This document shows positions 1 to 57,317 of a stretch of DNA of 57,317 nucleotides, piece by piece. The notes below the pieces were generated by a model, which made no database searches, had not been told where the DNA came from, and saw only the letters and a program-made list of their open reading frames with translations. Both the position numbers and the translations under genes were made by a program. The stretch covers positions 1-57,317 of the forward strand of contig MHRF01000007.1 of assembly GCA_001820875.1 (NCBI GenBank). Reading direction: 5' to 3'. Within the stretch, counting starts at the first letter, position 1. Each line of letters opens with the position of its first letter. This DNA comes from Candidatus Taylorbacteria bacterium RIFCSPHIGHO2_01_FULL_46_22b. GTDB taxonomy: Bacteria; Patescibacteriota; Minisyncoccia; Phycocordibacterales; DSPV01.

Positions 1-2
1 AT

Positions 3-1721
3 TTTGTCCTTGATTCGGGTCTCGTATCCGCCGAGGCGTTTTCCGCAGCGGAAAAGGAAGCTGAAACCAGCGGGCTTTCAATTGGTGAAGAATTGGTACG
101 GGAGGGGAAAATCTCCGAAGACGATTTGCGCCGTATGCAGGCGTATGTCTTAGGTATTCCTTTTGTTGATTTGCGCAACCAGAAAATTGATTTTGATTTG
201 CTTTCTTTAATCCCCGAACCCATTGCACGTACGAATAATATTGTTGCGTTCCGAAAGAGCGAAAAGGGACTTGAAGTAGCGATGCTTGATACGAGCGATT
301 TGGGAGCAATTGATTTCGTAAAGAAAAAAGTTGATCTCAAAATTTTGCCACGACTCACCAACAGTGAGTCTATCAAGAATGTGTTGGTGCAATATCAGAA
401 ATCACTGAAAGCCGAATTCGGGGACATCATCAAGAAAGAATCTTCTGCGATCAAGGCGATAAAAGAGGCAACCGATAGCACTTCGGAAAAAGATCTAAAG
501 AAAATGGCAGAGGATTTACCGGTTGTCCGCATTGTTGACACACTGTTGAAGCATGCAATTTTACAAAACGCTTCGGATATTCATATTGAGCAGATGGAAC
601 AGGAGGTGTTTGTGCGCTATCGCATTGACGGTATCTTGCATGACACGATGGTGCTCCCACATCATGTAGGACCTTCGCTTGTCGCGCGCATCAAGGTTCT
701 CTCAAATTTACGTCTTGATGAAAAGCGCCTCCCGCAGGACGGGAGATTTAAAGTTGAAACTGATGGAGAGAAAGTTTCTTTCCGCGTATCCATACTTCCG
801 ACCTATTTCGGCGAGAAGATTGTCATGCGACTTTTGAAAGAAAATTCAAAAGGGTTTACTCTCGAAGGATTGGGGTTTCATGGCAAGGCGCTTGAACATA
901 TTCACAGTTGTCTCAAACAGACCACAGGCATGATACTCTCTTCCGGTCCGACCGGTTCGGGAAAGACAACTACCTTGTATACGGTGCTTGATATTTTAAA
1001 CACACCGAACGTTAACATCTCTACTATTGAAGACCCTGTTGAGTATCAGATGCCTCGAATCAATCAGTCTCAAGTGAAACCGGAGATTGGATTTACCTTT
1101 TCATCAGGACTCCGTTCTCTCGTCCGCCAAGATCCTGACATTATTATGGTTGGTGAAATTCGTGATAATGAAACTGCCTCACTTGCCATTAATGCATCCC
1201 TCACCGGACATTTGGTGCTTTCAACTTTGCACACCAACACCGCCCCCGGCGCTATCCCACGTCTCTTGGATATGAAGGTTGAGCCGTTTCTTTTGGTGTC
1301 GACACTAAATGTGGTGATAGGACAGCGCCTAGTCCGGAGGCTTTCTGACAAGAAAGAAAAGTATTTTATGACCAAAGCTGAATTGGAGACACTGAATAAA
1401 ACTGTGGATCTCGATCGAGTTTTTGCTGCATTAGTGGAGGAACATATTGTTGAAAAGAATCAGTCATGGGAGAAAATTCCATTTTATCGCCCGATGAAGG
1501 GAGGAGGAGATGATGATGGTTTCCATGGCCGATTGGTTATCCATGAAGTGTTGCGGGTGACCTCAACTATCAAAAATTTGATTATTAAGGGAGCATCGAC
1601 TGATGAGATTGAAAAACAGGCGAAGACCGAGGGAATGATGACCATGCTTGAAGACGGTTTGTTCAAAGTGGTACAAGGGGTTACTACTTTGGAAGAGGTG
1701 TTGAGGGTTATTACTGAATAG
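3..1721 (+). CDS. pilB: Type IV pilus/T2SS assembly ATPase PilB/GspE (5' truncated by window edge)
   Basis: Frame open from base 3; ASDIHIE, RYRIDG, PQDGR, Walker A GPTGSGKTTT, TIEDPVEY, RQDPDIIMVGEIRD, TGHLVLSTLHTN. Confidence 0.95.
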   Translation, partial: FVLDSGLVSAEAFSAAEKEAETSGLSIGEELVREGKISEDDLRRMQAYVLGIPFVDLRNQKIDFDLLSLIPEPIARTNNIVAFRKSEKGLEVAMLDTSDLGAIDFVKKKVDLKILPRLTNSESIKNVLVQYQKSLKAEFGDIIKKESSAIKAIKEATDSTSEKDLKKMAEDLPVVRIVDTLLKHAILQNASDIHIEQMEQEVFVRYRIDGILHDTMVLPHHVGPSLVARIKVLSNLRLDEKRLPQDGRFKVETDGEKVSFRVSILPTYFGEKIVMRLLKENSKGFTLEGLGFHGKALEHIHSCLKQTTGMILSSGPTGSGKTTTLYTVLDILNTPNVNISTIEDPVEYQMPRINQSQVKPEIGFTFSSGLRSLVRQDPDIIMVGEIRDNETASLAINASLTGHLVLSTLHTNTAPGAIPRLLDMKVEPFLLVSTLNVVIGQRLVRRLSDKKEKYFMTKAELETLNKTVDLDRVFAALVEEHIVEKNQSWEKIPFYRPMKGGGDDDGFHGRLVIHEVLRVTSTIKNLIIKGASTDEIEKQAKTEGMMTMLEDGLFKVVQGVTTLEEVLRVITE

Positions 1722-1780
1722 AAAGGAGCGAATAGGTTAAGTAGATACAACCATGAAACAACTGTCACACAACAAAAGAC

Positions 1781-1805
1781 CGCTAATCGCTAATCGCTAA
1801 TCGCT
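1781..1805 (+). repeat. Tandem heptamer (CGCTAAT)x3.5 between pilB and pilC
   Basis: cgctaat cgctaat cgctaat cgct read directly. Confidence 0.95.
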
Positions 1806-1813
1806 TTTGCCTC

Positions 1814-3031
1814 ATGTCGCTGTTCAAATTCAAAGCAGAAAAATCTTCAGGAGAAATATACGAAGGGAAGCGCAGTGCTCCTGACAAATTTACTTTGTAT
1901 CAAGATCTCAAACGGGAAGGGGATACGGTACTTTCGACAGAAGAAGTCAGAGAAGCAAAGGGGTCAGGAACTTTTTCGCTCTCTGGGTTGATGAAGCATG
2001 TTTCACTGCGGGATCGCATCTTGCTCGCGCGGAATCTAGGTTCAATGCTTGAAGCGGGCTTGTCGCTGGCGCGAGCGCTCTCGGTTATTGAGCGACAGGC
2101 GAGAAGTAAGGCTCTGCGTGATGTGATCCAAAAAGTTTCTGCCAAAATTAATCAGGGCCAGACATTAAGTGACTCGCTGAAAGAACACCCTGCGGTCTTC
2201 TCTTCTCTTTTTGTATCGATGGTGCGCGCGGGAGAGGAAAGCGGGAGCCTTCCTAAGGCGCTTCGTTCTATTTCCGAGCAGATGTCCAATACCTATCAAC
2301 TGCAGAAAAAAATCCGAGGCGCGATGATTTATCCCATAATTATTATGGTGGTGATTGTGGTCATCACTATTCTTATGCTTATTTATGTCGTTCCGACTTT
2401 GACGGCGGTGTTTTCTGAACTACATGTGGAACTACCGTGGAATACTCGGGTTATTATCTATTTGAGCGGACTTCTTTCAGGTCACCCGTTTTTCGCGTTG
2501 TTTGTCATATTCCTTCTCGGCGCGAGCGCATATTTTTTGCGCCGTTCTCCGACAGGGAGGCGATTGTTTGACGGAATACTTCTGCGATTACCGGTAATCA
2601 AAACAATTGTACAGGAATCAAATTCAGCGCGAGTCGCGCGTACACTTTCCTCGCTTCTTTCAAGCGGGGTGGAGGTAGTGCAGTCGATTGAGATTACAGG
2701 TGATGTGGTACAAAACATTTATTTTCGCAGAGTACTTGACCAAGCACGCGAACGCATAAAAAAGGGAGAACCACTGTCAGTTGTATTTACTGAAAATACA
2801 AAATTATACCCAATCTTTGTTGGAGAAATGATTAGTATCGGCGAAGAGACAGGAAAACTTGGTGAGATGCTTTCCAACGTCGCTGATTTTTATGAAGAAG
2901 AAGTATCCCAAAAGACAAAAGATCTCTCTACGATTGTAGAACCAGTGCTGATGGTGGTTATCGGATGTGCAGTCGCGTTCTTTGCTCTTTCTATGCTTGC
3001 TCCAATGTACTCGTTGGTGGATAGCATATGA
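1814..3031 (+). CDS. pilC: Type IV pilus platform protein PilC/GspF
   Basis: Two T2SSF repeats (MVRAGEESGSL, MISIGEETGKL, IVEP), three TM segments, follows pilB. Confidence 0.95.
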   Translation: MSLFKFKAEKSSGEIYEGKRSAPDKFTLYQDLKREGDTVLSTEEVREAKGSGTFSLSGLMKHVSLRDRILLARNLGSMLEAGLSLARALSVIERQARSKALRDVIQKVSAKINQGQTLSDSLKEHPAVFSSLFVSMVRAGEESGSLPKALRSISEQMSNTYQLQKKIRGAMIYPIIIMVVIVVITILMLIYVVPTLTAVFSELHVELPWNTRVIIYLSGLLSGHPFFALFVIFLLGASAYFLRRSPTGRRLFDGILLRLPVIKTIVQESNSARVARTLSSLLSSGVEVVQSIEITGDVVQNIYFRRVLDQARERIKKGEPLSVVFTENTKLYPIFVGEMISIGEETGKLGEMLSNVADFYEEEVSQKTKDLSTIVEPVLMVVIGCAVAFFALSMLAPMYSLVDSI

Positions 3032-4845
3032 TCAAAATGCAAACATTCACTCGGAAGAAACAAGCACAGGGATTTACTCTGGTTGAAACAGTGGTATCTG
3101 TGGCGATTTTCGTGACTGTGTTTCTTTCTTTGTATGGCGTGTACTCGCGCATTTTTACACTTATGTCCATTAGCCGATTAAAGACGGTTGCGGTGGCGCT
3201 TGCAAATGAGCAACTAGAAATTGCGCGGAACCTTCCTTATGCAAACGTTGGAACGCAAACTGGTATTCCTAATGGATCAATCCCCGCTTCACAGACACTT
3301 GCCCGCGGAAATGCGACATTTACAGTAACTACCGTAGTACGCAATATTGATGATCCGTTCGATGGGTCTATTGGAGGTGTCCCGAATGATACTGCGCCTG
3401 CTGACTACAAGTTGGTAGATATAACGGTAGTGTGTGCAACGTGCGCTAACTTTACTCCGATTGCACTTTCTACATATGTTGCCCCTAAAAATCTTGAATT
3501 TTCCTCTTCGGACAACGGTGCATTGTTCGTGCACGTATTTGATGCCAATGGTCAGCCGGTTTCTGATGCAGCAGTTCATATAGAAAATAATTCAGTAACA
3601 CCTGCTATTGTGATTGACGATGTAACCGGTGCGAACGGCACTTTGCAGCTCATTGATGTTCCACCAGGAACTGAAGTCTATGAAGTAACGGCAACGAAAA
3701 GTGCATATTCAACCGACGAAACTTATCCTGCGGGAGCTGTGGGGAATCCGAACCCAACAAAACGTCATGCAACTGTTGCTCCTGAACAAGTCACCTCTCT
3801 TTCTTTGTCTATTGATCGACTGTCAACGATCACTTTTTCCAGTGTAATCGATATCTGTGCCCCTGTGGCTGACATTGATTTTCATTTATCGGGGTCTCGA
3901 TTGATTGGTACTGAACCGGATGTGTTGAAGTCGGATGCTTCGTATGTCACCAACGCGTCGGGTATTAAAACGCTTTCAAGTGTGGAATGGGATACATACA
4001 ATTTTTCTCTGACTGACGGCGGGTATGATTTGGCAGGGTCCAATCCGCTGTTGCCTTTGGCAATTACTCCGAATTCTTCGCAAAATGTGCAACTTACCGT
4101 CATTCCAAAAGATCCACGTTCTTTGATGGTGACGGTGCGGGACGCGGCGACGGGGTTGCCCATTTCCGGAGCGTCAGTTGTTATAACAGGCGTAGCTGAT
4201 GCAACACTGATCACTGGTCGTGGTTCTATTACCCAGACTGATTGGTCAGGAGGGGATGGGCAGGCGACGTCCACCAATCCCGCTGGGGAGAACGAATATT
4301 TTAGTTCAGATGGAAATGTCGATGTTTCAAGTCCATCAGGTGAGGTCAAATTATTACTTGTGGGAAGCGAATATGTTTCTTCAGGCACGCTGGTTTCTTC
4401 CGCCTTTGATACAGGCTCTCCGAGTAATTTTCAGACTATTATTTGGCAGCCGAGCACCCAGCCGTCCGATGCAGGGGCTGATAGCGTCAGAGTTCAAGTG
4501 GCAACCAATAGTGACGCTGGGACATGGAACTTTTTAGGTCCTGATGGAACGGCAGGATCGTATTATACAATTGCTGATACCAATATTAATGCAGTGCACA
4601 ATAATAATCGCTACTTCCGATACAAGTTATTTCTTGCCACAGCCACGACCTCGGTTACTCCTTCCGTTTCAGATGTTTCATTTACATTCACTTCTGCATG
4701 CGTACCGCCCGGTCAAGTCATATTTACCGGTTTGAACGCAGGTACAGTCGACATTGCTGTTTCCAAGTCAGGATATCAGACCGCAACGTCTTCAGTATCC
4801 GTTATTAATAACTGGCAAAGCACCGATATACCACTTTCTCCTTAA
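3028..4845 (+). CDS. Large minor pilin with carboxypeptidase-regulatory-like beta domains
   Basis: Prepilin site QG|FTLVE plus hydrophobic helix; VHVFDANGQPVSDAAV and VTVRDAATGLPISGASV motifs. Confidence 0.85.
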   Translation: MIKMQTFTRKKQAQGFTLVETVVSVAIFVTVFLSLYGVYSRIFTLMSISRLKTVAVALANEQLEIARNLPYANVGTQTGIPNGSIPASQTLARGNATFTVTTVVRNIDDPFDGSIGGVPNDTAPADYKLVDITVVCATCANFTPIALSTYVAPKNLEFSSSDNGALFVHVFDANGQPVSDAAVHIENNSVTPAIVIDDVTGANGTLQLIDVPPGTEVYEVTATKSAYSTDETYPAGAVGNPNPTKRHATVAPEQVTSLSLSIDRLSTITFSSVIDICAPVADIDFHLSGSRLIGTEPDVLKSDASYVTNASGIKTLSSVEWDTYNFSLTDGGYDLAGSNPLLPLAITPNSSQNVQLTVIPKDPRSLMVTVRDAATGLPISGASVVITGVADATLITGRGSITQTDWSGGDGQATSTNPAGENEYFSSDGNVDVSSPSGEVKLLLVGSEYVSSGTLVSSAFDTGSPSNFQTIIWQPSTQPSDAGADSVRVQVATNSDAGTWNFLGPDGTAGSYYTIADTNINAVHNNNRYFRYKLFLATATTSVTPSVSDVSFTFTSACVPPGQVIFTGLNAGTVDIAVSKSGYQTATSSVSVINNWQSTDIPLSP

Positions 4846-4849
4846 GCAT

Positions 4850-5467
4850 ATGCTTTTCCCTTTTAATAAAACACAGGGCGTGACGGTTACCGAGATAGTA
4901 GTGGTGATAGCCATTTTATCTGCGCTTGTTGCTGCATTCGGTTCGCTTCAGTCGGACACATTCTTTTTGAGCCGAGTTTTTAATCAGGGATTAACTGCTT
5001 CGTATGGTGCAACCAAAGTGCTCAAAGATATTGCGGGTATCATCCGCACTTCAGAACCTTCTGCACTCGGGGCATATCCGATTGAGCAAGCGGCAACAAG
5101 CACACTTACCTTCTACGCTGATGTCGATGCTGATGGGGTGACTGAAAGAATCCGTTATTTCATTGCGTCTTCCACTCTCTATAAAGGTGTGATAAAACCG
5201 TCGGGCAACCCATTGGCCTATAACCCTGCGAGCGAGACTCTGTCATCGCTGATTACTAATGTGATGAATGGGACATCCACAGCACTCTTTTTATATTATG
5301 ATAAAAACTATGACGGAACGTCTGCAGCTCTCCCGATTCCGGTATCTATAGCGAACATCAGACTTATCAAGGTGAGTGTGGTCATTGATCCAAATTCTGC
5401 GCAACCACTGAAGGCAATGACAATTACCACACAAGCGACTTTACGAAATCTTAAAGATAACCTCTAG
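4850..5467 (+). CDS. Minor pilin (PilW-like)
   Basis: QG|VTVTEIVVVIAI prepilin-like site; start moved to ATG 4850. Confidence 0.8.
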   Translation: MLFPFNKTQGVTVTEIVVVIAILSALVAAFGSLQSDTFFLSRVFNQGLTASYGATKVLKDIAGIIRTSEPSALGAYPIEQAATSTLTFYADVDADGVTERIRYFIASSTLYKGVIKPSGNPLAYNPASETLSSLITNVMNGTSTALFLYYDKNYDGTSAALPIPVSIANIRLIKVSVVIDPNSAQPLKAMTITTQATLRNLKDNL

Positions 5468-6943
5468 ATGAACAGATTATCTCTAAAGAAACATAAAGGA
5501 TTTATGCTCATCGGAGTGTTGGTATTCGGCACAATCGCAGTACTTTTAATTGGAAGCATTGTTGGTTTTGGCAATTCAGTTCTTCAGCTTTCTCGCCGAG
5601 TAGCTGAACGAGAAATGGCTTTTCAAATTGCGGAGGCGGGAGTTGATTATTACCGATGGCATTTAGCGCATGACTCTGACGATTATCAAGATGGGACAGG
5701 ACAGGCAGGACCATATACACATCAATTTTTTGATAAGTCAGGCGATCACATCGGTGATTTTGTATTGACTATCACTCCTCCTATAAGTGGATCGACCATT
5801 GTGACCGTTCTGTCTGAAGGTCGCCTCGCCACGACAACGGCAGGAATAGTAGTTTCTCGAAAAATAAAAACGCGTCTCGCCATACCTTCTTTTGCAAAAT
5901 ATGCGGTAGTGGTTAATGACGCTGTTCGTTTTGGGGAAGGAACAGAGGTGTTTGGTCCGATTCACTCAAATAGTGGAATACGGTTTGACGGTTTGGCGCA
6001 CAACCTCGTGACCAGTGCAGTAACAAGTTATGATGATCCCGATCACACGGGGGCTGTAGAATTTGGCGTGCATACCCACTTGAGGCCTCCGCCGCTGACC
6101 GGCAGTTATACCGGATTTGTTTCAGCTGAAGCCCCTCCAAGCACGGTGTCGACGCGATCAGATGTATTTCAGGCAGGACGATTGTTTCCGGTACCGGCAG
6201 TTGATTTTACCGGCATCACCACTGATCTGGCGAGTATAAAAGCGGATGCGCAGGCATCGGGTAGATATTTTGCCCCATCAGGGTCTTTTGGATATCATGT
6301 CGTCTTTTTCACTGATGATACGTTCAATTTATATCGGGTTACTGGACTCTCGAACATTCCCAATCAGTGCACCAATACGTCCAATCAGGAGGGGTGGGGC
6401 ACGTGGAGTATTCGTTCAGGCGGCGAGACTCTCTTGGGCAACTATGCGATTCCTGCAAATGGACTCATCTTTATTGAGGACAATGTATGGGTAAACGGGA
6501 CAATTAATACTGCCCGAGTAACACTTGCGTCAGGGCGTTTCCCAGATAATTCGACCACGAGGACTTCGATAACGGTTAATAGCGATTTACGTTATACCAA
6601 TTATGACGGGAGAGATGTTATTGCACTGATTGCCCAAAAGAATATGAACGTGGGTTTGTATAGTAGTAATATTCTCCGGATTGATGCTGCACTAATTGCC
6701 CAAAATGGCCGTGCAGGCCGGTACTATTATGAGTCGGACTGCGGATCGGAACGTATTCGCAATACGATCACTCTCTATGGCATGATCGCATCAAGCCAGC
6801 GATATGGTTTTGCCTATACAGACAACACGGGATATATTAACCGCGATATTATTTATGATAGTTTCTTGTTATATGGTCCGCCACCGTCATTTCCGCTGAC
6901 TTCAGATCAATACCAAACTATTTCGTGGGAGGAGATTCAATAA
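5468..6943 (+). CDS. PilX-like minor pilin
   Basis: KG|FMLIGVLVF lacking Glu+5, AFQIAEAGVDY motif, beta-rich C-terminus. Confidence 0.8.
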   Translation: MNRLSLKKHKGFMLIGVLVFGTIAVLLIGSIVGFGNSVLQLSRRVAEREMAFQIAEAGVDYYRWHLAHDSDDYQDGTGQAGPYTHQFFDKSGDHIGDFVLTITPPISGSTIVTVLSEGRLATTTAGIVVSRKIKTRLAIPSFAKYAVVVNDAVRFGEGTEVFGPIHSNSGIRFDGLAHNLVTSAVTSYDDPDHTGAVEFGVHTHLRPPPLTGSYTGFVSAEAPPSTVSTRSDVFQAGRLFPVPAVDFTGITTDLASIKADAQASGRYFAPSGSFGYHVVFFTDDTFNLYRVTGLSNIPNQCTNTSNQEGWGTWSIRSGGETLLGNYAIPANGLIFIEDNVWVNGTINTARVTLASGRFPDNSTTRTSITVNSDLRYTNYDGRDVIALIAQKNMNVGLYSSNILRIDAALIAQNGRAGRYYYESDCGSERIRNTITLYGMIASSQRYGFAYTDNTGYINRDIIYDSFLLYGPPPSFPLTSDQYQTISWEEIQ

Positions 6944-6970
6944 CGCGGGGAGAATGCTATAATCTCTCCT

Positions 6971-7747
6971 ATGCAACGCCGCAAAAAAATTGTTGTGGGT
7001 AATTGGAAGATGAATCCAAACGCTCTGGTTGACGCAAAGTCCATTTTTTCAAAAATAAAACGTGTTGCACTCCGCGCGAAAAAGACACAAACAGTCATTT
7101 GTCCTCCGTTTGTACACGTTGCCCCACTTGTTTCCCTTGCAGGAAAAAGTAGCATAGCAGTTGGTGTGCAGGATGTGTTTTGGGAAGATCAGGGGTCGTT
7201 TACAGGCAGCATATCAGCGTCCCAAGCAAAGGGGGTGGGCGCACAGTACGCGATTGTTGGGCACTCCGAGCGGCGAAAACAAGGTGAAGACAATGAACAA
7301 GTTGCTCGAAAACTTTTTTCGGCCACCAAACAAGGACTTGTTGGCATACTTTGTGTCGGCGAATCTGCGCGTGATCGGGAAGGAAATTTTTTTGCACAAC
7401 TCAAAGATCAGATTCTTGCATCGCTTTCAAATATTGCCGGCGGGGTGCTTGCGCGTTCGGTGATTATTGCCTACGAACCTGTCTGGGAGGTTGGACGGAG
7501 TGATTTTCAAGCAATGAAACCCTCTGACATTCATGAGACGTCAATTTTCATACGTCGGGTGATTACTGATGTGTTCGGGCCAGAAGTGGCGCAGCAGGTG
7601 CCAGTCTTGTATGGAGGTTCAGTATCAGTTGAAAACGCAGTGGCTACTGTGTTTGAAGGAGAAGTTGACGGGCTTCTGATCGGCAGACAGAGTTTGATTC
7701 CGGAAAATTTTTGCCAGATTATAAAACAGATCAATGCAGGCAAATAA
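6971..7747 (+). CDS. tpiA: Triosephosphate isomerase
   Basis: GNWKMN, GHSERR, AYEPVW, LYGGSV. Confidence 0.97.
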   Translation: MQRRKKIVVGNWKMNPNALVDAKSIFSKIKRVALRAKKTQTVICPPFVHVAPLVSLAGKSSIAVGVQDVFWEDQGSFTGSISASQAKGVGAQYAIVGHSERRKQGEDNEQVARKLFSATKQGLVGILCVGESARDREGNFFAQLKDQILASLSNIAGGVLARSVIIAYEPVWEVGRSDFQAMKPSDIHETSIFIRRVITDVFGPEVAQQVPVLYGGSVSVENAVATVFEGEVDGLLIGRQSLIPENFCQIIKQINAGK

Positions 7748-8861
7748 ATTACCCTCGCTTTTAGATGCACCTCTTTCTGCAGGAACTCGCGTGTTGCTGG
7801 CACTTGATCTCAATGTTTCTTGCCAAGACGGAAAAGTGACAGACACATTTCGCATTGAGAAGGTTCTTCCGACACTTGAATATTTAAGTAAAAAAGGATG
7901 CCGAACGATGATTATCAGCCATATGGGGTCTGATGGATCGAGAACCCTTGCTCCGATCGCTGAATTTTTGAAGAAGACTTTCAAAATACTTTTTGCAAAT
8001 AGTCTTTCCGAAGCGAGGGAAATGTCCGCCACGCTCTCAAATGGTGAATTTCTTCTTTTAGAAAATATTCGGAGAGAAGCAGGAGAAATGGCAAATGATC
8101 CGGAGCTTGCAAAGCGTCTCGCTTCGCTTGCCGATATATATGTCAACGAGGCATTTTCTGTTTCTCACCGTGCGCATTCATCGGTGGTCGGAGTACCAAA
8201 ACTTCTCCCTTCATTTGCAGGATTTCAGTTTATTGAGGAAGTAGAAAAACTTTCGACCGCATTAAAACCAATACACCCCTCTTTGTTTGTGCTCGGCGGT
8301 GCGAAATTCGAGACCAAATTACCACTCTTGATGAAATTTTTGAATCGATATGATCGGGTGTTTGTCGGTGGGGCGCTGGCAAACGATTTGTTTCGTGCGA
8401 TGGGAGTTTCTGTGGGCGATTCCCTAGTGAGTGAACGCACACTTGATTTGAAAGTAGTAACTGAAAATCCGAGTGTCAGACTCCCTCTTGATTTTTTAGT
8501 GCAAAAAGGGCCGGTGACTGTGGTAACGCCGCCTGAGGCGCTTGGCAAGGGAGAGCGCGTCGTTGATTCAGGACCGAAGACCGCGGAATTTCTTGCAGAA
8601 CTTGCGGCCGAATCCAAATTTATTCTCTGGAACGGCCCTTTGGGTGAATTTGAACGTGGATTTTCCGAGCGCACACTCGCGTTTGCCCGTGCAGTTGCAG
8701 AAAGTGGAGCTCATTCAATTGTAGGAGGAGGGGACACCATTAGTGCGATTCAATCACTCAACATGCTCGAGAAATTTGATTTTGTTTCAACGGGTGGTGG
8801 CGCCATGCTTGATTTTCTCGCCAACGAAACTCTGCCGGGGATTGAAGCTTTGAAAAAATAA
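7734..8861 (+). CDS. pgk: Phosphoglycerate kinase
   Basis: DLNV, SHMG, LLENIR, HRAHSS, GGAK, WNGPLG, GGGDT, STGGGA. Confidence 0.97.
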   Translation: MQANKLPSLLDAPLSAGTRVLLALDLNVSCQDGKVTDTFRIEKVLPTLEYLSKKGCRTMIISHMGSDGSRTLAPIAEFLKKTFKILFANSLSEAREMSATLSNGEFLLLENIRREAGEMANDPELAKRLASLADIYVNEAFSVSHRAHSSVVGVPKLLPSFAGFQFIEEVEKLSTALKPIHPSLFVLGGAKFETKLPLLMKFLNRYDRVFVGGALANDLFRAMGVSVGDSLVSERTLDLKVVTENPSVRLPLDFLVQKGPVTVVTPPEALGKGERVVDSGPKTAEFLAELAAESKFILWNGPLGEFERGFSERTLAFARAVAESGAHSIVGGGDTISAIQSLNMLEKFDFVSTGGGAMLDFLANETLPGIEALKK

Positions 8862-8868
8862 GAAACTT

Positions 8869-9639
8869 TTATTTATAGGGTTGGCTGATACCCCAAATTG
8901 TTTCAAACATGGCATGTATGATTTTGTATACGTCTTTGGAGATAATCACTACCCCTCCGCCATCTTCCACATAAGAGACAAAGGCAACTGAAGTATCGAA
9001 TAAAATCAACAACGAGTTGAATTTGTCCGACATGTTTTTGGGCATATATCTGGGATTCCTAGATACTCTTTCTTCTGCATTTAATTTCCGTCCCGAATAT
9101 CCTTGATCCCAGAGGGTGCGGGATTTTATACCATAATATTTCCTTGCTTTCAGATAGTATTTACCAAACTCGTCATCTATATCCCGCAGGTAGTTATTGT
9201 ACGGGGCAATGATATCCCACCGTTTATTCTTGGCGCGGAAGGCGATGTCAAAAAGTGATCTCACTCCGTTTTTTCCGGTGAATCGTTTCACATTGAAATC
9301 TTCAATTTCCATTGTTTTTACTACTCCCAGTGATCGGATGAGATCTGGAAGACCTGTCTCAAGTTTTTGTATATCATGCTTCTTTTCCTCGATGAGAGAG
9401 CCGAAGCGGTTAGGATCAACTGCTGTGTATCTTTTTATCGTATCTCCTGTTTCAGACACTAGGCCTTTTGATTCCAAAGAGAGGAGTGTGTGATATACCG
9501 TCGGCCTCTTTACATCTGAAATGAAGGAAAGCTCTTGAGCAGTAGCGTTAGGTTTTTTCACGAGGGCTAAGAACACTCCTATCTCCTTGATGGATAGGCC
9601 AAAATTAGTTAGGTATTTGATGATTTCTTTGTCCTGCAT
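8869..9639 (-). CDS. TrmB-family HTH transcriptional regulator
   Basis: N-terminal wHTH (GLSIKEIGVFLAL...KRPTVYHTLLSLESKGLV), coiled coil, C-terminal domain ending FETIW. Confidence 0.85.
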   Translation of the reverse strand: MQDKEIIKYLTNFGLSIKEIGVFLALVKKPNATAQELSFISDVKRPTVYHTLLSLESKGLVSETGDTIKRYTAVDPNRFGSLIEEKKHDIQKLETGLPDLIRSLGVVKTMEIEDFNVKRFTGKNGVRSLFDIAFRAKNKRWDIIAPYNNYLRDIDDEFGKYYLKARKYYGIKSRTLWDQGYSGRKLNAEERVSRNPRYMPKNMSDKFNSLLILFDTSVAFVSYVEDGGGVVIISKDVYKIIHAMFETIWGISQPYK

Positions 9640-9650
9640 AATTGTTTATA

Positions 9651-9671
9651 TGTTCATATTATTTATGAACA
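9651..9671. promoter_or_regulatory. Palindromic operator candidate TGTTCATA-N5-TATGAACA
   Basis: Perfect 8-bp inverted repeat between divergent regulator and ferritin-like genes. Confidence 0.55.
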
Positions 9672-9725
9672 GATGTTGTTATTACCCTATCAAACAGATT
9701 AAAGTTTGTACAGAAAGGAAGAAAA

Positions 9726-10265
9726 ATGAACACAAGAAAGAAAATGAACTCCGTGGAATGGTGGGTTGCCACCAAAAGTAGCCCAACTGCACTTCTTAAG
9801 TGGTTGAAGGATCAATATCATGGCGAAGTGACGGCTGCAACAAGAATGCGGGAACTGATCTTGATCTATCCCGCTAATCCAAAGTGGAAACAGACGGTGG
9901 AGACAATCGCCCAACAAGAGGAAACACATGCACAATGGGTGGGAGCTCTTTTGACAGCAAGAGGGGTCCATCCAGAAGTTCTCCAGAAACGTGAACGCTA
10001 CTGGGAGAATACTTTAAAACAGATCACCGATTGGGATACAGGTTGCGCGGTCGCCGCTCATGCCGAGGCTATGCGGTTGGAGCGTATCCGAGCGATTTGC
10101 AATGATCCCGATGCGCCAAGTGATGTGAGAGAGGTATTTGGGAAGATTCTTCCGCAGGAGGAGTTTCACGAGAAAGCCTTCCGTTCTTTCACGACTGACG
10201 TGGCCATGAAGAGAACACTTGAGGGTCACTTGGCAGGTATGAACGAGCTCGGGCTCGTTCCATGA
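9726..10265 (+). CDS. Ferritin-like di-iron four-helix-bundle protein
   Basis: Ligand pattern E...EETH...E...EEFH; AGGAAG upstream; hairpin plus T-tract downstream. Confidence 0.75.
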   Translation: MNTRKKMNSVEWWVATKSSPTALLKWLKDQYHGEVTAATRMRELILIYPANPKWKQTVETIAQQEETHAQWVGALLTARGVHPEVLQKRERYWENTLKQITDWDTGCAVAAHAEAMRLERIRAICNDPDAPSDVREVFGKILPQEEFHEKAFRSFTTDVAMKRTLEGHLAGMNELGLVP

Positions 10266-10324
10266 CTCTAGAAATAGAGTGCTTTAATCAAAGGGTTATC
10301 ACCGCAATGTGGTAACTCTTTTCT

Positions 10325-10687
10325 TTAACTAATCTCTGCCTTTATTTTCTCTGCGTTTTCGATCAAATTATTTTTGTCTCCTTTTACTTGGTCAGTTGGG
10401 AACACCCAGATATGCGCGTGGGGAACTTCGTCTCCAACGATTTTTGAAAGTATGAAATCGGTTTTGAATGCTTTTTTCTGCGCAAGTGCAATTTTTTTCA
10501 CTACTTCAAAGTAGTTGCCTGCGTTAGGAACATCCCAGACCCAGCGATAGTGTTTTTTGGGTATGACCTGCGTGTGGCCGGAGGATTGGGGGTGGATATC
10601 AAGGAATGCCAAGAAATTCTCATCTTCATAAACCTTGTGGTTCGGTATTTCTCCGGAAACTATTTTACAAAAGATACAATTTTCCAT
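10325..10687 (-). CDS. HIT family nucleotide hydrolase
   Basis: CIFCKIV, FLDIHP, GHTQVIPKKH, VPHAHIW. Confidence 0.92.
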   Translation of the reverse strand: MENCIFCKIVSGEIPNHKVYEDENFLAFLDIHPQSSGHTQVIPKKHYRWVWDVPNAGNYFEVVKKIALAQKKAFKTDFILSKIVGDEVPHAHIWVFPTDQVKGDKNNLIENAEKIKAEIS

Positions 10688-10748
10688 AGATAAAAGTGTA
10701 TCATATCCCTTTTTCTAGCCCTATTCACCAGCGTGTTACAATGCACTT

Positions 10749-12473
10749 GTGTCATATAAAATTCGTGAAAAAATTTCTCAAGCTGAAGAAGAAAAACTTG
10801 CTGAATACCCTGAATTAGTCAGACACCTTTTGTTTCATCGGGGGGTCATCAGCAGAGAACTTGCAGATAAATTTTTGCATCCCGATTATTCCCGCGACAC
10901 ACACGACCCTTTTTTGATGAAAGGTATGGAGCGAGCAGTTTTGCGGATACTTTCTGCAATTGCCGACAATGAACGTATCGCGATTTTTAGTGATTATGAT
11001 GCTGATGGAATCCCTGGTGCAGTGATTCTCCACGATTTCTTTAAGAAAATTGGTTTTACTAATTTTGAAAATTATATTCCTCATCGACATGACGAAGGTT
11101 TTGGTCTCAACAGCACTGCACTAGATGAATTGTCACAACGGAAAGCCAACGTCCTTATCACGATTGATTGTGGTGTTGCTGACAGAAAAGAAATAGCACA
11201 CGCACAGAAACTTGGGATTGATGTCATTATCACCGATCATCATCTTCCGCCTGCGGAGGGTGTGCCGCCTGCCTACGCGATACTTGATCCCAAACAATTA
11301 GATTGTCCCTATCCTGACAAAAATCTCTGTGGTTCCGGAGTGGCATTTAAATTAATACAGGCTCTGTTGTTGCGGGCTTCTACCCTTAACCCTGTACCCT
11401 TTACCCTCCCCGCCGTTGGATGGGAAAAATGGCTTCTTGATATGGTAGGCCTTGCGACACTTTCTGATATGGTGCCGTTGGTCGGAGAAAATCGTGCGTT
11501 TGCCCGCTATGGACTTTTGGTATTGCGAAAATCCCCCCGCCCCGGATTGCAAAGACTGTTGCGAAAAATAGGGGTCAATCAGAGAACGCTTACCGAAGAT
11601 GATATTGTCTTTTCTATCACGCCCAAATTAAATGCTGCATCACGTATGGGTTCGGCGCAGTCAGCTTTTAATCTATTGTCGACTGATTCTGAAACGGAAG
11701 CTGCTACGGCTGTCGAAGAATTGTTGCGGCTCAATAATGAGCGCAAAGGAGTGGTGGGGAGTATGTTGCGGGAGATGAAGAAGATAGTTGCAGATAGATA
11801 TCAAGAGGAACCTCGTCTTATTGTGCTCGGAAATCCCTTATGGCGCCCGTCGCTTCTCGGACTAGCGGCGAACACTTTAGTCAAAGAACATGCATGCCCT
11901 GTTTTTCTTTGGGGGAGAGATGGGGAAGACCGTATTAAAGGGTCATGCCGGTCAGATGGATCGGCAGATATGTTCGAATTAATGAAAACTGCTGGAGATG
12001 TGTTTATAGAATATGGTGGACATGCGGCGTCAGGCGGTTTTTCAGTGACGCCGGAAAAAATACACTTTCTCGAGGAGGTTCTTCTTGGGGCATACACACA
12101 ACTTAACAGTGTTCCCGTGGCAACACGTTCGAATAATTTAATTATCGACCGAGAAATTTCGGTGGATGAAGTGACCCTTCCGGTATACCGGTTGCTTGAA
12201 CAGCTTTCTCCGTTTGGTATGGGGAACGCCAAACCAGTTTTTTTGTTGCGGAACGTTCCGGTGCAGTCAGCTCGTTTGTTTGGCAAAGAGAAAAATCATC
12301 TAGAAGTTTCATTCGCGCGAGCAAACGGCGGAGTTCTTAAAGCAATTAAATTTTTTGCAGAGGAAGGGGAATCTCCGAAAGCGGGGGACAAAAAAGATGC
12401 AGTGGTTTCCGTTGAGCTTTCGTCATTTGCTGGGAGAAGCGAGTTGCGGCTCCGTCTCATTGACCTTGTCTGA
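10749..12473 (+). CDS. recJ: ssDNA exonuclease RecJ
   Basis: DYDADG, ITIDCG, ITDHH, PKLNAASR, GGHAASGG, PFGMGNAKP. Confidence 0.95.
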   Translation: MSYKIREKISQAEEEKLAEYPELVRHLLFHRGVISRELADKFLHPDYSRDTHDPFLMKGMERAVLRILSAIADNERIAIFSDYDADGIPGAVILHDFFKKIGFTNFENYIPHRHDEGFGLNSTALDELSQRKANVLITIDCGVADRKEIAHAQKLGIDVIITDHHLPPAEGVPPAYAILDPKQLDCPYPDKNLCGSGVAFKLIQALLLRASTLNPVPFTLPAVGWEKWLLDMVGLATLSDMVPLVGENRAFARYGLLVLRKSPRPGLQRLLRKIGVNQRTLTEDDIVFSITPKLNAASRMGSAQSAFNLLSTDSETEAATAVEELLRLNNERKGVVGSMLREMKKIVADRYQEEPRLIVLGNPLWRPSLLGLAANTLVKEHACPVFLWGRDGEDRIKGSCRSDGSADMFELMKTAGDVFIEYGGHAASGGFSVTPEKIHFLEEVLLGAYTQLNSVPVATRSNNLIIDREISVDEVTLPVYRLLEQLSPFGMGNAKPVFLLRNVPVQSARLFGKEKNHLEVSFARANGGVLKAIKFFAEEGESPKAGDKKDAVVSVELSSFAGRSELRLRLIDLV

Positions 12474-12531
12474 TTCCTCTGGTAGTGTTTTTTTAAACCT
12501 CTCAACCCTAACCTTTACCTACGGAGGATTT

Positions 12532-12954
12532 ATGTTCCTTGTTGGCATGCGACTTTCACGGATTGGCACAACGGTCATCTTTCTATCGGGCGTACTCATG
12601 GTTCTGTTGCTGTGTGCGCCGTACGGTTCAGTAGCCACTCTTCCACACAACCTTGCACTGGGTTCCATGGTAATCGGGTGTGTTCTTTTCCTCACCGGCC
12701 AAGGGAGTATCTATTTTAGCCGGGATGGGTTTCAGTTGGAATCCATTGCGGTTGCCTGCATCGAATGTGGCAAATATATCGGTTTAGCCACACTCATACT
12801 TGGACTATGTCTGGTCGTTGTGTATCTCACCGAAGGAGTTTGGTGGTGGCCTCCCATTTTTGCTTTTTGGGCAATGGTAGGCGGTTTGGGTCTTGCACTC
12901 GTTGCAATAACTGTCGGTTTTGTTTTGCTTGTCTTCGTGCACCCCAACGCCTGA
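12532..12954 (+). CDS. Hypothetical 4-TM membrane protein, cassette copy 1 (140 aa)
   Basis: GGAGG RBS, TTGACC-N17-TAGTGT promoter, downstream terminator; paralog at 13118. Confidence 0.75.
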   Translation: MFLVGMRLSRIGTTVIFLSGVLMVLLLCAPYGSVATLPHNLALGSMVIGCVLFLTGQGSIYFSRDGFQLESIAVACIECGKYIGLATLILGLCLVVVYLTEGVWWWPPIFAFWAMVGGLGLALVAITVGFVLLVFVHPNA

Positions 12955-12968
12955 CAAGTATTTCTTCA

Positions 12969-13006
12969 CTCCCCGCTGGCTCGCGCCCGCGGGGAGGTCT
13001 TTTTTT
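12969..13006 (+). terminator. Intrinsic terminator CTCCCCGC/GCGGGGAG
   Basis: 8-bp GC stem plus T-tract; same stem recurs at 13554-13581. Confidence 0.75.
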
Positions 13007-13117
13007 ACACAAATTTTCCCCGATTCTGACTGTAGACTAATCCTGTTGTTCTCATATAAGTTTTTTGTTAGTGTGGTATCGAACCTCTCAACCTCAACCT
13101 TTACCTATGGAGGACTT

Positions 13118-13540
13118 ATGTTCGTTGTCTCGTTTCGTCTGATGCGAATCGGTGTCTGGCTGTTTGGGATTTCGTGCGTACTGCTTGCAGGGCTGTACAT
13201 TGAAAATGTCCCTACGGTGCCCTACATTCACAGCGCGTTGAGTTATGCCGCGGCCGGTGGTTTCGGCCTGATCTTGGCAGGGGTAATCGGCTGGGTATTC
13301 CTTGAACGCGATTGGACACTCGATTTGTGCGGACGATTCCTTGTGCGGTGGGCAGGAGCCGTCTTTGTTTGCTCGTTTTTTCTTGTTCTGAGTAACGTCA
13401 TTGTGCTCCTATGCCGAGGTGTTTTATGGTTTCCTCGCGAGGCGTTCACATGGACGATTGGTTTCCTCGTTGTCAGTTCAGCGTTGGTAATGATGGGGAT
13501 TCTTTTCGTCTTGATTCCCAAGATCCGAACGCTCAACTGA
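13118..13540 (+). CDS. Hypothetical 4-TM membrane protein, cassette copy 2 (140 aa)
   Basis: GGAGG RBS, TTGTTC-N17-TAGTGT promoter, same leader and terminator stem as copy 1. Confidence 0.75.
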   Translation: MFVVSFRLMRIGVWLFGISCVLLAGLYIENVPTVPYIHSALSYAAAGGFGLILAGVIGWVFLERDWTLDLCGRFLVRWAGAVFVCSFFLVLSNVIVLLCRGVLWFPREAFTWTIGFLVVSSALVMMGILFVLIPKIRTLN

Positions 13541-13627
13541 TGTCTCCTTTTTGCTCCCCGCAGGGCTTTGCCCGCGGGGAGTTTCGTTTCGAGATGCTAT
13601 AATTCCTGTGTCTTCAATTCTATATTC

Positions 13628-14305
13628 ATGATTCCAAATCCCATTCTCATATTTACCGATGGTGCGTCAAAAGGAAATCCCGGATCTGGTGGATGGGGCG
13701 CAATTGTCGCGTCTGATGATTCTGTACAAGAATTCGGAGGGCGGGAGGACCATACCACTAACAATCGTATGGAGTTATCCGCAGCGATAAACGCTCTTTC
13801 CAAAATTCCAAATTCCAAATTCCAAATTCTTTTATACTCCGACTCCTCTTACGTAGTTAACGGCATTACCAAATGGGTACATGGGTGGAAGAAAAACGGT
13901 TGGCAGACCGCCACAAAAAAGCCAGTGGAGAATCAGGATCTGTGGGAACAATTGTCGGGACTGGCCGAAGGCCGTTCTATTGAATGGAAACGTATCGCAG
14001 GTCATGCGGATACTCCGGCAAATACTCGCGCGGATGAAATCGCGTCGGCGTTTGCAGATGGTGAATCTCCACAATTGTTTTCTGGTTCGCAATCAGAATA
14101 TAAAATTGACCTCTCTATTATCGGGGTGCAGAGTGGCGGACGGCGACAGTCTCCTTATGCATATGTATCGCTTGTGGACGGAAAAATTGAAACGCATCAG
14201 ACATGGGGTGAATGCGAGCGGAGGGTAAAAGGGAAAACCGCGCGATATAAAAAAGTTTTTTCAAAAGAAGAGGAAGATAGAGTGATTGCCGATTTTAAAA
14301 AGTAA
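13628..14305 (+). CDS. rnhA: Ribonuclease HI with C-terminal hybrid-binding (viroplasmin-like) domain
   Basis: IFTDGASKGNPG, TTNNRMEL, SDSSYV, NQDLW, GHA, NTRAD; C-terminal TWGECERRVKG...YKK. Confidence 0.93.
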   Translation: MIPNPILIFTDGASKGNPGSGGWGAIVASDDSVQEFGGREDHTTNNRMELSAAINALSKIPNSKFQILLYSDSSYVVNGITKWVHGWKKNGWQTATKKPVENQDLWEQLSGLAEGRSIEWKRIAGHADTPANTRADEIASAFADGESPQLFSGSQSEYKIDLSIIGVQSGGRRQSPYAYVSLVDGKIETHQTWGECERRVKGKTARYKKVFSKEEEDRVIADFKK

Positions 14306-14316
14306 TCGCAAGCGGT

Positions 14317-15858
14317 ATGAGACGGAACGTGTTTGAGATGATTGTCAGCGCGTTTCTCATCGGGGTCTTTCTACGTTCCTTTTTTGAGCTCTCATTTTAT
14401 ACGATTCTTTTTCTTTTTTTTCTCGCCTGTGTTTTTCTTGCGTACGGATTTTTCAGTAAGCAGGGCAGAGAGCGGAGATTATTTTTTCTGATCCCTCTTT
14501 TCTTTCTCTGCGCGCTCTTGGGAGCTATACGCTATGAACTTTCTGAACCTCATTCAAGCGTGCTTGGACAATTTATAGGCGAGACAGTTATTTTAGAAGG
14601 TACAATTTCAGGTGAACCCGACAGACGAGATACAAATACAGTGCTTGCGGTGCGAGTCGATGTGGTGCAGGTCAACCAGCAATTATTGAAAACAAGAGAA
14701 TTGATACGCATTAGTGCGCCAATCTACCCCGAGTTTCTCTATGGTGATCGGATACGTGTACGAGGAGTTGTTGAAAAGCCGGAGAATTTTGAGACTGATT
14801 CGGGGCGTATATTTGACTATCAATCATATCTGGCAAAGGAAGGCGTCTATTATCAGATTTCTCGTCCGGTTATCACATTTATTGAGCATGGGCAGGGGAA
14901 TCCTATTGCATCGTATCTCTTTCAATTTAAACATGCATTGCTTGCATCCAGCGCTCGTGTGATTCCTGACCCTGAACACGGTCTTTTAGCGGGATTGTTG
15001 TTTGGGGAGAAACATTCGATTGGCGATGATTTTTCTGAATTGTTTCGGAAATCAGGCCTAGTTCACATTGTGGTACTTTCAGGATTCAACCTTACTATCG
15101 TGGCGTACGCACTGATGTACTTGTTTTCGTTTCTGCCACGGACACTATCAGTCGGTGCCGGTGGGCTTGGAATACTTGCATTTACCATTATGACTGGTGC
15201 GTCCGCCACTGCCGTACGAGCCGCCCTTATGGCAGGAATTGCGCTCTTGGCAAAAGTAACTGCGCGCGCTTATCGTATCAAACGGGCGCTTTTTCTCGCG
15301 GCGCTTAGTATGATTCTCTACAATCCTAAGCTTTTGGTGTTTGATCCCTCGTTCCAATTAAGTTTTCTTGCCACTATCGGCTTGGTGTATTTCTCGCCAT
15401 TTGTTGAGAAGAAAATCTGTTTTGTGCCAGAACGGTTTGGGTTGCGGGAAATTGTTGCTGCCACACTTTCAACGCAACTATTTGTATTACCTCTCCTGAT
15501 TAATTTGTCGGGCACCGTATCTCTCATTGGGATATTTGCAAACATAGCTGTGTTGCCAATGATTCCGATTACTATGTTTTTCGGTGCACTGGCTAGTTTT
15601 GCAGGCTTACTACATACCGTACTTGCCACGCCCTTTGGGTACGCAGCATATTTTTTGCTCCATTACGAAATACTTGCAGCGGAATTTTTTGGAAATCTGC
15701 CACTTGCAGCGGTTTCTGTGCCGTCACTGCCCACGTGGGTGATAGTACTTTCCTATCTTGCTCTAGGAGCGTTTATTTATCGTTTATACCGAAAGAAAGA
15801 GGGCAGGTCTACTTTGCCGTTGCCCGCGAGAAATTTTTCTCAATCGCATTCCAATTGA
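14317..15858 (+). CDS. comEC: ComEC competence channel (OB and membrane domains, no MBL domain)
   Basis: GLVHIVVLSGFN, AVRAALM, SFQLSFLAT, STQLFVLP. Confidence 0.93.
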   Translation: MRRNVFEMIVSAFLIGVFLRSFFELSFYTILFLFFLACVFLAYGFFSKQGRERRLFFLIPLFFLCALLGAIRYELSEPHSSVLGQFIGETVILEGTISGEPDRRDTNTVLAVRVDVVQVNQQLLKTRELIRISAPIYPEFLYGDRIRVRGVVEKPENFETDSGRIFDYQSYLAKEGVYYQISRPVITFIEHGQGNPIASYLFQFKHALLASSARVIPDPEHGLLAGLLFGEKHSIGDDFSELFRKSGLVHIVVLSGFNLTIVAYALMYLFSFLPRTLSVGAGGLGILAFTIMTGASATAVRAALMAGIALLAKVTARAYRIKRALFLAALSMILYNPKLLVFDPSFQLSFLATIGLVYFSPFVEKKICFVPERFGLREIVAATLSTQLFVLPLLINLSGTVSLIGIFANIAVLPMIPITMFFGALASFAGLLHTVLATPFGYAAYFLLHYEILAAEFFGNLPLAAVSVPSLPTWVIVLSYLALGAFIYRLYRKKEGRSTLPLPARNFSQSHSN

Positions 15859-16408
15859 GGTTTGCAAAGAAATCTTCGACATACTGTTTTTTTCCGCTTG
15901 GTTGATAGTCGGCAACAAAGGAATGTTCCCACATATCAAGCGCAAGGATTGTCTGACAGCCATTAAGTTGGCCAAGGTGCTGTTCGTCTACCCACACATT
16001 GAGAAGCCGTTTAGTCAGAGGATCATACACAAGTAGTGCCCAGCCGATACCGCGAGTGAGTGCAATTGCTTTGAAACGATTAAGCCATGCGTTAAATGAT
16101 CCCACAGTTTCCTCAAGTGCTTTTCTAAGAGAACTGGTGGGGGCAAGTGGGGTCGAACCACTTTCGAGAGATTCAAAATAGTATTCATGATTGACCATGC
16201 CGTTGAATTCAAAGCTGAACCGGCGTTGCAATTCCCCAAGTTCGTACGCATATTTTTCGGCGTCTGTTGCAAGCTCATCAATATGTTCAAGAATTAAGTT
16301 CGCGTGTTTGACATACCCCGCATAGAGCTTGAGATGTTCTTCAATTGTTTTTTTTGAAATTCCTTTTAGATCAGGAATAGTAAATTTTGCTTCAGTAAAT
16401 TTTTTCAT
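15809..16408 (-). CDS. sod: Fe/Mn superoxide dismutase family protein
   Basis: EHLKLYAGYV, NHEYYF, GIGWA, DMWEHSF. Confidence 0.88.
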   Translation of the reverse strand: MKKFTEAKFTIPDLKGISKKTIEEHLKLYAGYVKHANLILEHIDELATDAEKYAYELGELQRRFSFEFNGMVNHEYYFESLESGSTPLAPTSSLRKALEETVGSFNAWLNRFKAIALTRGIGWALLVYDPLTKRLLNVWVDEQHLGQLNGCQTILALDMWEHSFVADYQPSGKKQYVEDFFANLNWNAIEKNFSRATAK

Positions 16409-16525
16409 GAAAAGGTTTTAAATAGTAAGTGATATACAGTATAGCAAATTGACATTTTCAGACTCGGGCGTACCCTGATAGGGTACTTCACTTCAACCCT
16501 TAAACTCTCGACCCAAAGGAAGACT

Positions 16526-17065
16526 ATGAGTTCTTTGAAAGAGTTAGACCTTGATCAGCCGTATGGCGATCATGAGCTTCGTTCTTTTCCCGTTCGCCGC
16601 GCGTTGACCCTCACAGACATTCTGGCGAAACCCCTGTACTGTTCCCTTTTTGCTCTCATCACACTCGGGTCTGTCACCAGTTTCATCTTTTTTGTGCGAC
16701 AGTACTTCAAGTACGATGTGCATTACACCACTGACCGGTTCTCTCTACTGTTCTGGTCTTTGGAACTCCCATTCGCAATCTCTCGTCTGTGGGATTGGTT
16801 GCTTGGACCAATCTCTATCGCACTCATTGTCTTCGTACGGACTAGGCAATTCTTTGCCGAAGAAGCCAATGAAGATTTATTCGGGTCCCTGCTTTTGACA
16901 CTACTCAACAGTAGTATCTTCTGCGGTTTTCTCGGCGGAATGATTTGGGGAGTGCCGAGTTTCTTCTCGACCCTTGCCACTACGTTCCTTGGTGCGGTTA
17001 TTGTTTGCATCGGGGGTCTGCTTGTTCTTTTCCTGCCTTCACTGCGCAGGAGACCACCAGCCTGA
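16526..17065 (+). CDS. Hypothetical membrane protein
   Basis: Several hydrophobic segments; TTGACA upstream, AAGGAAG RBS, terminator after the stop. Confidence 0.7.
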   Translation: MSSLKELDLDQPYGDHELRSFPVRRALTLTDILAKPLYCSLFALITLGSVTSFIFFVRQYFKYDVHYTTDRFSLLFWSLELPFAISRLWDWLLGPISIALIVFVRTRQFFAEEANEDLFGSLLLTLLNSSIFCGFLGGMIWGVPSFFSTLATTFLGAVIVCIGGLLVLFLPSLRRRPPA

Positions 17066-17137
17066 TGTCACTTTGTTTGCTACTGCCTCCGGTACCATGC
17101 GTATCGGAGGTGTTCTTTTTTGGAGTATACTTTTTAC

Positions 17138-18007
17138 ATGCACAAATTCAGAACACGGCTACCTCTGATACTACTCGCTCTCCTTGTAGTTATCACTATG
17201 TTTATCTGGTACGTACTTTTTAATGAAGATCGGCAGGGGATGTTGCAGGTGGCGTTTCTCAATGTCGGACAAGGCGACTCGACTTTTATTGATTCACCCG
17301 CAGGTCATCAGATGCTCATTGACGCCGGCCGAGATAACACTGTGTTACAGCGTTTAAGTAATGTTATGCCATTTTATGATCGAACGATCGATGTGGTATT
17401 GGCGACACACCCCGACCAAGATCACATTGCAGGGCTGGTGAGTGTGTTATCCCGCTATAAAGTTGCATATGTGATTATGACTGAAGCGACTGCATCTACA
17501 GCGACATTTCAGGCGCTGGTGCGTGCAGTTGAAAAGAGTGGTGCAACTCTTATTCATCCTCGGCGCGGCATGGTTATTGATCTTGGTGGCGGAGTGGGTT
17601 TCAGAATACTTTTTCCTGATCGGAGTATGGCAGGAATTACCGATACTAATCTCACTTCAATTGTCGGGAAAGTTGAATATGGAAGTGATTCTTTTCTATT
17701 GACTGGAGATTCGCCGATTGCAATTGAGCAATATGAATTGTTTCTTGATCCAGATGTACTTTCAAGCGATGTATTAAAGGCGGGACATCATGGATCTCGC
17801 ACTTCCTCCGCGCCCGAATTTGTTGCTGCTGTACAACCGGCGTTCGCAGTGATATCTGCCGGCAAGGATAATTCGTACGGCCATCCGCACAAAGAAGTTA
17901 CCGACATCTTTAATAAATTTGGCGCAAAAATTTTGCGGACTGATACCGAGGGGACGATTGTATTTAAAACAGACGGCACGAATCTCTCATTTATATTAAA
18001 AAAATGA
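17138..18007 (+). CDS. Stand-alone ComEC/Rec2-type metallo-beta-lactamase-fold nuclease
   Basis: FLNVGQGDS, LIDAG, THPDQDHIAG, LLTGD, KAGHHGSRTSS, NSYGHPH, RTD; N-terminal TM anchor. Confidence 0.92.
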   Translation: MHKFRTRLPLILLALLVVITMFIWYVLFNEDRQGMLQVAFLNVGQGDSTFIDSPAGHQMLIDAGRDNTVLQRLSNVMPFYDRTIDVVLATHPDQDHIAGLVSVLSRYKVAYVIMTEATASTATFQALVRAVEKSGATLIHPRRGMVIDLGGGVGFRILFPDRSMAGITDTNLTSIVGKVEYGSDSFLLTGDSPIAIEQYELFLDPDVLSSDVLKAGHHGSRTSSAPEFVAAVQPAFAVISAGKDNSYGHPHKEVTDIFNKFGAKILRTDTEGTIVFKTDGTNLSFILKK

Positions 18008-18105
18008 CAAATCAAAGTTTGACATACTTAGGCAAGTGTGATAATTAATGTGAAGAATACATGCGGAAAGTCGCGTCAAACCAACCCCGAACCAGAAAGA
18101 TCCAC

Positions 18106-18681
18106 ATGAAGAGAAAGATTGAACCAACGGTGATTTGTGCCCAACCTTTACGCCGAAGCCTCCTAGTGCCTCCCTTGGCAGGCATGAAACTGAGCAGATT
18201 CAGGGGGGAGTTCAAAGACAACGTGCTTCACAGTGCCGAGTTGGATGTCTATTGTGAGGTTCCCGATCGACTGCCGAAGACACGAGCAACCCGAGTCCAA
18301 TTTTGGAAGCTCACCAATCTTTGGAGTGCCGATAAGGTGGCTGAAATGAAGGAGAAAAAGGAGAGGGTTTTGGGTGTACAGCCTACGTCCAAAGCTCTCG
18401 AGCAAAGGGTGCTCAACAGCCGCAGATATTTCACCAGTCTGGGGCAGATCAGGTCAGTAATGAGATCTTGTGAGCAGTATCGATGCAGGTTGATACGAAG
18501 CACTAAGAATCCTTCGCATTCATACGGGACCACACCTCATTTTTGTTTTTTGCGGACGGGAAGGAGGATCCGGATTGTGTGGATGCCTCCCATGAGTGGC
18601 ACGTGGAGTATGATTGTTGAGTCCCTTCGAGGGCAAAAGACTCGTTGGGGACCGACAGCTATTGCGTTTGCCCCTGTGTGA
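18106..18681 (+). CDS. Hypothetical basic protein
   Basis: ORF between TTGACA promoter (~18020) and hairpin plus T-tract (~18700-18738); alternative start 18061. Confidence 0.6.
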   Translation: MKRKIEPTVICAQPLRRSLLVPPLAGMKLSRFRGEFKDNVLHSAELDVYCEVPDRLPKTRATRVQFWKLTNLWSADKVAEMKEKKERVLGVQPTSKALEQRVLNSRRYFTSLGQIRSVMRSCEQYRCRLIRSTKNPSHSYGTTPHFCFLRTGRRIRIVWMPPMSGTWSMIVESLRGQKTRWGPTAIAFAPV

Positions 18682-18801
18682 AAAGAACCAATCAGATCGT
18701 AGGCCTATTTCCTCTCGGAAATGGGCCTGTCTCTTTTTTCCTGAGAATAAAAAAAGAAGTAGCCAGAGGCGAGTGCTCTGGCTACCTGAAATTGTTTTCC
18801 A

Positions 18802-19224
18802 TTAGGGGTTCCGTACAATCGCGGCGTCTGCGATGCGTTGTAAATCTTGCCACGACTGTTTTCTTACGTCGCTTGGAAATTCTCGGAGGTGATCGCTCAC
18901 CACTCGTTCAAATTTGCATGCGATGTGGTGGTACTCGCTGTAGTTTCCATCGGTCAGTGTGTTGTTTGCAAGCCAGACTTGCAGGTCCTCATACATCTGG
19001 ACGCACAAACGACGTGATTTCCGTCGGGCGATGGGGGGAATGATGAAGAAATAAACAATTCCCAAACTCAAGATGGCATACCATCCGGTGCGAATGAATT
19101 CGCCGGTTGTTTTGGATAGCATTCGTGCGGCTTCTAAGGAGAATCCGTACGTGCAGACTGCAAAGAACGTTGCGAGCGCCATCATCAGAAGCGCAGTGAG
19201 TGGAGGGATAAGGTGCGTTTTCAT
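18802..19224 (-). CDS. Hypothetical 2-TM protein
   Basis: TTGCAA-N17-TATTCT upstream; terminator GTAGCCAGAG/CTCTGGCTAC downstream. Confidence 0.65.
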   Translation of the reverse strand: MKTHLIPPLTALLMMALATFFAVCTYGFSLEAARMLSKTTGEFIRTGWYAILSLGIVYFFIIPPIARRKSRRLCVQMYEDLQVWLANNTLTDGNYSEYHHIACKFERVVSDHLREFPSDVRKQSWQDLQRIADAAIVRNP

Positions 19225-19263
19225 ATCTGGAGACAGAATACTCCCTGTTTTTCGTTTTGCAAC

Positions 19264-19995
19264 CTACAGAAGATTTTTGAATTTAGATTTTCTTGAGGAG
19301 ACAAAGAAAGGCCTATAGAGGTCATCCTCAAGAGGAATTACGAGTTCCATTTTGTTTATTTCTTTTTGGGAGAAAACCACAGGCGGATTTTTCATAATGG
19401 CCAGTGGTTGTTGCTCGTTTCCTTCACCCATAACCAAAACTGCAGCAGTAGCAAGTGAGTCGGCAAGGTTTGTCTGTGAAAAAATAAATTTTCGACCGAA
19501 AATGTCTGGCTTGCCGCGGTAATCTTTCAAACTTTCAAAACCTGCGTATCCAAGTGCCACACCGATTACTCCTGCTCGAAGTGGAATAGTGCGGCTATCA
19601 GTGATAATCACCCCTAGGTTTTTTATTTTGTATTTTGATTTAAGTTTTTTCCGTAAAAGTTTTGCTGTCATGAAACTGTCTTCGGGGAGTAAGATTAGTT
19701 TTCCGTTTGCATTTGATTCGTCAATTCCCGCTGAAGCCATAATCATATGATCTTTAAGTGTGAGCCATACCCACTTGGTTTTGATGGCCCACTGGCTTTC
19801 CGCGTGAATAAGTATCTCTTTTTCTTTTTCATCTCCGATAGGCGCAGTTCTATATTCAGACAAGGCAACAATTTTTGAAGTAAATACGATAATGGAATTT
19901 TCCTTCAGAGTTTTTATGTGTTGAAGGGTAAACGAAAGTAAGCTTTCTCCCTCTTTAAAGACTCGAGTTTTGATTGGTCGTATGTGCATGTTCAT
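19264..19995 (-). CDS. CofE-family gamma-glutamate ligase (F420-0 ligase / FolC2-like)
   Basis: TSKIVALSE, SAGIDESN, VIITDSRTIPLRAG, DYRGKPDIFGR, MGEGNEQQP. Confidence 0.88.
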   Translation of the reverse strand: MNMHIRPIKTRVFKEGESLLSFTLQHIKTLKENSIIVFTSKIVALSEYRTAPIGDEKEKEILIHAESQWAIKTKWVWLTLKDHMIMASAGIDESNANGKLILLPEDSFMTAKLLRKKLKSKYKIKNLGVIITDSRTIPLRAGVIGVALGYAGFESLKDYRGKPDIFGRKFIFSQTNLADSLATAAVLVMGEGNEQQPLAIMKNPPVVFSQKEINKMELVIPLEDDLYRPFFVSSRKSKFKNLL

Positions 19996-20629
19996 TTGAT
20001 TTTTCTTTTAACAATTTGAGCCCAAGATACGAAAGCGGTGTGTATAACATCCCCATGGTTACTTTATATAACCACCACGATAGGGTGATGCTTATAAGCA
20101 CATTAATTGAATACACTCCTACGAATGCGATTGCGGTAAAAATTACCGTATCAAGTAATTGAGAATAGAGATTAGAGATTGTTGAACGAAGCCAAAACAA
20201 TTTCCCTTTCAGTTTTTTTCGTAGAAAGAAAAAGGAGATGACGTCTTGATATTCTGCAATCAAAAATGCAGCAAGAGACGCAATTGCTATCCGAACAGAA
20301 ATTCCAAACATCTGGTTGTATCCTTCCTGCGCCCACAGCCCATCTTGAGACCAAGGCAGTGCAAGAGAGAGGAGGGAATACCCGACAAAGAGCGCTGTGC
20401 TTATAAACCCAGTGAGTACAAATAATTTTGCGACGCGTTTCCCGTATATTTCTCCCACTACGTCTGTAGTCAGAAAGACAAAAGGGAATGAGAATACGGC
20501 GACTGAAATATGAGAGTCAAAGATGAACGGCATAAGCTTTAAACCCAATGTATTGGCAGCGAATAGAGAAGTAAGATATATCCCGAGGGCGATTAGTAGT
20601 TTTTTGAACGAACGTTCAGTGAGTTGCAT
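19955..20629 (-). CDS. yhhQ: Queuosine precursor transporter (YhhQ/VUT family)
   Basis: FPFVFLTTDVVGEIYG, RIAIASLAAFLIAEYQDV, WLRSTISNLYSQLLDTVIF. Confidence 0.9.
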   Translation of the reverse strand: MQLTERSFKKLLIALGIYLTSLFAANTLGLKLMPFIFDSHISVAVFSFPFVFLTTDVVGEIYGKRVAKLFVLTGFISTALFVGYSLLSLALPWSQDGLWAQEGYNQMFGISVRIAIASLAAFLIAEYQDVISFFFLRKKLKGKLFWLRSTISNLYSQLLDTVIFTAIAFVGVYSINVLISITLSWWLYKVTMGMLYTPLSYLGLKLLKEKSNEHAHTTNQNSSL

Positions 20630-20649
20630 AATGATTTTAAAGAAAAAAA

Positions 20650-20752
20650 TTAAAAGAAAACCGCCCGAGCAGGGCGACTTTGCACTCACCGAAGTGAGCT
20701 TCCCTGTCGGTTACAGAGAATGAGAAGAAAGTTTGGAGAAACTAGACCAAGT
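20650..20752 (-). promoter_or_regulatory. Candidate riboswitch/attenuator leader of yhhQ
   Basis: C(UUCG)G hairpin, terminator plus U-tract, competing CCGACAGGG/CCCUGCUCGG helix. Confidence 0.5.
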
Positions 20753-20804
20753 TTTTTTGTTCTTTGTGATCAACATGGGAGTGTATTTAATTTGTGGAGA
20801 GGGA

Positions 20805-21047
20805 TTATACCAACCCTGCTTTCTTGAGGGTCGCATAGGCGCCGTTCTTCTGGATGGTTTTGAGTCCGCGAGTCGAAATTCGAACTACCACGAACTTTTT
20901 AAGCTCGGGAACGTAAATTCGCTTTTTCTGCAAATTCGCATATTTCCGCACCATGCCGGTCGGATTGTATTGGGTTGCGCGAGTGCGGTTTGAATAGCCA
21001 CCACCCATGCGTGAACCTTTTTTTGATACTGGACAGATGTAAGCCAT
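20805..21047 (-). CDS. rpmB: 50S ribosomal protein bL28
   Basis: MAYICPVSKK...RKYANLQKKRIY...VRISTRGLKTIQKNG. Confidence 0.92.
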   Translation of the reverse strand: MAYICPVSKKGSRMGGGYSNRTRATQYNPTGMVRKYANLQKKRIYVPELKKFVVVRISTRGLKTIQKNGAYATLKKAGLV

Positions 21048-21084
21048 ATTGAATGAGTCACCATAGTAGCATACAATCGAGAGT

Positions 21085-21708
21085 ATGCAAGTTTTTGATC
21101 TCGTCTTTTCTATAGCTATTCTCGTTATGTCTGTAGTGGTGCACGAAGTGTCGCATGGCTATGCCGCGAGTTTGCTTGGCGATCAGACCGCTCGATACCA
21201 AGGACGGCTCACGCTCAACCCTCTTAAACATCTCGATCCCGTAGGTTCCATTATCGTGCCGATTCTAACGTCGCTGGGTGGTTTTGTATTTGGCTGGGCG
21301 AAGCCCGTTCCATTCAATCCATATAATCTCCGAAGTCAGCGTTGGGGAGAATTAATTGTTGCTATTGTTGGTCCAATATCAAATTTAGTCCTTGCGATTA
21401 TATTCGGTATCCTCATTCGATTAGTGCTCGCCTATCATTTCCTCCCGCTTTCTTTTGTACAAATTGCTGCAACCGTAGTTGCTATTAATCTGGTACTTGC
21501 AGTATTCAATCTTGTCCCGATTCCACCTCTTGATGGTTCAAAGGTTTTATTTGGTCTCCTACCTGTCCACTTGCAGTATATTCGAACGTTTCTTGAGCAA
21601 TACTCATTGATACTGATTATTATCTTTATCTTCTTTCTCTGGAAGCTATTTTTGCCTCTCGTCTCTCTTTTGTTCGGTCTTTTGACCGGATTGCCTCTGG
21701 GGCTGTAG
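21085..21708 (+). CDS. Site-2 protease (M50) family membrane metalloprotease
   Basis: HEVSHG, RLTLNPLKHLD, GWAKPVP, FNLVPIPPLDGS. Confidence 0.95.
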   Translation: MQVFDLVFSIAILVMSVVVHEVSHGYAASLLGDQTARYQGRLTLNPLKHLDPVGSIIVPILTSLGGFVFGWAKPVPFNPYNLRSQRWGELIVAIVGPISNLVLAIIFGILIRLVLAYHFLPLSFVQIAATVVAINLVLAVFNLVPIPPLDGSKVLFGLLPVHLQYIRTFLEQYSLILIIIFIFFLWKLFLPLVSLLFGLLTGLPLGL

Positions 21709-21984
21709 GTCGAACCACAGGAGTATCCCTAAAGGGACTTCCCATTTTGTAAACAAAATGTAGGTCGCACCACAAGGGCACTTCCGATTTCTAATCGCTT
21801 CGCTTAAGAAATCTAGGTCGCACCACAAGAGTACTTCCCATTTTGTAAACAAAATGTAGGTCGCTTGCACCCGCCGCCTTCTGGTGCTGGGCACTGCGTT
21901 CGCCTTCGCTCATACCACAAGGGCACTTCCGATTTCATAGTCGCTTAGTCTACGACTACAGGTCGCTCTTTGAAATCTAGGTCG
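21706..21984. repeat. Cluster of four modular repeats ACCACAAG-RGYACTTCC-[hairpin]-TAGGTCG
   Basis: Units 21714-21767, 21769-21820, 21822-21863, 21914-21984. Confidence 0.92.
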
Positions 21985-22049
21985 CTTGCTTTTTTGAACC
22001 GTTCGTATTACAGTAGCTGTCACCTGCCAGAGCAGGTATTTTCATTACG

Positions 22050-22481
22050 ATGCCAACAATAAACCAACTCATCAAACGCAAGCGCGAATCACTTAAGCGA
22101 AAGCCGAAGTCTGTTGCTTTGCGCCGTACTTTTAATGCTATTAAGAATCGTCCGAAGTACTTCCCGTCGCCTTTCAAACGAGGTGTGTGCATTAAGGTAA
22201 CCACCAAAACTCCTAAGAAACCAAACTCGGCCATTCGAAAGATTGCCCGCGTTCGTTTGACCAACGGCATGGAAGTGACCGCATATGTCCCAGGGATTGG
22301 ACACAATTTGCAAGAACACTCGGTGGTGATGTTGCGTGGTGGCCGTGTCAAAGACGTCGGACTCCGCTATCAGATTGTCCGCGGAAAATTTGATGCGAGT
22401 GGCGTTGAAGGACGAAAGAAGGGACGTAGCCAGTATGGCGCCAAGCGAACTAAAGGCCCTGCCGCAGCTACTGCTAAATAA
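22050..22481 (+). CDS. rpsL: 30S ribosomal protein uS12
   Basis: [29 protein letters not shown]. Confidence 0.98.
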
Positions 22482-22492
22482 TTTAAATATTC

Positions 22493-22960
22493 ATGCGACG
22501 CAAACTTAAGAAGAAGCCAATTATTGAACCCGATCTGACCTACCAGTCTGAGAAAGTTTCGAAGTTCATCAATTACACGATGGGTAGTGGTAAAAAGAGC
22601 ACCGCGCGCGCTGTGGTGTACGATGCAATGGAAGCTATTAAAGAGAAGACCAAAGGAAATCCACTTGAAGTTTTTGATGCTGCACTTCGTAATACTGCTC
22701 CGAACATGGAAGTTCGCTCTCGACGCGTAGGTGGCGCCAACTACCAAGTGCCGGTTGAAGTGAGACCTTCCCGTCGCGATGCCCTTTCAATGAAATGGAT
22801 TATTCTTGCCGCTCGCGCAAAGAAAGGAAAGCCGATGCATATCAAACTTGCTGATGAACTTATCTCCGCTTCAAAAAACGAAGGGGATGCAGTAAAAAAA
22901 CGAGAAAACGTGCATAAGATGGCTGAAGCGAACAAGGCTTTCGCCCACTTCGCCTGGTAA
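22493..22960 (+). CDS. rpsG: 30S ribosomal protein uS7
   Basis: SRRVGGANYQVP, HKMAEANKAFAHF. Confidence 0.98.
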   Translation: MRRKLKKKPIIEPDLTYQSEKVSKFINYTMGSGKKSTARAVVYDAMEAIKEKTKGNPLEVFDAALRNTAPNMEVRSRRVGGANYQVPVEVRPSRRDALSMKWIILAARAKKGKPMHIKLADELISASKNEGDAVKKRENVHKMAEANKAFAHFAW

Positions 22961-23113
22961 ACGCTCGGACAACTTATTTTGAAAGACCGGAAAAATCACC
23001 CCAGCGGGTGATTTTTCCTAATCCGCTCGGTTTGCTCGCCCTCGAAGACTCGGGCACCTTGCCCGCTCACCTCCTCGCCGTCTTTCAAAAGAATTGTCCT
23101 CGCTCGAGAGTTT
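22959..23113. repeat. Nested inverted-repeat (REP/MITE-like) element between rpsG and fusA
   Basis: GGACAA..TTTTGAAAGAC / GTCTTTCAAAA..TTGTCC enclosing GGAAAAATCACCC/GGGTGATTTTTCC. Confidence 0.65.
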
Positions 23114-23375
23114 GGATAAGGAAAAACTCCACTTACAGGGAGTTTTTCTGGACTGTTTTTTTAGTCGCGATGCTCGTCGCCACCCTGAACTTCACCAAAA
23201 ATCCTCGTGGCTTGTGAGACAAGATTAATTAAAAAGGCGTGGGTCCATCATTTCTAATGTGTATGTATTAGTCAATCAAGTTTTGCATTTTTGGCAGGTT
23301 TCGTGTATTCTACGTTCAACGCCTTCGGGCTTTTTTGTTTCCTAGATTCATTATTCTTAATTCATTATTCTTTTT

Positions 23376-25517
23376 GTGAACCGCGACTATCCTCTCGAGA
23401 AAGTTAGAAATTTCGGCATTATTGCCCACATTGATGCGGGGAAGACCACCACGTCTGAACGCATCCTTTTCTATACCGGCATGACGCATAAAATCGGCGA
23501 AGTGCACGAAGGAGACACGGTAACCGACTGGATGGAACAGGAACGAGAACGTGGCATCACGATTACCGCTGCAGCCATCACCTGTTTTTGGAATCCGGTA
23601 TACATGGGGAAGGACACGTCGAAGAAAGTTCGTTTCAATATTATTGATACCCCCGGACACATTGATTTTACTGCAGAAGTAAAACGTTCTCTCCGAGTGC
23701 TCGATGGCGCAGTTGTCGTTTTTGATGGTGTTGCTGGAGTAGAGCCGCAATCCGAAACCAACTGGCGCTATGCAGACGAGGGGGAAGTACCGCGTCTCTG
23801 TTTCATAAATAAAATGGATCGCATGGGGGCAAGTTTTGATAACTCGTTTAAATCGATTCTTGAGCGTCTTTCAAAACAAGCGGTTCGTTTCCAGATCCCG
23901 ATTGGTCTTGAGGAAAAACATGACGGAGTCATTGATCTCTTACACATGAAGGCGTATTTCTTTGACGGAAGCATGGGTGAGAAAGTTCGCACCGAGGAGA
24001 TTCCGGCAGAATACATGGAAGAGGCAAAAAAATATCATCATGAATTGGTGGAGAAAATTGTTGAACATGATGATGTTCAAATGCAATCGTATCTTGAGGG
24101 CAAGGAAATTCCGGTTGAAGAACTCAAAAAGACGATCCGCAAAGCAGTGATTGCAAATAAGATGTTCCCAGTCTTTACCGGCTCTGCGCTTAAGAACAAA
24201 GGAGTGCAGATTGTGCTTGATGCGGTTGTTGATTATTTGCCGAGCCCGCTTGATATTCCGGCAGTCAAAGGAGTTGATCCTTCAACTGGAGAAATGGTGG
24301 TTCGCCACGCATCTGACGAAGAGCCTTTCTCGGCGCTCGTGTTCAAGCTTCAGACCGATCCGTTCGTAGGACAGCTCAACTTCTTCCGCGTGTATTCAGG
24401 ATCAGTTGAATCAGGAAGCTATGTATATAACTCAACAACAGGAAGACGTGAGCGTCTCTCGCGCATTGTTCGTTTGCAGGCAAACGAACGTGAGGAAGTG
24501 AAGCAAGTGTTTGCTGGCGAAATTGCCGCAGCCGTAGGTCTCAAAGAAGCGCGCACTTCTCACACACTTTGCGATGAGGCCAAGCCGATTATATTGGATC
24601 CGATTAAGTTCATGGAACCGGTTATCTCGCTTCGCATTGAACCGAAAACAAAAGCCGATCAGGAAAAAATGGGACTCGCACTCAAGCGCTTGTCAGACGA
24701 AGATCCAACCTTCCGGATTTCTTCGAACGCTGAAACAAATGAAACCATCATTTCCGGCATGGGCGAGTTACATCTTGAAATCATGGTTGATCGCATGAAG
24801 CGCGAATTTAATGTGCAAGCTAATGTTGGCAAGCCACAGGTTGCCTATCGAGAGACTATTCTTGGTGAGGCAGAAGCAGAGCACAAATATATCAAACAGA
24901 CTGGTGGCAAAGGTCAGTATGGCCACGTTCGACTCACTCTGCGCCCAATGCAGCCAGTGCCAGAGGGTAAGAAAATCCCGAAGAATGTTAGTCGATATGA
25001 TCACTTTGAATTTATTGATTCAATCAAAGGAGGGGTTATACCGCAGGAATTTATTCCCGCAGTTGAAAAAGGTGTGCGCGAAGCAACCGAGCGGGGAATT
25101 CTTGCCGGTTTCCCGATGGTAGATGTTTCCTGTGAACTTACCTTCGGTTCGTATCACGATGTCGACTCATCTGAAATCGCGTACAAGATTGCAGGATCGC
25201 AGGCGTTTCAAGATGCGGCAAAACGTGCAAAACCTGTGTTACTTGAACCAATCATGCGCATGGAAGTTGTCGTGCCAGAGAAATTTGTCGGTGATATCAC
25301 CGGCCACCTTTCATCAAAGCGCGCTACTATCGAAGGCGTTGATGATCGCGGTATGAATAAAGTGGTCAAAGCAAAAGTTCCACTTTCTGAAATGTTTGGG
25401 TATGCCACTGCGCTTCGCTCAATGACTGAAGGCCGGGGATCTTCAACTATGGAATTTGATCACTACGAAGCTGTTCCGAAGCATGTTGCGGATGAAATCA
25501 TCGAGACACGCAAGTAA
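23376..25517 (+). CDS. fusA: Elongation factor G
   Basis: [37 protein letters not shown]. Confidence 0.99.
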
Positions 25518-25542
25518 TTTTCTAATTTAAAAAGACTGATTT

Positions 25543-25579
25543 GTCCTGCCTCGCATACTGCGGGGCAGGGCTGTTTGTT
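25543..25579 (+). terminator. Terminator-like hairpin after fusA
   Basis: GTCCTGCCTCGC/GCGGGGCAGGGC followed by TGTTTGTT; TTGACT-N18-TATGAT promoter follows. Confidence 0.65.
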
Positions 25580-25777
25580 GACTTAACCCCCCGCTGTTTG
25601 CTATGATTCTTTTCACCGCTTTACGTATCTCTTTTTCCACTTTTTGTGGAGATTCGGTGCGTTTTAGGCGGCTTTAGTAGTTGGTATTATAAATCAGGTA
25701 ACTGTACGAGTCGGGGATTCCCAATTTCGGGATCGCGTCTCCAACTCGGTCAGTTACACGTAAGTCAAATAATTATT

Positions 25778-26968
25778 ATGGCAACATTTGATCGCAGCAA
25801 GCCGCACGTCAACGTCGGGACCATTGGTCACGTTGACCACGGCAAGACAACTCTCACCGCTGCCATTCTCCACTCCCTGAAGCTTTCAGGTCAGGAAGTG
25901 AAAGAGAAAGGCGTCGACCAGATCGATTCCGCTCCCGAGGAAAAGGCGCGCGGTATTACTATTGCGCTATCGCATAACGAGTATCAGACGAATGCGCGCC
26001 ACTATGCGCACATCGACGCTCCTGGACACGCCGACTATATCAAGAACATGATCACGGGTGCCGCCCAAATGGACGGCGCGATTCTCGTGGTTGCGGCAAC
26101 TGACGGTGTGATGCCCCAGACCCGAGAACACATTCTCTTGGCTCGCCAAGTAGGTGTTCCAAAAGTCATTGTATTTCTTAACAAATGCGACATGGTCGCT
26201 GATAAGGAACTCATTGACCTTGTTGAGGAGGAAGTTCGCGATCTTCTTTCAAAGCAGGAATATGATGGAAAGAATGCTCCGATCATTCGTGGTTCTGCAC
26301 TCAAAGCACTTGAAGCAACTTCAAAAGATGACGAATGGGTGAAGAAAGTGCTCGAACTCGCTGACACGCTTGATACCTATATCCCGATTCCAGTTCGTGA
26401 AGTCGACAAACCTTTCCTCATGCCTATCGAGGACATCTTCTCAATCGAAGGCCGAGGAACTGTGGTTACCGGCCGCGTGGAACGCGGTGTGGTGAAAGTC
26501 GGTGAGGAAATTGAAATCGTTGGCATCAATGCTACTTCCAAGACAACCGTTACCGGCATCGAAATGTTCAACAAACAACTCGATGAGGGACGTGCAGGCG
26601 ACAACGCTGGTATCCTCCTCCGTGGCACCAAGAAAGACGACGTGCACCGCGGACAGGTTCTTGCTAAACCAGGGTCAGTCACTCCACACACTGATTTTGA
26701 ATCAGAAGTGTACATCTTGAAGAAAGAGGAAGGAGGACGACACACACCGTTTTTCACTGGCTACAAACCGCAATTCTATATCCGCACTACGGATGTGACC
26801 GGTGAAGTAACCCTTCCAGAAAAGACTGAAATGGTTATGCCAGGAGATACCATCAAATTCAAAGTGAAACTCGTTGCGCCAGTCGCACTTGAAGAGAAAC
26901 AGCGCTTTGCAATCCGCGAGGGAGGCAAGACTGTTGGCGCCGGCGTTGTTACTAAGATTGTTGCGTAA
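25778..26968 (+). CDS. tuf: Elongation factor Tu
   Basis: [32 protein letters not shown]; start reset to MATFDRSK. Confidence 0.99.
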
Positions 26969-26974
26969 TCAGTT

Positions 26975-27358
26975 ATGTCCGCTACCGCTACAAAGAAACC
27001 AGCAGCAAAGACTGCAACAAAAAAGCGTGCAACCGCAAAAGCACCGGACGCAATTGCAAAACTTCGTATTCGTGTCCGCGCATATGAGCATAAAGTGCTT
27101 GATGCGTCGGTAAAGCAGATTATGGATACTGCACTTCGCTATGATGCAGTGGTGCAGGGTCCGACTCCTCTTCCGACAGATATCAAGAAATACACCGTTA
27201 ATCGCTCTTCGTTCGTGCACAAGAATGCACGTGAACAATTTGAGATGCGTGTGCACAAGCGCTTGGTGGACATTCTCTCTCCGTCTCCAAAACTGATTGA
27301 AGCGCTCACCAATCTCTCGCTTCCGTCAGGAGTCAACATTGATGTAAAGATGGTGTAA
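26975..27358 (+). CDS. rpsJ: 30S ribosomal protein uS10
   Basis: LRIRVRAYEH, GPTPLPT, REQFEMRVHKRL. Confidence 0.98.
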   Translation: MSATATKKPAAKTATKKRATAKAPDAIAKLRIRVRAYEHKVLDASVKQIMDTALRYDAVVQGPTPLPTDIKKYTVNRSSFVHKNAREQFEMRVHKRLVDILSPSPKLIEALTNLSLPSGVNIDVKMV

Positions 27359-27377
27359 AAAGCTTTCAAGGTAATAA

Positions 27378-27411
27378 AAAGTAAAACCCCCGCATGCGGG
27401 GGTTTTACTTT
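27378..27411. terminator. Bidirectional terminator after rpsJ
   Basis: Perfect 34-bp palindrome AAAGTAAAACCCCCGCATGCGGGGGTTTTACTTT. Confidence 0.85.
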
Positions 27412-27656
27412 GTCCATTTTTGCTTGTAGAACGCATTAAATCTGTAATTGTGCTGTCATGACTACGGCATTTATTTGAGGAAGGTTGATTACCCCAAGGC
27501 TCCTAAGGCATTACGTTGTAAAAACTTATGGTAATCAACCTTTTGTAGGCTTTACACAAGCTTCGAATTATACAAGTAGCAAATACGTAAAGGTCGAAGA
27601 CACGCTACGCTAGTTTCAAAGTGTATTTACTAGTGATTAAAAAATTATTCTCAATT

Positions 27657-30278
27657 ATGAAAAAAAGAATTATTAAATTCCTTACCGTCAGTAGTTTTGC
27701 TTTCTCGGCAGTTGCGTTTTCATTTCTTGGTCTGGCGACGCCAATCGATGCTCGTGCAGCTGGTCCGGCGCTTGTTGACCTCTTGTCTGCAGGCAATTTC
27801 TCAATCTTGTCGTCTGCAGGAATTACGAATACAGGAAGCCATACTTCTGTTATAACAGGAAATATCGGCTCTAGTCCGATCTCTGCTTCTGCAATGGACA
27901 ACGTATTTTGTTCTGAAATAACGGGCACTATATTCGGTGTTGATGCGGCTTATGTAGGTAGCGGCAGCGTAACTTGTTTTGCAGGAAACCCGCCGTTATC
28001 TAATAAAACTCTCGTGGATACCGCAGTACTTGATATGGGGACTGCATACACTGATGCAGCCGGAAGAACCACCCCGACCGCAACTGAATTGGGAGCTGGT
28101 AATATCGGTGGCATGACACTTGCCCCTGGACTCTACAAGTGGAGTACGGATGTCACTATACCGACAGATGTTACTCTCTCTGGAAGTGCAGATGATGTGT
28201 GGATATTCCAAATTGCAGGGGATCTCACTATCGCTTCTGGTGGGAGTATCCCCGCGGGTATCAAGGTTGTACTTGCAGGTGGCGCTCAATCCTCGAATAT
28301 TTTCTGGCAGGTTGGCGGTGTAACTGGCGCCACGCTCGGGACATACGCGACGTTCAATGGAAACATATTGAGTGCAAAACAAGTGATCATTCAAACTGGC
28401 GCAGTGCTCAATGGCAGAGCGCTTGCACAAACTCAAGTGACACTGGATGCAAATACCATTTCGTCTCCTCCACTCCCTGATGTCAAAGTAACTATTGCTA
28501 AATATATTGATGGCGTTCCGGCTCTTGCCTCAACAACAAACAGTGCTTCATTTCCGATGAGTGCGACATGGAATGCTACCAATATTGGTGCAGGAACAGG
28601 AGGGTTTGCTATTGGCCCTGTTGGATTCAACAGTCCAAATCCCTATGAAGCAGTCACTGCCGATATGACTTCTGGGGCGAGTTACAGTACGAATGAAATT
28701 GTTGACGGTATCACTGTCGGTACCGCATGTGCTTCAGGAACTCCCTACACGCTGATTGGATATTCAACTGGCGACACTCTGCTTGCGGCCTCACTTGCAG
28801 TAGCAACGACCACCATACCGAACTTCACGAATATCACGAGCGACAAATATGTCATTGTACAAAATCATGTTTGCCCACCACCTGTCGCACCCACATTCGC
28901 AAAAGTCCATATTCTTAAATACCTTGATGGCGCGGTAGCAACGGCATCATCATCTAACAGCTACTTATTCCCCATGACCGCAACATGGTCAGCTCTCAAT
29001 CTTAGCGGCGGAGCAACCTCGACGGGGTCATATGTTCTCGGTACTAATTTCGGTGGGGCGATTGATCTCTACGGCGCAGACACAACAGATATGCAAACTC
29101 CTGCATATTACGCCACGTCAGAAGTAACCGACGATACAAGCTCTGTGCTGCCGATTGACGCTGTCTGTAGCACCGGCAAGTATCGCTTGAACGGATACCA
29201 GATGAGTACCACGAGTTTCGCTCATGCGCTCAAACAGGCAACGACCACTGATGCGATATTGCCCAACATAACTTCTGATAGTTACGTACTGGTGTTGAAC
29301 GAATCATGTCCTACACCTGAAGTTCCAGTTGCAACTGGCGGAATTGTGTTCACCAAGTATAGCGTGGGGGACAATGGAACGTTTTCGTTCACAGGTACCG
29401 GAGGTATTGGCGCGTTTACACTCACCACTGCGACAGGTAGCAGCAGTCAGGCATTCAGCAATCTTGTTCCAGGAACGTATCAGATTACTGAAGGAACATT
29501 GCCGATTGATTGGACACAGACGACAACTACCTGTTCAAGTATTACCGTAACTTCAAACGCAACGTCTACGTGCTCGATAACCAACACGAAAAGTGTACCC
29601 ACTCCAGTTTTGGGAGAAATCAGCGGTATAAAATTCGAGGATTGGGATGCGGACGGTAGTCCGTTCGAGAAAAAGTGGGAAGATCCGCTTTCTGGGTGGA
29701 CCATTTACCTCGACACAAACAACAACAGCGTGCTTGATCTCGGTGAACTTTCGACGACCACCAACAAGAAAGGAGCCTATAGCTTCAAAAATCTTCCTGC
29801 GGGCACATACTCTGTGCGCGAAGTGAATAAAACTGGTTGGATCACCATAACTCCAGTTAGTGGTGTCCACACCATCACGCTTCTTGCAGGAGAGGTAGTG
29901 AAGAATAAAAACTTTGGGAACTTCAAGCTCGGATCAATCTCCGGCATGAAGTACAACGACAAGAATGCCAATGGCAAGAAGGGTGGCAATGAAGCAGGTC
30001 TTGCTGGTTGGACCATTGTGCTCAAGAAGATAGGAGGTGCGACTGCAACGACTACAACTAACGCAAGTGGTAACTACACCTTCAGCAATCTTGGTCCGGG
30101 GACGTACAAACTTTCAGAAGTGATGCAGACTGGATGGACCCAGACTGAAAAACCAAATCCAGTTCGTATCTATTCAGAGACATCTTCTACGCATGAGAAC
30201 TTTGGTAATACCCAAAAGACTATTGTGCCAAGAGGGAATGGGTATGGCAAAGACAAAGATAACGATCGAGACTATTAG
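27657..30278 (+). CDS. Secreted ice-binding-like (DUF3494) adhesin with CnaB/SdrD-B-like stalk
   Basis: Signal peptide; TLAPGLYKW, VWIFQI, NIFWQV, FNGNIL, LNGRALAQTQVTLD; C-terminal ISGIKFED..LSGWTIYLD..NFGN repeats. Confidence 0.9.
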   Translation: MKKRIIKFLTVSSFAFSAVAFSFLGLATPIDARAAGPALVDLLSAGNFSILSSAGITNTGSHTSVITGNIGSSPISASAMDNVFCSEITGTIFGVDAAYVGSGSVTCFAGNPPLSNKTLVDTAVLDMGTAYTDAAGRTTPTATELGAGNIGGMTLAPGLYKWSTDVTIPTDVTLSGSADDVWIFQIAGDLTIASGGSIPAGIKVVLAGGAQSSNIFWQVGGVTGATLGTYATFNGNILSAKQVIIQTGAVLNGRALAQTQVTLDANTISSPPLPDVKVTIAKYIDGVPALASTTNSASFPMSATWNATNIGAGTGGFAIGPVGFNSPNPYEAVTADMTSGASYSTNEIVDGITVGTACASGTPYTLIGYSTGDTLLAASLAVATTTIPNFTNITSDKYVIVQNHVCPPPVAPTFAKVHILKYLDGAVATASSSNSYLFPMTATWSALNLSGGATSTGSYVLGTNFGGAIDLYGADTTDMQTPAYYATSEVTDDTSSVLPIDAVCSTGKYRLNGYQMSTTSFAHALKQATTTDAILPNITSDSYVLVLNESCPTPEVPVATGGIVFTKYSVGDNGTFSFTGTGGIGAFTLTTATGSSSQAFSNLVPGTYQITEGTLPIDWTQTTTTCSSITVTSNATSTCSITNTKSVPTPVLGEISGIKFEDWDADGSPFEKKWEDPLSGWTIYLDTNNNSVLDLGELSTTTNKKGAYSFKNLPAGTYSVREVNKTGWITITPVSGVHTITLLAGEVVKNKNFGNFKLGSISGMKYNDKNANGKKGGNEAGLAGWTIVLKKIGGATATTTTNASGNYTFSNLGPGTYKLSEVMQTGWTQTEKPNPVRIYSETSSTHENFGNTQKTIVPRGNGYGKDKDNDRDY

Positions 30279-30302
30279 TCTAGTTGAAGTATAAAGGTCG
30301 AC

Positions 30303-30336
30303 ACAAAGCCCTAGGCATCTAGGGCTTTGTTGTATT
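30303..30336 (+). terminator. Terminator after adhesin gene
   Basis: ACAAAGCCCTAG-GCAT-CTAGGGCTTTGT. Confidence 0.8.
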
Positions 30337-30488
30337 TGCTAGATGTGAGAATACAAATCAACAGAAAGTAGTGCGCGGTTTTCCTTTGGGTGATAAATTT
30401 TAGACAACCCTTTACATTTTCCTCTGTATTTGTTACCTTACTTGAATCACGAATGAGTCTTCAGGACTCATTTTTAATCGGGTTTTCA

Positions 30489-31091
30489 ATGAAATTCATT
30501 CTCGGCAAAAAGGTGAATATGACACAGGTGTTTCAAGATGACGGAACGGTTGAACCCGTGACGATCATTCAGGCTGGACCAGTTACGGTAACCCAAACTA
30601 AGAATAAAGAGAGTGATGGCTATAGCGCCGTGCAAGTTGGATTTGTTCCGCAGCCGAAAAACGAAACCGAGAAGGCAGCTCACAAGCGCTATACGCATGT
30701 CAAAGAATTCAGAACAGAAAAAGCGTCAGTTGACCTCAAGGTTGGTGACAGTATCGATGTCTCAAGCTTTGCGGTTAATGACACAGTCGAAGTTTCAGCT
30801 ATCTCAAAAGGAAAAGGATTTCAAGGAGTCGTGAAGCGTCATGGATTCGGTGGAGGACGCCGCACACACGGTCAGAAACATTCAGAACGTGAACCAGGAG
30901 CGATTGGTGGACGCGGACGTGCGGGAGGCCGAGTTTCCTTGGGTATGCGTATGGCCGGACGTATGGGTGCAGATCGGATTACCATCAAGAACCTTAAGAT
31001 TATTCAGGTTGATGCGGCAGGACACACACTACTTGTCAGCGGTGCGATTCCGGGACGGCGCGGCACTATTGTAGAAATCATCAGCAGATAA
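30489..31091 (+). CDS. rplC: 50S ribosomal protein uL3
   Basis: GKKVNMTQ, DGYSAVQ, SKGKGFQGVVKRHGF, MAGRMG. Confidence 0.98.
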   Translation: MKFILGKKVNMTQVFQDDGTVEPVTIIQAGPVTVTQTKNKESDGYSAVQVGFVPQPKNETEKAAHKRYTHVKEFRTEKASVDLKVGDSIDVSSFAVNDTVEVSAISKGKGFQGVVKRHGFGGGRRTHGQKHSEREPGAIGGRGRAGGRVSLGMRMAGRMGADRITIKNLKIIQVDAAGHTLLVSGAIPGRRGTIVEIISR

Positions 31092-31099
31092 ATACTCAC

Positions 31100-31777
31100 A
31101 TGGAAGCCACTGTGTACAACACAAAAGGAAAAGAGACAGGGAAGGTAACACTCCCCGAGAAAGTCTTTGGCGCAAAATGGAATGGAGATCTCGTGCACCA
31201 AGTCATGGTTTCTATGCAGGCGAACGAGCGCGAACACGTTGCACATGTCAAAGATCGTGGACAGGTTGCCGGTGGTGGCAAAAAGCCATGGCAACAGAAA
31301 GGAACCGGTCGCGCGCGCCATGGATCAATCCGATCCCCGATCTGGGTAGGAGGAGGTGTTGCCCACGGACCAAACCCGAACAAAGTGTATGCGCGCAAGG
31401 TAAATCAAAAGATGCGTGTCGGTGCACTTTATGCGATTTTGTCCAAGAAATATAAAGATGGTGAGATGCTTTTTGTCGATACGATGGCAGTTGAGAGTGG
31501 AAAGACCAAAGATGCAAAAGTAGTCATTAATGCGCTTGCGGGAGTCAAAGGGTATGAAAAGCTTGCAACCAAGCCAGTAAATGCTGCTTTGATTGCTGTT
31601 GCGAAGAAAGACAATAAGACTGGACGCAGTTTGCGGAATTTCTCGAATGTTCTTGTGGAGGAAGTTCGCAACCTCAATCCGATGACCGCGCTTTCATATA
31701 AATATATTGTTATCAGCGATCCGGAGATTGCATGTAAGGGACTTGCTGCGCGAATGCCAGATAAAAAACGCTCATAA
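31100..31777 (+). CDS. rplD: 50S ribosomal protein uL4
   Basis: GGGKKPWQQKGTGRARHGSIRSP. Confidence 0.98.
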   Translation: MEATVYNTKGKETGKVTLPEKVFGAKWNGDLVHQVMVSMQANEREHVAHVKDRGQVAGGGKKPWQQKGTGRARHGSIRSPIWVGGGVAHGPNPNKVYARKVNQKMRVGALYAILSKKYKDGEMLFVDTMAVESGKTKDAKVVINALAGVKGYEKLATKPVNAALIAVAKKDNKTGRSLRNFSNVLVEEVRNLNPMTALSYKYIVISDPEIACKGLAARMPDKKRS

Positions 31778-31782
31778 ATATC

Positions 31783-32163
31783 ATGGGATTGTTTAATTTC
31801 AAAAAAGAAGAGAAAAAGAATTCAGCGCCCGCAGTGCGTAAAGTCGCCGTGAAGGAAGCTGCGGTTTTGACTGCAACCGGAGTCGCTGATCGAGGACGGA
31901 TTCTTCAGAACCCACGCGTTACTGAAAAGGTTACGTTTCTTGCAGAGAAAGATAATGTGTACACATTCAATGTAACCGCAGATGCAACCAAACAAACTGT
32001 TTCCGAATTAATTACGCGTTTATACAAAGTACACCCAACAAAAGTGCACATCCTACCGGTTCCCTCAAAGCGCGTGTTTGTTCGTGGAAAGCGCGGAGTG
32101 AAGCGCGGAGGACGAAAAGCATATGTGTTTCTTAAGAAAGGCGAAAAAATTGAACTTGTATAA
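31783..32163 (+). CDS. rplW: 50S ribosomal protein uL23
   Basis: PRVTEK, YTFNV, KAYVFL; synteny. Confidence 0.96.
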   Translation: MGLFNFKKEEKKNSAPAVRKVAVKEAAVLTATGVADRGRILQNPRVTEKVTFLAEKDNVYTFNVTADATKQTVSELITRLYKVHPTKVHILPVPSKRVFVRGKRGVKRGGRKAYVFLKKGEKIELV

Positions 32164-32168
32164 TCACC

Positions 32169-33023
32169 ATGAAATTCTATAAACCTACCAGCAAATCGCG
32201 CCGCCATCTCTCCACCGTTTCGTACCGTGGGGTGATTACTGAAAATGAGCCGCATAAGGCTCTCACGAGCGGTTTTAAGCGCGACATGGGGCGAAATAAC
32301 CGTGGGCGTATTACAGTTCAACACAAAGGAGGTGGTAACAAACATTTGTACCGAATGGTTGATTTTAAATACGACAAGTATGATATGCCAGCACGCATTG
32401 AGACTGTTGAATATGATCCAAACCGCACCGGTTTTATCGGACGCGTGATTTATCCTGATGGCGAGCGCCGTTACGTGCTTTTGCCGAAAGAAATGACTGT
32501 TGGCGCAGTGTTCTCTGTTTCTGCTTCAGCACCGCTTACCGTGGGCAATCGACTTCCGCTTAAAAAGATTCCTGTCGGCACATTTATTTACAATGTTGAG
32601 ATTAAACCAAATGGCGGCGCGATACTCGCTCGTTCAGCCGGAAACTTTGCCCAGTTAGTTGCTCTCGAAGGGGGACATGCACAAATTAAATTACCGTCAA
32701 CCGAAGTTCGAAAGGTAAGTGCAGAAGCGTGGGCATGCATCGGTTCAGTTTCAAACGAAGAAAATCACTTAGTGAACTTGGGCAAGGCAGGACGCTCACG
32801 TTGGCTTGGAATTCGCCCGACTGTCCGCGGTACAGCGAAAAATCCAGTAGATCATCCCTATGGAGGGGGAGAAGGAAGACAGGGTCGCGGACGCCGACGT
32901 GCAATTACTCGCACCGGTAAGCCAGTTGGAAAAGGACAGAAGTCACGACGCGCAAAGAAATACTCGAATGTCTTCATTGTTTCTCGCCGAAAAGTGGGGA
33001 AGAATCGAAAAGCGTCCCTCTAA
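32169..33023 (+). CDS. rplB: 50S ribosomal protein uL2
   Basis: GRNNRGRIT, EYDPNR, GKAGRSRW, NPVDHPYGGGEG. Confidence 0.98.
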   Translation: MKFYKPTSKSRRHLSTVSYRGVITENEPHKALTSGFKRDMGRNNRGRITVQHKGGGNKHLYRMVDFKYDKYDMPARIETVEYDPNRTGFIGRVIYPDGERRYVLLPKEMTVGAVFSVSASAPLTVGNRLPLKKIPVGTFIYNVEIKPNGGAILARSAGNFAQLVALEGGHAQIKLPSTEVRKVSAEAWACIGSVSNEENHLVNLGKAGRSRWLGIRPTVRGTAKNPVDHPYGGGEGRQGRGRRRAITRTGKPVGKGQKSRRAKKYSNVFIVSRRKVGKNRKASL

Positions 33024-33046
33024 ACAACAGATTTTAAGAAAAATAC

Positions 33047-33076
33047 CAAAACCCGCCCTCTCGAGGGCGGGTTTTT
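33047..33076 (+). terminator. Intrinsic terminator after rplB
   Basis: CAAAACCCGCCCTC-TC-GAGGGCGGGTTTTT. Confidence 0.85.
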
Positions 33077-33097
33077 GCGAATCTAAAGGGAAATTAG

Positions 33098-33175
33098 CTA
33101 TCCACACGTCTTCCACAGGGTTATGAACATATGAACAAAGCAGTGTTTGACAGGAACTAGTGCCCTTGTTAGTAT
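33098..33175 (+). promoter_or_regulatory. Internal sigma70 promoter for rpsS with upstream DnaA-box-like sites
   Basis: TTGACA(33147)-N17-TAGTAT; CTATCCACA, TCTTCCACA, TTATGAACA upstream. Confidence 0.65.
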
Positions 33176-33218
33176 GCACCAACGCTCTGAAAGGAGCTTA
33201 TTTATTTTCTTTTGCCAA

Positions 33219-33569
33219 ATGTCACGATCGCTTTCAAAAGGGCCATATATTGACCAGAGACTTCTCAAGAAGATTACTGGGAAAAAACCGGAACAAGCCG
33301 GTGTGGTTAAGACGTGGTCTCGCGCTTGTGTCATTAGTCCCGAAATGGTTGGTTTTTCTTTTGGGGTTCACAATGGAAGAGAACATTTGCCAGTTTTAGT
33401 TACCGAAGAAATGGTTGGACACCGCCTCGGTGAATTCTCGCCTACGCGCAAGTTCACTAAACATGGCGGCAAGATGCAGAAGGAACTCGAAGCTAAGAAG
33501 AAAGAGTCTGAAATTGCAGCAGCACAGGCAGCAAAAGCTCCTGCAGCAGGCGCAACCCCAGCAAAATAA
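33219..33569 (+). CDS. rpsS: 30S ribosomal protein uS19
   Basis: [27 protein letters not shown]. Confidence 0.98.
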
Positions 33570-33572
33570 TTT

Positions 33573-33989
33573 ATGATTGAAGCAACACTCAAAAACTATC
33601 GTCAGTCTCCCCGCAAAGTTCGTTTGGTCGCTGATTTAGTGCGCGGAAAGAAAGTTAGTCATGCGCTTGTGATGCTTGATGTACTTAACAAAAAGGCGTC
33701 AGGTCCGATTCGCGGAGCTATCCAGACTGCCGTTGCGAATGCAGCGCATAATTTTAAAATCAGCGCAGATCGTCTGTATGTAAAGGACATCCGAGTAGAC
33801 GAAGGGGTTACGATGAAGCGTTTTCGTCCCCGCGCACGAGGTTCAGCCTTTGAAATAAAGAAGCGTAATAGTCATATTTTTGTTGCTTTGGATACTAAGG
33901 GGGATTCCGTACTTGCAACTCCGAAACGACAAGTAGCTGATGCAAATACACATGATCATGATCGTGTGGAAGAAGCAACCGAAGCATAA
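33573..33989 (+). CDS. rplV: 50S ribosomal protein uL22
   Basis: SPRKVRLVAD, RFRPRARG. Confidence 0.98.
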   Translation: MIEATLKNYRQSPRKVRLVADLVRGKKVSHALVMLDVLNKKASGPIRGAIQTAVANAAHNFKISADRLYVKDIRVDEGVTMKRFRPRARGSAFEIKKRNSHIFVALDTKGDSVLATPKRQVADANTHDHDRVEEATEA

Positions 33990-33993
33990 TTTT

Positions 33994-34662
33994 ATGTCAC
34001 ACTCCGTACACCCATATTCACACCGACTTGGCATCATCAGAGACTGGAAGTCCCGCTGGTTCGGTATGAAAGACAAATACCGCCAAAATCTCAAGAGCGA
34101 TATTCTCCTGCGAGAGTTTCTGACGAAGCGCTTGCGGGATTTTTATGTCAGCATCATCGAAATCGAGAGAAACGAGAAGATGTTTCGCGTATTGATCAAG
34201 ACTTCGCGCCCAGGCATGTTGCTTGGAAAAAATGGAGAGGGTATCACTGTGCTTCGGACTGATTTGATGAAAATGTTCCATCGCGCAAAGATCGTGATCT
34301 CGCAGGATATCAAAATTGATGTGGAGGAAATCCGTTCACCTGAATCTAGCGCTGCAATTTTGGCCCACATGGTTGCTGAATCTCTTGAAAAGCGACTCCC
34401 ATTCCGCCGCGTTATGAAGCAGATTATTGAAAAGGCGATGGCGAACCGCGACGTGAAAGGAGTGAAAATTTACTGTGGTGGGCGTTTGGGTGGAGCGGAC
34501 ATGGCTCGATCAGAAGAATTGAAGCGCGGCCGGATTCCTTTGCAGACACTTCGCGCTGATGTTGATTTTGCGCGTGAAAAGGCTCATATGACTTACGGTG
34601 ATATTGGTATCAAAGTATGGGTGTATCGCGGCGAAGTATTTGCTAAGAAACAGAACGCATAA
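33994..34662 (+). CDS. rpsC: 30S ribosomal protein uS3
   Basis: [33 protein letters not shown]. Confidence 0.98.
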
Positions 34663-34672
34663 ACATACTTTT

Positions 34673-35104
34673 ATGTTGCTACCGAAAAAAGTAAAATTCA
34701 GAAAATGGCAGACAGGGCGTTCAAATCCGAAACGCGGCCGCATTGATATTCGTGGAGCAAAAATTTCTTTTGGTTCTTTCGGTCTTAAAGCAATGGCAGG
34801 AGGACGTTTGCGTTCGCAACAGATTGAAGCAGCCCGTAAGGCGATGTCTCACATGATTGGAAAGACAGGAAAGATTTGGATTAGAATATTTCCTGATCGG
34901 CCGTACACCGCAAAAGCCGCTGAAGTGGGCATGGGTTCTGGAAAAGGGGATCCGCAGGGATATTGCGTAGAGATTAATCCCGGCCGAGTAATTTTTGAAA
35001 TTGACGGATTGTCGGATGCCGATGCGCACGAAGCGCTTCGCAAAGCAGGCACGAAACTTCCGGTCAAGACGAAGATTGTCAGCCGAGCTATTTCACTGAC
35101 ATGA
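34673..35104 (+). CDS. rplP: 50S ribosomal protein uL16
   Basis: [30 protein letters not shown]. Confidence 0.98.
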
Positions 35105-35307
35105 CCGACGCAAGCACATTAAAACAGAAGAACGAAAAGGAATTGGGACAATTGCTCGAGGAAAAACGACAGCAACTATGGAACTTCCGATTCGGTGCCT
35201 CTGGTGGAAAAACACGCAATGTAAAAGAAGGAAGAACGCTCCGCCGCGAAATCGCCCGAATCTTGACGATACTTGCTGACATGCGACGATCTGAAAAACA
35301 AAAATAA
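35101..35307 (+). CDS. rpmC: 50S ribosomal protein uL29
   Basis: RREIARILT; synteny. Confidence 0.95.
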
Positions 35308-35309
35308 TC

Positions 35310-35591
35310 ATGGAACAACACACACAAAAAAAAGAACGACTCGTCACCGGTAAGGTTGTTTCGACTGCTATGAAAGACACGGTGGTTGTGCTCGTGGAGA
35401 GATACATCAAACACCCCAAATATGGTAAGTATCTTTTGCGCACCAAACGCCTGAAGGCGCATGATGCAGGGAATACGTGCGCAATGGGTGACGTTGTTTT
35501 TCTCAAAGAGACCGCCCCGATTTCAAAAGACAAGCATTTTAAGGTGGTCGGCAAACAAGTAGCCGCCGTAGCCGCGGAGATTTCAGCATAA
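35310..35591 (+). CDS. rpsQ: 30S ribosomal protein uS17
   Basis: GKVVS, HPKYGK, PISKDK. Confidence 0.97.
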   Translation: MEQHTQKKERLVTGKVVSTAMKDTVVVLVERYIKHPKYGKYLLRTKRLKAHDAGNTCAMGDVVFLKETAPISKDKHFKVVGKQVAAVAAEISA

Positions 35592-35600
35592 AACACTCTC

Positions 35601-35972
35601 ATGATTCAACCACGATCAATTGTTGTTATCGCAGATAATTCAGGAGGCAAAATCGGCCGCATTTTCAAAGTGCTTGGTGGTTCACGTAAACGCTATGCAA
35701 CAATTGGCGATAAAGTGGTTCTTTCAGTGCAAAAAGCAGAACCGCGGAAAGGGGTAAAGAAGAAAGATGTCTTGCAAGGAGTAGTGGTACGACAACGAAA
35801 TGCAATTCGTCGCAAAGATGGTTCGTATATCCGTTTTGATGAGAATGCGGTGGTGATTCTTGAAAAAGGTAAGATGGAACCGATTGCGGGACGTGTATTC
35901 GGTCCGATTCCTCGCGAGATTGCAGAATTGGGATATCAGAAAATCGCGTCACTTGCGCCGGAAATAATTTAA
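35601..35972 (+). CDS. rplN: 50S ribosomal protein uL14
   Basis: ADNSG, RFDENA, RVFGP, SLAPE. Confidence 0.98.
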   Translation: MIQPRSIVVIADNSGGKIGRIFKVLGGSRKRYATIGDKVVLSVQKAEPRKGVKKKDVLQGVVVRQRNAIRRKDGSYIRFDENAVVILEKGKMEPIAGRVFGPIPREIAELGYQKIASLAPEII

Positions 35973-35977
35973 CTATC

Positions 35978-36283
35978 ATGAAAATCAAGAAAGGAGACAA
36001 CGTCATACTTATTTCAGGAGCCGACAAAGGCAAGACCGGCAAGGTAGTAGCTTCTTTTCCGACTGATCAGAAAGTGGTGATTGAAGGGCTAAATATGCGC
36101 AAGAAACATCAGCGGGCGAGCCGCTCTGATCAGAAAGGGCAGGTGATAGAAAAAGCGATGCCGATACATGTTTCGAACGTCGCGATTGTGGATCCGTCAA
36201 ACGGGAAAGCAAGTCGCGTGGGCAAGAAATTGGTAGGAGAGAAATTTGTACGTATCAGCAAGAAAAGTGGTTCGACACTCTAA
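35978..36283 (+). CDS. rplX: 50S ribosomal protein uL24
   Basis: KOW motif KKGDNV..GADKGKTG, PIHVSNV. Confidence 0.98.
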   Translation: MKIKKGDNVILISGADKGKTGKVVASFPTDQKVVIEGLNMRKKHQRASRSDQKGQVIEKAMPIHVSNVAIVDPSNGKASRVGKKLVGEKFVRISKKSGSTL

Positions 36284-36292
36284 AAAGTAATC

Positions 36293-36832
36293 ATGGAAAC
36301 GACACAGAAAAAACAAAGCGCAGCCTTCGGGGTATTGCAAAAGAAATTAGGGATTACCAATCCTATGCAGTCGCCGCGTCTCGTAAAAGTCGTGGTAAAT
36401 GCAGGCACCGGATCATTTAAAGATAAAAAGAAGAACGAGATTGTTATTGATCGTCTTTTGAAGATTACTGGACAGAAGCCGGCAGTGCGCGGTGCGAAGA
36501 AATCAATAGCGTCCTTTAAATTGCGACAGGGTGACCCTGTTGGGTATCAAATTACCTTGCGAGGCAGACGCATGATGGATTTTCTCGATCGTCTGCTCAA
36601 TATTGCATTTCCCAGAACTAAAGACTTCAAAGGAATTTCTACCACAGGTATTGATGAAATGGGGAATCTCACTGTCGGTATAAAAGAGCACATCATTTTC
36701 CCTGAAACGGTGGATGAAGAGCTCAAGGATATCTTCGGTATTGCGGTTACAGTGGTGACGACTGCGAAAGATCGCAAAACTGCGAAAGAGTTTTTCACGT
36801 ATCTCGGGTTTCCGTTCAAAAAGGAAGCATAG
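36293..36832 (+). CDS. rplE: 50S ribosomal protein uL5
   Basis: ITGQKP, AKKSIASFKLRQG, IIFPE. Confidence 0.98.
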   Translation: METTQKKQSAAFGVLQKKLGITNPMQSPRLVKVVVNAGTGSFKDKKKNEIVIDRLLKITGQKPAVRGAKKSIASFKLRQGDPVGYQITLRGRRMMDFLDRLLNIAFPRTKDFKGISTTGIDEMGNLTVGIKEHIIFPETVDEELKDIFGIAVTVVTTAKDRKTAKEFFTYLGFPFKKEA

Positions 36833-36842
36833 TGGATTTGGT

Positions 36843-36872
36843 TTGACATTCCCGAGGCTTCTCTGCTAGTAT
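36843..36872 (+). promoter_or_regulatory. Internal sigma70 promoter upstream of rpsN
   Basis: TTGACA-N18-TAGTAT in a 164-bp gap. Confidence 0.6.
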
Positions 36873-36996
36873 AGCGAAGCGCTCAATTGAGTGCAGAGTT
36901 TAAATAGTTGGCACTGTTGGAATCACCGCCTTGGTACACGAAAGTTTCTGGATAAGGCATGTTGATACCCAACGAACCAGCTATCATTTTAATTAA

Positions 36997-37182
36997 ATGG
37001 CAAAGACATCAACATACGTACGATCCCTCAAGAAACCGAAATATAAAAGTCGCGTGGTGCGGCGCTGTTTCCGTTGCGGTCGCAAGCGTGGGTATATTCG
37101 CGATTTCGGTCTGTGCCGAATTTGTTTCCGTGAGTATGCAAACGAGGGAATGATCCCCGGTATTAGAAAATCATCATGGTAA
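36997..37182 (+). CDS. rpsN: 30S ribosomal protein uS14, zinc-binding (type Z)
   Basis: [25 protein letters not shown]. Confidence 0.97.
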
Positions 37183-37571
37183 AAGATCCAATTTCAAATT
37201 TTATCGTTAAGTTGCTTAATGCGGGAAAAGCCGGCAAGCCGACTGTCTTGATGAGTTATTCCAAGCATGTTGCCGCAATTGCAGAAGTGCTCCAGAAGGA
37301 AGGATTTCTTGCGAGCGTGGAGCGCAAAGGCAAGAAGCCGGCAAAACATCTTGAAGTGGTGATCGCATTTAATGAACAGAAACAGTCGAAGATAAATGGC
37401 GTTGATCGAATTTCAAAACCGTCCCGCCGCGTGTATGAACAATCCAAACATTTGCACCCAGTGATGAATGGTCTCGGCCGACTTATTTTGTCTACTCCGA
37501 GAGGAATCATGACCGACCGCACTGCACGCAAAGAGAGAGTCGGAGGGGAGTTACTATTCAAAATTTGGTAA
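37176..37571 (+). CDS. rpsH: 30S ribosomal protein uS8
   Basis: [23 protein letters not shown]. Confidence 0.97.
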
Positions 37572-37576
37572 TTACT

Positions 37577-38125
37577 ATGTCACGCCTTGGAAAAAAACCT
37601 ATTATGATTCCCGCAAACACGCAAGTTACTTGTGTGAATGGTGAGATGCGCGTGAAAGGCCCTCTGGGAGAATTGACCCGCATGATTCGTCCGGTGATTA
37701 ATGTTTCTATTGAAGGAAGCGCAGTTACCTTGAGCCCGAACGCCACTTCCAAAGAAGCAAAAGCGCTCTGGGGCACTTATGCGTCAGAGCTCCGATCAAT
37801 GATTGCTGGTGTAAATAAACCGTTTGAAAAGAAATTGCTTATCGAAGGTATTGGATACAAAGCAGATGCAAAAGGTTCGGACATCAATATGTCGCTTGGC
37901 TTCTCTCATCCGGTAAAAGTGGCAATTCCCGCAGGCATTAAAGTGGTTACTGAAAAAGCGGCAATTATGATATCAGGCATTGATAAAGAATTGGTAGGCC
38001 GATTTGCTTCAGAAATTCGTGCATTGAAAAAGCCTGAACCATATAAAGGGAAAGGAATTCGTTATGAGGGCGAAGTGGTGCATTTGAAGCAGGGTAAGAA
38101 AGCCGGCGCAACCACTGCAGGATAA
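37577..38125 (+). CDS. rplF: 50S ribosomal protein uL6
   Basis: MSRLGKKP, LGFSHP, PEPYKGKGIRY. Confidence 0.98.
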   Translation: MSRLGKKPIMIPANTQVTCVNGEMRVKGPLGELTRMIRPVINVSIEGSAVTLSPNATSKEAKALWGTYASELRSMIAGVNKPFEKKLLIEGIGYKADAKGSDINMSLGFSHPVKVAIPAGIKVVTEKAAIMISGIDKELVGRFASEIRALKKPEPYKGKGIRYEGEVVHLKQGKKAGATTAG

Positions 38126-38131
38126 ACACAT

Positions 38132-38488
38132 ATGGCTATTACACGAAACAACACAGCAGGTTTGAAACGAGAGCGTCGCCACCGCCGCGTGCGTTCCCGC
38201 GTATCGGGAATTGCAGAACGGCCACGCATGGCAGTATTCAAATCCAATAGATACTTGTATGTCCAATTGATTGATGATACTCGAGGAGTAACGCTTGCTG
38301 CCGCAACGACCAAGGGGATGACCAAAGGTTCTATGCTTGAAAAAGCATCAGAGCTCGGAAAAACGATTGCTGAACTCGGACAGAAGCAGAAAATCACTAA
38401 AGTAGTATTTGACCGAGGCGGATATTTATACACCGGCAAGATAAAGGCGGTTGCAGATGGCGCGCGCGCCGCAGGGTTAGTATTTTAA
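38132..38488 (+). CDS. rplR: 50S ribosomal protein uL18
   Basis: RPRMAVFKSN, QLIDD, FDRGGYLYTG. Confidence 0.98.
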   Translation: MAITRNNTAGLKRERRHRRVRSRVSGIAERPRMAVFKSNRYLYVQLIDDTRGVTLAAATTKGMTKGSMLEKASELGKTIAELGQKQKITKVVFDRGGYLYTGKIKAVADGARAAGLVF

Positions 38489-38496
38489 ATTCATCT

Positions 38497-39153
38497 ATGA
38501 CTGATGCAGAACAACCAAAAGTAGTGCAGGGAACACAACAGACAGCAACTCCCGCTGTCGCGGCTCCTTCGTCTGCTCAAGCTTCCCCTCGACAGGGAGA
38601 TACGCGCGATCGTATGCCGTTCCGCCGAAAGAATGTGCGCCGACAAGGTCGCGATGGCAAGATGCGTCAGGAATATGATCAGAAACTCCTCAATATCCGC
38701 CGTGTAGCCCGCGTTTCAACCGGTGGTCGCCGATTTAGTTTCAGTGTTGCCATGATTTTGGGCAATCGAAAGGGACTTGTTGGGGTAGGTACGGGAAAGG
38801 GGACTGATACCGCAATTGCAATTGAAAAAGCGATGCGAAGTGCAAAGAAAAACATGGTCAAGATCCTCCTAACTTCGTCTGGCTCTATTCCTCATTATGT
38901 AGAAGCAAAGTATTCAAGCGCACGTATTATGCTTATTCCTGCTCGCGGACGAGGAGTAGTTGCAGGCGGCGCGGTGCGCAACATCATTGAACTTGCAGGC
39001 ATCAAAGACGTTACGGCAAAGATTCTTTCGCCGAGCAAAAACAGTTTGAACAATGCGCGCGCGACCATGTTGGCGCTTTCTCGTTTGACTAACCGCGGTT
39101 CAGGTATGTCTGTCAAAACTGTCGAAAATAAAACAGAAGTAACAGAGAAATAA
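38497..39153 (+). CDS. rpsE: 30S ribosomal protein uS5
   Basis: RRVARVSTGGRRFSF, GVVAGG, AGIKD. Confidence 0.98.
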   Translation: MTDAEQPKVVQGTQQTATPAVAAPSSAQASPRQGDTRDRMPFRRKNVRRQGRDGKMRQEYDQKLLNIRRVARVSTGGRRFSFSVAMILGNRKGLVGVGTGKGTDTAIAIEKAMRSAKKNMVKILLTSSGSIPHYVEAKYSSARIMLIPARGRGVVAGGAVRNIIELAGIKDVTAKILSPSKNSLNNARATMLALSRLTNRGSGMSVKTVENKTEVTEK

Positions 39154-39161
39154 TTTTTATC

Positions 39162-39605
39162 ATGCAAGTGCACAATGTAAAAAGAAATACCAAGCGCAAA
39201 TACTCACAATCGGTGGGACGTGGAGGCAAGCGCGGTAAAACTTCAGGGCGTGGCACTAAAGGTCAGAAAGCTCGTTCAGGACGCAAGATCCGCCCTGAAA
39301 TCCGAGATGTGATTATGCGTATTCCCAAATTGCGCGGTCATGGCAAAAACAGCAATTTCAGCATTCAAACCAAACCAACTATGGTGAATCTTTCTAGTAT
39401 CGAAAAACATTTTTCAGCAGGAGACACGATTAATCCGACCACTCTTGTTGAAAAAGGGTTGGTGAATCTCATTGAAGGAAAACTTCCGGTAGTGAAAATC
39501 CTTGCAGATGGCGATCTAGGGAAGAAAGTGATGGTAGAAGGTTGCCGCATTTCAGTTTCAGCAAAAGCTAAGATCGAGAAAGCGGGTGGCGCAGTAAAGA
39601 ACTAA
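39162..39605 (+). CDS. rplO: 50S ribosomal protein uL15
   Basis: GRGGKRGKTSGRGTKGQKARSG, KIEKAGG. Confidence 0.98.
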   Translation: MQVHNVKRNTKRKYSQSVGRGGKRGKTSGRGTKGQKARSGRKIRPEIRDVIMRIPKLRGHGKNSNFSIQTKPTMVNLSSIEKHFSAGDTINPTTLVEKGLVNLIEGKLPVVKILADGDLGKKVMVEGCRISVSAKAKIEKAGGAVKN

Positions 39606-39612
39606 TCTCTAT

Positions 39613-40884
39613 ATGAATAACTTTTTTATAAAATTGGGATTGATATTCAAGGATCCTCTCTTGCGTCGCCGCGCGCTTTTTACCGTAGGTCTTTTGGTGG
39701 TGTTTCGTCTTTTGGCGACCATCCCAATCCCTGGAGTTGATTTAGTTCAGCTTCAGCAATTGTTTGCAAATAACCAATTCTTGGGCCTCGTTGATATATT
39801 TTCAGGAGGCGGATTTTCCAATCTCTCAATCATGATGCTTGGAGTGAGTCCGTTTATCACTGCAACTATCATCATGCAGTTGCTGACAATGGTCTTTCCC
39901 AAGTTGAAAGCGATGTATCAGGAAGAGGGGGAATCTGGACGAATGAAATTTTCACAATATTCAAGACTTCTGACCATTCCTCTCGGATTGATTCAAGGAT
40001 ACGGTTTTATGGCCCTTCTTGCCCGCCAACAGGTGCTCGGTGCTATAGGGTCTTTCGACATCCTCATTAACGTGATTATTATCACTGCCGGATCGATTCT
40101 CTTGATGTGGATCGGCGAACTGATCACTGAATTCGGAATTGGAAACGGTGTGTCTCTGATTATCTTTGCAGGTATTATCGCTGGACTGCCTTCAGTGATC
40201 AGCCAGCAATTGTTTACATTTGATCCGTCACAGATTCCGTTGTACGCAGGATTTTTGATAGCAGGACTAGCAGTGGTCTTGGGAGTTGTTGTGGTCACCG
40301 AAGCTGAACGTCCAATTCCTGTGACATATGCCCGTCGTGTACGAGGCATGAAGGTCTATGGCGGGGTTTCCACCTACTTGCCTTTACGTCTCAATCAGGC
40401 AGGGGTGATTCCAATTATCTTCGCTCTTTCCATCCTCCTGTTTCCTCAAATGATTGTGAACTTCCTCGCGACATTCGATAACGGAGTAGTGCAGGCCGCG
40501 GTTTCTTTGTTGAATGCGTTCCTCACGAACGTGTGGCTGTATTCGATCTTCTATTTCCTTCTGGTGGTGATATTTACCTACTTCTATACTGCAGTTACTT
40601 TTGACCCGCATACACTTTCAACAAACCTGCAGAAGAACGGGGCATTTGTCCCTGGAGTGCGCCCAGGCCAATCAACCGCCGATTTCATCTCTCGAATTTT
40701 GACTCGTATCACATTGGTGGGAGCTGTCTTTCTGGGTGTGGTAGCGATTCTCCCTCTGATCGTTCAGAATCTCACGGGTATTTCAGCTTTGGCAATCGGA
40801 GGCACCGCGCTTCTTATCGTGGTGTCAGTGGTGCTTGACCTGATGAAGAAAATTGATGCGCAGGTTTCGATGCGTGAATACTAG
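39613..40884 (+). CDS. secY: Preprotein translocase subunit SecY
   Basis: LGVSPFITA, GIGNGVSLIIF, AGVIPIIFA, VPGVRPG, GGTALLIVV. Confidence 0.98.
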   Translation: MNNFFIKLGLIFKDPLLRRRALFTVGLLVVFRLLATIPIPGVDLVQLQQLFANNQFLGLVDIFSGGGFSNLSIMMLGVSPFITATIIMQLLTMVFPKLKAMYQEEGESGRMKFSQYSRLLTIPLGLIQGYGFMALLARQQVLGAIGSFDILINVIIITAGSILLMWIGELITEFGIGNGVSLIIFAGIIAGLPSVISQQLFTFDPSQIPLYAGFLIAGLAVVLGVVVVTEAERPIPVTYARRVRGMKVYGGVSTYLPLRLNQAGVIPIIFALSILLFPQMIVNFLATFDNGVVQAAVSLLNAFLTNVWLYSIFYFLLVVIFTYFYTAVTFDPHTLSTNLQKNGAFVPGVRPGQSTADFISRILTRITLVGAVFLGVVAILPLIVQNLTGISALAIGGTALLIVVSVVLDLMKKIDAQVSMREY

Positions 40885-40907
40885 TTTTTTTGTATACTAA
40901 CTACTAT

Positions 40908-41510
40908 ATGACACAGACGCCGAAGACGTTTATTTTTATTGGACGGTCAGGATGCGGGAAAGGGACGCAGGCAGATTTGCTCATCGATTATTTAAAGAAA
41001 AATGATCCTGCCCGTGAGGTAGTGTATCTTGAAATCGGAAAATTATTTCGAGATTTTTGGAAAGGCGAAGGGTATACCCAAGAGTTATCAAAGAATATAT
41101 ATGCTGAAGGGGGATTGCAGCCCGAGTTTCTAGCGATTTCCACATGGTCTCAATTTCTTATCAACCACATGAAATCTAATGTACACGTGGTGATTGACGG
41201 TGTTCCGAGGAGTTTGACGCAAGCTCTCGCACTTGATTCGGTGGCGAAGTTTTATAGCTGGGATTGCCCCAACATACTTCTTCTGAACATATCTCGGGAG
41301 ATGGCTAAATCCCGCCTTTTGGCGCGCAAGCGAGCAGACGACAGCGAAAAGGGTATTGACGCGCGACTTGATTGGTTTGATACAGACGTGGCTAAAGCTA
41401 TTACCTTCTATGAAGATAGCCAAAACTATGCTTTTCACGATATAAATGGCGATCAGAGCGTAGAGGCGATACATCAGGAAATCTTGCAGAAAACAGGCCT
41501 CCTAGGGTAA
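40908..41510 (+). CDS. adk: Adenylate/nucleoside monophosphate kinase (short type)
   Basis: GRSGCGKGTQA, DGVPR, RADD; position after secY. Confidence 0.88.
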   Translation: MTQTPKTFIFIGRSGCGKGTQADLLIDYLKKNDPAREVVYLEIGKLFRDFWKGEGYTQELSKNIYAEGGLQPEFLAISTWSQFLINHMKSNVHVVIDGVPRSLTQALALDSVAKFYSWDCPNILLLNISREMAKSRLLARKRADDSEKGIDARLDWFDTDVAKAITFYEDSQNYAFHDINGDQSVEAIHQEILQKTGLLG

Positions 41511-41519
41511 TCTAGCACT

Positions 41520-42287
41520 ATGGTGACGATAAAGAATGAAAAAGAGATCGCCTTGCTTCGTGAGGGCGGCCGCCGTTTGGCGCAAGTCATTTCAGGGTTG
41601 GTTTTGGCTGCGATCCCTGGTGTTTCTGGTAAAGAATTAGACGAACTTGCAGAAAAATTGGTGAGAGAGAAAGGCGATATTCCATCGTTTTTACACTACA
41701 AAGCTGGCAAAGGAGGGAAGGAGTATCCTGCGAGCTTATGTCTTTCAATCAATGATGAAGTGGTGCATGGACTTCCGGCAAAGAAAGGAAAGAGTATAAA
41801 AGAAGGGGATTTGGTCTCCATCGACATGGGTTTAATACACGAGGGTATGTTTCTTGATTCTGCAGTGACCATTGGAATTGGAAAAATTGATCCGATTGCA
41901 AAGAAGTTAATCAGTGTTACCAAGCAAGCGCTCGAGATTGGTATCGCGGCGGCGCGGGCAGGAAATCATGTGGGAGATATTGGATATGCAATAGAGACAT
42001 TTATTACACCGAACAAGTTTGGTATTGTGCGTGAACTTGCAGGACACGGAGTTGGATACGCGGTGCATGAAGATCCTTACGTTCCTAATTACGGAAAGCA
42101 GGGGCAGGGTGAGAAATTGCTTGCGGGGATGGTGATTGCAATCGAGCCTATGGTGAATGAAGGAAGTGCAAAAATTGTTTTGGATAAAGACGGGCATACA
42201 TTCCGAACGGCTGACGGCAAACGCAGTGCCCATTTTGAGCACACAGTGCTTATCACAGATGGCACAGCAGAGGTGCTGACCCAATAA
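41520..42287 (+). CDS. map: Methionine aminopeptidase type I
   Basis: SINDEVVHG, GHGVG..VHEDP, AIEPM, SAHFEHT. Confidence 0.97.
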   Translation: MVTIKNEKEIALLREGGRRLAQVISGLVLAAIPGVSGKELDELAEKLVREKGDIPSFLHYKAGKGGKEYPASLCLSINDEVVHGLPAKKGKSIKEGDLVSIDMGLIHEGMFLDSAVTIGIGKIDPIAKKLISVTKQALEIGIAAARAGNHVGDIGYAIETFITPNKFGIVRELAGHGVGYAVHEDPYVPNYGKQGQGEKLLAGMVIAIEPMVNEGSAKIVLDKDGHTFRTADGKRSAHFEHTVLITDGTAEVLTQ

Positions 42288-42305
42288 TGTTGTATACTCA
42301 TGTCT

Positions 42306-42923
42306 ATGCAAAAAACGCCTGAACTGATCATAGAAAATGAACAAGAAGTTCCCCAATCACTAGAATTAGTGCGTGAGCTTGAGGTTGTTGAAAATCAAGA
42401 TGATGTTAAACTTCGCTTGGGGGAAATGCTCGACCGTATTTCTTCAGACGTAGGGGCTTTATATGAAGGAATGCGGGTTGAGCAGTGTCTTGCTCGGGTG
42501 GAACAGCTCTCCCGAGTTCTTGAGACTATTGAACTTGGCAAGCCTCTGCATATTTCTGATGAAACTGACTCTCATTATGCAAATGCAGTGATTCCCGCAC
42601 CAGAAGGAATAAAGATTGCATTGAGCGAAGGTGAGGCGCCAGGTTCTGTGCGTGCGGTTGTGGGTTTTGGAAAAACTCTCATCGGTTTTAAGACAGATCA
42701 CCTCTCTGTTTCCGAGATTGATTTTGCCGAGAGCGAAATTCGTGACGCTAATGAGCGTAAGTATTTATGTCGACATGTGAGCGGAGATCTACTCAAAGAT
42801 GATATACACTATCTAATATTACGCATACCCTATGAACTTATGCCTGCCGAACGTCTCACTGTTGAAGAAAAGAAGAAATCTCGCCCATTTGTGTTCCGTG
42901 GGATGCGGCTCGGTTCTCAATAG
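42306..42923 (+). CDS. Hypothetical protein
   Basis: Long ORF; TATACT 7 nt before ATG 42306 (alternative start 42300). Confidence 0.7.
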   Translation: MQKTPELIIENEQEVPQSLELVRELEVVENQDDVKLRLGEMLDRISSDVGALYEGMRVEQCLARVEQLSRVLETIELGKPLHISDETDSHYANAVIPAPEGIKIALSEGEAPGSVRAVVGFGKTLIGFKTDHLSVSEIDFAESEIRDANERKYLCRHVSGDLLKDDIHYLILRIPYELMPAERLTVEEKKKSRPFVFRGMRLGSQ

Positions 42924-42964
42924 CCCATCTGTTTAGATTTCTTTCTAGGGGCTATAATATCTGG

Positions 42965-45751
42965 ATGGAATCTGGCTACAAAGCTCCCGAGCGTACATTT
43001 AATTCTCCTGAAGAGGAGCTGGCTTTTTTGCGCGAGCGAATTGCGCAGAAAGAGCGTGAATTGTCCGGCAAAGAGCCGGAACATGCCGTGCAAGAAACTA
43101 TCAATGAATACAAGCAGGTTCCGAAAGAAACAGTCCTTGCTCCTGCTATGCAGATTCATGAGACGGAGCTTTCGGAGTATCACCTCAAGCTTTCTCCTGA
43201 ACCGCATGATGCGCAAGTTGCCCAGCTAGTGCATTTGGTAGTGGAGAAGGGGATCAAGAACGCCCTATCAGTAGTAGATAAACTGAACGATCCGCACCTT
43301 GCTGACGATTTTGAACGGTTTTTGGTGCAGTATGTGAAGGCAGGTAAGGAAACAGGTTTTGGCTCGCGCAACCCCCTGTTTCGGGCATTACAGATGACCT
43401 TATACGAGATCACGCTTCCCGAACGTGATCCCAAAGCCCCTGATAAACCCCTTAAAGAACTTCTCTCATCAATGGAGCAGTTTTATGCGGGGATGATGGC
43501 CGTACGCGAGAAAGATATTGTAGGCCCAAATTATTTTACGCTAGAACTTTCTGTTGCTAATCACAGTGAGGAATTTGTCTTTTATGCGGCAGTTCCCAAC
43601 AGCAAGTGTGATCTCTTTGAAAAACACATCCGTGCGGTGTTCCATGATGCGAAAATTTCTGAACGCACCGATGACTATAATATTTTCAATGAAGGAGGAG
43701 CTTCAGTTGGATCAGTGGCGCGTCTGACGACCGATCACGCGTTCCCGATTCGCACCTACGAATCGTTTGATCACGACCCGTTGCATGCCCTGCTTTCAAG
43801 TTTTGGAAAGATTGATAAGGATGGAGAGGGGGCGGCGGTGCAGATTGTATTTACTCCTGCAAGCAGTGCTCGTACCGATCGGTATAAAGCGATTATTCGC
43901 GATTTGGCGGCGGGAAAGAAACTGAAGGATGCACTTGATAAGCCGGAAACGGTTGGGGGTCACGTGTGGAGTTTTACCAAGGATATTGCCAAGGAGTTGT
44001 TTGGAGGATCGGACTCTGCTAAGAAAGATGAGGAAAAAACAAAAGAACCGCCCAAAGTTGATGATATTTCACTTGAACAAGTTAAACACAAAAGTGAGAG
44101 TCCAGTTGCTGATATTACCCTCCGGTTAGTTGCATCTTCGCGTTCTGATCGGGAAGCGACCGATATACTTTCTGATCTCGAGTCGGCGTTTAACCAGTTT
44201 GATAATCCGCACGGCAACAATGTTAGGTTTAAACGTTTTTCCGGAGGGCGTCTAGAGGAACTTCTTCGTAACTTTTCTTTTCGTCTTGCCGATAGTCACC
44301 ACGTGATGCCTTTGAGTTTACGTGAATTGACCACTGTATTCCATCTGCCCTCCACCATCACTCGTGCAGCGCCTGAACTGAAAGTTGCAAAGGCGGGGAC
44401 TTCTGCTGTTCCTGTCGGTTTGCCTGACACAGGTTTGACATTGGGGGTTAATCGAGAAGGGGGACGTGAGGCAGTGGTCTATATGCAGAAAGAGGATCGT
44501 CTGCGTCATTTCTACTGCATTGGTCAGACTGGAACAGGAAAGACTACGTTGCTGAAAAATATGATTGTGCAGGATATTTTGGCTGGGGAAGGAGTTTGTT
44601 TCATCGATCCTCATGGTTCTGATGTAGAAGATTTGCTCGCCTGTATTCCACCCGAGCGTTATAACGATGTCGTGTATTTTGATCCGGGGGCAGTTGCGCA
44701 TCCGATGGGGCTTAACATGCTTGAATTCGATCCACAATACCCCGAACAGAAGACATTTGTCGTTAATGAAATGCTTTCCATATTCAATAAACTGTTTGAT
44801 ATGAAAACGGCGGGCGGGCCGATGTTCGAGCAATATTTCCGAAACGCCGCGCTTTTGGTACTTGAAGATCCGGAGTCTGGCACTACGCTCGTTGATTTGT
44901 CTCGCACGCTTTCCGACAAAACCTATCGTGCCGCAAAGCTTGCCCGATGCAAGAACCCTATTATTGTTTCATTCTGGCGCGAGGTTGCGGAAAAAGCGGG
45001 TGGGGAAGCGGCACTGCAGAATATTGTGCCGTACATCACCTCGAAGTTTGACGGGTTTCTTTCAAACGATATTATGCGTCCAATTATCGCGCAGGAAAAA
45101 TCAGCATTTAATTTCCGCGAGATCATGGATTCCAAGAAGATTCTTCTTGTCAATCTTTCAAAAGGACGATTGGGTGATATCAATTCGCATTTATTAGGAT
45201 TGATATTGGTTGGCAAGATTTTGATGGCGGCGCTCTCGCGGGTTGATTCAAAATCGCAAAATCTCCCCCCATTTTATCTTTACGTCGATGAATTTCAGAA
45301 TGTGACCACCGATTCAATCGCGGTGATTCTCTCTGAAGCGCGCAAGTACAAACTCGGACTTTCAATTGCGCATCAATTTATCAAACAGTTGGATGATAAG
45401 ATTAAAGATGCGGTGTTTGGCAACGTCGGATCGATTGCAACATTTCGCGTCGGTGCCGAGGATGCCGAGTTTTTGGTGAAACAGTACGAACCGGTATTTT
45501 CCGCCCGCGATATTATCAATCTCGACAATCGCCACGCGTATTTGAAACTTTTGGTAAACGGCCGCCCGATTAAGCCGTTTAATATCGAAACCCTCGCACC
45601 GTCTAAAGGGAATCCTGCGCAGTCGGAGAAACTCAAGGAACTTTCGTATCTGACGTACGGTCGTCCACGTCAAGAAGTTGAAGCCGAGATTATACAGCGG
45701 TATGCTAAGCCGAATGTTTCGGTTCAGCCTGATGCGGCAAAAAGTGTATAA
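42965..45751 (+). CDS. VirD4/TraG/HerA-like P-loop ATPase with long N-terminal domain (CPR-type)
   Basis: DRLRHFYCIGQTGTGKT, IDPHG, Walker B LYVDEFQN, LSEARKY, AVFGNVG. Confidence 0.9.
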   Translation: MESGYKAPERTFNSPEEELAFLRERIAQKERELSGKEPEHAVQETINEYKQVPKETVLAPAMQIHETELSEYHLKLSPEPHDAQVAQLVHLVVEKGIKNALSVVDKLNDPHLADDFERFLVQYVKAGKETGFGSRNPLFRALQMTLYEITLPERDPKAPDKPLKELLSSMEQFYAGMMAVREKDIVGPNYFTLELSVANHSEEFVFYAAVPNSKCDLFEKHIRAVFHDAKISERTDDYNIFNEGGASVGSVARLTTDHAFPIRTYESFDHDPLHALLSSFGKIDKDGEGAAVQIVFTPASSARTDRYKAIIRDLAAGKKLKDALDKPETVGGHVWSFTKDIAKELFGGSDSAKKDEEKTKEPPKVDDISLEQVKHKSESPVADITLRLVASSRSDREATDILSDLESAFNQFDNPHGNNVRFKRFSGGRLEELLRNFSFRLADSHHVMPLSLRELTTVFHLPSTITRAAPELKVAKAGTSAVPVGLPDTGLTLGVNREGGREAVVYMQKEDRLRHFYCIGQTGTGKTTLLKNMIVQDILAGEGVCFIDPHGSDVEDLLACIPPERYNDVVYFDPGAVAHPMGLNMLEFDPQYPEQKTFVVNEMLSIFNKLFDMKTAGGPMFEQYFRNAALLVLEDPESGTTLVDLSRTLSDKTYRAAKLARCKNPIIVSFWREVAEKAGGEAALQNIVPYITSKFDGFLSNDIMRPIIAQEKSAFNFREIMDSKKILLVNLSKGRLGDINSHLLGLILVGKILMAALSRVDSKSQNLPPFYLYVDEFQNVTTDSIAVILSEARKYKLGLSIAHQFIKQLDDKIKDAVFGNVGSIATFRVGAEDAEFLVKQYEPVFSARDIINLDNRHAYLKLLVNGRPIKPFNIETLAPSKGNPAQSEKLKELSYLTYGRPRQEVEAEIIQRYAKPNVSVQPDAAKSV

Positions 45752-45753
45752 AC

Positions 45754-46059
45754 ATGAGTTTAGATAACGAACCAAAACTTCCTGACAATCCCGTAGTAGA
45801 TTATAAAGAAGAATTTCGGAGAAATCGCGCCTTTCTGCAGGTTGCTCTGCTTCAGCGATATGCAGAAAGAAAGGGATTTAAATCTGGAGATGATGTAGGG
45901 GAGGAGTGGGTGAATGAGAAACAGTATTCAGAGAAATTTGCGAAAATAATAAATGAACGTCCCGATCTCGTTTTTGAGTACACGGTAAGTCCGGAGGAGA
46001 CCCTACAGAAAGTGGAAGCACTGTTGTATGGAACTGAAGATTTGTCGCAAGCAGCATAA
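45754..46059 (+). CDS. Hypothetical acidic protein
   Basis: ORF begins 2 nt after the ATPase stop. Confidence 0.65.
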   Translation: MSLDNEPKLPDNPVVDYKEEFRRNRAFLQVALLQRYAERKGFKSGDDVGEEWVNEKQYSEKFAKIINERPDLVFEYTVSPEETLQKVEALLYGTEDLSQAA

Positions 46060-46099
46060 GTTGCTTATCACCCCACCCATCTGATACTATAGGTATTCT

Positions 46100-46711
46100 A
46101 TGACAGAAAAACATCCTAAATTTGAACGAACTTTCGTGATTATCAAGCCGGACGGGGTTCAACGATCTTTGGTCGGCGAAATTATCAAGCGTTTTGAGCA
46201 AGTTGGCTTGAAACTTGCTGCGATGAAGATGTTGGTGCCTACACCTGAACAAATTGAGAAACACTATACTCTTGATCCAGAGTGGCGCCGCGTAACCGGA
46301 GAAAAAACTATCAAAGGATATCTATCGAAAGGTCTTAAACCGCCGTCGGAAGATCCGCTTGAGATTACTGCAAAGATTTTAGCGAACCTAAAAAAATATC
46401 TCGCGTCTGGTCCAGTGGTAGCGATGGTCCTGCAAGGTGCGCATGCAGTTCAGATTGTACGTAAACTTGTCGGGGGGACAGAACCGCTGACTTCAGACGT
46501 TGGATCAATCCGAGGCGATTTCGTTTTGGATTCATATCAGATGTCCGATCCTGACAATCGCGCAGTACGCAATTTGATACATGCGTCAGGTTCTCCTAAA
46601 GAAGCAAATGATGAAATTTCACACTGGTTCTCAAAAGTGGATTTGGTTGATTACAAATTGGTCCAAGATCATATTCTCTACGACGTGAATCTTGACGGAC
46701 TCCTTGAATAA
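46100..46711 (+). CDS. ndk: Nucleoside diphosphate kinase
   Basis: ERTFVIIKPDGVQR, SGPVVAM, GSIRGDF, NLIHAS. Confidence 0.96.
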   Translation: MTEKHPKFERTFVIIKPDGVQRSLVGEIIKRFEQVGLKLAAMKMLVPTPEQIEKHYTLDPEWRRVTGEKTIKGYLSKGLKPPSEDPLEITAKILANLKKYLASGPVVAMVLQGAHAVQIVRKLVGGTEPLTSDVGSIRGDFVLDSYQMSDPDNRAVRNLIHASGSPKEANDEISHWFSKVDLVDYKLVQDHILYDVNLDGLLE

Positions 46712-46722
46712 TATGGGTATTT

Positions 46723-46760
46723 CAACAAAACACCGTCCTTACCGGACGGTGTTTTGTTTT
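46723..46760 (+). terminator. Terminator after ndk
   Basis: AACAAAACACCGTCC/GGACGGTGTTTTGTT. Confidence 0.85.
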
Positions 46761-46832
46761 ACACAAAGGTATCTTTCGTGTCGGAGTACAAAAAGGCGTA
46801 TTGTTTTGTCGAGGGAGAGGGTTATACTTATT

Positions 46833-46984
46833 GCAGGGTTATTTGGAGTATAAACTCTATAACAAAAATCAGGGAGTCCAATAATCATCGTAACTCGTAG
46901 AGTCGCTTCGGCAGTTCTCTTGCTTACGATTTAGGACACCCACCTAGCTTTTCGCTAGGGTAAATACTCTCAAGTGACCCTGAA
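46833..46984 (+). ncRNA. ssrS: Probable 6S RNA
   Basis: Rod fold with closing stem CAGGGUUAUUUG-GAGUAU/AUACUC-UCAAGUGACCCUG, A-rich central bubble, 3' bubble hairpin, UUCG apex; TATACT upstream, terminator 46986-47014. Confidence 0.75.
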
Positions 46985-47071
46985 CAAGAATTCTCCGTAC
47001 CGTGGAGAATTTTTGTTTTTCTCATTATTTAGAATGGAAATAAAGGGTATTACACCCTTTGTTACCGTCGC

Positions 47072-47221
47072 ACCACAAGAGTACTTCCGATTTCTACACT
47101 TGCTACGCTTGTGAGAAATCTAGGTCGCTCGTTCGGGAGAAAAAAAGAGGATACTTTTTCTCTCCACACCACAAGAGTGCTCCCAATTTCATAGTCGCTG
47201 TGCTTCTTGAAATTTAGGTCG
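47072..47221. repeat. Two more copies of the ACCACAAG...[hairpin]...TAGGTCG repeat
   Basis: Units 47072-47127 and 47168-47221 separated by an unrelated hairpin. Confidence 0.92.
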
Positions 47222-47305
47222 CTCACTCGCTAGGAAATAACAAAGCGGTCGCGTTATTAAATCAATGGCGGGTTAGATATGCAAAGGATATAATGAAACA
47301 ACCAT

Positions 47306-47707
47306 ATGTTTTTAAAAACACTTGTTTGGTCTCTTAGTGTTGCACTACTAGTATTACTGCTCAATCTTGTTGGATTGCGATACGAATTGTATTGGTATTT
47401 ATGGTGGTATGACATTGTTCTACATTTCTTGGGCGGGCTGGTGCTTGGCCTTGCCGCTACATGGTTTTTTGGTACGGTACACCACCGTTTTGGTCATATA
47501 CGCACGGGGCTTTTAATATCGCTTATACTCTCGTTTGTATTATTTGGAGGGATTGTATGGGAATGGTTTGAATATATTTCGGGCATTACTTTAATCTCTG
47601 TTGCATGGTACCAACTCGATGTATTGATGGATGTACTTATGGATATGTTGGGAGGCATGTGCGCATTTTGGATATGGAAAAAACAAATCAGCAAAAAATA
47701 TGAATGA
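47306..47707 (+). CDS. Hypothetical membrane protein (VanZ/DUF2238-like)
   Basis: WYDIVLHFLGG, GIVWEWFEY, DVLMDVLMDMLG. Confidence 0.8.
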   Translation: MFLKTLVWSLSVALLVLLLNLVGLRYELYWYLWWYDIVLHFLGGLVLGLAATWFFGTVHHRFGHIRTGLLISLILSFVLFGGIVWEWFEYISGITLISVAWYQLDVLMDVLMDMLGGMCAFWIWKKQISKKYE

Positions 47708-49079
47708 AAAGCCCACAATAACTTTTTTAGGAGGTGTGGGAAGTGCAACGGGCGCAAATTTCCTTCTGAAGTTTCCGGAAAGTCCACGGCCACTTTCCAT
47801 CCTAGTCGATTGCGGGATGTTTCAAGGAGATCGATATGCAACCGAAGAGAATCAGAAACCGTTCGCCTTTGATCCTGCAGCGATAGACTTTCTATTTATC
47901 ACTCACGCACACGCCGATCATATCGGCCGAGTTCCCAAATTGATTAAAGATGGTTTTAGAGGGCCTATATACTCTACGCCGGAGACAAAGATAATTTCTG
48001 AAATTATGTTTGATGACATGGCTACCATTCTCGAGCGGGAGGCGGCTGATAGGGGAGTGACGCCGCTTTATAGTAGGTCAGAAACAGCACAAGCATTGAG
48101 ACAATGGGACGTGATTCCCTACCACAACTCATTTTCACTACCGAATGGGGTTACGGTCACTCCGAAAGATGCAGGGCATATACTCGGGTCTGCGTATTTT
48201 GAGTTCGCACGAAACGGCCAGAAACTTGTTTTTTCCGGCGATCTTGGTAATACTCCTTCGCCTTTGGTTAAGGACACTGAACCGCTTGTAGGCGCGAAAT
48301 ATCTTTTGGTAGAGAGTGTATATGGAGATCGCAATCATGAAGATCGGGAACATCGTGTGGAGAAATTGCGCAACGTGGTGCTCGACTCGATTAAACGAAA
48401 TGGTGTGTTGATTATCCCTGCTTTTTCGCTTGAACGCAGTCAAGTAATTCTCTATGAACTCAATAATTTGGTAGAGGAGGGGAAAATCCCGTCAATTCCG
48501 GTATTTCTTGATTCGCCACTTGCTATAAAATTGACTGCGGTATACAAACGGCTCAAACATGATTTTAAACCTTCAGTACAGCAGGAAATCGCTTCAGGAG
48601 ACGACATATTCAAATTTCCTCGTTTGCAATTTACGCAGACCTCGCAGCAATCTCATCATATTGATTTTGTGCAGAATCCGAAAATCATTATCGCTGGCGG
48701 CGGTATGTCTACAGGCGGGCGAGTAATCGGACATGAAAAAAATTATTTGCCGGACGCTCGCAATACAATTTTACTTGTTGGGTATCAAGCGGTAGGCACA
48801 CTTGGACGTGCGCTCTTTGAAGGATCAAAGACCGTTTCAATTAATGGTGAGGAGGTACCGGTGCGTGCGCACATCGATATGATTAATGGGTATTCATCCC
48901 ACAAAGACTCCGATCACTTAGTCGAATTTATTGCGGGATCTCGAGAAACTTTAAAGCAAGTCTTTACCGTAATGGGCGAACCGAAATCATCTTTATTTCT
49001 GGCGCAACGTATTCGTGACGAGCTTGAAATAGAAGCAATTTATCCGGAACAGGGTAGCACATATACACTGGATTTTTAA
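47700..49079 (+). CDS. Metallo-beta-lactamase beta-CASP RNA-processing nuclease
   Basis: VDCGMFQG, THAHADHIG, AGHILGS, FSGDLG, ESVYG, GYQAVGTLGR, YSSHKD. Confidence 0.93.
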   Translation: MNEKPTITFLGGVGSATGANFLLKFPESPRPLSILVDCGMFQGDRYATEENQKPFAFDPAAIDFLFITHAHADHIGRVPKLIKDGFRGPIYSTPETKIISEIMFDDMATILEREAADRGVTPLYSRSETAQALRQWDVIPYHNSFSLPNGVTVTPKDAGHILGSAYFEFARNGQKLVFSGDLGNTPSPLVKDTEPLVGAKYLLVESVYGDRNHEDREHRVEKLRNVVLDSIKRNGVLIIPAFSLERSQVILYELNNLVEEGKIPSIPVFLDSPLAIKLTAVYKRLKHDFKPSVQQEIASGDDIFKFPRLQFTQTSQQSHHIDFVQNPKIIIAGGGMSTGGRVIGHEKNYLPDARNTILLVGYQAVGTLGRALFEGSKTVSINGEEVPVRAHIDMINGYSSHKDSDHLVEFIAGSRETLKQVFTVMGEPKSSLFLAQRIRDELEIEAIYPEQGSTYTLDF

Positions 49080-49219
49080 TTTGACAGTGCAGGATTTCTC
49101 CATTAATGTTGCGCAGGATTGCCAACAGTGGTTGGTATGTCCTTTCCCAAACAAAAACCGGATAGGCCTTAGGTTCGCGAAAGCGGATAAGAGGTAATCC
49201 ACTGCACAGAGGAAATGCA

Positions 49220-49939
49220 ATGAGTACTACAACAGAGATGGAGTTCCTAAAGGGCGGAGGCAAAACCTTTGAGTTTGTCCGCATAATCGCAAACCTTGTC
49301 CTTGCGCGTGGCGGGACAGAGGAGCACATGCTTAAGATATTGAGGCCCCACGGGCTCGTTTTGGCCAGTGAGGTGGCCGACCTTTTGGTGGGTCGCTCGG
49401 TTTCGGTAGGGCGACCGCTCAAGGATATTGTGCTGGACAATGCGGTGCCAAAAAAATCTCGAGCGGATGCGCTTATGACGATATGTGACCCCAGTCTCGC
49501 CCTTCGAATACTCAAAGATTCAGACGAAAGCGAGTCAGTGCTTACACGCCAAGCAGTTTTCTCGATTGTTGGCATGGGTGATTTAGCCAGACGAGATGAA
49601 TTGTTGCGGGAGGTAGCATTGCTTCCTCGTCGTCACGATGCGAAATTCGCACTGTCTTTCATGAGGAAACAGGAGCACATACTTGAAGTTGTGCTTAAGG
49701 CTGTTTATCAAGAGACATGTCTTGCTGCAGTTAAGAAATTGGATGAAGAGCGTCTCACGCTTGCAGCGAGATGTACAGAGTCAGAAGTCCGGTTTCTTGT
49801 CGCAACCCTTGCACGCGACCCAGATACCCTCCGTTTTTTGGCCGAGGAAGACGAGGTTAACACTCCAGCGATTCGTGCTCAAGCACGAGAACGGATGGAA
49901 ACTTTTGGCCTCATTGTTAGGCACCGTTTGAAGGTTTGA
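49220..49939 (+). CDS. Hypothetical helical-repeat protein
   Basis: TTGACA promoter at 49081, GAGG RBS, terminator GCGCCCCGC/GCGGGGCGC. Confidence 0.7.
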   Translation: MSTTTEMEFLKGGGKTFEFVRIIANLVLARGGTEEHMLKILRPHGLVLASEVADLLVGRSVSVGRPLKDIVLDNAVPKKSRADALMTICDPSLALRILKDSDESESVLTRQAVFSIVGMGDLARRDELLREVALLPRRHDAKFALSFMRKQEHILEVVLKAVYQETCLAAVKKLDEERLTLAARCTESEVRFLVATLARDPDTLRFLAEEDEVNTPAIRAQARERMETFGLIVRHRLKV

Positions 49940-49985
49940 GTTACAACGAAAGCGCCCCGCATCCTGCGGGGCGCCCTCTTTTTAT

Positions 49986-50330
49986 TTACTTGACTGAAGC
50001 GACAATGCGCTTGAATGATTCAGGCTTATTTTCGGCAAGCGTTGCGAGAATTTTCCGGTCCACCAAGATGCCTTTTTTCTTAAGTGCTCCTATAAAGGTG
50101 TTGTAAGAAAAATTAGAGGAGGCGAGTGCCGCATTGATGCGGACATTCCACAGGCGGCGATACGAACCTTTCTTGTCGCGTCGGTGTGCAAATGCCGAGC
50201 TTCCCGCATGAACAATGGCTTCATACGCCTGTCGCTCTTTTTTTGAACGTCCATGGCGATAGCCTTTCACTCGTCGCAAAACATTGCGGCGGGTTTTTAA
50301 TGCATTTACTCCTTTTTTTACTCTAGTCAT
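49986..50330 (-). CDS. rplT: 50S ribosomal protein bL20
   Basis: MTRVKKG, RRLWNVRINAA, DRKILA. Confidence 0.98.
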   Translation of the reverse strand: MTRVKKGVNALKTRRNVLRRVKGYRHGRSKKERQAYEAIVHAGSSAFAHRRDKKGSYRRLWNVRINAALASSNFSYNTFIGALKKKGILVDRKILATLAENKPESFKRIVASVK

Positions 50331-50363
50331 GAAAAATAATTACCGATTGATTGTGTAACTTTA

Positions 50364-50546
50364 TTAAGTGGTGATGAAGCGACTTGATGATTTCTGTGTG
50401 ATGACGAAACTTGTCATGCGTTTCTTGGCAAGCTGGTGTCGGCGTCCTTCTTTTGCATTGAAATGGTTATGACCTTTCGCGCGCATTTTTATTTTGCCGT
50501 TTTTGGTCACGCGCAAGCGTTTCATAAATGTTTTGTTTGTTTTCAT
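50364..50546 (-). CDS. rpmI: 50S ribosomal protein bL35
   Basis: MKTNK..KRLRVTKNGKI..HNH; synteny. Confidence 0.95.
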   Translation of the reverse strand: MKTNKTFMKRLRVTKNGKIKMRAKGHNHFNAKEGRRHQLAKKRMTSFVITQKSSSRFITT

Positions 50547-50627
50547 CGCTGTTGTATTACGTGTTTCTACTGTCTTTCTTGTCTAAATTCATTATTCTTC
50601 ATTCTATATTCCATCTTCCTATTCAAT

Positions 50628-51149
50628 TTACACTTTCTCTATAACCAAACTCAACCCCTTCGGGCTCTTTTGAGCGGGTTCCGCAATCTTGTGGCTCTCG
50701 GGAATAAGCTTGAGGATTCGTTCCAAACGTTCTTTGAGGAACTTCTGGTCCATATATTTTGCTCGTCCTCGCAAGAACAAATCAACTTTGATTCGATGTC
50801 CTTCCTTGAGCCACTCTCCCGCTTTCTTTGCTTTAAGAGTCAAATCGTGCTCTCCGGTGCCGATAGTCAGCTGGATGGCCTTGGTTTCTACGTTGTGAAT
50901 CTTGGATTTTGCCTCCTTTTGCTTTTTGTTTTCCGAATACTGGAATTTACCATAATCCATGATTTTTGCAACCGGTGGGTCTGCAAAAGGGGAAATTTCA
51001 ATCAAATCAAGCTCTGCAGCCTGTGCGCGGAGAAGTGCTTCGGCAAGGGTAAGTACCCCAAAATTTTCTCCTTCTTCACCTACCACCCGTAGAGAGGGTG
51101 CGGTGATCGCTTTATTGATTCTATTTTTCGGCTGCACTCGGTGTGTGAT
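50628..51149 (-). CDS. infC: Translation initiation factor IF-3 (start ATC 51149 or GTG 51137)
   Basis: RINKAI, LDLIEI, PPVAKIMDYGKFQY, IGTGEHDL. Confidence 0.95.
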   Translation of the reverse strand: MTHRVQPKNRINKAITAPSLRVVGEEGENFGVLTLAEALLRAQAAELDLIEISPFADPPVAKIMDYGKFQYSENKKQKEAKSKIHNVETKAIQLTIGTGEHDLTLKAKKAGEWLKEGHRIKVDLFLRGRAKYMDQKFLKERLERILKLIPESHKIAEPAQKSPKGLSLVIEKV

Positions 51150-51209
51150 TAAGAAGGGTTTTAGACATCCTTTATATCATATATTCGTGATAATACAAGG
51201 GCTTTTAGG

Positions 51210-51555
51210 ACAAAAAGAAATGGCCCACAGTGCGCGTGGCGAGACAACGCACTGTGGGCCTACCATTTGCTCTTGGGCCCTGTGGGGTTGAGGTCGGCTC
51301 AACCCTAAAGGAAGTCGACCACAAGGCCGCGCACACAATTGAAGAGGAGCGAAAAACCTCTCCTTCTTTGTACGCGTACTACGCTCGGGCCTACATACGG
51401 GTTGGGATCCCTCTTCCACTCGGAAGCAGTTGTCGGTCCCAACGTTCGGAGGCAATCTCAAGCCCCGTACCGTTTTTCTGGCGTCTCTGATTTCTCGGAG
51501 AATTTATCCAAGAGCGCAGACCCCGCCAGCGGGTTCGAGAAATACATTGAAAGCC
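51210..51555 (-). ncRNA. Unidentified structured RNA candidate (~340 nt)
   Basis: TTGACA-N17-GAATAT upstream, long-range GCUCUUGG/CCAAGAGC helix, several internal hairpins, 13-bp terminator, no credible ORF. Confidence 0.55.
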
Positions 51556-51593
51556 GCCCCCATATTCCCTTTTAGGCACTACTCTGTCAAGTT

Positions 51594-52202
51594 TTAGGCG
51601 ATACGAGGACGCAAGAGACCAAAGCAAATTAAAGTGACACCTGTTCCCAAGAGGAGCCCTCCTAGTATGTCTATGAACGAATGTGCGCCAAGTAGGAGTC
51701 TGCTGGTACCAACAAGGAGAGGTACGAGAATACAGATACTTGTGAAAATAATTTTTCGGGAGCCAGAGTATTTTGACAATGAGATCAGTAGGATTAATAC
51801 ACACAGGGAGGTTGCTGTTGCCGTGTGGCCACTCGGGTAAGAGAATCCAACGGTTTCAACCAAGAGAGATAATGGGCGGGGGATGTGAAAAAGAATTTTG
51901 AGGATGGGTATGGAAATTCCTACGATACCTATCGACAATATCCATGTCGCCAGATTGCGCCATTGCATGGTAAGCGCGAGTGCGATAATCGCCCAAAGCG
52001 AGATAATAATAGCCAACCATCCGCTCCCAAGTTGAGTGAAAACAATCGCCAATATTAAGAGTACTTGGCTAGAGGTTACAGAGAGAGACAGGTCGGTGGG
52101 GATAGGAGTCTTCAGTTCACCCAAAAGTACCCCTATGACGATCACGGCAAGTAGGGACAGTATTCCAGCAAGAATGGTTAGAGATGAAGTGCGACTTGGC
52201 AT
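51594..52202 (-). CDS. PAP2-family membrane phosphatase
   Basis: KILFHIPRP, SYPSGH, SRLLLGAHSFIDILGG; TATAAT 6 nt before ATG 52202. Confidence 0.92.
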   Translation of the reverse strand: MPSRTSSLTILAGILSLLAVIVIGVLLGELKTPIPTDLSLSVTSSQVLLILAIVFTQLGSGWLAIIISLWAIIALALTMQWRNLATWILSIGIVGISIPILKILFHIPRPLSLLVETVGFSYPSGHTATATSLCVLILLISLSKYSGSRKIIFTSICILVPLLVGTSRLLLGAHSFIDILGGLLLGTGVTLICFGLLRPRIA

Positions 52203-52209
52203 GAGTGTA

Positions 52210-52437
52210 TTATAGCGCCAAAAGGAAAGGGCTGCTCTGCGACTTTGTCGCAGAGCAGCCCGCTCTTCTTTTGCGTTTTCTCCTTCTCTTTTTTCTGCCA
52301 GACTTTTTCCCGTGATGGCTTTGGAAATCAGTGTCCTCCTCATCATGGCAGCTGCAACTACAGCGTTCACCGGCTCCATCGTTGGTTTTGTTGCAGAGAT
52401 AATGCTGCCCATTTTCGCACGCAGAAAATTTAGGCAT
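52210..52437 (-). CDS. Small Cys/His-rich protein with poly-basic tail
   Basis: AGGAGG RBS, upstream TGGACA..TAGAAT, C-x4-H-x2-C...CSCSCH. Confidence 0.6.
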   Translation of the reverse strand: MPKFSACENGQHYLCNKTNDGAGERCSCSCHDEEDTDFQSHHGKKSGRKKRRRKRKRRAGCSATKSQSSPFLLAL

Positions 52438-52579
52438 TACGATTTCCTCCTTTCTGGGGTTCGCCCAACTGCATTCTAACTACTGGCTTCTTTTTGTCCA
52501 CTTAGAAAAAAATCAAGCTTTTCTTTATAGAAAATGAAACCGCGCCCCGCCAAAGACGGGGCGCGCGCGATGAGGAGAG

Positions 52580-52804
52580 TTACACAGCAAGCCCGTGCTC
52601 CCTACTTCTTCGTTCCACCTCTCCGCAGTCGATGAGGTGTTGGACACAGAAGTTTCGCCCTTCTCTTGATTGTTCGGGGTTGGGATCAATCTTGAACTGT
52701 TCTCCCGTACCCCAGACATTGAGGGCGTCAAACGCCTGTGCGACGAGACGTGCATTGTGTGTCAGCAATCCAACTTTTGGTTTCGGTTGATCGGTGGTAT
52801 TCAT
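52580..52804 (-). CDS. Small hypothetical protein
   Basis: TAAAAT upstream, GC hairpin plus T-rich tract downstream. Confidence 0.55.
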   Translation of the reverse strand: MNTTDQPKPKVGLLTHNARLVAQAFDALNVWGTGEQFKIDPNPEQSREGRNFCVQHLIDCGEVERRSREHGLAV

Positions 52805-52929
52805 GATCGGTAGGGGGTTGCACCTAACGTCGATTTTATACCTCCGCTTTACAAGCGCAAGTAACGGAAGTGCATAAGTTTTCTAGCGAATCTACCGAAA
52901 CTATTTCTGATATATAGTATGATGTAGAT

Positions 52930-53358
52930 ATGTTGTACCAAGATTTTCTCAAAGAAATGAAAGTGTGCCCGTTCTGTGCGGGCAAAGATCGTATTATTGC
53001 TGAGACAGATCGTGCGTTTTTGACCTATGCACTCGCACCGTATTACCAACATCATTTATTGGTAATCCCCAAACGCCACGTGCATTCAAGAGATGAACTT
53101 ACCGCAGAGGAGAAAGCTGATATTGACGCGCTTCAGTTGCAAGGTCTTAAGGCACTCAAAAATCTTGGACACGAAAACGTCACTTTTTTAGAACGCGATG
53201 GGAATACAAAGAATAAATCAGTTGAACATATGCACTTTCACCTTATCCCCGAGATTTTGATTGGAGATCTAGATCATGTCGGAGAGCCGCGGAAAGTGTT
53301 AACTCAAATTCAAATAGATGAGACTGTTGCCGAGGTATCAAGAGCGCTAGGGAAGTAA
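52930..53358 (+). CDS. HIT family protein
   Basis: CPFC, HLLVIPKRH, HMHFH triad. Confidence 0.9.
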   Translation: MLYQDFLKEMKVCPFCAGKDRIIAETDRAFLTYALAPYYQHHLLVIPKRHVHSRDELTAEEKADIDALQLQGLKALKNLGHENVTFLERDGNTKNKSVEHMHFHLIPEILIGDLDHVGEPRKVLTQIQIDETVAEVSRALGK

Positions 53359-53578
53359 GAAGTCGTTACCACCACCATCAGATTTTTCTTAGAAAGGGTT
53401 TTTCGGGCTGTGTAAAGTGTCTCCAAAGAACTCGGTAATTTGTTACAACAGAGATTTCACTATAAATACAACGAGAGCAATAACGAGGAGCGTGTGAATT
53501 AAGTTTCCTCCTACTTTGAAGCTAAATCCCAAAACCCAGAGGATGAGCAAAACAATAATAATTGTATAAAACATGTTT

Positions 53579-54118
53579 TTAGTAAGTGAATTTGTAGAGG
53601 AGTTTAAGCTTTTCAAGTCCTCGATGTGCCTGTACTGCTATCGTGTTGCGGGATTTTCCCGTAATCAGAGACATTTCCTTTAAGGAGAGATCCTGCACAT
53701 AGCGCATGCGCATTACTTTCTGGTATGCGAGCGGGAGTCTTGCAATCAAAAGGAATGCTGCCTTCCCGTCCAATACGTTTAACAGGGTCTCTGATTCGTC
53801 CGGCGCATGTGGATCAAACCCTTCTTCAAGAAGTGAATCAAGTGACGTAGTCTTTCGTTTTCTGTATTCATCCACAATGAGGTGGTTGAGTATGTGAAAG
53901 AGAAAAGCTCTCATCATCTCGATCTTTCCGCCTCTCACCAGATATTTCCACGTTTTCATAAAAGTTTCTTGCACCAAGTCTTGCCCGCGTTCGTGATCAC
54001 GCATTTTGAAAAACGCATGTGCATTAAGCCCTCGCTCAAAATTGTAGTGAGCGAGAGTCAATTGAGATTTTCTCTCGGTATCTTGTGCGTAAGTCATCAT
54101 ATATTGAGCCGTTCCCAT
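53579..54118 (-). CDS. ECF (sigma-70 group 4) sigma factor, copy 1
   Basis: QDLVQETFMKTW, AFLFHILNHLIVDEYRK, LSLKEMS..HRGLEKLK. Confidence 0.92.
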   Translation of the reverse strand: MGTAQYMMTYAQDTERKSQLTLAHYNFERGLNAHAFFKMRDHERGQDLVQETFMKTWKYLVRGGKIEMMRAFLFHILNHLIVDEYRKRKTTSLDSLLEEGFDPHAPDESETLLNVLDGKAAFLLIARLPLAYQKVMRMRYVQDLSLKEMSLITGKSRNTIAVQAHRGLEKLKLLYKFTY

Positions 54119-54324
54119 TCGAGTTTTATTACAGGGGTATTACAGAGAGGTGTCCCTCATAGGAAAATAGCCTTATCCTTACACCTTTAATACATGCCGT
54201 ACCCGTTTCTTCATTGCACTGGTATTACAGTTGGATTGCCAAGGAATGAGTTGTTTTCGTACTATCATATGACACTCCCGAATCTCTTTTGTGAGCTGTA
54301 ACAATCTAGGCTATTTAACGGCTT

Positions 54325-54915
54325 ATGGGTATGGAAAAAACCAATGTAGGCGAGGGGGGAGTTATCAAACCGATGGGGTCTGATTTTGTGAAGCGTGTGT
54401 GGGAAGAAAGCTGGACGTATATAAAGACAGTCGTAGATATCGTACGCGAACCAGTTTTGATTCTCGACAAAGATTTTCGAGTAATGGCGGCCAATGAGTC
54501 TTTCTATAGGACATTTCAGGTTGAACAGAAGGATACCGAGAAGCAGATTGTGTATAAACTTGGAAATGGGCAGTGGGACATTCCAGCGCTTCGAAAACTA
54601 CTTGAAAATATCCTGCCTAAAAATACCTTTTTCAAGGGGTTTGAGGTAACGCATGAATTTCCAGTCATCGGGCGCAAGGTTATGATTTTAAATGCACGTC
54701 AAATCCATCATTTTAAAGAAGGCGCATCCTCGGAGCATTTCCCCCCCATTATTTTGCTTGCTATGGAAGATGTGACGGACATGATGGTGGTTGCCGAGAC
54801 ATTGGCGAGTCATGCAAAACAGATTGAAAAGAGACTAACCGAACAAACAAAGAAGCTCGAGCTTCATATTGGAAAACTTGAGAAGGAGATTACTGAATTG
54901 AAGCAAAAAGCGTAA
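54325..54915 (+). CDS. Stand-alone PAS domain protein with C-terminal coiled coil
   Basis: VREPVLILDKDFRVMAANESFYRTF..GQWDIPALR..LNARQI..MEDVT. Confidence 0.85.
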   Translation: MGMEKTNVGEGGVIKPMGSDFVKRVWEESWTYIKTVVDIVREPVLILDKDFRVMAANESFYRTFQVEQKDTEKQIVYKLGNGQWDIPALRKLLENILPKNTFFKGFEVTHEFPVIGRKVMILNARQIHHFKEGASSEHFPPIILLAMEDVTDMMVVAETLASHAKQIEKRLTEQTKKLELHIGKLEKEITELKQKA

Positions 54916-55028
54916 TTTTGATCGATTGTAATGCTTAGAACCTTCAGACGGCTTCACAGGTGACAGTATACATACGGGGGTCGACTATATAAGTCTCTAG
55001 TTACTCAATACATTAAACAAAATATATT

Positions 55029-55700
55029 ATGAATAAAACAGCATATTTCTCGGTATCAGTACGTCAATTTCTTTTTGGCGTAGGAATCATCGCAGCGGCA
55101 CTGTTGGTTATGGGCGTGCCATCTTCTGCACAAGCTGCAACACTTAATCGTCAGTTAGAAATCGGAATGAGCGGATCCGATGTGACTGCGCTCCAAACCT
55201 TCCTTGCGCAGGACAATACAATCTATCCTCAAGGTTTGGTGACCGGATACTTCGGTCCCCTTACTCAATCAGCAGTCTCCAACTTCCAGAGCCGAAATGG
55301 CATAGATACTGTCGGCCGTGTTGGACCCATCACGCTTGCCGCTCTCAACATCCAGATGGATAACGGCAGTGTAGGTTTCGACAAGAGCGCACCCATGATA
55401 GGTCCCTTGAATGTGAACTTCACGAATACGACTGTTGCAATTAATTGGACTACGAATGAAAATGCATCTGCGATTCTCTACTACAGCACGTCTCCGCTTT
55501 CTATGAGTGAGGCAGGACCGAATACGGGAGTTACGATTTCCGGTTCAAGTCTACTCGTTCATACCGATCTTCGCTCATCACACTCTGCTAGCCTGACTGG
55601 ATTACAACCAAACACGACGTATTTCTACGTGGTGTATGTCAGAGATGGCGCAGGTAATGAAAGTATCACGTGGCCGTCAACTTTCCGAACTAATCAGTAG
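55029..55700 (+). CDS. Secreted peptidoglycan-binding protein with Fn3-like domain
   Basis: Signal peptide AQA; GMSGSDVTALQTFL..TGYFGPLT..FQ..GRVGPIT; LTGLQPNTTYFY. Confidence 0.88.
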   Translation: MNKTAYFSVSVRQFLFGVGIIAAALLVMGVPSSAQAATLNRQLEIGMSGSDVTALQTFLAQDNTIYPQGLVTGYFGPLTQSAVSNFQSRNGIDTVGRVGPITLAALNIQMDNGSVGFDKSAPMIGPLNVNFTNTTVAINWTTNENASAILYYSTSPLSMSEAGPNTGVTISGSSLLVHTDLRSSHSASLTGLQPNTTYFYVVYVRDGAGNESITWPSTFRTNQ

Positions 55701-55721
55701 ATGAGGATGCTCGAAAGAGCC

Positions 55722-55760
55722 GGAAAAAATCACCCTGCCAGACGGCAGGGTGATTTTTGG
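55722..55760. terminator. Bidirectional terminator
   Basis: AAAAATCACCCTGCC-AGAC-GGCAGGGTGATTTTT. Confidence 0.8.
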
Positions 55761-55797
55761 TGCTCAAGATGTAAACAGGGGACGAGTCAAACAATGA

Positions 55798-56334
55798 TCA
55801 CTGGGGTGTGGATGTGGTAAATTGCGTACGAGTGTATAAGAGTTTCAATTTCTCAAGCCCCCGATGCAACTGTACGGCAATAGAATTTTTTGACTGTCCG
55901 GTGATGAGAGACATCTCTTGGAGCGAGAGGCCTTGCACATATCTCATATGAGTCACTTTTTTATAGTTGGGAGGCAAAAGCTCAATTAACAAAAATGCTG
56001 CTTGCCCATCCAACACATTAAAGAGACGTTCAGAATTATCAACCCATGGTTCGAAACCTTCTTCGAGGAGTACCTCCAGAGAGGATACCTTTCGTTTCCG
56101 ATACTCATCAATGATCAAATGATTAAGCACATGAAACAGGAATGCTTTCATGGTGTCTATCCTTCCTCCTCTGACTAGGTAATGCCACGTCTTTATAAAA
56201 GTATCTTGTACTAAGTCTTGGCTGGTTAATTGATCACGCACCTTGAAAAATGCGTGAGCACCAAGCTCTCTTCTGTAATCGTTATATGCTGCGGTGAGTA
56301 TTAAGTTTGATTCGAGTACTTGGTAAGGTGGCAT
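55798..56334 (-). CDS. ECF sigma factor, copy 2
   Basis: QDLVQDTFIKTW, AFLFHVLNHLIIDEYRK, LSLQEMS..HRGLEKLK. Confidence 0.92.
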   Translation of the reverse strand: MPPYQVLESNLILTAAYNDYRRELGAHAFFKVRDQLTSQDLVQDTFIKTWHYLVRGGRIDTMKAFLFHVLNHLIIDEYRKRKVSSLEVLLEEGFEPWVDNSERLFNVLDGQAAFLLIELLPPNYKKVTHMRYVQGLSLQEMSLITGQSKNSIAVQLHRGLEKLKLLYTRTQFTTSTPQ

Positions 56335-56504
56335 ACAATTTTAATGTAAATTTAATATGAGATATTGATAATATTGTGATATATAGCTAATGTCAATCCT
56401 GTATAAGTGTTTAGTGAGTGAATAAGGTGTGTGTAACGTTAATATAACCTTAATAACAAGACTATTGTGAATTTTAATAATAGGTGCTATAAGTAAGTAA
56501 CCAT

Positions 56505-57194
56505 ATGCCTATCTTAGTTGTTGAAGACGAAAAGAAATTATCTGACATATTAAAGCGTGCCCTAAAGGGTGAGCGCTATTCAATTGATCTGGCGTTTAAC
56601 GGGGAGGAGGGTTTAGAGAAGGCCAAGCGCAATAATTATTCCTTGATTCTTTTGGATATACGACTTCCCCAAAAAGACGGTTTTACGGTTTGTAGGGAAT
56701 TGAGGCAACGACAAATTCACACCCCCATCATCATGCTTACCGCGATGGGAGAAGTTACCGACCGTATATTGGGGTTGGATGCTGGTGCTGATGACTATTT
56801 AATCAAGCCATTTAGCCTCGATGAATTGTTTGCGAGAATTAGAGCCGTGATGAGACGAAGGAGGAGCACGGAATCAGATATCATAAAAGTTTCTGATCTG
56901 GTTATGGACAGAAAGAGGCATGAGGTCACGCGTGCTGGTAAACTAATCCCGCTTACTCCTAAGGAATATAAACTTCTTGATACGCTACTTTCTCACCATG
57001 GAGAGGCGCTCACGAGAGAAAAACTTCTTAACTACGCATGGGGACCTGAATTTGTAGAGAAGGGAAACGAATTAAATGTGCATATTAAATATCTGCGTAC
57101 AAAAATAGATATCGGAAGTAAAAATCCACTGGTACACACCATACGGGGTGTCGGGTTTGTCCTAAAAGAATCGTGGCTCATTAACAGCGTGTAA
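56505..57194 (+). CDS. OmpR/PhoB-family response regulator
   Basis: ILVVEDE, LLDIRLP, GADDYLIKPF, LTPKEY, HTIRGVGF. Confidence 0.95.
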   Translation: MPILVVEDEKKLSDILKRALKGERYSIDLAFNGEEGLEKAKRNNYSLILLDIRLPQKDGFTVCRELRQRQIHTPIIMLTAMGEVTDRILGLDAGADDYLIKPFSLDELFARIRAVMRRRRSTESDIIKVSDLVMDRKRHEVTRAGKLIPLTPKEYKLLDTLLSHHGEALTREKLLNYAWGPEFVEKGNELNVHIKYLRTKIDIGSKNPLVHTIRGVGFVLKESWLINSV

Positions 57195-57317
57195 TGAGAA
57201 AAAAAACACGTAACAAAAAAATCGAAGACGCATTGAAAGAGTCGGAAACGAGGTATCGCCGTCTTTTTGAAACTGCACATGACGGCATACTCATACTTGA
57301 TTCAGAAGACGGTCAAG
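57194..57317 (+). CDS. PAS-domain sensor protein, probably histidine kinase (3' truncated; not in ORF track)
   Basis: TAATG stop/start overlap; MRKKTRNKKIEDALKESETRYRRLFETAHDGILILD. Confidence 0.75.
   Translation, partial: MRKKTRNKKIEDALKESETRYRRLFETAHDGILILDSEDGQ

Follow-up and report, generated by a model that had tools for sequence, protein, structure and literature searches.

The stretch of DNA that was analysed (the window, 57,317 nt, C7:1-57317 of a genome of 921,489 bases in 13 contigs with about 45% G+C) carries six copies of a short, gene-less hairpin repeat. They are members of a larger family, for which we count 22 units in this 0.92-Mb Patescibacteria genome, at 13 loci that are all intergenic. 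The units are dispersed, their stem covaries, filled and empty sites exist, units are nested in one another, and the distribution among genomes is patchy. They behave like mobile DNA, and not like an element that controls the ribosomal gene next to them. The explanation that we favour, with a probability of roughly 55%, is that the family is a REP/BIME-like, non-autonomous repeat of one Patescibacteria order, the hairpin of which would be recognised in single-stranded form and the units of which would be gained or lost precisely beside YCGC.

Each unit is a discrete piece of DNA of 43-74 nt. It starts with a fixed left arm of 17 nt (ACCACAAG-RGYR-CTYCC), continues with an AT-rich hairpin of 7 bp, the sequence of which is free while pairing is kept, and ends with a fixed right arm (T-W-GGTCGC). 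The loops belong to a few conserved classes, e.g., TAGTCGCT..CTCCT where the stem ends in A, and A-A-N-TCGCT..GCTC-R-TA where the stem ends in CT.

Upon re-reading of the window sequence, four units were located at 21713-21985 and two at 47070-47222. The first-pass annotation had described six units at two loci with their stems, their loops and an extra hairpin in unit 1, and within the window all of these were found as listed. The first locus begins with a lone right-arm heptamer TAGGTCG (21706..21712, + strand). It was already described as the source of the stop codon of the M50-protease ORF (21085-21708), and its TAG is indeed this stop codon. The M50 protein ends here with ...LPLGL before the stop (GGG CTG TAG GTCG), versus ...LPLG before the stop (GGG TAG) in the orthologue of G005. 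Unit 1 (21713..21768, + strand) has the stem CATTTTG/CAAAATG, a 4-nt loop (TAAA) and the right arm TAGGTCGC. Its left arm contains a 12-nt insert, the mini-hairpin TCCC-TAAA-GGGA (21726-21737, + strand), which was seen again at C5:54768, C13:153271 and C13:62582. Unit 2 (21769..21821, + strand, 67.6 bits with the covariance model described below) has the stem GATTTCT/AGAAATC and the 14-nt loop AATCGCTTCGCTTA, while unit 3 (21822..21864, + strand, 58.1 bits with the same model) has again the stem CATTTTG/CAAAATG and the 4-nt loop TAAA. Units 1-3 are arranged head to tail, as first noted, and the joints are exact at GTCGC/ACCACAAG (here and below the slash marks the joint). Between units 3 and 4 lies a 49-nt spacer module (21865..21913, + strand), which is itself repeated: it has a paralogue with 84% identity at C5:5678-5727 (blastn), and it was also matched in G001 at C40:5191-5222 and C67:10745-10777. 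Unit 4 (21914..21985, + strand) has the stem GATTTCA/TGAAATC and a 33-nt loop, in which a mini-unit is nested (about 21945-21966, + strand). The mini-unit consists of the hairpin TAGTC-TAC-GACTA plus CAGGTCGC, and this insert recurs in the loop of the unit at C13:172377.

The second locus is a composite with the order stop-codon-flush hairpin, unit B, linker hairpin, unit C, and tail. The 5' module AAATAAAGGGTATTACACCCTTTGTTACCGTCGC (47040..47071, + strand) contains the hairpin at 47042-47060. It is followed by unit 5, which is of type B (47072..47128, + strand, stem GATTTCT/AGAAATC, 18-nt loop), and by the linker hairpin module TCGTTCGGGAGAAAAAAAGAGGATACTTTTTCTCTCCAC (47129..47167, + strand), which is common to five composites and occurs as a solitary module at C4:30487-30519. 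Unit 6, which is of type C (47168..47222, + strand), has the stem AATTTCA/TGAAATT and the 16-nt loop TAGTCGCTGTGCTTCT, and the composite ends with the tail TCACTCGCTAG-NN-AATAA (47223..47245, + strand). Further copies of the whole composite, with 91-92% identity (blastn), lie at C13:80639-80831 and C13:131625-131827. A search of the window with the left-arm pattern, allowing up to two mismatches, yielded five matches, four of them exact, versus 1.77 expected.

A covariance model was trained on 46 units and used on this and on related genomes, a check that had been proposed beforehand, and it revealed that the family is larger than first noted. In the window's own genome 21 matches were obtained at E <= 1e-3, and the E-values of the units ranged from 1e-12 to 3e-16. 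The number of 22 units is the sum of 20 model matches and two units found by eye, i.e., unit 1 and C13:62582-62639; the weak match at C1:99887-99947 (25.9 bits) was left out. The earlier count of six copies at two loci is therefore correct for the window, but not for the genome with its 22 units at 13 loci. A crude, greedy ORF map (971 ORFs, 90% coding) places all 13 loci in gaps between long ORFs. On this crude map several loci are also spanned by short ORFs of less than 120 aa, which are probably spurious and created by the repeats. Some units adjoin tmRNA or tRNA genes.

The hairpin is selected for pairing. The alignment used for the covariation analysis contained 99 model matches from the window genome, its relatives and public contigs, which correspond to 86 distinct rows. 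In these 86 distinct units 91.7% of the stem cells were paired, versus 70.4% in shuffles; the alignment was fitted to the model's own structure, which favours such pairing figures, while some of the "unpaired" cells are due to a subfamily that is aligned one column out of register. Two-sided changes were present in seven of seven stem pairs, so that the early impression of a stem that varies and yet stays paired was borne out. The covariation score was 0.496 versus 0.175 and was equalled by none of 500 shuffles, with controls that are not tree-aware and related genomes that are not independent. When the partners were slid by one column, the pairing fell to 71-74%. Among 65 well-registered distinct units, from which 21 rows with gaps or at least two non-pairs had been dropped, 27 different stem sequences were present.

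The picture was different for pairs outside the stem. The helices of a three-way junction (ACC/GGU and AAG/CUU), which the first-pass annotation had thought possible, would add six pairs, but in five of them the changes are one-sided (A-U to G-U, C-G to U-G), and the sixth shows a two-sided change in a single cell. A competing extension, ACUU/AGGU, fits equally well and also varies almost exclusively on one side, to wobble pairs. The minimum-energy folds switch between the two. Single units were no more stable than shuffles (z from +0.34 to -1.5), and for the 301-nt block z was -2.2. The asymmetry of G-T versus A-C mismatches, which was tried for naming the folded strand, comprised very few cells (4 versus 2).

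The paralogous composites allow a comparison of filled and empty sites within one genome. Unit B is present in three of the five composites and is precisely missing from the other two, the C1 and C10 copies. The composite reads ...CTTTGTTCGCATCGC/TCGTTCGG... without the unit and ...CTTTGTTACCGTCGC[unit]TCGTTCGG... with it; both flanks are homologous and read ...TCGC/TCGTTCGG... at the site of unit B. Empty sites were also found in relatives, where a search for them had been suggested: in three genomes of the same genus, G002, G003 and G004, the spacer between M50 and rpsL is short and unit-free. In G005 and G001 other DNA is present between the two genes. The filled/empty comparisons are equally explained by a deletion between two GTCGC direct repeats, and insertion and precise deletion are not separable by them.

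Nesting is not confined to the window. In G017 (L018) a complete unit lies inside the loop of another unit, and at L193, L094 and L200 the 3' stem of units is interrupted by other units. The positions upstream of the units are biased: of 82 units with flanking sequence, 70 have C immediately before ACCACA and 54 have G one position further upstream, and the two positions beyond are mostly pyrimidines. These flank statistics, together with a handful of filled/empty and nested cases, suggest a YCGC target. As TCGC is contained in the loops and GTCGC forms the end of the unit, this target would be recreated by each copy. A private perfect inverted repeat of at least 7 nt flanks 6 of 83 units, versus 9 of 1655 control positions, and one of these repeats, with the unit at its tip, is a terminator-like hairpin. 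In G015 tail-to-tail doublets occur at two loci, whereas the copies of the window genome are all direct or solitary. The genes between the inverted units of G015 are ordinary ones, e.g., one for a MiaA-like protein.

Of 41 related genomes, 3 contained the strict 17-mer of the left arm, and the reversed-pattern control gave no match. With the covariance model the family was detected in 10 of the 41 genomes, with 0-21 copies each. The numbers of model matches were 21 in G000, 20 in G015, 16 in G035, 11 in G001, 7 in G017, 5 in G039, 3 in G018, and one each in G004, G032 and G040. Within the genus the copy numbers were 21, 11, 1, 0, 0 and 0, i.e., three of the five other genomes of the same genus had none. 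An even sample of the phylum with 150 further genomes gave no match at E <= 1e-4 in a run that recovered 19 in G000. The arms are near-identical across genomes of different families of the order, although the spacers otherwise do not align and M50 orthologues between these families are at most 66% identical. Public species genomes contained complete units in at least 25 cases, among 80 loci listed. The listed loci with complete units come from records whose titles name Patescibacteria groups or unclassified bacteria, and matches in other phyla among those listed comprised the 17-mer only. The title "Candidatus Saccharibacteria" on several unit-bearing contigs is unreliable for class, because similar titles head the nearest M50 relatives, beside Zambryskibacteria.

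Four environmental DNA runs were analysed on the level of contigs. In all four the summed contig depth over units was far above that of the flanks (5466 versus a baseline of 17.6 in X3), indicating that look-alike units are present on many other contigs in these runs. The contigs of the organism break at units. Among near-identical strains in these contigs there was no well-supported gain or loss of a unit; the sole 60-nt skip was seen in one contig with a 30-nt side.

The first-pass annotation had suggested a HUH transposase encoded elsewhere as the mobilising enzyme. The genome contains two Y1_Tnp ORFs (C13:10277-10954 and C12:11297-11986), which scored 66.3 and 28.7 bits with the RAYT model NF047646 (cut-off 80). 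Each of the two genes is bracketed by its own inverted hairpin repeats of 25-26 nt, which differ from the units and show no dispersal, and thus the genes look like IS200-type cassettes. Three exact copies of the end repeat lie around the C12 gene, while the arm core of the C13 gene is present at its own site and as a near-copy about 3 kb away. Y1_Tnp was found in 7 of 10 genomes with the repeat and in 19 of 31 genomes without it, and G015, which is 100% complete, has 20 units and no Y1 match. The link to a HUH transposase was therefore abandoned, because the Y1 genes have different, non-dispersed ends and their presence does not track the repeat; also no RAYT/TnpA gene linked to units was detected. 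A reverse transcriptase was rejected as mobiliser for lack of adjacency and of clear co-occurrence. None of the three RVT_1 genes of the window genome adjoins a unit, RVT_1 is present in 6 of 10 genomes with the repeat versus 9 of 31 without it, and G035 has 16 units and no RVT_1. Searches of the window genome for TnpB, rve and IS110 gave no match.

The block at 21.7 kb immediately precedes rpsL and has the same orientation, and the annotation had considered an RNA processing module upstream of this gene. The view that the block serves the rpsL operon in cis, as a regulatory leader or a processing module, is highly improbable in spite of this position. The G002, G003 and G004 genomes have rpsL directly after M50 and lack units there, the conserved rpsL leader, including a hairpin at 22022-22037, is situated downstream of the block, and units are also found at 12 unrelated loci. 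In view of all 13 unrelated loci, the three unit-free spacers and the conserved leader, the proposed rpsL-specific module was discarded. The sequence TTGCTT-17-TACAGT is read as a putative rpsL promoter because of its conservation in G004; a promoter scan of both loci returned no site by the criteria of the tool. The search for tRNAs in the window was negative. RNA repeats of type III toxin-antitoxin systems (ToxI-like) were also considered and rejected, since the arrays precede rpsL or unrelated genes and most units are solitary.

A role of the units as functional RNA modules in untranslated parts of mRNAs, e.g., for protein binding, processing or stabilisation, is a broader alternative that we regard as rather unlikely. 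Selection would in this case act on the RNA fold, the arms and the loops, and the DNA copies would have spread secondarily. The strong covariation of the stem, the conserved single-stranded arms and loop classes, and the conservation of the arms between families whose spacers do not align all fit such a role. Also the orientation in the window genome fits, where six of six loci between same-direction genes are co-oriented with them (crude ORF map), and the distance from a stop codon to the start of a unit is often only a few bases. In other genomes, however, 20 units lie between genes of the same direction, of which 12 are antisense and 8 co-oriented (crude ORF calls; 4 window rows were removed from 12 co-oriented ones to leave 8). 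Further points against an RNA module are that synteny is not conserved and that close relatives have zero copies, that units are truncated, nested and variable in number, and that the composite of the second locus lies downstream of a terminator-like hairpin of 17 bp with a T-run. In addition, there is no match in Rfam. The Rfam 15 search of the window gave 0 matches at the gathering threshold and, for both loci, chance-level matches only at E up to 10, while at 12 other loci only tRNAs and tmRNA were matched. The statement of the first-pass annotation that the family is unnamed has thus withstood the comparison with Rfam.

An old repeat that is no longer mobile could also produce part of the pattern. 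It would change by replication slippage, by recombination between the short direct repeats GTCGC or TCGC and by gene conversion, and its stem would be kept by palindrome correction on the DNA level, without any function. The composites are only about 91% identical to each other and thus show no sign of very recent bursts, a linked transposase is lacking, stuttered partial arrays such as L200 resemble slippage products, and the flanking GTCGC repeats can produce an exact loss of units. Nevertheless, we consider this explanation unlikely, because a neutral sequence of 57 nt should not keep near-identical arms between families in which M50 is at most 66% identical. Moreover, 27 stem variants, all of which are paired, need more than occasional correction, and copy numbers from 0 to 21 within one genus also argue against it.

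The repeat of a REP/BIME-like type that we prefer can be compared with several known elements. REP, BIME and REPIN elements of Proteobacteria are mobilised by RAYT transposases (TnpA_REP, HUH Y1). The units share with them that they are short extragenic hairpin repeats with tens of copies and a patchy distribution, that a conserved single-stranded tag lies beside the hairpin, and that, like BIMEs, they form mosaics together with further small modules. One relative, G015, has inverted doublets as in REPINs; the units of the window genome are direct and head to tail, without inverted pairs. In contrast to the REP/RAYT system there is no cognate RAYT that is flanked by units or co-occurs with them. 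In addition, the stem itself is the conserved part of REPs, whereas in the units the AT-rich stem is free to vary and both flanking arms and the loop are fixed.

Elements of the IS200/IS605 group insert by a single-strand "peel and paste" mechanism 3' of a short target, and PATEs are their gene-less derivatives. The units resemble them in having a strand-specific hairpin, no terminal inverted repeats and no clear target duplication, and in their arms of about 17 nt 5' and 8 nt 3' of the hairpin foot. Like them, the units appear to insert just 3' of a short, specific sequence, and their presence or absence is seamless. They differ in that a single hairpin takes the place of the two separate ones at the left and right ends. 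With the ends of the two resident IS200-like cassettes they share only the hexamer ACTTCC, TnpB is lacking in the window genome, and the units of G015 have mixed orientations over short distances. BOX elements of Streptococcus pneumoniae, ERIC/IRU, Correia and Rickettsia palindromic elements are likewise modular, gene-less, structured and interspersed, and the number of internal modules varies; to our knowledge they have no dedicated transposase. No sequence relation to them was found, and the units are smaller and have a defined joint rule and nesting. A MITE of a DDE transposon was rejected. The sole terminal complementarity is an imperfect GCACC/GGTCGC, the outer bases of which vary uncompensated, the GTCGC at filled sites has no counterpart in the sequence upstream of most copies, and rve, the DDE family searched, gave no match in the genome. 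The family thus lacks the defining features of REP/RAYT, PATE and MITE elements, yet it works like such elements. The suggestion of an interspersed element of the REP type agrees with the empty sites, the nested copies, the patchy copy number and the negative Rfam result. The literature that was searched contained no description of such repeats in Patescibacteria.

How the units may spread can be outlined as follows. The unit would be handled as a folded single strand, most likely of DNA. It would enter directly 3' of a short target, YCGC/YGC, or be excised precisely from there. A new copy of the target would be supplied by GTCGC at the 3' end of the unit and by TCGCT in the loops, and this would explain both the head-to-tail arrays with the exact joint and the units that are nested in loops and stems. 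Units also join other small hairpin modules to form mosaic composites, which are themselves copied. A single-stranded intermediate and active transposition are thus parts of the proposal, and a more specific version of it is tentative. The family may represent a new class of minimal single-strand mobile elements, in which a single hairpin and its two fixed arms act as left end and right end alike, which inserts 3' of YCGC and builds the next target, resulting in arrays and nests, and which is moved by a host-encoded or as yet unannotated protein of the Patescibacteria order and by none of the recognisable transposases of the genome. Counted against mobility were the lack of a linked enzyme and of strain indels, the identity of about 91% between composites, the co-orientation in this genome, and the ordinary stability of the units.

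The genomes of the ultra-small Patescibacteria are about 90% coding (crude ORF map), so that non-coding DNA maintained there in tens of copies either has a use or spreads actively. The family offers a clean and testable case, with exact boundaries, the simple joint GTCGC/ACCACAAG, filled and empty sites in one genome, and no obvious transposase. Metagenome assemblies break at the units, and short spurious ORFs arise from them; a model of the unit helps in the assembly and annotation of such genomes. The identification of whatever copies the units could uncover a mobilising activity that is new, or a host function that makes use of a sequence-tagged hairpin.

In G015, a relative that carries 20 units of the hairpin repeat, units were also found as inverted doublets in tail-to-tail orientation, namely at G015:C1:98929-99078 and G015:C1:115449-115598 (loci L209 and L210). 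The paired units are separated by about 37 nt, and, because the doublets are repeated at two loci with similar flanks, the arrangement is REPIN-like. A further arrangement was seen on two public contigs, in which a unit forms the entire loop of a flanking hairpin (L055:1312-1369 and L068:5678-5733). The surrounding hairpin is perfect in both cases and comprises 13-17 bp, and that of L068, where the neighbouring genes converge, resembles a bidirectional terminator placed between them.

The source genome (G000, 0.92 Mb) contains two IS200-like cassettes, both outside the window, at G000:C12:11262-12017 (L002 1244-1999) and G000:C13:10234-10980 (L001 1428-2174). Each has one Y1_Tnp ORF of 225-229 aa, which is closely flanked by inverted repeats of 25-26 nt that are themselves hairpin-forming. 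The C13 cassette lies between two paralogous ORFs, each of which starts with an RHS-core-like motif. Three reverse-transcriptase (RVT_1) ORFs with lengths of 358-411 aa were also found (G000:C4:63122-63751, C7:125884-126567 and C1:69419-70030). A tmRNA gene is likewise located outside the window (G000:C7:61349-61742) and encodes the tag peptide AKNAVARVSPYFGAKDFAFVYA; one unit is present about 255 nt 3' of it on the same strand.

The nearest relatives of the G000 M50 protease occur in numerous assemblies that third parties deposited under the title 'uncultured Candidatus Saccharibacteria', and Zambryskibacteria records adjoin these among the relatives. Such titles are probably untrustworthy at class level.

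Within the window, ACCTGC-CAGA-GCAGGT forms a hairpin with a T-rich run on its 3' side (22022-22046), and the start codon of rpsL lies a few bases further 3'. G004, a relative of the same genus, has a comparable hairpin at the equivalent position before rpsL, and the structure may be an S12-operon leader. Ahead of the second unit locus, about 300 nt (46712-47020) contain hairpins and no ORF of at least 60 aa, and the stretch is closed by a terminator-like 17-bp stem with a T-run (46982-47018). No Rfam match above threshold was obtained for 46712-47020, which may represent a small RNA or a leader.
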